The notes under the pieces were generated by a model. The model worked only from the letters and a program-made list of their open reading frames with translations. It was not told the origin of the DNA and did not search any database. Position numbers and translations under genes: made by a program. 64,000 nt of DNA from Macrostomum hystrix (lineage: Eukaryota; Animalia; Platyhelminthes): the NCBI GenBank assembly GCA_950097015.1, contig CATNEN010000041.1, positions 1,798,001 to 1,862,000 of the forward strand, read 5' to 3'. This document shows, piece after piece, positions 1 through 64,000 of the stretch (the first letter of the stretch is position 1; each line of letters starts with the position of its first letter).

Positions 1-1210
1 GGCCGCGCATGTTCCAGTCGGTTGTGAGCCGTGATTTGCCAAGCCGGAGCCGGTCGTTGCAGTCGCTGCTGAAGCTGCTGTTTGAGTTCGAAAGGAATCC
101 ATTCTTGTAGAGGCTGTTGAAGAAGAACTTGTCAAAGCTGCTACCGTTGAAGGTTGTGGCTGTGAAGACGGGTTCCGTACTCGTCACCGGCAGCGTCTCG
201 ATCTTGCTGCTGCGAGCTCTCCAGCTGTTCAGCGAGAACCGGGCCTCGGCGAACACGGTGGTGAAATTCTGGTCGCTGCTGCCCCGAAACTCGTGCCAGT
301 CGCCTCCCGACACCGAACCCGTGCTTGAGGTGAACTCCTGGATGTAGACCATCGTCTGGCCCGGCTGCCAGTAGCGCAGGTACTTGGCAAAGTAGGTGAA
401 CTGCGATCCGTAGGTCAGGTACTGGGTCAGGTTGCCGGCCTCTGTGTCGATCTGGATGGTTGCACAAGGATTTCCCTGCTAGGGTCTTCACAGGCACACA
501 CTCGTGCAGCCAATGCAAATTTTTCTCATTGGCTGATTGAGCAATCGGGTTTGAAATCCCTCACTTGTAAGTTCCCAGACTACCAAGATTTGTCATCAGC
601 TGAATTATGCTCTGACAGTTTTACGCATGCCTCAAATTAGAATCCAAAATACAGCTAAAAGACAAAAAATCAATGTTCTGAACTGAACCTCGATATAGGA
701 GTTGTCGTCCCCGTTCAGCCAGACGCCGCGGTCGGTGAGCTTAGCCTTGGAGCCGAGGCTGGCAGCGAAGGACCGGTTGCCGGCCAGGTTGGGGAGGCCG
801 AGCAGGAAGTTGTGGAACACCAGCAGAGAGGCCAGTGTTCCTGGCGAGAGGGCGAGGCCGGCCAGGCCCGCCAGCCTGTCGGCGCTCACGACCGAGAGGC
901 AGGCGTCGGAGCTTCGCCAACCCGCGGCGAAGCCGGCCGGGTCAGCCAAGCGGCAGGCGGCCTCGGTCGGCGAATGGGCGGCAGCGGCGCAGGTGGGCCG
1001 GGCGGCGCACTCTACGGCGCAGGCGCGCTCAAGCTGCACGCCGGTGAGGTTGGCCGGAGCGCCGGTCGGCGGGCAGACGCGGACGCCGCGGAAGGCGGCG
1101 CTGGCGTTGGCCATGGCGGCGGCAGCAGTCTGCGATCGGAGCAGGAGGAGCGGCAGTTGAAGGAGGAACAGCTTGAGCAGCTGGCGGACTGGCTGAGCTG
1201 AGCTGGCCAT
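1..1210 (-). CDS. Secreted PAN/Apple-domain + LamG/concanavalin-like protein (5' part; continues beyond window start)
   Basis: Exon 1 is 1210..689 (ATG GCC AGC; hydrophobic signal LLKLFLLQLPLLLL; Cys pattern CAVECAARPTCAAAAHSPTEAACRL typical of PAN), ending SYIE|GT in phase 0. Exon 2 starts at 475 after CTAGCAG (GNPCATIQIDTEAGNLTQYLTYG...) and is open to base 1. Domain assignments are from motif recollection. Confidence 0.7.
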
Positions 1211-2069
1211 GGTGCTCAGAATTTCAACCTGAAGGGGTTTGTGGTCTCTCTCTCCTCGCTTCCCAGCTTTTGTAGCCAGGAATCGCGCGCCCTGAATTGC
1301 CAAATGCCGGGCAGCTACCATTGGATGAGGTAAATCTGGTCTGAACCCTCTGGCTTTCATGCAATTCCTGTGCTCTATTACTCGTATTTCAGTCGTCAAG
1401 CGGTTGCCGGGCCGACAATTCCCATTGGTCACTGACGCAGCCAGCAGCTTCTTCTTAGGGGACATGAGAAAACGGCGCTGCCTGTCAACTGCCAGACAAT
1501 GGCCATTTGGTTTGCCGCATATTTGATTGATACTCGTAGATCGAAACCCAGAACTACTTTGGCTATTTGTACTAGTAATATTAATAATCATTGCAGGATG
1601 GCTGCGGTCAATAGCACATCATTGGGTGACACTGGACCCGCAGCCAGCGAGGCGGTAGTTCTGCCCATTTCCTGACTCCTGAGCACACGCACAGGTGTGT
1701 ACATCTGCCCTGACTTTTTCATTGTCAGGCAATCTCACTGTGCCTTGGAGGTTGGCCCTCAAGGGCGAAAAATGCACAAGCCCCAGACCATGGCTCACTG
1801 TCACAAGTCAGAATGATTGCAAGGAGACCCAAAGTCTATCTACGTATCACCTTCTCACATCCATCCTACATACTAAGCCCATGGATTTCCTGTCACACTT
1901 GTTTCACCTCAAGTCAACGCAGTCAAACGTCAACCAAACCGCTTTGTAGTGATTCAGCTGATGAAGAACGACAAGGTATTCGCGTTTTTCCTTCATGATT
2001 TCCACTTTTTCGTAGCTCTTGCAACTTTTAATCGTCTAATACCTCGTATCAGACATCGCATCATCCCAC

Positions 2070-2477
2070 ACTTCCTAGGCTCAACATACACCGTAACAAT
2101 GGTACTTCCTAGGCTCAACATACACCGTAACAATGGTACTTCCTAGGCTCAACATACACCGTAACAATGGTACTTCCTAGGCTCAACATACACCGTAACA
2201 ATGGTGCTTCCTAGGCTCAACATACACCGTAACAATGGTACTTCCTAGGCTCAACATACACCGTAACAATGGTACTTCCTAGGCTCAACATACACCATAA
2301 CAATGGTACTTCCTAGGCTCAACATACACCGTAACAATGGTACTTCCTAGGCTCAACATACACCATAACAATGGTACTTCCTAGGCTCAACATACACCAT
2401 AACAATGGTACTTCCTAGGCTCAACATACACCGTAACAATGGTGCTTCCTAGGCTCAACATACACCATAACAATGGT
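2070..2477. repeat. 34-bp minisatellite (AACAATGGTACTTCCTAGGCTCAACATACACCGT), ~12 units
   Basis: 34-nt period read directly from the sequence. Confidence 0.95.
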
Positions 2478-2973
2478 GATAGTACTTGTTCAGCAAAGGC
2501 CCTGGCGCAGGCTACAGAACCCCAAAAGCAGAGAGAAAAGAACAGTGTTTTACGGGACCAACGTAAATCATAAAAAATCCAACGGGGTGGGGCAGGTTTT
2601 GCGAGGCTTGCATTAAGTACATTCGCCTTGTCAATAAAATCTTCAATTGGTATCCATAAGCAGCATAAGTTGCTCTTCAGAATGCGCACTAACCATTATA
2701 TCCTGTAGCAGTGTAGCCATTTTTTACAGCAGCAGAAGGTAGGATTTAAGTGTTTGCTTTGGCTTGAGCTCAGTGTTGTGTTGGCGATGCTTGCATGGTG
2801 GCTTGAGGTTGCTGACTGAGGTGGAGATGAGATAGTTTTAGATGGAGTGTCAAAATTTAGCAACGATTTTGACTGAAATCTGGTCTGGTGTTTACTCAAC
2901 CTAAAACGGAGCTCCCTTCAAGCAATGCATTGCAGCCTATATTTCAAGCCACCGAGCTTGTAGTCCTCTCTCC

Positions 2974-3131
2974 GTAGCTGGTGACTGTCCACAATGACTG
3001 TAGCTGGTGACTGTCCACAATGACTGTAGCTGGTGACTGTCCACAATGACTGTAGCTGGTGACTGTCCCAAATGACTGTAGCTGGTGACAGTCACCAAAT
3101 GACTGTAGCTGGTGACTGCCCCAAATGACTG
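2974..3131. repeat. 26-bp minisatellite (GACTGTAGCTGGTGACTGTCCACAAT), short copy, ~6 units
   Basis: Direct reading; the unit is a dimer of two 13-mers. Confidence 0.9.
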
Positions 3132-3770
3132 GATCAGGCAATGATGCCAATCATGAGCTTTTGCAAGAAACTTGTTTAGGATTTAAGACACAACAGCAAA
3201 TAAATAAACAAAGACGACCTAGACAGCCAATAGGCTCATAGATTAATTAAGTCTTGGTCATATGCTGAGAGGAGGCTTGGGGGAGACAGATAATGTACCT
3301 TCTGGGACGTAAAATTAAACTTTTTAATTTGGATCGAAAATTGAGTTTTACATTCTTGTGCAGCCAGCCAGCATGCCACGCGCAGGCTGAGTTGCTACGG
3401 TACGCACAGAACAGAATAAAACAAAAGCCGTGCTTGCCTTCTGCTTTGCGAGTTTGAGGTGAAATGAGCAGCCAAATCGCTGATTAAATAACAGAAACAG
3501 ACAGGGCGGCCTATCTATCGATTGATCAGAGAAGAAACTTGGCAGTACAGTACGGTGCAGTTCATTACCATACGGGCTTGATTAAGCATTCGCTGTAATT
3601 ACTGATTGCTGCTAAACTCGGCCAGGGACCACTGGCTCTGGAAACTCAGGAAACAATAAAAAAGTGGAATCACAGCAGCACACTACTTGTGTAAGTAGCA
3701 GCGGCGGTCGGAAACAATAAATAAACCAGCTGATTGAGCGGCTACTGCTTTGGTTACAATTCAGCTACTG

Positions 3771-4020
3771 CTGTAGCTTCAAGTCTCACATTCAGGAATG
3801 AGGATCATGAGCACTGTAGCTTCAAGTCTCACATTCAGGAATGAGGATCATGAGCACTGTAGCTTCAAGTCTCACATTCAGGAATGAGGATCATGAGCAC
3901 TGTAGCTTCAAGTCTCACATTCAGGAATGAGGATCATGAGCACTGTAGCTTCAAGTCTCACATTCAGGAATGAGGATCATGAGCACTGTAGCTTCAAGTC
4001 TCACATTCAGGAATGAGGAT
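3771..4020. repeat. 43-bp minisatellite (CTGTAGCTTCAAGTCTCACATTCAGGAATGAGGATCATGAGCA), ~6 units
   Basis: Direct reading; truncated at the duplication junction. Confidence 0.9.
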
Positions 4021-4376
4021 ACACCGTAACAATGGTACTTCCTAGGCTCAACATACACCGTAACAATGGTACTTCCTAGGCTCAACATACACCGTAACAA
4101 TGGTGCTTCCTAGGCTCAACATACACCGTAACAATGGTACTTCCTAGGCTCAACATACACCGTAACAATGGTACTTCCTAGGCTCAACATACACCATAAC
4201 AATGGTACTTCCTAGGCTCAACATACACCGTAACAATGGTACTTCCTAGGCTCAACATACACCATAACAATGGTACTTCCTAGGCTCAACATACACCATA
4301 ACAATGGTACTTCCTAGGCTCAACATACACCGTAACAATGGTGCTTCCTAGGCTCAACATACACCATAACAATGGT
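4021..4376. repeat. 34-bp minisatellite, second copy, ~10.5 units
   Basis: Same unit and same variant order as 2122-2477. Confidence 0.95.
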
Positions 4377-4872
4377 GATAGTACTTGTTCAGCAAAGGCC
4401 CTGGCGCAGGCTACAGAACCCCAAAAGCAGAGAGAAAAGAACAGTGTTTTACGGGACCAACGTAAATCATAAAAAATCCAACGGGGTGGGGCAGGTTTTG
4501 CGAGGCTTGCATTAAGTACATTCGCCTTGTCAATAAAATCTTCAATTGGTATCCATAAGCAGCATAAGTTGCTCTTCAGAATGCGCACTAACCATTATAT
4601 CCTGTAGCAGTGTAGCCATTTTTTACAGCAGCAGAAGGTAGGATTTAAGTGTTTGCTTTGGCTTGAGCTCAGTGTTGTGTTGGCGATGCTTGCATGGTGG
4701 CTTGAGGTTGCTGACTGAGGTGGAGATGAGATAGTTTTAGATGGAGTGTCAAAATTTAGCAACGATTTTGACTGAAATCTGGTCTGGTGTTTACTCAACC
4801 TAAAACGGAGCTCCCTTCAAGCAATGCATTGCAGCCTATATTTCAAGCCACCGAGCTTGTAGTCCTCTCTCC

Positions 4873-7161
4873 GTAGCTGGTGACTGTCCACAATGACTGT
4901 AGCTGGTGACTGTCCACAATGACTGTAGCTGGTGACTGTCCACAATGACTGTAGCTGGTGACTGTCCCAAATGACTGTAGCTGGTGACTGTCCCAAATGA
5001 CTGTAGCTGATGACTGTCCCAAATGACTGTAGCTGGTGACTGCCCCAAATGACTGTAGCTGATGACTGTCCCAAATGACTGTAGCTGGTGACTGCCCCAA
5101 ATGACTGTAGCTGGTGACTGTCCACAATGACTGTAGCTGGTGACTGCCCCAAATGACTGTAGCTGGTGACTGTCCACAATGACTGTAGCTGGTGACTGCC
5201 CCAAATGACTGTAGCTGGTGACTGTCCACAATGACTGTAGCTGGTGACTGTCCACAATGACTGTAGCTGGTGACTGTCCACAATGACTGTAGCTGGTGAC
5301 TGCCCCAAATGACTGTAGCTGATGACTGTCCCAAATGACTGTAGCTGATGACTGTCCCAAATGACTGTAGCTGGTGACTGTCCCAAATGACTGTAGCTGG
5401 TGACTGTCCCAAATGACTGTAGCTGGTGACTGTCCCAAATGACTGTAGCTGATGACTGTCCCAAATGACTGTAGCTGGTGACTGCCCCAAATGACTGTAG
5501 CTGATGACTGTCCCAAATGACTGTAGCTGGTGACTGTCCCAAATGACTGTAGCTGATGACTGCCCCAAATGACTGTAGCTGGTGACTGTCCACAATGACT
5601 GTAGCTGGTGACTGCCCCAAATGACTGTAGCTGGTGACTGTCCACAATGACTGTAGCTGGTGACTGCCCCAAATGACTGTAGCTGGTGACTGTCCCAAAT
5701 GACTGTAGCTGGTGACTGTCCACAATGACTGTAGCTGGTGACTGTCCACAATGACTGTAGCTGGTGACTGTCCACAATGACTGTAGCTGGTGACTGTCCA
5801 CAATGACTGTAGCTGGTGACTGTCCACAATGACTGTAGCTGGTGACTGTCCACAATGACTGTAGCTGGTGACTGCCCCAAATGACTGTAGCTGATGACTG
5901 TCCCAAATGACTGTAGCTGATGACTGTCCCAAATGACTGTAGCTGGTGACTGTCCCAAATGACTGTAGCTGGTGACTGTCCCAAATGACTGTAGCTGGTG
6001 ACTGTCCCAAATGACTGTAGCTGATGACTGTCCCAAATGACTGTAGCTGGTGACTGCCCCAAATGACTGTAGCTGATGACTGTCCCAAATGACTGTAGCT
6101 GGTGACTGTCCCAAATGACTGTAGCTGGTGACTGTCCCAAATGACTGTAGCTGGTGACTGTCCACAATGACTGTAGCTGGTGACTGCCCCAAATGACTGT
6201 AGCTGGTGACTGTTCACAATGACTGTAGCTGGTGACTGTCCACAATGACTGTAGCTGGTGACTGTCCACAATGACTGTAGCTGGTGACTGTCCACAATGA
6301 ATGTAGCTGGTGACTGTCCCAAATGACTGTAGCTGGTGACTGTCCACAATGACTGTAGCTGGTGACTGTCCACAATGACTGTAGCTGGTGACTGTCCACA
6401 ATGACTGTAGCTGGTGACTGTCCACAATGACTGAAGCTGATGACTGTCCCAAATGACTGTAGCTGGTGACTGCCCCAAATGACTGCAGCTGGTGACTGCC
6501 CCAAATGACTGTAGCTGATGACTGTCCCAAATGACTGTAGCTGATGACTGTCCCAAATGACTGTAGCTGGTGACTGTCCCAAATGACTGTAGCTGGTGAC
6601 TGTCCCAAATGACTGTAGCTGGTGACTGTCCCAAATGACTGTAGCTGATGACTGTCCCAAATGACTGTAGCTGGTGACTGCCCCAAATGACTGTAGCTGA
6701 TGACTGTCCCAAATGACTGTAGCTGATGACTGTCCCAAATGACTGTAGCTGGTGACTGTCCCAAATGACTGTAGCTGGTGACTGTCCCAAATGACTGTAG
6801 CTGGTGACTGCCCCAAATGACTGTAGCTGGTGACTGCCCCAAATGACTGTAGCTGGTGACTGTCCCAAATGACTGTAGCTGATGACTGTCCCAAATGACT
6901 GTAGCTGGTGACTGTCCCAAATGACTGTAGCTGGTGACTGTCCCAAATGACTGTAGCTGGTGACTGTCCCAAATGACTGTAGCTGGTGACTGCCCCAAAT
7001 GACTGTAGCTGATGACTGTCCCAAATGACTGTAGCTGATGACTGTCCCAAATGACTGTAGCTGGTGACTGTCCCAAATGACTGTAGCTGGTGACTGTCCC
7101 AAATGACTGTAGCTGGTGACTGTCCCAAATGACTGTAGCTGGTGACTGCCCCAAATGACTG
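4873..7161. repeat. 26-bp minisatellite, long copy, ~88 units
   Basis: Direct reading; it generates the spurious 300-790 aa ORFs in the track. Confidence 0.95.
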
Positions 7162-7800
7162 GATCAGGCAATGATGCCAATCATGAGCTTTTGCAAGAAA
7201 CTTGTTTAGGATTTAAGACACAACAGCAAATAAATAAACAAAGACGACCTAGACAGCCAATAGGCTCATAGATTAATTAAGTCTTGGTCATATGCTGAGA
7301 GGAGGCTTGGGGGAGACAGATAATGTACCTTCTGGGACGTAAAATTAAACTTTTTAATTTGGATCGAAAATTGAGTTTTACATTCTTGTGCAGCCAGCCA
7401 GCATGCCACGCGCAGGCTGAGTTGCTACGGTACGCACAGAACAGAATAAAACAAAAGCCGTGCTTGCCTTCTGCTTTGCGAGTTTGAGGTGAAATGAGCA
7501 GCCAAATCGCTGATTAAATAACAGAAACAGACAGGGCGGCCTATCTATCGATTGATCAGAGAAGAAACTTGGCAGTACAGTACGGTGCAGTTCATTACCA
7601 TACGGGCTTGATTAAGCATTCGCTGTAATTACTGATTGCTGCTAAACTCGGCCAGGGACCACTGGCTCTGGAAACTCAGGAAACAATAAAAAAGTGGAAT
7701 CACAGCAGCACACTACTTGTGTAAGTAGCAGCGGCGGTCGGAAACAATAAATAAACCAGCTGATTGAGCGGCTACTGCTTTGGTTACAATTCAGCTACTG

Positions 7801-8480
7801 CTGTAGCTTCAAGTCTCACATTCAGGAATGAGGATCATGAGCACTGTAGCTTCAAGTCTCACATTCAGGAATGAGGATCATGAGCACTGTAGCTTCAAGT
7901 CTCACATTCAGGAATGAGGATCATGAGCACTGTAGCTTCAAGTCTCACATTCAGGAATGAGGATCATGAGCACTGTAGCTTCAAGTCTCACATTCAGGAA
8001 TGAGGATCATGAGCACTGTAGCTTCAAGTCTCACATTCAGGAATGAGGATCATGAGCACTGTAGCTTCAAGTCTCACATTCAGGAATGAGGATCATGAGC
8101 ACTGTAGCTTCAGGTCTCACATTCAGGAATGAGGATCATGAGCACTGTAGCTTCAAGTCTCACATCCAGGAATGAGGATCATGAGCACTGTAGCTTCAGG
8201 TCTCACATTCAGGAATGAGGATCATGAGCACTGTAGCTTCAGGTCTCACATTCAGGAATGAGGATCATGAGCACTGTAGCTTCAGGTCTCACATTCAGGA
8301 ATGAGGATCATGAGCACTGTAGCTTCAAGTCTCACATCCAGGAATGAGGATCATGAGCACTGTAGCTTCAAGTCTCACATTCAGGAATGAGGATCATGAG
8401 CACTGTAGCTTCAGGTCTCACATTCAGGAATGAGGATCATGAACTCTGTGGCTTCAGGTCTCCAATTTAGGAACGAGGAT
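7801..8480. repeat. 43-bp minisatellite, second copy, ~16 units, degenerating at its 3' end
   Basis: Direct reading. Confidence 0.95.
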
Positions 8481-8751
8481 CCCGCCTCATTGCTCGAACC
8501 CCGGATCTAAAAATCCCTGGCACTAAGATGGTCACTTCTGGAATTAGTAAGAGTCGAGGGACACTGCCATAGATAAATAAACATCAAAATAGCCAATGAA
8601 GCCAATGAGCCGCCAACAGTCGAAACGCGAGATGCTAAGTTTCAGGGAAGGAGGCGGGCACTGCTGCGGCTTGTAGTCAGATTATAACACGGGTGATTAG
8701 CAATGTAAATAAATATATACTATTATTAATAAGTCATATACAATTTAAATG

Positions 8752-8757
8752 TTTATT
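8752..8757 (-). promoter_or_regulatory. Probable polyadenylation signal (AATAAA) of the PP1 gene
   Basis: TTTATT on the + strand about 230 nt downstream of the PP1 stop codon. Confidence 0.45.
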
Positions 8758-8982
8758 TGAACGCATGGAGCGGGCCAGGTGGGGCGGTGATGACGCGGAG
8801 AGGCTGGGATGCGGGAAACTGGCGGCGGGCAGCGCAGCAGAAAAGAACACAGAGACAAACAGAGGCGGAGAGAAGTTAAAAATAGAAGTGGGTGGCGGCG
8901 TAACGCGGGGCCGCCTCGGTCAATTTTCCCAAACCAGAGCGGCAGGCGGGGGCTCAACTGAATTCGCAGGTACAGGCCGGGC

Positions 8983-13134
<4,152 letters not shown>

Positions 13135-13600
13135 AGAAACGATTTCAGTGAGCCAAAAAAGTTATGAACGTCCTGCCTGCCACAATGGTTTGGGTGTTTT
13201 GTGACGTAAAGGGAAGAAAAATTCAAGCAAAAACACTAGTCAAATTTTCTCGAGCTACGCAGCAGTATAATAAAGCGTTTAAATAGTTACTTTTATTTTT
13301 AGTAAATACAATTTTTTTAAGTAATATATTTTTATATGTGCGTTATTGCTTGAAGATTTATATTTAAAATTGGGTATTATTTTCATATTTTAATATTTAT
13401 TATGAAAATTATTTTCCAAGACATGCTTACCAAACTCTTATGCGTTCATGCACGAGCTTTTTAGAGCTTTAATCAATGAACATAAGTGCCTATTTTTGTA
13501 GTGTCCTTTTGTTAGAAAAATTCGGTTGTCTTTCATATTTATTTGATGGACTTGAAATATTATCTTGTCTTCTGACACACACTGAACTGAAGCCGAAGGA
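13135..13600. promoter_or_regulatory. AT-rich divergent (bidirectional) promoter region between PP1 and P2X
   Basis: Start codons at 13134 (-) and 13601 (+) are only 466 bp apart. Confidence 0.65.
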
Positions 13601-16600
13601 ATGTCTTCCAGTCAATCTAACCTTAAGAAGAGCTCTATGAAAAGGAAGCTAAAGTCTGGTGTCCAGCAAGGAATAGGACTATTCTTTGAATATGAGACGT
13701 ACAAGATTGTTCAAATTAATAGTAAAAAAGTTGGTTTAATTAATAGATTAATTCAGATAGTAATTCTGTCCTATATTATTGGGTGAGTTCATGTGCATAT
13801 GTATTACACTTAACATAAACGTAACAAGAAACGCGATAATTTCGTCCAATAATTATGATTGCAGCTTCTTACTGTCGTTTTAGCTGTATCAACATTTTTA
13901 AATATGTTGTAAACTTGAATTTTGAGTCTTCTGTCATTTATATTTGTGCAAGCTGTCTGTTTTTAGTTAGTATTGTTTTCACTGCTTTTAGTTTTTTGTT
14001 GATTGTAATTTTTGACTATAAAGGGCTACCTGAAACCCTATATTTCTTTTAAATAGGTGGGTAATAGTGTACAAGAAAGGATACCAAGAGTTTGACAATT
14101 TGGTCAGTGGAGTCACAACCAAAGTCAAAGGTGTCCAGTTCACTAACTTCACTGGCACTAGCATTGGAGATCGCATCTGGGATGTTGCAGACTTTGTGGT
14201 CCCACCTCAGGTAAGTTGCCAGTTTTTATTTGAGTTAATTGACTATTAAACTAGCTATTTATTATTTAGAATGCTTTCAGGCCTTTGAAGCCATTATCAG
14301 GCTTTTAATTTGATCTAAATTACCACTAAAGTATTCATTACATAAAACGGAAGATGTATCAATCACTGCCATGCTGCAGGAGAACAATGCCTTTTTTATC
14401 ATGACTAATGCTGTGGTGACGGCTGACCAGCACCAAGGCCGCTGTGACGAGGACCCAGCCGTGGCACCCTGTACAGCTGACTTGGATTGCCCAGCTGGCC
14501 AGCCACAGATGCTTGGCAGTGGAGTCAACACTGGCCGGTGCATCAACTCAACACAGAGTCCTGGCGCCCGCTCTTGCGAGGTGCTGGCCTGGTGCCCTGT
14601 GGAGGTGGACCGCCTGCCATCGGGCCCTGGCGCCAGCATGCTGGCAAATGCTGAGAACTTCACTGTGCTGATCAAGAATAGTATCGAGTTTCCTAAGTTC
14701 AAAGTCAAGAGGTAAGCATAAGCACTGACCAAGCGTCCATTAGAATGCTATTGACAACTTTGGATTCTTCAAGTATTGCAGTTCCTCTGATCCCAATCTC
14801 ATGAGGAGGATGGGACTTTGAAATGCACTTGTTGGTTCACTCTCGCCTTTAACCTGTTTTCATTTCCACAGCTTTTAACTTCCTTCTTACTTTCTAATTT
14901 GTTAGAAAACTTTATTGATAGTTTGTGTCCAATTTTAATTTACCGCTTAGAATATATCCTAACTCAATGCGGTCAATTGGGTTTTTGCCTAGTGGTTTTA
15001 GCGTCGCACTCACAACTTGAGAACGGGGGTTCGATTCCAGACTCTTTTAGAACAATTTGTGTTCTAAGAAACACTAGTTTACTGCATTGCTTCTACTCAC
15101 CCAACTGTTAAATTGGTACCAGCATTAGCGTGGGTAATTAAGTATGGGTATGACATCCCCCCAGTCCATTGACTGAACAGTCGTAAACAGTCTTCAGATG
15201 CGCCGCACATTAGCTGCGACTGTGCTGTCGGCTGCACATATGGCCTAATTGAGGCAGTTAAACGCAGATCCCCTGATCTCAGATCCCCTGATCTCAGATC
15301 CCCTGATCTCAGATCCCCTGATCTCAGATCCCCTGATCTCAGATCCCCTGATCTCAGATCCCCTGATCTCAGATCCCCTGATCTCAGATCCCCTGATCTC
15401 AGATCCCCTGATCTCAGATCCCCTGATCTCAGATCCCCTGATCTCAGATCCCCTGATCTCCGATCCCCTGATTTCAGATCCCCTGATCTCAGATCCCCTG
15501 ATCTCCGATCCCCTGATTTCAGATCCCCTGATCTCCGATCCCCTGATTGGTCCATAGGTAGAGCTCTAAGCCGTTTTTACCGACTGTTAGGCGCAACATC
15601 GCAGGCGGAGTGCCGGAAAAGTACCTGCTGTTCTGTCGCTGGCGGCCCGACCACCCGCTTCTGAGATACTGCCCGATATTCACCGTGCGGGACATGCTGC
15701 GGCAGGCCAACATTTCCAGCGGCATTCTGGTCAAAGTAGATGCCACAGCCTTACCTTTTTAGACCCCAGCCGACTTTACTCTGCGCCTGATTCCCCTGTG
15801 CGAGGTGTTGATAATTTGCGGTCCCCACTGATTTTGATCTCCTAATTGTGTTTAGTGCCTGATGCAATTATGCTTTGCTGCAGGTTTCGGGGCTTCTTTC
15901 ACACCCTGTATCAATTTTAATAGTGTTTTTTATTTTTATAGTGCTTGTAGTGACTTCTTAAAATACATTTAGTCATTGCAGTAAGAGCCAGTCTTTACGG
16001 CACTGAACGAATCGACAAGCGGCAGGCCGAAGCCCTTTAGGCCGAGAATCAAATACATTAACCAAGATATATGGAGGGGGCAGAAGGGTTTAGACGAGTA
16101 AGGACGGCCCAGATGGTAAGAGTTGAAAATGAAGGGTGAGGAAAGAGAGACGAACAGCTAGCCAATCAGAGATGAGGGAGAGGAAAGAGAAGTGAATGTT
16201 TGGAAAGTACAATAAGAGGGCGCGCGAACTTAAACAAACACAGAGAAGTGGGAACTAATAACAGTGCTTCCTGGAGTGCTGAGTGAAAAGTTCAGATTTC
16301 AGAATCAGAATTGCAGCTACACGCCAAACCCCTGCTATCCCCTTCGCAGGGCGGAGTCGTTGCTATAAACATACACTGGGACTGCAACCTGGACTGGTCC
16401 GAGTCCGGCTGCAACCCGGTCTACACTTTCACCCGGCTGGACGACCCCGCTGCCAGCATCGCCAAGGGCTGGAACTTTCGTTACGCCAATTATTATCGCA
16501 AGAATGACTCGGACTATCGAGTTCTGATCAAAGCCTACGGCATCCGCTTCATCATCTACGTGACAGGGCGGGCTGGCAAGTTCAACATCATCCCGCTGAC

Positions 16601-17131
16601 TATGAACCTGGGCTCGGGCCTGGCTCTGCTGGGGCTGGTGAGTGCTCCCAGTTATGCATATATATTGCATCCGTTACTGTCTACTTAAAGTAGCTTGTTC
16701 GCCTGCAGAGTGCTCCTTATTACATTTTACGTTCTTCTAGGCCACCATCCTGTGCGATATTATAGTACTTTACCTCCTCAACAAGCGCTCAGTCTATCGT
16801 GAGGCCAAGTTCCAGATGCTGGAGGATGACGATGCGTACAAGGTGAGGCTATACGTGCAATTTCATAATGATAAATCGCTTAATCAATTCTTGACTAGCA
16901 AACCCGTCTTTTTTGGGGGTTAGTCTTGCTAGTCCTTTATACTAATTTTGTATGTGAGCTTGTCGCGTCATCAGGCAAAATGAAAGCGATCTCTTTAAAC
17001 AACAAATAAGCGTGAAAACTCTCCAGGCGATGAATGACGATGAAACGGACGAATCGGAGCTCGCTGCGAAGCCAGGTAGCACGATCAACTTGGAGGCAAA
17101 GAAGCCCGAGTACGGATCTACGGGAGGTTGA
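13601..17131 (+). CDS. P2RX: P2X purinoceptor (ATP-gated cation channel), ~435 aa, 7 exons
   Basis: Exons 13601-13782, 14057-14210, 14380-14711, 15591-15735, 16350-16637, 16741-16842, 17027-17131, all in phase. YETYK (YxTxK), TTKVKG, 10 ectodomain Cys, NFR, IKAYGIRF, TM2 ...ATILCD, YREAK. The last exon is less certain. Confidence 0.93.
14971..15266 (+). mobile_element. tRNA-derived SINE in P2X intron 3
   Basis: A-box-like TAGTGGTTTTAG (~14990) and B-box GGTTCGATTCC (15028-15038), followed by a SINE-core-like CACCCAACTGTTAAATTGGTACC. No complete cloverleaf. Boundaries approximate. Confidence 0.6.
15267..15547. repeat. 15-bp minisatellite (GATCCCCTGATCTCA), ~19 units, P2X intron 3
   Basis: Direct reading. 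Confidence 0.95.
15957..16001 (-). pseudogene. Degenerate flatworm spliced-leader (SL) exon-like sequence in P2X intron 4
   Basis: The minus strand reads GCCGTAAAGACTGGCTCTTACTGCAATGACTAAATGTATTTTAAG. This is 36/45 ungapped identity to the Macrostomum SL as I recall it (GCCGTAAAGACGGTCTCTTACTGCGAAGACTCAATTTATTGCATG). The reference is from memory and must be verified. Confidence 0.6.
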
Positions 17132-18396
17132 AACGTCAAGTTTGTGCAAAAAAGATAGGCATGGATTATTCCGATTGGTTGCGTCTGTGTCCAGCCTGTC
17201 CTATTGTCAGTTTTCTGTTTAGTTGTCTACAAATGACTTAACTTGCTGCTAAATTTTGTTAACCCTTTTCTTTGGTTTTGTTATTGGACAGGTCAAGTTT
17301 TAAATTTTCTTTATAGTTGTGTAATAACTGGTGAGATTGGTACTTCCGGATATTGTATAACCTATCACTTATCCAGTTGCTTTGTCGGTTCGGTGTCTTT
17401 ATGCCCACGCATTCGTCTGTGCATACTTACTTTATATAGACATTAATTATAATACTACCTGCCCCGGTCACATCATTTGAGCTGCTAAACTTCGCTGCTT
17501 ACAAAAATCTATTGTTTCCTCGTTTTATCAGCCAACTCACTCAAATCCATCCAATCAAACCTAGTCTGTACATTCCCTCGCATCTGCTAAAACCTGCTTG
17601 GCCCTTGCCAACTCCCTCCTGTACGCTCGTAAAGTCTAATTCAGGATGACAATGGCTTGGACCGCGACTAGGCAACACATCTATAGATTTTTTGACTGAT
17701 CGAAAAAATGGGATGGGTGCACGATGTACATATCGGAGATCAGCAAGGGCGATATACGATTGGCGCGAGAGAGATAAGTGGATAGAGAAATAAAATTCAA
17801 GGGCTAGTATAAACAACAGATGGGTCGTATACCTCCCGACCCCACTTCCCTTCCCCACCACCTCCCTCTTTGTAGCCATGCCCCAATGTACATCGCTTCA
17901 GCCAATTATAAAGATCTCCGTTCTATCTATCTCATTTTTATTGCGCAGCCATCTCACTCCCAAACCCTGCGCGTATGTACATCCGTACAGGTCTCAATCC
18001 AGTTTTAACAGTGCTTCCATTTCTACCCCCACCGTCGGACCACTGAATTCACGACCCCTCAGCCCGTGTTTCCTGTCTTTGCACAACGCCATCCTTAAAC
18101 AATAAGGTTGAATGCGTACAAGCAAATTTACTCTGTCAGGTTTTTTCTTCCAGTGTTTGCTGCAAAGTTTTACAAAAAACTCCTATGGGAAGTCGGATTT
18201 TTCCTCTCTGTTTTTTTTCTTTAAGTGCTTCCAGAAAATCTAGGAATCATGTACTTTAAATATAAATTCGGCGACCACTGTTGCTATTGACTGGTGCCTT
18301 TTGATCTGCCTATCAATTCGTTTTATTCATATGGTGATTCTATCTGCCAATAAAAATCTGCCAATAATATCTGACTTCCGAATTGATTAACTGTTT

Positions 18397-18557
18397 AACA
18401 CCCATCCTGAGTAGAGTCCAACACCCATCCTGAGTAGAGTCCAACACCCATCCTGAGTAGAGTCCAACACCCATCCTGAGTAGAGTCCAAAACCCATCCT
18501 GAGTAGAGTCCAACACCCATCCTGAGTAGAGTCCAACACCTATCCTGAGTAGAGTCT
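18397..18557. repeat. 23-bp minisatellite (AACACCCATCCTGAGTAGAGTCC), ~7 units
   Basis: Direct reading. Confidence 0.9.
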
Positions 18558-19482
18558 AACAACCATCCTGAGCAGAGTAGTTGCTCAGCTGTCTAACACA
18601 CATCCTGAGCAGAGTGGTTGCTCAGCTGTCTAACACACATCCTGAGCAGAGTGGTTGCTCAGCTGTCTAACACACATCCTGAGCAGAGTGGTTGCTCAGC
18701 TGTCTAACACACATCCTGAGCAGAGTGGTTGCTCAGCTGTCTAACACACATCCTGAGCAGAGTGGTTGCTCAGCTGTCTAACACACATCCTGAGCAGAGT
18801 GGTTGCTCAGCTGTCTAACACACATCCTGAGCAGAGTGGTTGCTCAGCTGTCTAACACACATCCTGAGCAGAGTGGTTGCTCAGCTGTCTAACACACATC
18901 CTGAGCAGAGTAGTTGCTCAGCTGTCTAACACACATCCTGAGCAGAGTAGTTGCTCAGCTGTCTAACACACATCCTGAGCAGAGTAGTTGCTCAGCTGTC
19001 TAACACACATCCTGAGCAGAGTGGTTGCTCAGCTGTCTAACACACATCCTGAGCAGAGTAGTTGCTCAGCTGTCTAACACACATCCTGAGCAGAGTGGTT
19101 GCTCAGCTGTCTAACACACATCCTGAGCAGAGTAGTTGCTCAGCTGTCTAACACACATCCTGAGCAGAGTGGTTGCTCAGCTGTCTAACACACATCCTGA
19201 GCAGAGTAGTTGCTCAGCTGTCTAACACACATCCTGAGCAGAGTGGTTGCTCAGCTGTCTAACACACATCCTGAGCAGAGTGGTTGCTCAGCTGTCTAAC
19301 ACACATCCTGAGCAGAGTGGTTGCTCAGCTGTCTAACACACATCCTGAGCAGAGTGGTTGCTCAGCTGTCTAACACACATCCTGAGCAGAGTGGTTGCTC
19401 AGCTGTCTAACACACATCCTGAGCAGAGTGGTTGCTCAGCTGTCTAACACACATCCTGAGCAGAGTGGTTGCTCAGCTGTCT
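18558..19482. repeat. 37-bp minisatellite (AACACACATCCTGAGCAGAGTGGTTGCTCAGCTGTCT), 25 units, each with a 7-bp hairpin
   Basis: Direct reading; CTGAGCA...TGCTCAG inverted repeat in each unit. Confidence 0.95.
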
Positions 19483-20050
19483 AGCGCCCTTTGTTGTTTG
19501 CTCGTTGAGTTGGTTGCCGTGTAAACATTCTAATAGTTTCCACATGAGTAGAAACATTTATTTCTACATGTACACAAGTCCCTAGTTGTGAGTTGGCCGT
19601 GAGTTGCCGTCTCACAAGAGGAAGAAGCACGGGACTTTGCAGAGGGCCGTATCTCAGCTCATTAATTACTGATGGCGCGGCGGTCGTGCCCGCCGCTGTT
19701 ATTTTATTCATTTTTCGTGCCTCTCGTCTCGCCCTGGAAGTTAGCTGCTCGTTAATTCTTGAGTTTTCCTTCAATAAGAGAAAAAAGCTTGTCTTGTTCT
19801 GCAGCTTGGCTTGTGCCGGCGTTCCCACCCCTTCGGCCCGCAAGCCAAATGTAACCCTTGCGGCGAGTAACAATCCCAGAGTTGATGCACGGCCCTGCTG
19901 CTCTGTTCCTCAGCTTCCAGCTGCATCCTTATCCCTTCCTTCATTCCTGCTTCGCCATCTCAGAAAGCTCACTCAGAATTCATGATTTCTTTCACCAAAA
20001 AAATCTATTAAATTAAACCATATTAATTCCCAGGCATCTGATCCAATTAA

Positions 20051-21421
20051 AGCTCCCTTCACCTGATCCAAGCTCCCTTCATCTGATCCAAACTCCCTTC
20101 ACCTGATCCAAACTCCCTTCACCTGATCCAAGCTCCCTTCACCTGATCCAAGCTCCCTTCACCTGATCCACGCTCCCTTCACCTGATCCAAGCTCCCTTC
20201 ACCTGATCCAAACTCCCTTCACCTGATCCAAGCTCCCTTCACCTGATCCAAGCTCCCTTCACCTGATCCAACCTCCCTTCATCTGATCCAAGCTCCCTTC
20301 ACCTGATCCAAGCTCCCTTCATCTGATCCAAACTCCCTTCACCTGATCCAAGCTCCCTTCACCTGATCCAAGCTCCCTTCACCTGATCCAAACTCCCTTC
20401 ACCTGATCCAAGCTCCCTTCACCTGATCCAAGCTCCCTTCACCTGATCCAACCTCCCTTCATCTGATCCAAGCTCCCTTCACCTGATCCAAGCTCCCTTC
20501 ACCTGATCCAAGCTCCCTTCATCTGATCCAAACTCCCTTCACCTGATCCAAGCTCCCTTCACCTGATCCAAGCTCCCTTCTCCTGATCCAAGCATCCTTC
20601 ACCTGATCCAAACTCCCTTCACCTGATCCAACCTCCCTTCATCTGATCCAAGCTCCCTTCACCTGATCCAAGCTCCCTTCACCTGATCCAACCTCCCTTC
20701 ATCTGATCCAAGCTCCCTTCACCTGATCCAAGCTCCCTTCATCTGATCCAAACTCCCTTCACCTGATCCAAGCTCCCTTCACCTGATCCAAGCTCCCTTC
20801 ACCTGATCCAAGCTCCCTTCACCTGATCCAAACTCCCTTCACCTGATCCAAACTCCCTTCACCTGATCCAACCTCCCTTCATCTGATCCAAGCTTCCTTC
20901 ACCTGATCCAACCTCCCTTCACCTGATCCAAGCTCCCTTCAGCTGATCCAAGCTCCCTTCACCTGATCCAAACTCCCTTCACCTGATCCAAGCTCCCTTC
21001 ACCTGATCCAAACTCCCTTCACCTGATCCAAGCATCCTTCACCTGATCCAAACTCCCTTCACCTGATCCAAGCTTCCTTCACCTGATCCAACCTCCCTTC
21101 ACCTGATCCAAGCTCCCTTCACCTGATCCAAGCTCCCTTCACCTGATCCAAACTCCCTTCACCTGATCCAAACTCCCTTCACCTGATACAAACTCCCTTC
21201 ACCTGATCCAAGCTCCCTTCACCTGATCCAAGCATCCTTCACCTGATCCAAACTCCCTTCACCTGATCCAAGCTTCCTTCACCTGATCCAACCTCCCTTC
21301 ACCTGATCCAAGCTCCCTTCACCTGATCCAAGCTCCCTTCACCTGATCCAAGCTCCCTTCACCTGATCCAAACTCCCTTCACCTGATCCAAGCTCCCTTC
21401 ACCTGATCCAAGCTCCCTTCA
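20051..21421. repeat. 20-bp minisatellite (ACCTGATCCAAGCTCCCTTC), ~68 units
   Basis: Direct reading. Confidence 0.95.
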
Positions 21422-21802
21422 ACTCTCCATGGCAGAGCTCCCTTCATCTCTCCATGGCAGTGCTCCCTTCATCTCTCAATGGCAGAGCTCCCTTCATGTC
21501 TCCATGGCAGAGCTCCCTTCATCTCTCCATGGCAGAGCTCCCTTCATCTCTCCATGGCAGAGCTCCCTTCATCCCTCCATGGCAGAGCTCCCTTCATCTC
21601 TCCATGGCAGAGCTCCCTTCATCTCTCCATGGCAGAGCTCCCTTCATCTCTCCATGGCAGAGCTCCCTTCATCTCTCCATGGCATAGCTCCCTTCATCTC
21701 TCCATGGCAGAGCTCCCTTCATCTCTCCATGGCAGAGCTCCCTTCATCTCTCCATGGCAGAGCTCCCTTCATCTCTCCATGGCAGAGCTCCCTTCATCTC
21801 TA
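21422..21802. repeat. 25-bp minisatellite (ATCTCTCCATGGCAGAGCTCCCTTC), ~15 units
   Basis: Direct reading; shares AGCTCCCTTCA with the adjacent 20-mer. Confidence 0.95.
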
Positions 21803-22414
21803 CAAAGCAGAGCTGTTTGCGTGCTGCCAAAAATCGAATTTTGCTCTTAAGGTCGGAGCTCAATTATTAAGTGCGAGAGTCAAGGTGAGCAGGAGTTGAA
21901 ACCTCTGCCGCAGGGATCGCTTTCTTTCCATCCAGTCACAAATTGATGTCCACCTTTGATGTTTTCTAATATTGTCTTCCCTCGCCCTCGACCGGGATTC
22001 AAATCCCATCGAAAATCGAGCCTCCCAGCCCAGTCCCGCCTCTCGGCTATAAGTGTTTGCGCTGCTGCTGTGAATTATCGCCATTCGGAGCTGAAACCCC
22101 ATCAGGGAGCTTCGCCACACAGGGCTATCGGTTTCCAGCGGGTGGGGCTCGCACCGGCGGGACACAATGCCTGTGTGGTATGAGTCAGACCAGGCCTACG
22201 GGCTAAGGTCTGCGATGCCTCACACCTGCAGTCGTTTTTTGAGCAGGCCTGGCAGGAAGGAGCCCTGTACCTCCGGGTGCAGGGATCCCTCCACGCTGTC
22301 CCGTCAGCTGACCCATGGGTACACGTCCCGCGAGTGTTCAAGGCTGACCCTAGGGCAGCCGGACAGAATGGGCAACAGCGCTGGATGACCCATCCAGGGC
22401 CTCTGGCCAAACTG

Positions 22415-23070
22415 GGTACCTCTAGCCCTGGCTGGAGGGAAAGGTGTCACCCTTTGACCTTAACAGGGTATGCGGCGAGTCCGCAGCTTTCGTGCACCTG
22501 TGCGTGATCAGGTACCTCTGGCTACGGCTCTGAGGGAGAGGTGTTACCCTTTGACCTTGACAGGGTATGCGGCCAGTCCGCAGCGTCTCGCGCACCTGTG
22601 CGTGATCAGGTACCTCTGGCTACGGCTCTGAGGGAGAGGTGTTACCCTTTGACCTTGACAGGGTATGCGGCCAGTCCGCAGCGTCTCGCGCACCTGTGCG
22701 TGATCAGGTACCTCTGGCTACGGCTCTGAGGGAAAGGTGTCACCCTTTGACCTTAACAGGGTATGCGGCCAGTCCGCAGTTTTCGTGCACCTGTGCGTGA
22801 TCAGGTGCCTCTGGCTACGGCTCTGAGGGAAAGGTGTCACCCTTTGACCTTAACAGGGTATGCGGCCAGTCCGCAGCGTCTCGCGCACCTGTGCGTGATC
22901 AGGTACCTCTGGCTACGGCTCTGAGGGAAGGGTGTCACCCTTTGACCTTAACAGGGTATGCGGCCAGTCCGCAGCGCTCGTGCACCTGTGCGTGATCAGG
23001 TACCTCTGGCTACGGCTCTGAGGGACAGGTGTCACCCTTCGACCTCAACAGGGTACGCAGCCAGTCTGCG
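22415..23070 (+). repeat. ~98-bp tandem monomers (~6.5 copies) in the LINE 5' UTR
   Basis: CGTGATCAGGT recurs at 22503, 22601, 22699, 22796 and onward. Confidence 0.9.
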
Positions 23071-23203
23071 GGCCTGGCACTGCTTTAGGTGTCCTCTTAT
23101 GCCTAAGGTCTCACCGCGCTGAGGGGCTGAAAGGTCCGGGGAGTCTATCCGGCCATTAGCGGTTTTTATTTTTATTCTCTTCTTTCTCTTTTTCCAGCGA
23201 CCT

Positions 23204-24691
23204 ATGGAGTCCCACTACAGCTCCAGCACGTCCCAGGACCCTGCTGAAACGCCGACCCCGGCCGGCGACGCAGATCCTCAGGACCAGCGCCAGGGCGACA
23301 CCGGTTCCACCGGCGCCCAAAATTCATCCTGCTCCTCCGCCACTCAGGAAAACACCAGAGCGGCTGGATCAAAGAGCAAACGCTCCCCTTCCACGCAAGC
23401 CCGCAGCCTCGCCCGCCTCCAGGAATTCCGGCGGCGAAAACAGGAAGTACGGTTGGCTGCGAAATCCGCGCCAACCACCGCCTCCGAGGAGGGGGCCGGC
23501 AACTCTGCGAACATCGCGGAGGAACCGGCACCCAACAAGGAGGCGGACTCCTCGCGCCGTCCGGGAAATCCGGAAGCGCGGAAAAGTGCCGCCCAGGCCT
23601 CTGGGGCATCCGGTTCCTCTCGCGGCGGAACCTCTCACAGTCATCCGGAAACTCCGACGACTGCTGGGGGGCCCGTTGCAGGAGGCGCCGGCCAAACCAC
23701 AAGGCCAAAGCGCACTTACGCTGCTATGGCAAAGAGGCAGCCGGCCTTGGTTATCCGAGGCCAGGAGACGCCCCTCACAACAGCGCAACTCGACCAGATC
23801 TGGCGCAGATTGGACTCCCATCTGGTCAAACTGGCACTGAGCGGCACTGTACTGCACGTCCTGAAGACCGACATCCAGGACCAAGCCCTCATTGTCCAGC
23901 CTGCCGACAACCAGTCCGGACAGCAACTCCTCGAGATGCTGAAATCCTTCGACTGGGGCACGGAAATGGGCAACCTGTTTATCTACAGGGAGGACGAGCG
24001 CCCCCAGACACACCGTCATCGTGTTTGGATTCCAGCTCGCAGCGCCATCACCAACGCCGGAGAACTGCGCCGCCTGCTGTTGGCAATCCACCCGGATCTG
24101 CCAGCAAACGGTGTCGTGGTTCATGAAACCATCACCAGACCTGGTGGAGACGGTTTCACGGCCATCCTAGGATTGTCGGACAGCTGGATGCTCCGCTGCC
24201 CAGACATGTCCTACATCAGTGCAGGCCTCACTCGAATGCAGATTTTCAGCTTCGAGTCCGACGCCACTCGCCCGCCGCCCCCGGAAAAGCGGAAACGGAC
24301 GAACCAGAGCTCTGCCGGGCCCCTGCGCCCTGGAACACAGACTCCTGATCGTCACGACCACTCCGAGGATGCGGACCCTATCAGGGGCAAAGCCGCGCGA
24401 GCCGCAACGACAGGCGGACGTGGTAAGGGCCGGAAACCCGCCCGCAACACCATCCGTGCTGGCTTGACTCAGCGCGCCAGACAGCTGTCGGACCCCAACA
24501 GTGGACGCCACCGCAGCACCACCCGGCCCAATGTTTCATCGGAACCCCCAGCGGAAAACCGGGTTGAGGACACGGACGCCGCTGTTGCGGCAGCCCCGGC
24601 CTCAACTCTGGATCCGATTCAGGAGGAACCGATGGAGCTCGGGCAAAACACCGGCGAGGACGAGGAATCGCTCCTGAACAACTCGCCGTAG
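23204..24691 (+). CDS. LINE ORF1 protein, 495 aa (low-complexity ends; central region resembling DUF4780-type ORF1 of LOA/R1 elements)
   Basis: Long ORF directly upstream of ORF2. Central RVWIP...LLLAIHPDL...G...LGL...GLTRM pattern; no CCHC knuckle. The domain name is from recollection. Confidence 0.75.
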   Translation: MESHYSSSTSQDPAETPTPAGDADPQDQRQGDTGSTGAQNSSCSSATQENTRAAGSKSKRSPSTQARSLARLQEFRRRKQEVRLAAKSAPTTASEEGAGNSANIAEEPAPNKEADSSRRPGNPEARKSAAQASGASGSSRGGTSHSHPETPTTAGGPVAGGAGQTTRPKRTYAAMAKRQPALVIRGQETPLTTAQLDQIWRRLDSHLVKLALSGTVLHVLKTDIQDQALIVQPADNQSGQQLLEMLKSFDWGTEMGNLFIYREDERPQTHRHRVWIPARSAITNAGELRRLLLAIHPDLPANGVVVHETITRPGGDGFTAILGLSDSWMLRCPDMSYISAGLTRMQIFSFESDATRPPPPEKRKRTNQSSAGPLRPGTQTPDRHDHSEDADPIRGKAARAATTGGRGKGRKPARNTIRAGLTQRARQLSDPNSGRHRSTTRPNVSSEPPAENRVEDTDAAVAAAPASTLDPIQEEPMELGQNTGEDEESLLNNSP

Positions 24692-24726
24692 GCCAGCAGA
24701 TAGCCGCACGGACCGCCCCTCCTGGG

Positions 24727-26740
24727 GTGAGCTTCCTGCAGCTGAACCTGCACCACTGCATCGCGGCCTCGACCAACCTGGCGCGTGTGGTGGACTTCGA
24801 AAAACCGGGCATCATCCTCCTCCAAGAGCCCTGGACGAAGAAAGGTAAGATTCCGAACATTCCTGCTGGTTTTGACTGTTTTTTCATGCCCCAAAACCCC
24901 AGGGCTGCTGTGTTCGCGACTACCGATCTAAAAGCTTGGTATAGACCAGACCTCTCTGACAAAGACCTCTGTGTCATCCAAACCAACCACATTCTCCCGA
25001 ACCGCACCGTCATCATCGCCTCTATATACATTCCTGGTGACGGTCCTGCGGTTCCGCCCAGTCTCACTTCCCTCGTGGACTACTGCTCAGACCGCGACTT
25101 TGAGCTGCTGGTGGCAGGCGACATAAATGCCCACCACACCCACTGGGGCAGTGTTACCTCCAACTGCAGAGGCGAGGATCTCCTTGCCTACATCTGCACC
25201 ACCAATATTGAGTTCTGCAACTCGGGTGGCACACCCACCTTTGACAATGGACGATGGACGGAGGTCCTTGACGCCACCCTCGCCTCTCAGGGCCTGATCC
25301 CTCTGATTATGAACTGGCAGGTGTGGGACGAAGAGGAATCTCTGTCTGACCATCGCTTCATTCGTTTCCGGTTGCTAAGCTCCTACTCCAAGCCTGGTAT
25401 TCTGTGGAGAAGGAACGCCCGGAATACTGACTGGACGGCCTTTGCGGAATCCGTGAAGCGCCAGACCAACCAGTTAGAATCCGTTGTTCCTGCCACCTGT
25501 CAAGAAGTGGACGATCTGGCTGATCTACTCAGCATGACCATCTTGACAGCTCATGAAACCTCTTGCCCTCTTAAAGCCTACAAAGGCAAAAAATCCGCTC
25601 CCTGGTGGAACCCAGCGCTTGGAACCCTCCGGCGAAAGGCCAAATCCCTCCAGCGGATTGCGCGGAAAAGCAAGGACCCAGCTGACCTGACCGCCTACCA
25701 GAATGCGATTCGTGACTTTAAGCGTGACACCAGGAAAGCGAAGTCCGAAAAGTGGCGCCAATACTGCTCCGAGCTGGAGGGCGCCCGCCCAACTTCTCGC
25801 GTTGTAAAAGCGCTCACTCTTGACAAAATGTCGAAGCTCTCAGTGATCAAAAGACCGGACGGCCGGCTTGCTGAAAATCCTGGCGAATCGCTGGACATCA
25901 TGCTCGCCAGCGCCTTCCCCCAGACTGCGCCGCTTCAGGACCCGCCGGACCACACTCCGGGTGGACACATCCTTGCGACAACTATTATCACTAGAGAACG
26001 GACAGCTCGCGCTGCTAACTCCTTCTCGCCTTTTAAGTCGCCTGGACCTGACAACATTTACCCCGCCTTCCTACATGAAGCGGTAAAAAATGACAGGTTC
26101 CTCGGCCTCCTTTGCAACCTGTTCAAGGCCTGTATCACCCTCGGGTACGTACCCAGGTCTTGGCAGGAAGCCACTATCGTCTTCATCCCCAAACCTGGGA
26201 AGGGAGACTACCACTCCGCCAAAGCCTTCCGCCCCATCAGCTTAACATCTTTCTTTCTTAAGCTGCTTGAAAGGCTTGTTCTTTGGCGCCTCCTTCACGT
26301 TGAGCTGAGGAACTCCCCGCTCTCCGCCAACCAGCACGCCTTTCGATCCGGACGTTCCATCGAAAGTGCTCTGCATGCCATTGTCGACAAGCTGGAGCGC
26401 GCCGTGCTTGGCACCGGTTTTGCTCTCTCGCTTTTCCTCGACATTGATGGTGCCTTCGACAATGTGCTCTTCGGAGCCTTTAGGCGAGCCCTGGAACGCC
26501 GGGCTACGCACGAGCACCTCACCCGCTGGATCATGTATATGATCTCTCACCGAACTGCCACCTCGCACCTGCTTGGACACTCCCGTTCTGTGAATGTCCA
26601 GAAGGGAGGCCCGCAGGGTGGCGTTCTCAGTCCGATCCTTTGGAACCTTGTCATGGACGAACTGCTCTGCAGCCCTGACCCGGACCCGGTCCAAAAAATC
26701 GGCTATGCTGACGACGTCACCGCCACCGTGGCCGGAATTC
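24727..26740 (+). CDS. LINE ORF2: AP-endonuclease + reverse transcriptase, truncated after YADD
   Basis: LQLNLHH, LLQEPW, GDINAHH, SDHRFI (APE); KSPGPDNI, IPKPGK, FRPISLTS, QHAFR, FLDIDGAFD, PQGGVLSPILWN, YADD (RT). Read-through to the stop at 26775 is non-element sequence. Confidence 0.95.
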
Positions 26741-26809
26741 ATGATTTCTTTCACCAAAAAAATCAATTAAACTAAACCATATTAATTCCCAGGCATCTGA
26801 TCCAATTAA

Positions 26810-28700
26810 AGCTGCCTTCATCTGATCCAAGCTCCCTTCACCTGATCCAAGCTCCCTTCACCTGATCCAAGCTCCCTTCACCTGATCCAAGCTCCCTTCA
26901 CCTGATCCAACCTCCCTTCATCTGATCCAAGCTCCCTTCACCTGATCCAAGCTCCCTTCATCTGATCCAAACTCCCTTCACCTGATCCAAGCTCCCTTCA
27001 CCTGATCCAAGCTCCCTTCACCTGATCCAAACTCCCTTCACCTGATCCAAGCTCCCTTCACCTGATCCAAGCTCCCTTCACCTGATCCAACCTCCCTTCA
27101 TCTGATCCAAGCTCCCTTCACCTGATCCAAGCTCCCTTCATCTGATCCAAACTCCCTTCACCTGATCCAAGCTCCCTTCACCTGATCCAAGCTCCCTTCT
27201 CCTGATCCAAGCATCCTTCACCTGATCCAAACTCCCTTCACCTGATCCAACCTCCCTTCATCTGATCCAAGCTCCCTTCACCTGATCCAAGCTCCCTTCA
27301 CCTGATCCAACCTCCCTTCATCTGATCCAAGCTCCCTTCACCTGATCCAAGCTCCCTTCATCTGATCCAAACTCCCTTCACTTGATCCAAGCTCCCTTCA
27401 CCTGATCCAAGCTCCCTTCACCTGATCCAAGCTCCCTTCACCTGATCCAAGCTCCCTTCACCTGATCCACGCTCCCTTCACCTGATCCAAGCTCCCTTCA
27501 CCTGATCCAAACTCCCTTCACCTGATCCAAGCTCCCTTCACCTGATCCAAGCTCCCTTCACCTGATCCAACCTCCCTTCATCTGATCCAAGCTCCCTTCA
27601 CCTGATCCAAGCTCCCTTCATCTGATCCAAACTCCCTTCACCTGATCCAAGCTCCCTTCACCTGATCCAAGCTCCCTTCACCTGATCCAAACTCCCTTCA
27701 CCTGATCCAAGCTCCCTTCACCTGATCCAAGCTCCCTTCACCTGATCCAACCTCCCTTCATCTGATCCAAGCTCCCTTCACCTGATCCAAGCTCCCTTCA
27801 TCTGATCCAAACTCCCTTCACCTGATCCAAGCTCCCTTCACCTGATCCAAGCTCCCTTCTCCTGATCCAAGCATCCTTCACCTGATCCAAACTCCCTTCA
27901 CCTGATCCAACCTCCCTTCATCTGATCCAAGCTCCCTTCACCTGATCCAAGCTCCCTTCACCTGATCCAACCTCCCTTCATCTGATCCAAGCTCCCTTCA
28001 CCTGATCCAAGCTCCCTTCATCTGATCCAAACTCCCTTCACCTGATCCAAGCTCCCTTCACCTGATCCAAGCTCCCTTCACCTGATCCAAGCTCCCTTCA
28101 CCTGATCCAAACTCCCTTCACCTGATCCAAACTCCCTTCACCTGATCCAAGCTCCCTTCACCTGATCCAAGCTTCCTTCACCTGATCCAACCTCCCTTCA
28201 CCTGATCCAAGCTCCCTTCAGCTGATCCAAGCTCCCTTCACCTGATCCAAACTCCCTTCACCTGATCCAAGCTCCCTTCACCTGATCCAAACTCCCTTCA
28301 CCTGATCCAAGCATCCTTCACCTGATCCAAACTCCCTTCACCTGATCCAAGCTTCCTTCACCTGATCCAACCTCCCTTCACCTGATCCAAGCTCCCTTCA
28401 CCTGATCCAAGCTCCCTTCACCTGATCCAAACTCCCTTCACCTGATCCAAACTCCCTTCACCTGATACAAACTCCCTTCACCTGATCCAAGCTCCCTTCA
28501 CCTGATCCAAGCATCCTTCACCTGATCCAAACTCCCTTCACCTGATCCAAGCTTCCTTCACCTGATCCAACCTCCCTTCACCTGATCCAAGCTCCCTTCA
28601 CCTGATCCAAGCTCCCTTCACCTGATCCAAGCTCCCTTCACCTGATCCAAACTCCCTTCACCTGATCCAAGCTCCCTTCACCTGATCCAAGCTCCCTTCA
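26810..28700. repeat. 20-bp minisatellite, second copy, ~94 units
   Basis: Direct reading. Confidence 0.95.
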
Positions 28701-29081
28701 ACTCTCCATGGCAGAGCTCCCTTCATCTCTCCATGGCAGTGCTCCCTTCATCTCTCAATGGCAGAGCTCCCTTCATGTCTCCATGGCAGAGCTCCCTTCA
28801 TCTCTCCATGGCAGAGCTCCCTTCATCTCTCCATGGCAGAGCTCCCTTCATCCCTCCATGGCAGAGCTCCCTTCATCTCTCCATGGCAGAGCTCCCTTCA
28901 TCTCTCCATGGCAGAGCTCCCTTCATCTCTCCATGGCAGAGCTCCCTTCATCTCTCCATGGCATAGCTCCCTTCATCTCTCCATGGCAGAGCTCCCTTCA
29001 TCTCTCCATGGCAGAGCTCCCTTCATCTCTCCATGGCAGAGCTCCCTTCATCTCTCCATGGCAGAGCTCCCTTCATCTCTA
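28701..29081. repeat. 25-bp minisatellite, second copy
   Basis: ORF translations identical to those of 21422-21802. Confidence 0.95.
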
Positions 29082-30901
29082 CAAAGCAGAGCTGTTTGCG
29101 TGCTGCCAAAAATCGAATTTTGCTCTTAAGGTCGGAGCTCAATTATTAAGTGCGAGAGTCAAGGTGAGCAGGAGTTGAAACCTCTGCCGCAGGGATCGCT
29201 TTCTTTCCATCCAGTCACAAATTGATGTCCACCTTTGATGTTTTCTAATATTGTCTTCCCTCGCCCTCGACCGGGATTCAAATCCCATCGAAAATCGAGC
29301 CTCCCAGCCCAGTCCCGCCTCTCGGCTATAAGTGTTTGCGCTGCTGCTGTGAATTATCGCCATTCGGAGCTGAAACCCCATCAGGGAGCTTCGCCACACA
29401 GGGCTATCGGTTTCCAGCGGGTGGGAGGCGCGCGTGACATCCCGATAGCATCAGAGTCCGACTCAAATCCGAGACTGAGTGAGGAGTCGTGGGGGGATGT
29501 GGGAGCGCTGCGTGACTCCGCATGCCGGCCCGGCCGTCCGGGACACGCCACCCGGATCAATTGGCTGCCAGAGGCTGGGCGCCGTATCGCCTTTCCCCGA
29601 CGATGTTGCGCTAGCCTCATTAATTGTGTCGGTTGAGGGGCACCCGATACCCCGGCCTGCCACGACGATTGTATTGTAGCTTTCCCGGCCTCAACAAACC
29701 ACTGCCAGCAGCTGCTGCCCCCGCACTGCCTGTCGTCAGCCTCGCGTGCTCCGCGGGCCCGCCGCCGCGCCCTGCAACTCGAGAGGCCGCTGCAGTTTCT
29801 GTGCGAGCCTGCTTTGCAAGTCGGCTTCTCAGAGAAGCTGGCGCTGTCTCAGGCCTGTCTACAGCTCTCGCACGCATTGCCCTGTCTGCGGAATCACAAT
29901 TTTATAGCTTCACTTCCTTCCAAAACATCTCCCCAATGCCTAGCTTTCACATTTACCCTTCGTCTCCATCTCTATCTCCCCCCCTTTATCTCAGTCTCCC
30001 TCTTCATCTTTCACAAGAAAAGGAATGTAAGAGTACATGACGGTGACGGGAGAGATGAGAGGGCCGCTCGCCAGAAGTCCCTCTCCAGCTGAGTTTCTGT
30101 GGCCATCATCCGCATGAAGGATCCGATCGCTGAAGGCGGAATGCCAATGCTAATACAGACAGGCTTCTCTGCAACTGCTCGCATCGATAAATAAAAGGTC
30201 ATTGTGGCATACCCAGTGCCAGTGACAATTGCAATCAGGAATCGGTCATGCAAATTTGATCGTGCTCGGCGAAGGGCGACTTGTGAAAAATGAAAGGCCA
30301 ATCGGTGGTGTTTCTGAGTAAGAACTGCCACCGACAGCGCTCAACTCGGAGCACTTTTGAGCCAGCGAAGTTTTCAGTCCCCCTTGGCACAGGAGAAACA
30401 AAAATTCATAATTTATGCCTGCATTTGTTGCTAACGAGCTCAAGGCGGCTTTCAGGGCTTGAGCAGGAAGGAGCTCTCCGGCCGGCCCTGGCAACTCAGT
30501 TCGTGAGAAGCTTTGAGCTCGGCCTCTGAATAATGGATTCCGGCCATCTGATCGGGGCAAGGACGGAAGCTGGGCGAAGTGGCGGGGACAGCGGCTTGTC
30601 CGCTGACGGGACTCGCGCCGGTGTCCAAGCTGAGTGTCTCTCACACTCTCTTTGCATTCTTTGGCCTTGCTTGATTTTCTGCGCCTCTCTGTGATCGATC
30701 GATGCTGCGCCCACCTCCGACACCCACAGCTCTGATTGGCTCTGCTATTGCAGTGCTTGCCGCGTTGCCGCTTCCGAATTTGAATTGGAAATTCTTGCGA
30801 AATACTTCAGGACTGGCGGCATCTGGGCTCGATAATCAAGGCGTTTATTGAGAGATAGATAGAAAATAACTAGTATATATAGCTCAGTTTAATGAGGCCT
30901 G

Positions 30902-30995
30902 TCTGTACAGTGTGGGTTTATTGAGGTCCATCTGTACAGTGTGGGTTTATTGAGGTCCATCTGTACAGTGTGGGTTTATTGAGGTCCATCTGTAC
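30902..30995. repeat. 29-bp repeat (CTGTACAGTGTGGGTTTATTGAGGTCCAT), ~3 units
   Basis: Direct reading. Confidence 0.8.
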
Positions 30996-31350
30996 GACTA
31001 CAGGGTGTGTTTATTTGGTACAGTTGTGGTAATTCCGTTGCGCGCTCTACCGGCCTCTCGTTTCCTGCTTCAGGGCTCTGCAAAGACTTGTTTCCTTATC
31101 CCGCAGTCTGCAAAAGAGTGTTGGAATGCCGCAGCCTCCACTCCCAGCTCAGGCTGCCCTCTCCGGTTTTCTCCTGCAGCCAATAGTAGAGATTCTGAGT
31201 TGCCGAGCAGCTCGAATTGAGTCGCATTGGCTGACTCGCAAGAGGCCGATTTGCCACTCCCCCAGGGATTTCGGGTTTTAGACTCGGCTGGCGAGAAAGC
31301 GGCCAACAGTGGCGGAGAATCTCAGCAGCCCCTCAAGCAGCTCGACAGTC

Positions 31351-33314
31351 ATGCAGCCCTGCAGGCCTCCCGGAGCTGGTCACGGTCCGTCGGCCATCTA
31401 CCGCTGGCTGAAGTGCACCAACAGGACTCACCTGGCCCGCTTCCTGGAGGCCTCCGACGAGCAGATGCTGGCGCAGATGCGCACGGAGCTGCCGGCGATG
31501 CTCGGACTGGCCGGCACCTTCGCCGTGCTCATCGTGGTGGGCGGCCTGGCCAACCTGGTGCTGGCCGGGACTCTCTGCTCCAAGCGGGCGCTGCGGGCCA
31601 ATCCGCACGGCCTCTTCGTGCTCAACCTGGCCTGCTCTGACCTTTTGCTGTGCCTCATCACCCAGCCTCTCAACCTTATGCAGTTGCTACAGCATCACTA
31701 CGGCTGGCCCTACGGAGGGCCGCTGTGCAAGGCGGTCAACCTGCTGACTGGGCTTAATCTATTTGTATCCACATTCTCCGTCAGCGCAGTGGCTCTCGAG
31801 CGCTTTCGGGTAAGCGAACTGTTCGCATGGACGGCGACCTAGACTGTGACGCTACTAAAAACCTTGGTCTGGTTGTCAGAGTTTGTCGTGGCCTTGACTG
31901 TGACGTCAGAGTTTGTCGTGGCCTTGACTGTGACGTCAGAGTTTGTCGTGGCCTTTACTGTGACGAGTTTGGTGTAACCTTGACTGTGACGTCAGAGTTT
32001 TTGTGACCTTGACTTTGACGCTGTCCAGGACATCAAGTTCCCTTTCAGAGTCTACCAGCCTCATACAACGCAGAATGAACTAGACTTTATTCGACAAAGA
32101 TAATAAAAGGCGCTGGCTCATCGGCCTTTGTTATACTGAGAACCCCAGGCACAACTTTGAAATGTCCTACCTGATCAGGACGCAGTCCTCGGCCCTCGGA
32201 AGGAGGAAAGCGCTTGCAGAGCAAGTTTCTGAAAGCCCCGACTCACTCCGCTTCCACCCAGCCTCCGTCGCCTCCCCTGGGCGGCAGGTGGGGATCTGGG
32301 GAGCGCCGCGTTGGGACATTGTCCCGCCCGGTGCGTCTCTTCCGGCACCGGGGGAATCCGAGCCCCTCATTGCGCCACCTCCGTGTTCCCGGAGCAAAGT
32401 GGAGCTTCAGTTTGCCCAAATCCCCTCTCAGGGGCTGTCAGCACGACTGTCTTCATCCCAAGTCGAGAAGAGAAATCGCAGCTGAAACTCCCCCGCTCCA
32501 GAGCCCACAGCGATGGCTGAATCAACACGGCAGTAAGTGGAGAATTCACTCTGCAGCCACCTCTCCTCCCCACCTGCGAGATACCGGCTTAGGCATCTCT
32601 ACCGTGGCATGCGGCCCGCCAGCATCGCTCAGGCAGCGGCGACGGACCGAAGAGTGTCTTACTATGAGTAGCACAGCAGATGCCCCATCTTAGTGTCATT
32701 GAAATTCGTTAGAATAATGGGTGTTGATCGCAATGACTTTTGTGATGGGTTCCAGTCCAGAGACTTTTCACCCGTCCCGAACTCGCAGACGATCGTCCAC
32801 CCGTCCGCCGGAGCCCTGCCGATCCTGCGCTGCCGCGTTGTGGTTCTGGGCATCTGGGCCCTCGGCCTCCTCATGGCCTCCCCGATGGCGGTGATGTCGC
32901 AAGTGACGGAGAACCAGATGATCATCTCCAGGCAGGAGTGGCTCTGCATTGAGGACATCAGCCGGCGGTGGACGCAGCTGAAGGTGGCGTACAGCGGCGT
33001 CACCCTGGCCGTGCAGTTTCTCATCCCGCTGCTGGTGCTGGCAATCGCGCACGCCCGGATTTCACGCTTCCTTCGACGCCGACTGGCTGGAGTCGGAGCC
33101 GGCGGTGGCGGCAGCACCCAGCAGGCGGCCCAGCAGCAGGCGCCGGTCGCGGTCAGCGAGTACCGCAGGCAGCGCTGCGCCCTTGAGCAGAGGCGGCAGG
33201 CCCGAGCTAAGGCGCTGCTGGTGGCCACCGTGGCCATCTTTGCCGTGTGCTGGTGTCCCCTCACCATCGTGAACATTCACCTGGACGTGCAGACCCTGCT
33301 GGTTAGCGGCAACA

Positions 33315-33345
<31 letters not shown>

Positions 33346-33694
33346 CCTGGCTACTCCGCCGAATGGCGCTACCGGTGGCGGCAGCGGCGGCGGTGCCATC
33401 CACATCCGCATCGGGCAGGGCATATGCCTGCTGATGGTGCTGCTGTCCGCCTGCGCCAATCCGCTGCTCCACGGCTGCTGCAACCGCAACCTGCGCAAGG
33501 AGCTGCGGCACCGCCTCTGCCGCCGCTTCGACTCCAGGAGCCGCAATCGCTCGGCGGCCGCCCCGGTGACCATCGCCCTGACCGAGAAGCGTCGACCAGA
33601 TGAGGAGGCCGAAGCTTTGAAGGACGACGACGAGTCGCCGGCCGGGCGGCTTCTGGTGGCCGAGGCGCCCGCCGTGGACCTGCAGATTGAGTGA
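31351..33694 (+). CDS. Rhodopsin-class neuropeptide GPCR, NPY/NPF-receptor-like, ~454 aa, 2 coding exons
   Basis: Exon 1 31351-31809 (NLACSDLL, WPYGGPLCK, STFSVSAVALERFR|GTAAG) and exon 2 32789-33694 (CAG|TIVHP, W4.50, LCIE, FAVCWCP, NPLLH). The start Met is uncertain. Confidence 0.85.
31875..32020. repeat. 30-bp degenerate repeat (GTCAGAGTTTGTCGTGGCCTTGACTGTGAC), ~4 units, GPCR intron
   Basis: Direct reading. Confidence 0.8.
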
Positions 33695-34276
33695 GCGGCT
33701 GCGGGCTGGCTTCAGAGGCAGTCGGTCACGTGACTAGATCTGCGAGATAACTATCATCAAAAATGGATTGAATTATTTTAATTTCCCACATATTTATTAA
33801 GTTCCCTGCCATTATTATTGCTCTATATTCGAGTGAAAATCAAAAAAGGACGATAATATATTTTGCTCTTTTCCGTGCTGGATTTTTGGCATTGCGTGAA
33901 TCGGCTCAGTCACATTGTCCTCTCTTTAATAAACCTGCGTAGCTCTCACTGACAATGCTGTTAAAGTACGCATTGAATACAATGCTAACAATGCTTGGGG
34001 CCCAGCTCAATTGGGGAAGTGATTGAAGAATCAGGGGGCCTGACTTCAGTAATAACTGGCTTTCGCAGCGCCATTCTAACTCGGCCTACCTCTGTTGCTA
34101 TGCAAATCTCTCCACCCATGCCACTGTTGCCCCGACCCCGCATGAAGCCTCACCTGTTCCCCATTCGGGAACACCTGGCCTGGTGAGTCGCCTGGCCGAA
34201 TTTGAGTAATAAACAAGCGTCACTCCAGCTTTAAACTCTGCCTACTGTTTCTTTCTTGCTTATTATTTGCTAATGA

Positions 34277-35085
34277 GCACAGTGAGTGAGCAGTGAGTGA
34301 GCAGTGAGTGAGCAGTGAGTGAGCAGTGAGTGAGCAGTGAGTGAGGAGTGAGTGAGGAGTGAGTGAGGAGTGAGTGAGGAGTGAGTGAGGAGTGAGTGAG
34401 GAGTGAGTGAGCAGTGATTGAGGAGTGAGTGAGCAGTCAGTGAGGAGTGAGTAAGGAGTGAGTGAGCAGTGAGTGAGCAGTGAGTGAGGAATGAGTGAGG
34501 AGTGAGTGAGCAGTGAGTGAGCAGTGAGTGAGGAGTGAGTGAGCAGTGAGTGAGCAGTGAGTGAGGAGTGAGTGAGCAGTGAGTAAGCAGTGAGCTGAGC
34601 AGCTTCAAGGCAGTTCAGAGATGCATGACTGCTCAGATACAGTCAGGCAGGAGTCACCGTCTATGTTGCTATGCAAATCTCTCCACCCATGCCACTGTTG
34701 CACAGTGAGTGAGCAGTGAGTGAGCAGTGAGTGAGCAGTGAGTGAGCAGTGAGTGAGGAGTGAGTGAGGAGTGAGTGAGGAGTGAGTGAGCAGTGAGTGA
34801 GGAGTGAGTGAGGAGTGAGTGAGGAGTGAGTGAGCAGTGATTGAGGAGTGAGTGAGCAGTCAGTGAGGAGTGAGTAAGGAGTGAGTGAGCAGTGAGTGAG
34901 CAGTGAGTGAGGAATGAGTGAGGAGTGAGTGAGCAGTGAGTGAGCAGTGAGTGAGGAGTGAGTGAGCAGTGAGTGAGCAGTGAGTGAGGAGTGAGTGAGC
35001 AGTGAGTAAGCAGTGAGCTGAGCAGCTTCAAGGCAGTTCAGAGATGCATGACTGCTCAGATACAGTCAGGCAGGAGTCACCGTCT
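34277..35085. repeat. 11-bp (CAGTGAGTGAG/GAGTGAGTGAG) array plus flank, duplicated at offset 423
   Basis: 34277-34662 matches 34700-35085. Confidence 0.9.
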
Positions 35086-35147
35086 CTGCCTTGCTATTTA
35101 TTCGCTTGCTTTCACCCTCGCTTCGAGTAACAGCGGAGTGAGGAAGT

Positions 35148-35149
<2 letters not shown>

Positions 35150-35179
<30 letters not shown>
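35150..35179. repeat. (GCA)n microsatellite, ~10 units
   Basis: Direct reading. Confidence 0.85.
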
Positions 35180-35180
<1 letters not shown>

Positions 35181-35505
35181 TCCAATTATCCGACTGTGCT
35201 CCCCGCTGCGCCAGTGCAGTTTTCTCAACTGCCAGTTTCGCCCCCGCCGTCCGTAGACCAATTCCCAGGCGCAGCGTTGCTGGCTCAATTGTCGCCGCAT
35301 TTTTGCCGGGGCTGCTCCGCGATCGAGCCAAGGCGCGTTGCTGCATGCGAGTAGTGCTAAACTGCTCACACAAACTGTGTACTCATGGCTCTTTATAATG
35401 GACTCACGTACAGTGCCTTAGTATGATGTGTCTTAGCCCACCAACCCCCGCGTATACAGTGCTTTAGTATGAGTAATCTTCAATATTTTGCTATAATTTT
35501 CTATT

Positions 35506-35900
35506 GTAGCCCATGTTAAATCTTCGGACCTCTTCTCGAGAGGTCGGGAGTTCGAATCCCAGCCCAGGGGAAAGCTTGTCATTGAGATGCCTTGAGCGTA
35601 AGACTGAATTTCCCCTACTTCCAGTTACCTAGGTGTATAGTCGCTACAACAGTAGCTGGGGTAAAAATTTCGGTAGGTTTGGCAGCCACCCCAGTCCATG
35701 GACTGAACAGCTTGTACACAGCCTTTGATTACAACCTTCGATTTTTATAGCTTCGGCTGTGCGAGTGGCTGTACATCCGTTGAAGCGCTATTTCTATCCG
35801 TGTATCAGTGCCCAGGTTACTGGGGCCTCTGATCGGTACCCGCATGGACTCAACTTCCAGTTGCAAGGATTGCATTTGCAAATTTCATTGACTTTACCTT
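35506..35900 (+). mobile_element. tRNA-derived SINE
   Basis: GACCTCT/AGAGGTC hairpin followed by B-box GTTCGAATCC (35550-35559). Shares CCCCAGTCCATNGACTGAACAG with the SINE at 14971. Boundaries approximate. Confidence 0.55.
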
Positions 35901-36131
35901 TGCCCCCCCAGGCAGTCTCGAGTGAGTCCTGTCCTAATTAGGGCAGACTAGGACTATTGTGTGTAGGCATTTCAAACTTCCCCTGCCCTGCAAAGACATC
36001 AATCACATCTGTATAAGTGGCTCAGTGTCTGCCTTCCAATTAGTGTTCCTATGCAGTTTAGAGTCCAATTTGAAGAATGAGTACATTTTCATTGTACCAG
36101 CTCACAGACCGTATATGGGTACAATGTAGAT

Positions 36132-36490
36132 GGGTAGAATGAAGAGGGGTAGAATGAAGAGGGGTAGAATGAAGAGGGGTAGAATGAAGAGGGGTAGAAT
36201 GAAGAGGGGTAGAATGAAGAGGGGTAGAATGAAGAGGGGTAGAATGAAGAGGGGTAGAATGAAGAGGGGTAGAATGAAGCGGGGTAAAACGAAGAGGGGT
36301 AGAATTAAGAGGGTACAATGTAGATGAGTAGAATGAAGAGGGGTACAATAAAGAGGGGTAGAATGAAGAGGAGTAGAATGAAGAGGGGTAAAACGAAGAG
36401 GGGTAGAATGAAGAGGAGTAGAATGAAGAGGGGTAAAACGAAGAGGGGTAAAACGAAGAGGAGTAGAACGAAGAGGGTTAGAATGAACCG
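36132..36490. repeat. 15-bp purine-rich minisatellite (GGGGTAGAATGAAGA), ~24 units
   Basis: Direct reading. Confidence 0.92.
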
Positions 36491-36914
36491 GTTCAGTTGA
36501 GTGCTCTCGCACTGAGACATGCGCTGGCATTCCTAGACCAAGTCACGGCCAGGTGAGCAGCAGCTCTATTGGGGTTGAGCAGGGACTTTTTAAAGCAAAC
36601 TGGCGGGCGGAGTCGCGGCATGCTCCGCGGTGTGATCCCTGCAGTCGCGGGTCGGTCTCACGGGCCTGCATGGAGGCTGGCAGGGCCCGCATTGAAATTC
36701 GCCAGATAATCTGGGGATGGACCGCCGCCCTTCCGCTCTCGCTAATTGAAAAATCCCATTTTCCCGTTGGTCGCATCAGTATAGGCGATTAGCGCCAAGC
36801 GGTTCGCCCTCGTGACGCTTGAATTTCTCGATTAAAAAATTAATTAATTAGTTAATTTGAAGAATCAGCCGCGGCCTGGGAATGCGGGCCGCTCTTCCAC
36901 GAATTTCAGGACTT

Positions 36915-37805
36915 TACCTGATCCCCAACTGGTCTCAGGAATTTACCACCTGATCCCCAACTGGTCTCAGGAATTTACCTGATCCCCAACTGGTCTCAGG
37001 AATTTACCACCTGATCCCCAACTGGTCTCAGGAATTTACCACCTGATCCCCAACTGGTCTCAGGAATTTACCTGATCCCCAACTGGTCTCAGGAATTTAC
37101 CTGATCCCCAACTGGTCTCAAGAATTTACCACCTGATCCCCAACTGGTCTCAGGAATTTACCTGATCCCCAACTGGTCTCAGGAATTTACCACCTGATCC
37201 CCAACTGGTCTCAGGAATTTACCACCTGATCCCCAACTGGTCTCAGGAATTTACCACCTGATCCCCAACTGGTCTCAAGAATTTACCACCTGATCCCCAA
37301 CTGGTCTCAGGAATTTACCACCTGATCCCCAACTGGTCTCAAGAATTTACCACCTGATCCCCAACTGGTCTCAGGAATTTACCACCTGATCCCCAACTGG
37401 TCTCAGGAATTTACCACCTGATCCCCAACTGGTCTCAGGAATTTACCTGATCCGCAACTGGTCTTAGGAATTTACCTGATCCCCAACTGGTCTCAGGAAT
37501 TTACCACCTGATCCCCAACTGGTCTCAAGAATTTACCACCTGATCCCCAACTGGTCTCAGGAATTTACCACCTGATCCCCAACTGGTCTCAGGAATTTAC
37601 CACCTGATCCCCAACTGGTCTCAGGAATTTACCTGATCCGCAACTGGTCTTAGGAATTTACCTGATCCCCAACTGGTCTCAGGAATTTACCACCTGATCC
37701 CCAACTGGTCTCAGGAATTTACCACCTGATCCCCAACTGGTCTCAGGAATTTACCTGATCCGCAACTGGTCTTAGGAATTTACCTGATCCCCAACTGGTC
37801 TCAGG
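36915..37805. repeat. Dimorphic 29/32-bp minisatellite (ACCTGATCCCCAACTGGTCTCAGGAATTT +/- ACC), ~29 units
   Basis: Periods of 32 and 29 observed at 36917, 36949 and 36978. Confidence 0.92.
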
Positions 37806-37859
37806 ACTTGGTCCCGTCTTTTTTTGCTTTCAAATCAGTCTGATCTGCAATTCAGTCCC

Positions 37860-38152
37860 TCCTAATCCCAATCTCGTCTGTCCTAATCCCAATCTTGTCT
37901 CTGCGAATCCCAATCTAGTCTTTCATAATCCCAATCTAGTCTCTCATAATCCAATCTAGTCTGTCCCAATCCCAATCTTGTCTCTCCTAATCCCAATCTT
38001 GTCTCTCCTAATCCCAATCTTGTCTCTCCTAATCCCAATCTTGTCTCTCCTAATCCCAATCTTGTCTCTCCTAATCCCCATCTTGTCTCTCCTAATCCCA
38101 ATCTTGTCTCTCCTAATCCCCATCTTGTCTCTCCGAATCCCAATCTTGTCTC
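37860..38152. repeat. 21-bp minisatellite (CCTAATCCCAATCTTGTCTCT), ~14 units
   Basis: Direct reading. Confidence 0.9.
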
Positions 38153-38603
38153 TAGATGATGGTTGTATTATATAAAACTAGAAAAAATGAAAAGTTTTTA
38201 TTGGCCCAATTGTCATAATCCTAATCTGATTGTCTGCACCCGTCGGAGTTGGCTTGCAAACGGCAGGCGCCATCTGTCAGACATTTATTAAATGCTGAGA
38301 TCAGAAAGAGACAAACCGATAAATTTTTTATGCAGAACTCTAAACTGCTCATTTTTTGTAGACATGAAAGCTTGTTAAAGATGACAAGAAAACATAGATA
38401 GCGCGATATATAATTCACTAGCAGAGGCTGTGCCGAGAACAAAATCAGAGGAATCTGCGGGTGTCAGCTGACTTGAGTCCCACAGATTGAGCAGAAGTGA
38501 CAAGTCACATATTTCTTCGCCGGAAAAAACTCTAAGCAATATTTCTGACATCACCAAACATCCCAATCCCAGATATTCCCAAACTAAAAGTTCTCTAACT
38601 CCT

Positions 38604-38742
38604 AAACTTTCCATTAGCTTTGAAATGCTAAAACTCCTTGTACTGTCAAACTTTCCATAAGCTTTGAAATGCTAAAACTCCTTGTACTGTCAAACTTTCC
38701 ATAAGCTTTGAAATGCTGAAACTCCTTGTACTGTCAAACTTT
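38604..38742. repeat. 44-bp repeat, ~3 units
   Basis: AAGCTTTGAAATGCTAAAACTCCTTGTACTGTCAAACTTTCCAT. Confidence 0.8.
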
Positions 38743-38789
38743 CAAATCCAGATTTTTTCAATCCGTAAACATTATGATCCAAAAAACTT

Positions 38790-39075
38790 CTAAATCCCCA
38801 AACTTCACAATCCTTAATCTTCCCACTCTTCAAATTCCTTAATCTTCAAAATTCCCGATCTCCAAACTTCCCAATCCCCAAATTTCCCAATCCCCAAACT
38901 TCCCAATCCCCAAACTTCCCAATCCCCAAACTTCCCAATCCCCAAACTTCCCAATCCCCAAACTTCCCAATCTTCAAACTTCCCAATCCCCAAACTTCCC
39001 AATCTTCAAACTTCCCAATCTTCAAACTTCCCAATCTTCAAACTTCCTAATCCCCAAACTTCCCAATCTTTAAAC
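38790..39075. repeat. 16-bp minisatellite (CCCAATCCCCAAACTT)
   Basis: Direct reading. Confidence 0.88.
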
Positions 39076-39823
39076 TTGCCCAGCCCCATTCAGTGGGAGA
39101 GAGCAGGATTGAATTTTCAACTTGGAAATAGTGGGAGAAATGGGGATCAAGAACGACATAGTAAAGATCTGCAGGACTTAGTTCCAGATTCAATCTGAAT
39201 TCCAGTTTCCGAGCCTGAGGCAGAAACTTTGTGGCTAGGAGCGCATTTGCGGGCTGCACACGAGAGCAGCCAGTGGGACAACCGGTCGGACAAGTCTTCC
39301 CACTCAGGAACAAATGCACTCGGGGATTTTTGTCCTTATCGCGCAAATATCCCCAACGGCCAGCAGCCAGGTCCCTGTAGTGCTGCCAGCGTGCACCTGG
39401 GTAAGGGGCGGAGGAAGCAATTAGGCCCCTTGATCCCTGAAAGCCAGTGTGCGTTAATAATCCCATCAGCTGAGTGTTTCCAAAAAGCATTGGCGCACGG
39501 GACTCTCTTTGATAGGCCCGAACTCGCAGCGGCCCGCGCTGGCTTTATGAAAAATTCTGCCAGAAAGAGGGGCCCGTTTATTCAGGCTTAATTTTGAAAC
39601 CCGGTTTCGTAAAAAAGGAGCTTCGATTCCGCCTGTCTTACTATTAGTAGCATGAACTGTACAGTGAACAGAGATATCCTATATTTTGGGATTTAAACTG
39701 GGCTATTCTGGTCATTCTGGTCTGGCTATTCTGGTCTAAGTCACTCTGGTGCTATTTGTGAAAGCATTGTCCATTGTCTTCGGATATTTTCTATCATGCG
39801 ATATGTCTTGTTATTAAGGGCAT

Positions 39824-39960
39824 TAGTAATCCTGGGATATTTGTAATCCTGGGATATTTGTGATCCTGGGATATTTGTAATCCTGGGATATTTTTTATCT
39901 TGGGATATTTGTGATCCTGGGATATTTGTAATCTTGGAATATTTTTATCTTGGGATATCC
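39824..39960. repeat. 17-bp repeat (GTAATCCTGGGATATTT), ~8 units
   Basis: Direct reading. Confidence 0.8.
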
Positions 39961-40589
39961 TTCAGGGAATCTCATTGATCCCGAGTAATCCCATGGGATG
40001 TTTCAGTAATTCATCTTGATCCCAAGCCATCTCGGGATTTCTCCAGTATTTCTCCCGGTATTTCTTCAATTTATAGTCTGACACTATCTCAACCAAGCCA
40101 CTTCTAATCATAATACTCATATAAAAGCTGCCTTTTCATTTCTTGCAACGAAAGCAGCAGCCGAAGGAACAATGGCCGGCTTTGCTAAATTTGTTTTGCT
40201 GACCGTCCCAGAGCGCCAGATAAGATAAGACCCAGATATGTACAGATATGCTCAGGTGCTTCGATTATTACATAATTGCGTTTGAGCTAATTAATCTGAC
40301 TGCCTCAAGGTTATGATGCAACCTGAAGGAAGTCCCGCCTACTCAAATCAGGCATTCAAAGTCTTCAATTTCTTATTTAGGGGTTATCTCTAACTGGAGC
40401 AGCTATGAGCCATATAAGACTGAGCACGCCTGGGATTTTGCAAGAATATTCTGCTGCTAATAAGATTCACTATTCCGTTAAAAATGTAAGCAACTCACAA
40501 ATCGTTCATAAAATCCCCTCTCACTTCATAGAACATACTATCAATTTATAGAATACCCTCTCAGATCATAGAATATATATTACTCGTAT

Positions 40590-41945
40590 ATTCATAGAAT
40601 CGGCCCACAGTTCATTGAATCGGCCCACAATTCATAGAATCGGCCCACAGTTCATAGAATCGGCCCACAGTTCATAGAATCGGCCCACAGTTCATAGAAT
40701 CGGCCCACAGTTCATAGAATCGGCCCACAGTTCATAGAATCGGCCCACAGTTCATAGAATCCACCCTCAGTTCATAGAATCCACTCACAGTTGATAGAAT
40801 CTCCTCTGAGTTCATAGAATCCACCCTCAGTTCATAGAATCCCCTTCAGTTCATCGAATACCCTCTCAGTTCATAGAATCGGCCCCCAGTTCATAGAATA
40901 CCCCTCAGTTCATGGAATACACCCTCAGTTCATAGAATCCACTCTCAGTTCATAGAATCCACCCTCAGTTCATAGAATCCAACCTCAGTTCATAGAATCC
41001 ACCCTCAGTTCATAGAATCCACTCACAGTTGATAGAATCTCCTCTGAGTTCATAGAATCCACCCTCAGTTCATAGAATCCCCCTCAGTTCATCGAATACC
41101 CTCTCAGTTCATAGAATCGGCCCACAGTTTATAGAATCCCCCTCAGTTCATGGAATACCCGTCAGTTCAAAGAATCCACCCTCAGTTCATAGAATCACCC
41201 TCAGTTCATAGAATCCACCCTCAGTTCATAGAATCCACTCTGAGTTCATAGAATCCCCCTCAGTTCATGGAATCCACCCTCAGTTCATAGAATCCACTCA
41301 CAGTTGATAGAATCCCCTCTGAGTTCATAGAATCCACCCTCAGTTCATAGAATCCACCCTCAGTTCATAGAATCGGCCCACAGTTCATAGAATCCACCCT
41401 CAGTTCATAGAATCCACTCTCAGTTCATAGAATCCACTCTCAGTTCATAGAATCCACCCTCAGTTCATAGAATCCACCCTCAGTTCATAGAATCCACTCT
41501 CAGTTCATGGAATACCCCTCAGTTCATTGAATCCCCCTCAGTTCATGGAATACCCCTCAGTTCATAGAATCCACCCTCAGTTCATAGAATCCACTCACAG
41601 TTGATAGAATCCACTCATAGTTGATAGAATCCCCTCTGAGTTCATAGAATCCACCCTCAGTTCATAGAATCCACTCTCAGTTCATGGAATACCCCTCAGT
41701 TCATAGAATCCCCCTCAGTTCATGGAATACCCCTCAGTTCATAGAATCCACTCTCAGTTCATGGAATACCCCTCAGTTCATAGAATCCCCCTCAGTTCAT
41801 GGAATACCCCTCAGTTCATAGAATCCACTCACAGTTGATAGAATCCACTCATAGTTGATAGAATCCCCTCTGAGTTCATAGAATCCACCCTCAGTACATA
41901 AAATCTATTCTCTCAGTTCATGGAATCCCCGCTCCATTTATAGAA
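40590..41945. repeat. Heterogeneous 19-20-bp minisatellite (CAGTTCATAGAATCCACCCT), ~67 units
   Basis: Direct reading. Confidence 0.92.
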
Positions 41946-42980
41946 TCCACAACCTGATCGGCAAAACGAATGTTGTTATAGTTATTCATATTTTACAATG
42001 ATTAATGATGTTTTGTAATTAGACATCTTTTATTATGAAATTCTCACACCTGCAATCACTTTGTGCCTTTGGAATCGGGTTTTGCCAATGCCTTCTCACC
42101 TTTCACTCTCACGTTGCCGCGGCTGCACGCGTCGCAGATTGGGTTGTAGAAAGCAGCCCGAGAAGTGTCTCTGCTTTAACAAAGTCCATATCATTATGGG
42201 ACTCGAGCTCATTTCCAGCTCCCACACACACAGGCAGAGCCAGAGGCAACCCATAAAAACCTTAGGGTTCTGGTTTGGGACTTAAGGAAAGCCTGAAATG
42301 TCGCACTTAGAAAAAACAAGTCGCACTTAGAAAAAATGGGCGCAATTTGCGAGTCTTAGCGCCATTCCCCTCCGGCTGGGACTGCTCGGGCACGGCAGTA
42401 TCGGAAAGTGGAATGGGAGAGAGAGCAGGGTCTGGCCCATCAGCGTCGCGCTAACTGAGAATTGAGAAACAAGTGCACGTTGTTATCAATTTCTCCTCTG
42501 GCGCGGGCCAGGCGCAAGCGCCCTCGGCTGAGCTTGGCTTTGGGGGTGGAGGTGAAGATAAGTGAGGGTGAAAATAAAAACCATTCTTTCACGGCACAGC
42601 CTGCCCGGCACCCCACCCCCACCCATGGAGGGTGTGCGCTGCGCTGTGCATTCCGCTTGTGAAATGAGTATGTTTGGAAGGCCTTCCGCCAACCCCCAAA
42701 CCAAACCAAACCGAAGGGCCTCCTTCCCTCCAAAGCCTCCCAACCCCACACCCCGGCCCAAACACGCCTGGCCCGTTTATCCCTCCCTCATTGGCTGCGC
42801 CGGCGCTCCCACCTCCCCGGGGGGACCAGCAAATTCCGCAGCATAAAGCGGGCCCCCCGTCAGCAATTCTCCGCTCCTCAAACCGAAGAGCTTCCTCAAG
42901 TCTCGTCTCGTAAACAATTTGTCGACCCTCTCAGCCCATCAATTCGCCCTCGTTCGCAACAACTGCCCCCAGCGCGCACC

Positions 42981-45900
42981 ATGTCAGCTACAGTGTTGAA
43001 CTCGCTGAACTTCTACCAGCTGCAGTCCTACCTGCATTCGTGGCACGCAGCCGCGGCCAGCCGGGCCTCCAAGGAGAACCTGAGCTACGGGACCGCGCCC
43101 TCTGCGAGCAAGTGCCCGCCTCAGGCGCAGCAGAGTGTAAGTGGACTGATGTACTTTTTAGTGAGCAGCGGAGTGAATTTATTTGCACTTGTCACTTGCT
43201 AGTGTCATACTGATTGTTTGCCTTGCTATTAGAAACTATTACTTATTACTAGTACTTATTAGTATTACTTATTACTATTACTTATTAGCATTACTTATTA
43301 CTAGTACTTATTAGTATTACTTATTACTATTACTTATTAGCATTACTTATTACTAGTACTTATTAGTATTACTTTGCCTGTATTAAATTTATTATTTGTA
43401 TTAGTTATTATTATTATTAAAAGTATTAAATTGCCTGACCTAGGCCGTATAGGATTTATCGCTTTTATAATTTTGTTAATCTATCCTGCCGCCATGCCAT
43501 CCCTTTTACTGAGTTTTTATCGGGCAACTTTTAATTGTAGTCTAGCTGGTGTGCTCAAGTCCAGCTCGTGCGGTTATTTCAAGAGTTTTCTCAGCTAGTT
43601 CTCGGGATGAGGGAGAATTGTCGAATTGGTGACGTGAGTCAGTCAAGCTGGTCGGTCTGTCGCAATAACAATGCCTCTCAGTCTTAGCCACTCGCACACA
43701 GCCGCTCGCAGCACAGCAGAGTTGAGTCCACTTCTCTTCTCTTAAGTCTTTGCCCTGCATGGCAACGTGGGCCTGTTTGCCTGCGTCAGGACGGGCGGGT
43801 GGGGTGGGCCGCGCTCCCTTTCCTGTGTGAGAGGCCGAGGATTCCTCTGCACGGCTCATGAGGGCTTTAATTAGGCGCAGATGGTCCGAGCAGTTTACTC
43901 AAGGTCCTGTCCCCTATGCCAGCCCTCGAGCTCGGGTCCCAGCAACTCCAGCGCGGGCCCTATTGTTCCCAAGGCCCGGAGACCAGTGGAGTGACTTGGG
44001 GGGTAAGAAGATTTCTCGGCGAGCGAGCACAGACCCGAATCCCGGCCCACGGTCGCTGCCCCCGCAACAGCCCGGTGGCCCCCCACCCTGCCTGCTTTGT
44101 TTGCGATCCCTGCGTCAGCACGCACTGGCCGCAGCCCAGTAAAGGTCCGCCTGGTCTTGTTGCCAGGCAGCTTTGGGAGAACACGGGAGAGCAGGCTGTG
44201 AAATTGCTGTGCTTAGCGTGAGTCACCCAGCTCCAGTGTCTCACACCCGCCACTGTCTTCCTTGAGGAAGAGAACCGATAGCAAATCTGTCCTGGAAACC
44301 CAAGGCCACCCCGTTCTGCCCCGGCAAGCAGTGCGAGCCCCCCAGGCTGCTTTGCATTTGCGCACCCAGCCGAGCAGGTAGATTCCATAGGAATTCACGG
44401 CCCGCAGCAACAAGCCTGCTGCTTGCATCAGAATTCCAATGCATTTTGTAACTGTTCCCGATATTTGATATTTAAGAAACCGCTCCTTATTTGTGCGCTC
44501 GGTCAATAAGAAAACCCGAGTAATATGGACTCTGTAGGTTTTGTAAAAATGCGAGCTTTGTGGCTTGTTTGTTGACTTGTTGTCTGCTGGATTGTCGGCA
44601 AATTTCATTGATCTTTATTAGGCCGTCACACCTTTATACCTGTTATCTATTTTTCATCCGGGCTCCGTTTGTCTGGTTTTGCGTGGGTTCAGTAGGACTA
44701 TTGATTGCGCCTGTCTCGGCCCCGGACCAAACTGCAGCTCTCATTTGCAAGCAGTCACTCCCTGCTCATTCTTCCTCTGTGTGCACTCCTGCCCTGCCGC
44801 GGCCTCACTAATTCGTAAGGCGCCCCACGCTTCGCTGCCCGCTCGGCCCCAACTCCTTGGCTGCCTGGTGGCCAGGTTTGTTTCTCAGAGTCCTCCGCAT
44901 TCCTCAGGCAGGGAGTGGACACTCGGGCAGGGATTGGGGGAGTCAGACCTGAGCACAAACTGCTCAGCTTGTTTGGCACTGCGGAAGAAGCGGACTCGGG
45001 CTGCAAGGTGCGGCCGCAGTCATCCCGACCCTCCCATTGTTGCGACAGGGCTGGGTGGAGAGCTGTTTGAGAATAGTTTCCGAACTCACACTGCAGCCGC
45101 CCTCAGGTGTTGCTTGTCAGCCATTATTAACCCTGTACCCCCTCAATTGTGTGCCTTGCGGCCTTGTCTGTGCTCGCTGACTCGTGGAGAAGTCTTAAAA
45201 TTAAAGGGGCCTGGCTCTCTTAGTCTCCATCCTCTGCTTGTGGACTAAATAGTTAGTGGGTTGCGCAAGATAAGCTCTAGCAGGATTAGTGTTGTGTGCC
45301 CCTGGCATTATGCAGCAATGTAACAAAGAAGGCTGTGGCATAATATAGCTCTTTGCCTTCGGGATCCCTGGCACGCGGTGTGCTTAGGCAGGCGTGACGG
45401 AGCCAAGGCGGAAATCTGCAGATAAACTGATCAATCTGGATACAATGTCAGCAGAAAAGGAAATTTATCTTTTCTTTCCGCAGCCAGTCCGCACTCCCTA
45501 TTCCTAGTCCGAGTGCCAGCAGTGTCAAAGGCGCTCTGATAAGAGAGGCGGTCCTGATGCAGGGCTGGGGACTTGGACCTGACATTAGTGGGCCAGGCCG
45601 CTGTGTACACAGCTGCGCGCACAGCCCCACAGGCGGAGGCGGAGTCTTCCACCTTCCTATCTGCGCTCTCTCTAGACAGCTTGGGCGGCAGGCAATAGGG
45701 CCTTGCAGCCAAAGGCCTTCCCTGCCCCAAGATAGGATCTCGCCTTGCTGCGAGGGGGGAGGAACACAGAGGCATTGGCGGCGCACAACTGCAGCTGCAG
45801 CCAGAGAGAGAGAAGGTCCGGTCCCTCCGCACTGGGGCTGTATAAACAGGGGCTTGGGACCGGAGCTTTCGCTTCGTCTTATCCTTGTCCGCCACCCCGG

Positions 45901-48900
45901 CCTGTCTCACAACTGCATTCTCTACTTTATTTCTGCGCCTTTTGCACAGCACCCCAGCCCCGCTCACCCGGCCTCTCGTTCTCTGAGAGGGACAGGGCTC
46001 GAGCTGTTTCATTCGGTGAGTGCGCATTTCCTATGCCTAATACAATACGGCCCTCTCTTTCTGCTGTCCTGCCTGCCCGCCTGCAGCTCGCCCCTCTCCA
46101 TGTCTCTGCTTCTCGTCTCCGCAGGCGGGGCCTCACCCTGTCCCCCAGTCACATCCCTAAGCTCGGCTTAGCCGTGAGAGAATTCAGCAACAACTGCGGA
46201 GTGGGGTGGGCGGCTGCGTCAGGCTCCTCTGTTCCGATTCCCAAGCGAAGCTCAGCCTCCAGTGTGCGGCCCATGAAATCAGGGGAAGTCTGCGAAATCT
46301 CGTGCGCAGAAGAAGCGTGGACCGCCTCCCTTCCCAGACGCACAGCAACTGCAATCGGCAGCCGGGGGAGGAACTGGGACTAAATGGAGGACGCGCTGCG
46401 ACTGCGTGCGCCTCGAGCCTGCCAGGCCCCGCTTATCGATCCGCCCCTTCCCTCAGCCTTCCATTTCCCCGGCCTCTGTTTACAATCGGGCTGGGCTTAT
46501 CTGCTTGCCCTGTGCGGCTGCAGGCCCTGCTAATTGGGGTGGCTGGCGCGTCTCAGACAAGCTCAGCCGGTGGGGCGGGCTGGCATTCTGTTGCCAGCGC
46601 CTCCGCCCGCCTAGGCAGACGCGGGCGCTTGCTCCCAAGCCCCCTCCTCAGTCCCACGCCAAGTTAGGGAGTCCGGTTACAGCTGGCTGGCTGGAGCCCC
46701 TGCTCACTCTCGAGTCGAATTCCCCGCCTGTCCCCGCGTGCGCGCATGTTTTCAGCTCTCTCACTGGGCGCTCCCTTAGTTGCTGGGCGCTGCCTGTGAG
46801 ATGGCGGGCCAGAAAGACACAGATTAGGCTGAGTCGCTGGGGCCCCATTTCTCTCCCACAGTGAGCGAGCCAGGCACGTTCCTTCAGTGTCGTGACTCAC
46901 CGACTTGTTTTAGTTGCCCGGAGATTGAGTCCGGCCGAATTGTTTGCTCTCTAGAAGCAGAAGATCGCACCAGTTCACGCTGCGGCCTGCTGCCCCGTAT
47001 GGATACAACTGCTTAACTGTCCCACTGACCCCCGTTGGGAGGGGGAATTCAGCAACTTGAAGCCATCAAAGATGGTGGGTGGGAACGATTTTAAAAGACG
47101 TGACTTTTTATCCCACGGAGGGCCTGCCCGCCGCTCGCTGTGTAGCAAGCGATAAAGAGGCCGGGGCGCACCTGATCTGCAGCATACTCACCTGCTCACA
47201 GTGTCGGGTTGCATCTAGGCGAGTTCGGAAATGATCCTCACGCTTCCCCGCCAGCTTGGCGCAAACCGCTACACGGAGGCAAGAATAACAGTAAAGAGAA
47301 GAAAGTGTTGGGCTTGATTTCATCCATCACTTTCAGCCTGCCTGCATTCTCACTGGCTGGGTGTCACAGGCGCGTGGATCGGGGAGCTCTGAGCCTGCGC
47401 AGTTGCCACTTTGCTACGCCTGGGGACACCGGGGGCGCCTTGATTTGCGCAGGCGATGACACACACACACAGGAAGCCTGGCACACAGGAAGTGCGCCTG
47501 GGCCAGTAAACTGACACCCTCTCCCAATCTGTGCCTAAGGATCTGTTAGTGTTGGGAGTCGGGTGGGTGGCTGGGGCTTCTAATGCCTTTCTCAGATGCG
47601 AAAGTGTCCCAATTTTGTGCTTTGGATCTTTAATTAAGCTTTTAGGAAAATTGACCCGGGCCTCGTGGCTGCCCCCTCCCCCACCTGCGAATGCTGCAGG
47701 CTCCGCGGTCTGTTCAATTTGCATATTGGCCGCGCTGACTCAGTGGGCACCGCCGTAGTGAGCGAGCGGGTGGGACTGCCTTCACGGATGGGAGCTCTGG
47801 AACCCAATCCTGCCATCACCTGATACCCAGTGCCTGCAGTAAGTGGGCCTGGCAATTCCACAGGAACTTCCTGTCTGCTGCACGACTTCCTTTCCCTGTA
47901 CATTTGGAAAGTGTTTTGGGAAACAGGATGTTGCTGGCAGTCCTGCGGCTGGGCCTGCTGCCAAGGCTCCGTGGGTCTGGGAGTCTTCCCCGGTTCTGAT
48001 TGTTATCTTGCGGCCCGGGGCTGGATGGGAGCGGTGTGTTTATTCCACCTTCCGGTTGCTCTTGGGGTGGCACAAAGATTTAACTATTCGCTGTGATCGC
48101 TTAATGCTTACAAATCTTTCACTTTGTTTCAGGTTTATAAAACTTTGCATACTTACTGCAAGTAGTCTAACTCGCTTTCTTAATAAAAATTTCGAATGCC
48201 CACTTGCAGACCCAACAGGCCTCATCCAGCCGGACCGAACCCAGCAGCAGCAGCGGCATCAGCGAGATGGACAAGGCCAAGTTCAAGACCCAGCTGCTGG
48301 ACCTTGTGCGCGACAGCTTCTCGTTTGAGCACAGCGCCCAGGTCACGCTGCTCATGAGTGTCCGCCTGGACGACCGGCCAGAATCGCTGAACTTGGAAGT
48401 GTCCGAGCAGCTGCTAGCGGCCAAGTCCCAGTCAAGCAGCCAAGTCCCGGCTGTGGCTCCCGCCGCTCCTGCCGCTCCAGCCGGCGGGAGCAAGCGGAAG
48501 TCGCAGGCGCCGCAGCGCATGGTGCCGTCTGGCGAGGAGGACTCCTTTGTGCCCGCTTCGGTGGCCGCTGCTGCGCCGTCTCGCGACGTCTCCAGCAGCT
48601 TCAACGCGGACCTCTCGGCTGGCGCCAGCACCGAGGACGAGGAGCCCCAGCCGCTGAACCTGAGCCGCAACGGCTCGCCCGCTGTCGGATCCTCGTCGAC
48701 GCCGCTCAAGCCGATTCCGACGCCCGCCGCTGTTGCCGCAGCCGCGTTTCAGCTTAACAACCCGGAGCTGGCCTTCCACCAGCACCGCCAGCCGTACCTT
48801 GCCGCTATGCAGCCTGCCATCAGCCGCATCGCCAATATCGCCCCGATGACCGCGATCACCGCCCCGATGGTCCAGACATCGCCGATGCTGTCGCTGGCCA

Positions 48901-49736
48901 ACGGTGCCGCTCTGCCTATTCTAGCTGCCGCTGGCTTTCAGCAGCAGCAACAGCAGCAGCAGCAACAACAGCAGCAGCAGCGACAGCCGACTGTTCGTCA
49001 GCCGCGCCAGCTTGGAGTCCGGTCCCGTCGCCCAGGCAACCGCACCTTCCCATGCAACCAGTGCGGGATTGTGTTCCAGTCGCTGGCCGGCCTATCCAAG
49101 CACACCTTCACCACCCACAAGGTTTACAAGTGCACCTTCTGCGCCGCCAACTTCACGCAGCGCTCCAACCTACAGCGCCACTCACTCAAACATGTCGGCT
49201 TCAAGCCGTTCGAGTGCCGCTGCTGCCGCAAGTCCTACTACCGCAAGGACCACCTGGTGCGCCACATCGAGGTCACACATCCAGGCAACGACCCCAAGCT
49301 CAGCATCGACACGCGCCTTAGCAGCGCCGAGTGCCTTCAGTACCTGGAGCGCAAGCATGAGAGCCGCGACTACACCTGCCTGAGCGGCGTTGTGCTCTCC
49401 GCCACCACTGCCGCCGCTGCCGCCGGATCTGAGCTTGGCGAAACTGCCGAGACCGAAGCTGCCGCCTCCGCCACCGCCGCGTCCGACGCAGGCGCTGTTG
49501 CTGTTGGCACCTCCGGCACCGAGGACGAGGTCGATGAGAACGAGGAGCTCGTTGTAATGATAGACGGCGAAATGGACGAAGAATTCGACGAGGAGGGTGA
49601 AGAGGACCTGGGCGCGGAGCCCATGGACGATGAAGAGGCCGATGCTATCGCTGTGGAAGCTGAGGAGGACGCCGAGATCGACGTTGGCCAGGAGGAGCCG
49701 CAGCCAATCCTGCTGGAGCAGCCGTCGGCCGAGTGA
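42981..49736 (+). CDS. C2H2 zinc-finger transcription factor (3 fingers, PLNLS CtBP-type motif, polyQ, acidic tail), ~560 aa
   Basis: Main exon 48210 (or 48219)-49736 with fingers CNQC..H..H, CTFC..RSNLQRH..H and CRCC..RKDHLVRH..H joined by a GFKPF linker. Putative first exon 42981-43136 (GCACCATG...AGT|GTAAGT, phase 0, GC3-rich); its linkage to the main exon is inferred. Confidence 0.8.
43240..43375. repeat. AT-rich 52-bp repeat (~2.5 units) in ZF intron 1
   Basis: TTATTACTAGTAC recurs at 43243 and 43295. Confidence 0.75.
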
Positions 49737-51115
49737 TCCCCTCTGATCCCGAAATATCCCTAAACTCTGATCCCGGCGAGTGGGCGCGCATTTACACTTG
49801 TGGTGCTGATGGGGGGAGAACTTTTTAAAGACAGCCGATATGTAGCAAAATTACCCTAAATCAGATTGGGGCGCAGTATTCTGCATCTCCCTTCCCCAGT
49901 TTCCCCACCTATTGTTATTTTAAGTAGTTCGCGATTCGCTTCATTTGCGTGCCGTAAATATTTTCTCACCTGTTTGTTTAGCTTCTCAACCTCTCGCACT
50001 GCTGCATGCTCACCATACTCATTCAAGCTTGCTTCTGTCTTTTTTAACTGCAGCGTTGCCTGCTCAAACAATACTTCTGATTGCGCATAGAGCCTCAGTA
50101 GCCGCAGCGGCTTCTGCCTGTACAGATTCTGATGCCCACGTACTTATTGTAATACCTGCTTCAGTTAATAATGCCAGCAATACTCATGAGTAGCTAATAT
50201 GCCTGATATATACACCACATTGCGTAATATCCGAACTGATTTGGCATCGGCTAATCCAGCAGAATTGATTGCACCCTGGTTGTTCCTCTGGTTTTATCAG
50301 TCTTGTCTCTGCTGCTGCATCATCTCTCATTACTTAGTAAATAATTTTTTATCTAAAGCAACAGATTTCAGCACCCTGTTGATGACCGCCGCACCCTGCG
50401 CTGCTGATCAAATATACTTCCGTGCCAGGTTTTTTAATTATGATTCAAATCAAAACACGTTGGATAGTTTTTTGACACCCTCTTAGACGCAACCGGAGAG
50501 TGCTATCAGAATACATGGGGCAATGAGGAACAATTTAGAACTTTTTATCCTATAACTGTAGGAAACAAAATAACAAACAAAAAATACAAAAGCAACAAAG
50601 ACACCGAATCAAATACAGGAGAAAACTTAAAGAGTTCGAAACTTAGAGAGAAACGGCTGCACAATAAAGAAAAAGAAAACTACTATTTGGCAGAGCTAAG
50701 TGCAGTTTTGACGGGCTTAGACAGAGCTACTGAGTACTAACAGTCAGTCGAACAACCATAACAAAGCTTTCATTAAATTTAGCTAAAAATGCTTCACATG
50801 ACAGTCAGTTTGTTCCTTCCGCTGGACGATAAATTGCCATCGACTGACAAACCAATACGAAAACACAGACTGAGGGAATATGGGATTATGGCAACTGGGA
50901 TTTTCAGCAGTGTGATAATGAAATCTCAAAGAGGAAACTTCAGACGGTAGAGCCTCATTAATCGCACCTCAGATCACCTCAGCACACATATCTAAATCAA
51001 AGTGGCCTGTTTCAATCTTGGCAATCTATGGAATCATGAGTTCTCAAGTATGGGATAAAATTATGAAATGTGCATGGGATGCCAAAAAAGTAGTTGCTAA
51101 GCACATTCCCATCAA

Positions 51116-54100
51116 TCACAGCTCCTCCTTCGTGCCCAGCGCCTCGGCCGGCAAGTTGGCCTTGAGGAATTTCTCCAGCTGCTCGCGCTCGAAGCCGAAG
51201 CCATTGTAGAGGATCGGGGAGGACTTCTTGCCGGCGGCGGCCAGCTGCAGCAGGGTGGGCGTCCTGTTGCTAGGGTTGAAGAAGTAAGCGCCAGGGGCGT
51301 CGTTCAGCGTCGTGTCGACGTGGCCGACGGTCAGGCCAGGGTAGGCGGCCTTGGTGGCTGGGCTGGAGGCGAACTCGGACAGTTGGATGATGGCGTCCGA
51401 GCAGGCCGGCTTGTCTCGGTCGCATTGCAGCACCAGGCAGCTGGGCTTGCTGGCTGACAGCACCTGGGGATCGGGAGGCGGGCAGTGGTGCATTGCTGGG
51501 ACTATTCACCAGCATCTAAATCTCATTGCTGGAACTATTTACCTGCATCAGAATCTCATTGCTGGAACTATTTACCTGCATCAGAATCTCATTGCTGGAA
51601 CTATTTACCTGCATCAGAATCTCATAGCTGGGACTGTTTACCTGCATCAGAATCTCATAGCTGGGACTGTTTACCTGCATCAGAATCTCATAGCTGGGAC
51701 TGTTTACCTGCATCAGAATCTCATAGCTGGGACTGTTTACCTGCATCAGAATCTCATAGCTGGGACTGTTTACCTGCATCAGAATCTCATAGCTGGGACT
51801 GTTTACCTGCATCAGAATCTCATAGCTGGGACTGTTTACCTGCATCAGAATCTCATAGCTGGGACTGTTTACCTGCATCAGAATCTCATAGCTGGGACTG
51901 TTTACCTGCATCAGAATCTCATAGCTGGGACTGTTTACCTGCATCAGAATCTCATAGCTGGGACTGTTTACCTGCATCAGAATCTCATAGCTGGGACTGT
52001 TTACCTGCATCAGAATCTCATAGCTGGGACTATTTACCTGCATCAGAATCTCATAGCTGGGACTATTTACCTGCATCAGAATCTCATAGCTGGGACTGTT
52101 TACCTGCATCAGAATCTCATAGCTGGGACTGTTTACCTGCATCAGAATCTCATAGCTGGGACTGTTTACCTGCATCAGAATCTCATAGCTGGGACTGTTT
52201 ACCTGCATCAGAATCTCATAGCTGGAACTATTTACCTGCATCAGAATCTCATTGCTGGAACTATTTACCTGCATCAGAATCTCATAGCTGGGACTGTTTA
52301 CCTGCATCAGAATCTCATAGCTGGGACTATTTACCTGCATCAGAATCTCATAGCTGGGACTATTTACCTGCATCAGAATCTCATAGCTGGAACTGTTTAC
52401 CTGCATCAGAATCTCATAGCTGGGACTATTCACCTGCATCAGAATCTCATAGCTGGGACTATTTACCTGCATCAGAATCTCATAGCTGGGACTGTTTACC
52501 TCCATCAACAAGAATGGCGGCATTTTAATTTCAATCTAAAAAATCAACCACTAAAAAACTTCACAAAAAACTTCTTATTTCTAGGTCGCACTTCTGAAAA
52601 CAGCATCTTTTAAAATGTCCCTCATATAAAATGGCCTCCGCATTCCAACAGTTCCACCTGGACAGAAAGCCTACCTGCTCCTGGAAGCTGGCTCCTGTGA
52701 GTTGAAGCAGCGGTCCAGACTGGACGGCGCGAGCGATGGCCGAGCGAACCACCGGTGCGGCCCGGCCGGCCAGCACGCTGTTGACGAATTCAGACACATC
52801 ATCGGCATCGAAACTGTCTATCTCGGAGGCGTAGCGCCGCTTGTCCGAGCCGTAGCAGCCGAGGTTCAAATCCGAGCCGCTGTCCTCGAATCTGAGTGCA
52901 GAGAATTGGGAATTAGTCTAATAAAATTATTGCAACACAATTCGAAACACGCAAACTGGCGTAAACTAAACAAATATTAGACTGAAAATATTCCAACTAT
53001 ACTACTGCATTGGGAGCAGTGTAAGTAGCACAGAATGCGGGCCTCACTTGAACTTCTTGGCCTCCTCCTCCTCCTGCTCATCGTCAGCCATGGCGAACAG
53101 GACACGGCCGGAGAACTTGGCCGCCACCCTGGCGAACTTGGCGTGCCACATCCGGGTGGAGGTGCGCAGTTCGCCCGTGAAGTCAACGGTGAGGAAGAAC
53201 AGGCAGACTGGCAGCTCGGAGGCCTGGTAGGTGTCCTTGGTTCTGTAGGTCAGCTGGCCGACCAGCGGCAACTTGTTGGCCTCGTAGAACTTTTTGAGCT
53301 CGTCGCCGCTAGTCTGGGAGCCGGTGTACTTCACCAGCTTCGTCTCGCTGTCCGACGTCAGCTTGACGGGCTTGCGCAAGTAGATCTGGGGGATGCGGGG
53401 ACAGCGAGTTGGTTGTGAGAGAATCTTGATTGGACAGGAGTGCGAAAGGCCTCGTGATATATGAATGTACACAATCTGGCTTTTTGGATTGGCTACCAGG
53501 AATATAAAGCATGCCATTACAACAACGCATGTCAGAATTTTTTTAAACCTTAATTGGCTCAAGAATCAAGAGCAGCATGAAGGGCTAGCCAACAACAACC
53601 TGAAGTATTAGGGGCTAGCCAACAACAACCTGAAGTATTAGGGGCTAGCCAACAACAACCTGAAGTATTAGGGGCTAGCCAACAACAACCTGAAGTATCA
53701 GGGGCTAGCCAACAGCAACCTGAAGTATCAGGGGCTAGCCAACAACAACCTGAAGTATTAGGGGCTAGCCAACAACAACATGAAGTATTAGGGGCTAGCC
53801 AACAACAACCTGAAGTATTAGGGGCTAGCCAACAACAACCTGAAGTATCAGGGGCTAGCCAACAGCAACCTGAAGTATCAGGGGCCAACCAACAGCAACC
53901 TGAAGTATCAGGGGCTAGCCAACAGCAACCTGAAGTATCAGGGGCTAGCCAACAGCAACCTGAAGTATCAGGGGCTAACCAACAGCAACCTGAAGTATTA
54001 GGGGCTAGCCAACAGCAACCTGAAGTCTCAGGGGCTAGCCAACAGCAACCTGAAGTATTAGGGGCTAGCCAACAGCAACCTGAAGTCTCAGGGGCTAGCC

Positions 54101-56703
54101 AACAACAACCTGAAGTATCAGGGGCTAACCAACAGCAACCTGAAGTATCAGGGGCTAGCCAACAGCAACCTGAAGTATCAGGGGCTAACCAACAGCAACC
54201 TGAAGTATTAGGGGCTAACCAACAACAACCTGAAGTATCAGGGGCTAGCCAACAGCAACCTGAAGTATCAGGGGCTAGCCAACAGCAACCTGAAGTCTCA
54301 GGGGCTAGCCAACAACAACCTGAAGTATTAGGGGCTAGCCAACAACAACCTGAAGTATTAGGGGCTAGCCAACAACAACCTGAAGTATTAGGGGCTAGCC
54401 AACAACAACCTGAAGTATCAGGGGCTAGCCAACAGCAACCTGAAGTATCAGGGGCTAACCAACAGCAACCTGAAGTATCAGGGGCTAGCCAACAGCAACC
54501 TGAAGTATCAGGGGCTAGCCAACAGCAACCTGAAGTATCAGGGGCTAACCAACAACAACCTGAAGTATTAGGGGCTAGCCAACAGCAACCTGAAGTATTA
54601 GGGGCTAGCCAACAGCAAGCTGAAGTCTCAGGGGCTAGCCAACAACAACCTGAAGTATCAGGGGCTAACCAATAGCAACCTGAAGTATCAGGGGCTAGCC
54701 AACAACAACCTGAAGTATCAGGGGCTAGCCAACAGCAACCTGAAGTATCAGGGGCTAACCAACAGCAACCTGAAGTATCAGGGGCTAACCAACAGCAACC
54801 TGAAGTATCAGGGGCTAGCCAACAACAACCTGAAGTATCAGGGGCTAGCCAACAGCAACCTGAAGTATCAGGGAGTAACCAACAGCAAACTGTCGGGCCA
54901 CCAGAAGACCAGACAGCATGAACTCACTGTGTTAGTCACGAGTCCCAGCTGCTTGGCCAGGTCGGCGGACTCAATCAGGGCGCCCTCGACTAGGCTCTGA
55001 TAAATCAGGCCGGACTCGCGAAGGTAGTTGGAGAAGAACTCGGCCGACTCGGGCGAATCGAAACTGCCGATCAGAGCCGACTCAGTGCCGCCGCCAAGGC
55101 TGTCCAGCTCGGCCAAAGACTTCGCCCGTATCAGGCTGCTCGGGCCCGAGTGGGCCAGGTAGAAGTTGGCGAGGATTGGCCCGGACACGACGTGGCTGAA
55201 GCGCACTGGTCGCTGGGATTCGCGCTTGATCAGCATGTAGCTGGGTAGGGTGGTGGCCTGTCGAGATTAGGAAAATTTAACTTTGAGCAATAATTAGGTG
55301 CGCGCAGTGATCCCAACCCCATCCTGATCTTGGAGCATCAAAAAGTTACTACTTCACCCAAAAAACAATTGGCAGTCAAATTTACCCCGTAGAGCTTAGC
55401 CAGATCGGCGTCCTCTCCGGACACCTCAACGTAGCCCACAGCCTTGGGCTCCTTGCCGGACTTCAGCTGGTCGGCGGCTTCGCTTAGAGCGCTGAGGGCG
55501 GCGGTGCGATCCGGAGTAGTCGGATCGATGAAGCCAACCAGCCACAAGGCCTGCTTCTCCAGCTGCTCGGTGAGGTTGGCCTTGGACAGTTTGTGGAGGC
55601 CCTTCAGCACGCGGGCCGGCTTCCAGTCCGGCTGGGCGACAGTCTCCATGTACTTAACGATACCCTCTGTGTCTCTGGGGCCATTGTAATCAAAGGGCTC
55701 ACCAGGGAAGACCTTCTTGTAGATCTTCATGGTGGGATAGCCTTGGACATCATGCTGTGCAGCCAGGGATTCATGCACTGTGGCGTCCACCTTTGCCAGT
55801 GAGATGCCTTTGGCCTTCAGACGGCCAGCAGCGGCCGAGTATTGTGGCTCCAGTTGCTTGCAGTGGCCACACCTGCCATTTGGAGCAGTGTACGTAAATA
55901 GGAAATCTGATTCAAATTAGTTAAGAGAGGGTGCGAGAGCTAACCTAGTGACAATCAATTCTGGAATTTGCAAACCTCCCTTAAAAATCATAAATATGTC
56001 ATTTAGAGTCAACGTGAAAAAAACTTATTTATACTCAGGAGCAACTTGCTTGGTGGAGAATAATGCTGCATAGGTTGTTTGAAACCAAAAAGTTTTAAAA
56101 AACCGCTTTAAATTTACTTTTAAAATGTGAATGCGGTTTAAGTAGGGCAAAAGGGTTTCATTCTAGACAAGAAACTTACCAAGGAGCATAAAACTCAACA
56201 AGCAAGACGTCTTTCTCGTTAACCACATCTTGAAAGTTATCTTTAGTCAAGACCAGGACATCGCCTTCCTCTTTTACCTCAGCCAGTGAAGTAAGCACTG
56301 AAAGGTAAAGTATTAGTGAAACACACTAGCAGATTGATTTAAATGTGGTTTTAAAAACTGCAAGACAATTTTTTCAAGAAACTTATACATCGACATGGTA
56401 TAACTAAATAAAATTGAGTAAAGACTTCACTCAACTGTTTATAGGATCGAACATTTTATAACACTGAGCTATAAAATCATTTATTCTATTTTTAAAGTGC
56501 CCCAAGTGTAGCATTACAATATAATATAAAACACATTTACTTTTAAAGATGTAAAAAGTATAGTTTCGCATATGTAACGATTTTTTGGCAGTAGTATGAA
56601 AATTGTACAAAAACGGGCAACAAAAAGAAATTACCAACTTACCAAGCAATGATACGACAAGATGAAAAGCATGAAGCGCGAAAAACATAGATTTTTTAAA
56701 CAT
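51116..56703 (-). CDS. PDIA4: Protein disulfide-isomerase A4 (ERp72)-like, 632 aa, 7 exons, only one intact CGHC
   Basis: Exons 56703-56643, 56297-56180, 55872-55386, 55257-54928, 53385-53048, 52891-52675, 51463-51116, all in phase. Signal peptide, EFYAPWCGHCK, QPDWKP linker, LPLVG..VDF..W b' segment and C-terminal KEEL. Confidence 0.88.
51495..52505. repeat. 33-bp minisatellite (ATAGCTGGGACTGTTTACCTGCATCAGAATCTC), ~31 units, PDI intron 6
   Basis: Direct reading. Confidence 0.95.
53580..54890. repeat. 30-bp minisatellite (GGGGCTAGCCAACAGCAACCTGAAGTATCA), ~44 units, PDI intron 4
   Basis: Direct reading. Confidence 0.95.
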
Positions 56704-58418
56704 TTTGATTTTGAATCGATGACAATAAATCCAGCTAGATGGGAAAACTTTTGTAACTAAAGTCTTTAAAAGGCGATTACAAATGAAAACTATAAATATT
56801 AACTATAATTTCCAAATAAATTTAAATAAATTCACAAACGTGTCAAGACGCAATCAACTTGAACTTAGTAAAATAAAAGTTGTCACGCTTAACTGTAAAA
56901 GTAAAGCCAATCTGTCAGAAGCTGATTACGAAAAGCTTCTTATTACAATCCCTTTTTAGCGAATTGTAGTTTACCAAATTACAGATGCATGTATGCTTTT
57001 TTAGCCAAATTTTAAGCACCGTTTTTTAGAAAGAGTACATCTACATCTAAGCTTCGTCTATTTAAAATTAATCACGTTTCATAAAAATATTAGTGACGAT
57101 TAATCATATGATGTGTGATTTAGTGAATACTCAATTGCTCACAGTCCCATTTCATACCATCCATGCATATAATATCGTATGTAGCAACTATTTTATTCGC
57201 ACAATGAATGAAATGTGATAAAAAATGAACGCGGAGTTCGAGTATATTTGTTTATTTTAGACGTTTGCAACGTTTAATCTACGTATTGTGTCTGAAGATG
57301 TGTCTAAAAAACAATTTAAACTGTCGACAGTGGCATAGGAATGGGAGTGAGTCCAACGAAATAGATGTCATAACCAGAACCTAGAAAAGCATATTTTTGG
57401 ACCTGACTGCCATCATATTGCCATTGTCACCATAATTTATGATTCTATGACTCATCACCCTGGCATCCCCTACAATTATTGCCACATGTGGCTCATTGAC
57501 TATAATTTCAACCCCAGACAAAAACCCTGACTATGTCATTTCCTGTCAAAAAATATAGTAAAGAATGCTTTAAAACTTTTGCTATATCCTCTGTATGTAA
57601 CTATTAGATTATTTAATTACTTTATAGTCAATTTTGTTCCCATATAAAATCAAAAGCGACTTTTGGGGCAAAGCAATTTATTCATTTCCCAACTATTGAT
57701 TTGACAATTTTTGTCCTTTTTTAATTAGCCTTGCCATTGAAGAAGATTATATCACCAATTTCTCATGACAATTCATGTGGATTCCACTCAAATTTATACA
57801 AAAAATTCTCATTTGTGGGCAGTGCAAATGCAACTCAATGGCTAAGTATAGGCCTACTACTATTTAGAAAAGTGATAATTTTTTTTCTTATTTACTGACA
57901 GTAGGCCTAATATATTTTATTACTTTTAGGCTTTACAACTAAATTAATTACAATCAAGGTTATGTTAAAATCTTGGAGAATGCACTTTGAGAATTAACAG
58001 AAAAGTATCCCTTGATTGCTCTCTCCTATAGCAATTTATGCATGTAATCTAATTCTATATTACTTGTGAGGAGTCCCATTGCTGATATTTTTAATTCTGG
58101 TTGTGGACCATAGGGGCCTATAGACAAGTTTTTGAGAGTCTGGGTTAAAATCAAATGGAAATTTAGCTAAATATGGGAATAAAGAGGGAAATAAAGACAC
58201 AAGCCAAGGTGAGCTGAGAAAAAATCAAGTACTTTTTTGGAAGCTGCCATTGAGACAATTGCTTTGTTATACAAGGATACACAGTTACAATGCTATTCAA
58301 TTAAATGAATATATATGATGATTGTCAAGGTGAGATTAATAATAACCAATGGAGAATGGACAATATTTATGGTGTTTATTGCATTTAATCATAAATTAGT
58401 TTTTTATCAATTTTTCAG
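56704..58418. promoter_or_regulatory. AT-rich divergent promoter / 5' region between PDIA4-like and PNPO
   Basis: Head-to-head genes separated by a strongly AT-rich, repeat-free interval. Confidence 0.55.
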
Positions 58419-58478
58419 ATATTCCGACACCACCAGCAAATTTATCTTGGCATTGCAAGGCTTTCAAAGCAATCCAGG

Positions 58479-61065
58479 ATGCAAACAGATTCCACTGCAA
58501 ATCTCGGAGGTACTAAAAATCACTAGAAAATTTGTCTCATTAGCATTATAAAATATCCGAATGTTATCTTAACTCACGACTGGTTTAAGCTTGCCTTTGA
58601 AACTGACTGATTTCCTAGGATCCAGTTTTTTATTTATAACCTTGGTTAAAGCCTTAGCTAAAACTAGCTCTCATTTTCCGCAATTGCCAGACTGGCGCAA
58701 GCCGTACGCGGAGCGCTGCCAGCTGGAGGACCTGCTGAAGTCTGTGCCGGCGCCTTCGCCCTACAGCCTGTGGCAGCGCTGGTTCGAGCAGGGCACTACC
58801 GCCATTCAGGAAGCCAAGTCACCGAATGAGCCAAACCAAATGGCTCTGGCCACTGCCACCAGGTGGGTAACTGGCCATGCACCAGTGTGTCCTTGGTATT
58901 AAATAAGTTCACGGCAGATCAAAGGATTTCAGTGAGTTAGCGGTTGAGGCATGGACTTACGTGGTTCGGCATCTCATACTAGAAACTGAAAGAGCTGGCG
59001 GCAAAGGATCAAAGGATCTGAATCAGTTGGCTGGCGGCTGTTCAAAGGATCTGAATGAGTTGGCTGGCGGCTGATCAAAGGATCTGAATGAGTTGGCTGG
59101 CGGCTGATCAAAGGATCTGAATCGGTTGGCTGGCGGCTGATCAAAGGATCTGAATGGGTTGGCTGGCGGCTGATCAAAGGATCTGAATGGGTTGGCTGGC
59201 GGCTGATCAAAGGATCTGAATGAGTTGGCTGGCGGCTGATCAAAGGATCTGAATGGGTTGGCTGGCGGCTGATCAAAGGATCTGAATGGGTTGGCTGGCA
59301 GCTCAACAGCCAAATGGCAGGCGATCAACGAATAAAATTTTGTTAAAGTGCACCTTCAACCAAGCATTCTCACGAGCTATTATCCCTAAAACTTCACAGC
59401 GACGGCGTACCCTCAGTGCGCTACGTTCTGCTCAAAGGTCACGATGAGAAGGGCTTCTATTTCTACACGAACTATTGCAGCCGCAAGGGCAAGGAGCTGG
59501 TGAGGATAGGCGTCACGTTTCTCACTTTTCTGTGTCACATTGCGGGTCTTTGAATAAAAATGAAAAAAACTGTTTAGCTTTGTATTCCAAGGCCCGTCAG
59601 TAGTGCACACTAATTTAAGGCGCAGCTGGGAGTTGACAGCTGAGATAATTCAGCCTGGTTCATTGCAGGAGCTGCCCAGATTTGAAGGGCACTAAGAATC
59701 CTAGCCTAGCACTTCTAGAATGAGAAACCTTCTTCTATAAGAAGCCTAGCGACTAGCTGGATAAGCTAAGAAAATATTGCTTTTAAATCCATGTATTATG
59801 TTTACGTCACCATTGCAATCAACTCTGATTTCAGACCTGCATTCTAAATTCCCAAACCATTCCCCACTCCCTCTCCCTCTCCATCTTTCCACTCCTTTCT
59901 CCTCTTTACTCTTCCTCTTTGTCTCCTTTTACTCCTTCCTACTCCTCGTAAAAGAAACAAAATAACTTATGCGCATTCAATTCTTATCAACTTTAACATA
60001 ACTTATGCGCATTCAATTCTTATCAACTGTAACATAACTTATGCGCATTCAATTCTTATCAACTTTAACATAAGTTATGCGCATTCAATTCTTATCAACT
60101 GTAACATAACTTATGCGCATTCAATTCTTATCAACTTTAACATAACTTATGCGCATTCAATTCTTATCAACTTTAGCATAACTTATGCGCATTCAATTCT
60201 TATCAACTTTAACATAACTTATGCGCATTCAATTCTTATCAACTTTAACATAACTTATGCGCATTCAATTCTTATCAACTTTAGCATAACTTATGCGCAT
60301 TCAATTCTTATCAACTTTAACATAACTTATGCGCATTCAATTCTTATCAACTTTAACATAAGTTATGCGCATTCAATTCTTATCAACTGTAACATAACTT
60401 ATGCGCATTCAATTCTTATCAACTGTAACATAACTTATGCGCATTCAATTCTTATCAACTTTAACATAACTTATGCGCATTCAATTCTTATCAACTGTAA
60501 CATAACTTATGCGCATTCAATTCTTATCAACTTTAACATAACTTATGCGCATTCAATTCTTATCTACTTTAACACTCCTTCATTGCATTGGTTTCGCCCA
60601 TTGTCTCCAGAGTCTCCTATGGTCTCACCCGTCCCATCGCAGGCGGAGAACCCGCGGGCCAGCCTGTGCCAATACTGGCCGGAGCTGAACCGGTCCATCC
60701 GCATCGAGGGCCGGGTAGAGCGGACCTCAGCGGACAACAGCGAGGCCTACTTCCGCAGCCGGCCTGTGGCGAGCCAGATCGGTGCCGCGGTCAGTCCGCA
60801 GAGCCAGGTTGTGCCGTCGCGTGACTTCCTGGAAGACCGACGCCGCGAACTCGAGGCTCGCGTGGCGCAGGGCGAGTCGGTGGCCAGGCCGGAGACCTGG
60901 GGTGGCTACTGCGTGATGCCAACCTGCTGGGAGTTCTGGCAGGGCCAGCGGGACCGGCTGCACGATCGTGTGCGATTCCGCAGGCAGCAGGACCTCACAG
61001 AGGAGGAGCTCAAGACTGCTCAGCCTGCCGATGGAGGCTGGGTGTGCGAGCGGCTCGCTCCGTAG
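58479..61065 (+). CDS. PNPO: Pyridoxine/pyridoxamine 5'-phosphate oxidase, 241 aa from ATG 58479, 4 coding exons
   Basis: Exons 58479-58509, 58691-58862, 59400-59499, 60643-61065, in phase. Motifs [54 protein letters not shown]. Confidence 0.95.
59005..59300. repeat. 33-bp minisatellite (GATCAAAGGATCTGAATGGGTTGGCTGGCGGCT), ~9 units, PNPO intron 2
   Basis: Direct reading. Confidence 0.92.
59960..60573. repeat. 36-bp minisatellite (AACATAACTTATGCGCATTCAATTCTTATCAACTTT), ~17 units, PNPO intron 3
   Basis: Direct reading. Confidence 0.95.
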
Positions 61066-62469
61066 GCAATCTGACGCGTGTACTTTTGCAGTGCATCTTA
61101 ACTCTTATAGTACAGGCACGTCTTTAGCACAAATCATATTTGACTTGTCCTCATGGCGTGAATAGAACACATGCTCTGCTCACAATACGCCTCGTCTGTC
61201 CGTTTAAATCTAGATTGGCTCTGACTGTCGATCATGCTCTGATGATTTCGGAAGGGAAATTCAATTGAAAAAAGTTATGCTGAACTATATTCAATTTCTA
61301 AGTGTCACTGGTTAGACCAAGATTTCTGACTTCCTTAGTCTTCATGTAGTTATTCGTACTCTGTACTCAAACAGTAAATATATTTCTAGACTGTTTCTGA
61401 TTCGCGCAGTCACCGGTGTTTCCCATCATATCTTGAAGCTTTTATATTTTCTCATTTGCTTGTTATGAGCTGATCGAGTCTTTAATTGTCACGTAGCTCG
61501 TTAGCTCGTAGTAATTGAGGAAACGATACGCTTTACAGCATTTTAATTGTACCAGTACTAGGTTGCTTTTTTATTTAAATTAAAATAAAATAAAATTTGT
61601 TTGCCTATGAACAACTAGCTGCACTTTAACAATTCGCGCAGCAAAGAAAAGCTATAACAAGAAACTCAAATCAAACTGTTGGTAACACGTCTGACTTGGT
61701 TAGCGGTATGTAGCTTATAAGCTCGAATATGATGAATTAAACATTTACGTTGGTTGCACATAGTACCGCATTTCGTACGTGAAAAAAATGCACTTATAAT
61801 GTACAAACAAGCATGCTGTTTTGTACATGACAATTTGATCTTCATACGATTTTCTTTACTTATCAAGATCCGATTCACTGACACTGTTTTTACAGTTATT
61901 TTTATAGCTATTAATTCTTAATGAGCCTAACTTTCGACTTTTCAGTTGTGATAGTCTTTTTGACTTAGCATAATGAATTTTCATTATCTAGCCAAATTAA
62001 TTAAGCTTGTACGTCTTGTGGAGTTAGGAAGAAACAGCTAATACTGATTAATAATAAATAAATAAATAATTAAAAAATGCTAATTAATAAATACTTTATT
62101 GCAAGAGAAACACAAGCATAAAGTCAAGCTAATTTTACTAGTCTGTAGTGCATTAAATTTCGGACTTAAAATTGGTTATTTAGTAGGAAAACCGTATGAG
62201 GATCAAATTGTAATGTACAAACCGTTATAACATTCGGTAGAGCAAAAATTTAGGCAAGATATATCAAATGGAACAGCTTTGTATCTGCTTCCAATCAAAA
62301 GCTGTCACCTTTTAAAATCTAAAAAATGAAAAATTCCTATCTCCGTATTGTACTTTTTCGCGAAAACAGCCTTCAATTCTTTTCTAAGAAGAGTATACGT
62401 AGTTTCCCGTCCTGCTACTCCTAGTGGTCCCAGGACTACTTAAAATATCTTAAGTAGTTTAATTAGTTC

Positions 62470-62990
62470 CTGAGTGGTCATTGGCGCCTCCTCGATGATG
62501 CGGCGGAGTGTCAAGATCTGCGTCACAGTGCCGCGGTGGGCCCCGGAACCCGCTCTGTTCGTAGCGCAGATACGGGTCCAGCACATGCAGGCTGCAGGCG
62601 CGTGCAAGCTGCACCCTGTTAAACAGCTTGGCGGCACAGGACAAGAGCGACATCCCTCTGTGCTCCTCCTTCCGAGTAGTGCCAGGCTTCTTCGGGATGC
62701 CAACGATGTAGTAGGCTGTGGTCCACTCGCGGAGCGCGGCGCTAATTCAGGTCGCAGAAGAGCAAACGATGGTCGGAACAGACTTGCCAGGGGTTCGACC
62801 GTGTCGCAGTTGGTCAGCCGGCTGCGCTCACAGTGGCAAACCAGCACGGCTGCGCTCGAGCTGCGCCAGGCGGGTCGTGGCAAAGCCGCCCGCGCGTTCC
62901 GCCTCCTCCGCTTGCATCCGGCGAAGGTTGCCAGCTTCGTACGGCGGCTTGCAAAAGCGCATGTTGGCCGCGATCGTGTCCACACTAGGA
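62470..62990 (-). mobile_element. Degenerate RTE-like LINE fragment (RT subdomains 1-2)
   Basis: EWTTAYYIVGIPKKPG...HRGMSLLSCAAKLFNR...DPYLRYEQSGFR, then a frameshift to TQILTLRRIIEE. A GC-rich island inside AT-rich DNA. Confidence 0.75.
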
Positions 62991-64000
62991 CATGTATTAT
63001 AGAATGCTTTTATTCCATTGAATACGCTTCTTGTCATCAAAACGTTTCTGATGGTGTTGTCCTGTGCTTCTTCTGCTACATAACGATTACGTAAAGTCGT
63101 TTTTTGAGAAAATGTTTTCATTTTATTGTGGGTTACCATGTCTCGCAAAACTTGATGAAAAATATTCAAAGTTTTCGTAAAAAATTTGATTGGACCATAT
63201 TTCCATGCCATAAGGTTACAACCGCTAGCGCAACATTTAATATAAGAGATTTCCCATTTTATACCAGCTCCTGTAGTGCGCGTTTGAGTATCATAGAGCA
63301 TAATTTTATAACACTGTTGATTTGTCTTGTCAATGAACATCTAAAAACACAGCGATCGCAAGTGTATTGTATTAAAGGTTTGGTGCTACAAATAGAGGCA
63401 TATGCTTCTACTACACTTTTTGGCAAAAGTACATAAAGAACGATTGTATTTCGTCAGTAATAAAACAGGCGTTGGCCTTTTTGCTTGTTGGCAGCTATAG
63501 AAACAGCTGTAAAAAATGGTTGAGTTTTTGTTTATTATGTAAAATAATAATATTTTGTTTCAACTTTGGTTATATTTTGGAATACCTGAAAGGAGAAAAA
63601 AATCTTATGTTAATATTGCCATTGGCAAACTGTAAGCTTAAATTTAAGTGTTTTTTGCAAATATTATAAAGCAAAAAATTGAAATCTATTTAATTTGCAA
63701 TAAGCTATACTCTTATAGATAAGGTGATAGGCAATCAAAAATCTTGGCAAAGTTTTTGAGTTGCCTAGCAACTTAACTAACCTAATAACGAAGTTTCTAA
63801 CCACTTATATATATATATATATAGTTATATATTACTAACTAAATATATATATATAATTACCACTATTAGGCATATAGCTAAATATATGATATAGAACAAT
63901 ATATGATATATAAAACATGTGTAAACTTGCATTCAGTAAGCTAATGGTGTTTTATGCTAGCCCAAACTTCTCTGCTAGCTATAGATCTGTAATATGTTGG

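Follow-up and report, generated by a model that had tools for sequence, protein, structure and literature searches.

Why does an intron of a P2X-receptor gene in Macrostomum hystrix carry, on the strand opposite to the gene, 45 nucleotides that resemble the spliced leader (SL) of its genus, and is this stretch an SL RNA gene, a retroposed relic of one, or a passenger in something larger? The stretch (referred to as the SL block) was noticed by a first-pass annotation of 64,000 nucleotides of M. hystrix DNA; the whole of this DNA is hereafter the window, and all positions given without a contig name refer to it. The annotation interpreted the SL block as a retroposed relic, or as a new SL-derived small element, rather than as a working SL RNA. 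We compared the SL block with the SL RNA genes of the same genome (220,453,370 bases in 42 contigs), with its dispersed copies and with related full-length elements. The features discussed below are listed in Table 1.

Table 1 Features in and around the P2X intron that contains the SL block (window positions)
Feature	Position	Strand	Remarks
P2X exon upstream of the insertion	15616..15729 (approximate bounds)	+	PF00864 198-227, weak match, E 0.023, within 15610-15762
A-rich tract	15925..15938	-	Host intron sequence, outside the element
Target-site duplication AGCAC, downstream copy	15941..15945	-	Direct reading
Solo LTR, 318 bp, BEL/Pao-type family (assigned by homology)	15946..16263	-	Starts TGTTATTA, ends GTCACTACA; dispersed copies; homologous full-length elements
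LTR 3' terminus, 11 nt, AAGTCACTACA (U5 side, between SL block and LTR end)	15946..15956	-	Common to almost all copies
SL-derived block	15957..16001	-	Ungapped identity of 36/45 with the leader of the M. hystrix SL RNA genes
LTR 5' terminus TGTTATTAGTTC	16252..16263	-	Forms an imperfect inverted repeat with the 3' terminus; the window copy deviates at the ninth base (G instead of C)
Target-site duplication AGCAC, upstream copy	16264..16268	-	Direct reading
P2X exon downstream of the insertion	16349..16643 (profile match within 16311-16688)	+	PF00864 235-337, E 3.7e-41

The reference leader was read from the M. hystrix SL RNA genes themselves. In these genes a 45-nt leader, GCCGTAAAGACGGTCTCTTACTGCGAAGACTCAATTTATTGCATG, is followed by GTAAGACACCG..., i.e. 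by a GTAAG donor (..TTGCATG / GTAAG, the slash marking the splice junction), and the published M. lignano SL (PMC8629364) corresponds to the last 35 nt of this leader. The published 35-nt sequence is present without mismatch at 26 places in the M. hystrix genome, and 156 sites on both strands lie within three mismatches of the last 32 nt of the leader. The SL RNA genes reside in an 11.6-kb tandem unit on contigs C15, C17 and C42, with one additional copy on C1, and for a genuine gene a fold of three hairpins is predicted (-34.7 kcal/mol), the second and third of which are separated by an Sm-like AUAUUUUUAG. The canonical SL RNA gene (L035, L036, L038 and L044; C15, C17 and C42) has a U1 snRNA gene (Rfam RF00003, 152 bits) approximately 340 nt away.

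The minus-strand sequence from 16001 to 15957 reads exactly as the first-pass annotation gave it, and the ungapped match to the Macrostomum SL at 36 of the 45 positions was confirmed against the leader from the genome's own SL RNA genes. The runner-up site in the window matches the leader at 24 positions and the best of 200 block shuffles at 29, below the observed 36, while the binomial expectation for a 36/45 match is ≈0.003 genome-wide. The similarity extends from leader nucleotide 1 to the last nucleotide of the exon, i.e. to the splice junction, and none was detected beyond it. The window sequence at this point is ..TTTTAAG / AAGTCA: the terminal ATG is replaced by AAG and no GT donor follows directly, and neither an Sm-like site nor hairpins 2 and 3 are present after the block, in agreement with what had been remarked about ATG, GT and the Sm site. 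The window span equal in length to an SL RNA gene folds at -12.4 kcal/mol and lacks the three-hairpin layout, and scans of 15500-16600 for Rfam families and, using ARAGORN, for tRNA genes gave no match. Compared with the genuine Macrostomum SL RNA gene (PMC8629364; L035), the block shares the 36 exon positions but, unlike that gene, it is not part of a tandem U1-linked unit and has unrelated sequence upstream. The SL block is SL-derived, as the 36/45 match indicates, and it is not a functional SL RNA gene (no GTAAG donor, Sm-like site or three-hairpin fold), which is what the annotation had concluded on this point. The 5' hairpin that it described is a possible pairing, but the minimum-energy fold predicted for the block is a different one and has only -4.2 kcal/mol.

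The nature of the SL block became apparent from its copies. A genome search using 161 nt around the 45-mer returned at least 40 scored matches among 62 candidates (77-92% identity), and these matches reach well upstream of the block. With longer flanks, homology was found to extend from position 16263 (in some copies from ≈16207) to 15946, and in alignments of 29-30 copies the ends are sharp and shared, with unrelated sequence immediately outside. The block begins 262 nt into this unit and ends 11 nt from its 3' end. Copies of the family usually begin with TGTTATTACTTC and end with GAAGTCACTACA; these termini are of the TG..CA type and form a 9/12 inverted repeat. Exact 5-bp duplications border the window copy (AGCAC) as well as L006, L007, L019, L011, L063 and L060, and duplications with four of five bases identical border L003 and L004; by chance, an exact 5-bp duplication is expected in roughly 1 in 1024 per copy. 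The genome-wide copies, shared ends and target-site duplications that the annotation had suggested looking for are all there (at least 40 copies, TG..CA ends and AGCAC). A 45-mer that resides within a 318-bp unit with TG..CA termini, a short terminal inverted repeat, a target duplication in the 4-6 bp range and homology to LTRs is thus best understood as part of an old solo LTR, and in the relatives L063 and L060 the corresponding sequences are direct repeats that flank a PBS, a PPT and, as scanned in L063, gag-pol.

One further family member deserves mention. L058 (C3:9789000-9797000) has window-LTR-family sequence at ≈3962-4017 and 5813-5984, interrupted by approximately 1.8 kb; its leader is perfect (45/45) and is followed by CATAAGAAATC in place of AAGTCACTACA, and L058 may be a recombinant or converted copy.

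Several copies retain sequence beyond the LTR. In L011, L008 and L029 the terminal CA adjoins a tRNA-type PBS, TGGCGCC(C/T)AAT. L008 and L029 represent one segmental duplication and not independent insertions, and L011, which consists of the LTR, 14 nt of PBS and GTCACTACA with TGAAG on either side, is a copy collapsed between its two LTRs. The junction between LTR end and PBS, AAGTCACTACATGGCGCCCAA, occurs 23 times in the genome (≤3 mismatches) compared to once for the reversed control. At two of these 23 places the relatives L063 and L060 were found, which are full-length and have LTR pairs of 284 bp that are 98.6-98.9% identical within a pair and 6.3-6.6 kb apart; these LTRs begin TGTTATTAC and end GTCAATACA, and the elements are bordered by the duplications ATACG and TGACC, respectively. 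The PBS TGGCGCCCAATGG (TGGCGCC(C/T)AA) follows the LTR end and a purine tract precedes the 3' LTR. The Pfam scan covered the open reading frames of L063 and predicted DUF1759 in the gag position and a pol with Peptidase_A17 (Pao, PF05380), RVT_1, Integrase_H2C2, rve and DUF5641, while L060 is known from its LTRs, PBS and duplications. L063 matches BEL/Pao elements in its gag (DUF1759-type) and pol (Peptidase_A17, RT and integrase) and is a member of this superfamily, and the TG..CA LTRs, 5-bp duplication and tRNA-type PBS of BEL/Pao elements recur in the window family and its relatives.

The window LTR is colinear with the LTRs of L063 and L060 (67% identity over 260 aligned pairs) and the LTR starts are identical. 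On these two grounds the window element would belong to the BEL/Pao lineage; unlike full BEL/Pao elements, the window holds a solo LTR alone, without an internal part. In the genome search no full-length copy was found with an LTR closer to that of the window than those of L063 and L060, and the PBS-bearing copies L051 and L053 have neither a second LTR nor a pol open reading frame within 10 kb. L059 and L061 have the same LTR end and PBS, their LTRs are 332 bp, and the trace of the block in them is doubtful (a 9/11 local match only); they may either date from before the capture of the leader or contain a block that has decayed completely. To our knowledge, LTRs with a copy of the SL exon have not been described for the BEL/Pao superfamily.

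Among the copies of the window LTR family the block matches the leader at 28-41 of the 45 positions (median 35), and in L011 it keeps ...TTGCATG. With this ending preserved and copies matching at up to 41/45, the founder of the family can be taken to have carried a nearly perfect leader, of which the window copy is an average, decayed descendant. In no copy of the family is the block followed by a GT donor or by the intron part of the SL RNA, and ahead of the block the family sequence bears no relationship to what precedes the real SL RNA gene. The mean pairwise identity among copies is 0.76 for the SL block, 0.75 for the region just upstream, 0.75 for the tail, 0.70 for the 5' end and 0.83 for the middle, i.e. 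extra conservation of the block among the copies was not found. As judged from these values, decay since insertion appears to have been no faster and no slower in the block than in the remainder of the LTR. In L063 and L060 the block is far more eroded and has a 5-nt deletion, despite the near-identical LTR pairs of both elements and the long open frames of L063; this lineage can therefore do without it.

Leader copies are also present in other retrotransposons. L052 (C8:3484000-3493999) is a Ty3/Gypsy element with protease (PR), RT, RNase H and integrase domains and a zinc-knuckle gag; its 694-bp LTRs (828-1520 and 7989-8681) are 99.1% identical and each has a 42/45 block in the middle of the LTR, sense to the element. 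In the BEL/Pao family, L052, L056 and L055 the resemblance to the SL RNA gene goes no further than the splice junction, the sequence ahead of the block is not related to that of the gene and the block is in sense orientation; the block starts with GCCGT in all of these except L055, where the first base differs (TCCGT). The SL scar, as we refer to such leader copies, thus appears to be present in at least two superfamilies, BEL/Pao and Ty3/Gypsy.

With respect to the individual loci, in L052 an ATTAAA is located approximately 40 nt past the SL block and the PBS is TGGCGCCCGAACGGGGAC, and sister copies are present at C8:3500837/3507997 and C1:10196334/10203548. L056 (C7:5513500-5523000), L033 and L048 belong to another repeat family, with (G/A)CT(T/A)CAACTCGCTTCGCTTCGTAAATC... 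after the leader (42-45/45); L056 has two 245-bp direct repeats 3.6 kb apart and may be either an LTR element of small size or a trans-spliced transcript that was retro-copied.

Our preferred reading, to which we assign a probability of roughly 0.85, is that positions 16263 to 15946 are an old BEL/Pao solo LTR that contains a copy of the leader obtained via a trans-spliced element RNA and that probably lacks a role. We infer the trans-spliced element RNA from the extent and placement of the copy, which begins at the cap site, ends at the splice junction, is always sense and lies on the PBS side of the LTR. In such a scenario the RNA of an ancestral element would have been trans-spliced near its 5' end, minus-strand strong-stop synthesis would have run to the new 5' end and copied the leader, and strand transfer would have placed the leader in each of the two LTRs of progeny elements. 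Once a leader that is not part of R had been copied, the first-strand transfer would need a non-homologous or micro-homology jump. Recombination would subsequently have removed the internal part of the element and left the antisense solo LTR in the P2X intron. If this holds, the scar would be a molecular fossil, according to which elements of at least two superfamilies completed retrotransposition although their RNAs had been trans-spliced, and the position of the block beside the PBS would record the 5' end of the ancestral RNA.

Retroviral-type reverse transcriptases switch templates, and a switch onto a co-packaged host trans-spliced mRNA, or onto a free leader-bearing RNA, would give the same end product as trans-splicing of the element RNA, i.e. 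a full copy of the exon that ends at the splice junction and is sense to the LTR. Two precise switches would be needed, however, to leave the 45 nt alone without any host mRNA sequence, and with at least two superfamilies (BEL/Pao and Gypsy) carrying exactly the exon, trans-splicing of the elements' own RNA is the simpler explanation; we regard template switching as unlikely. The inverted-repeat character of the 12-nt termini (imperfect, 9/12) and the shortness of the unit would also fit a non-autonomous DNA transposon (MITE) that happens to contain an SL sequence. The termini are TG..CA, though, several copies have a PBS after the 3' end, the relatives have direct LTR pairs that flank gag-pol and the 5-bp duplication is typical of integrase-mediated insertion, which together leave a DNA transposon with a close to negligible probability.

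The proposal of the first-pass annotation, in its general form either a new SL-derived SINE-like element or an A-tailed retroposed copy of SL RNA or of a short trans-spliced RNA, was right in that the sequence is SL-derived and in that an A-rich tract is present, 18 nt downstream of the block (reading from 15938 to 15925). This tract is not a retroposition tail, however, but host intron beyond the 5-bp target duplication, and it is unique to the window copy: no other copy of the window LTR family has an A-rich tail after CACTACA. Moreover, the unit reaches 262 nt upstream of the block, which is therefore not at its 5' end; there is no tRNA, 5S or 7SL head and no match to an RNA family, the intron part of the SL RNA does not follow the block, and the homologues of the unit are LTRs of gag-pol elements. 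A retroposed origin is highly improbable on this evidence, and the annotation's classification gives way to that of a 318-bp LTR with the block near its 3' end and with BEL/Pao homologues.

Does the block in the solo LTR have a function? It had been pointed out that the P2X intron would be complementary to the SL RNA and to trans-spliced 5' ends. On paper this is correct, as the P2X pre-mRNA would contain the complement of 36 of the 45 leader positions and the predicted intron:SL duplex is -47 kcal/mol compared to -83 kcal/mol for a perfect antisense and -13 kcal/mol for the shuffle mean; it is a matter of arithmetic, however, and nothing indicates that it has an effect. A functional block, which would act either by providing element transcripts with a leader-like 5' end (SL mimicry, to the benefit of translation or stability) or by antisense pairing with SL RNA, is favoured by this predicted duplex and by the 42/45 match that the Gypsy family keeps in LTR pairs that are 99% identical. 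Several observations argue in the opposite direction: conservation among copies is no better for the block than for neighbouring parts of the LTR, the blocks of L063 and L060 are much more decayed, 5-nt deletion included, and the window copy has lost nine of the 45 positions. SL RNA carries a trimethylguanosine cap, which, on general grounds, a leader transcribed as part of an LTR would lack. We consider a functional block quite improbable; the window block does not act as an SL RNA and is probably without any function. More broadly, that a hard-wired leader in Macrostomum LTRs is useful as a means to obtain the leader 5' end without trans-splicing, or that hundreds of antisense intronic copies act jointly as an SL RNA sink, is a long shot.

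The P2X gene (PF00864) is on the + strand, with exon matches at 13685-13798, 14055-14225, 14365-14715 (profile 82-188 at 14371-14715) and 16344-16643, and two exons flank the minus-strand LTR (Table 1), in line with the position antisense in a P2X intron that the annotation had proposed. The exon upstream of the insertion (CPIFTVRDML..) resembles CPVFRIGDIL.. of a paralogue on C38, and its donor, ...GGCATTCTG / GTCAAAG near 15729, was read against this paralogue. The downstream exon has the acceptor ..TTCGCAG / GGCGGAGTC (exon start GGCGGAG) near 16348. The intron covers ≈15730-16348, by eye against the paralogue, and the LTR is antisense to the gene, approximately 216 nt past the donor and 85 nt ahead of the acceptor. 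When an empty (pre-insertion) site was sought in the C38 paralogue, the exon alone aligned (72%) and the intron did not. As far as the P2X gene is concerned, the insertion seems to be neutral ballast in its intron. In the same gene region, 15249-15557 is a tandem repeat, (SDPLI)n / (SGDLR)n, with open frames on both strands.

Partial SL sequences inside LTR and LINE elements have been reported for parasitic flatworms, where 597 loci were discarded and where it was proposed that the retrotransposons had integrated after their transcripts were trans-spliced (PMC12582326, MBE 2025). The window scar is like those loci in that the leader is the sole SL RNA feature and is embedded in retrotransposon copies, and it is a new example of an already reported kind. 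That report treats the subject in one paragraph and for parasitic species only, whereas the present case concerns a free-living macrostomid. Beyond it, the anatomy is resolved here, i.e. the full 45-nt exon, 11 nt from the LTR end and beside the PBS, in a BEL/Pao family, and the main value of the locus lies in this anatomy, in parallel with the Gypsy family. SL relics in dinoflagellates, as summarised in PMC12582326 with reference to Slamovits and Keeling (2008), originate from recycled processed cDNAs; as far as that summary goes, they too are copies of a leader in the genome that reach as far as the splice junction and derive from reverse-transcribed trans-spliced RNA, which would also apply to the window block. 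According to the same summary they are located at the 5' ends of host genes and are often stacked, in contrast to the window block, which is a passenger of an LTR and spreads with a mobile element.

For SL annotation, our data suggest that most SL-like hits in genomes of Macrostomum are scars in retrotransposons, and a hit should be checked for a donor, an Sm site and hairpins before it is called an SL RNA gene or pseudogene. Finally, L057 (C39:12667000-12670000) is part of a tandem array with a 927-bp unit that spans at least C39:12,667,887-12,679,038. Each unit combines a 5S rRNA gene (Rfam, 118 bits) with a variant SL-RNA-like gene, in which ..CGGTCTCTTACTGCGAAGACTCTCTTTTTTGCATG is joined directly to GTAAGACACCG and which has an Sm-like GUAUUUUUGA and a predicted three-hairpin fold (-39 kcal/mol, z -2.8). 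A single SL is reported in the Macrostomum papers considered here, and the L057 array may represent a second, 5S-linked class of spliced leader.
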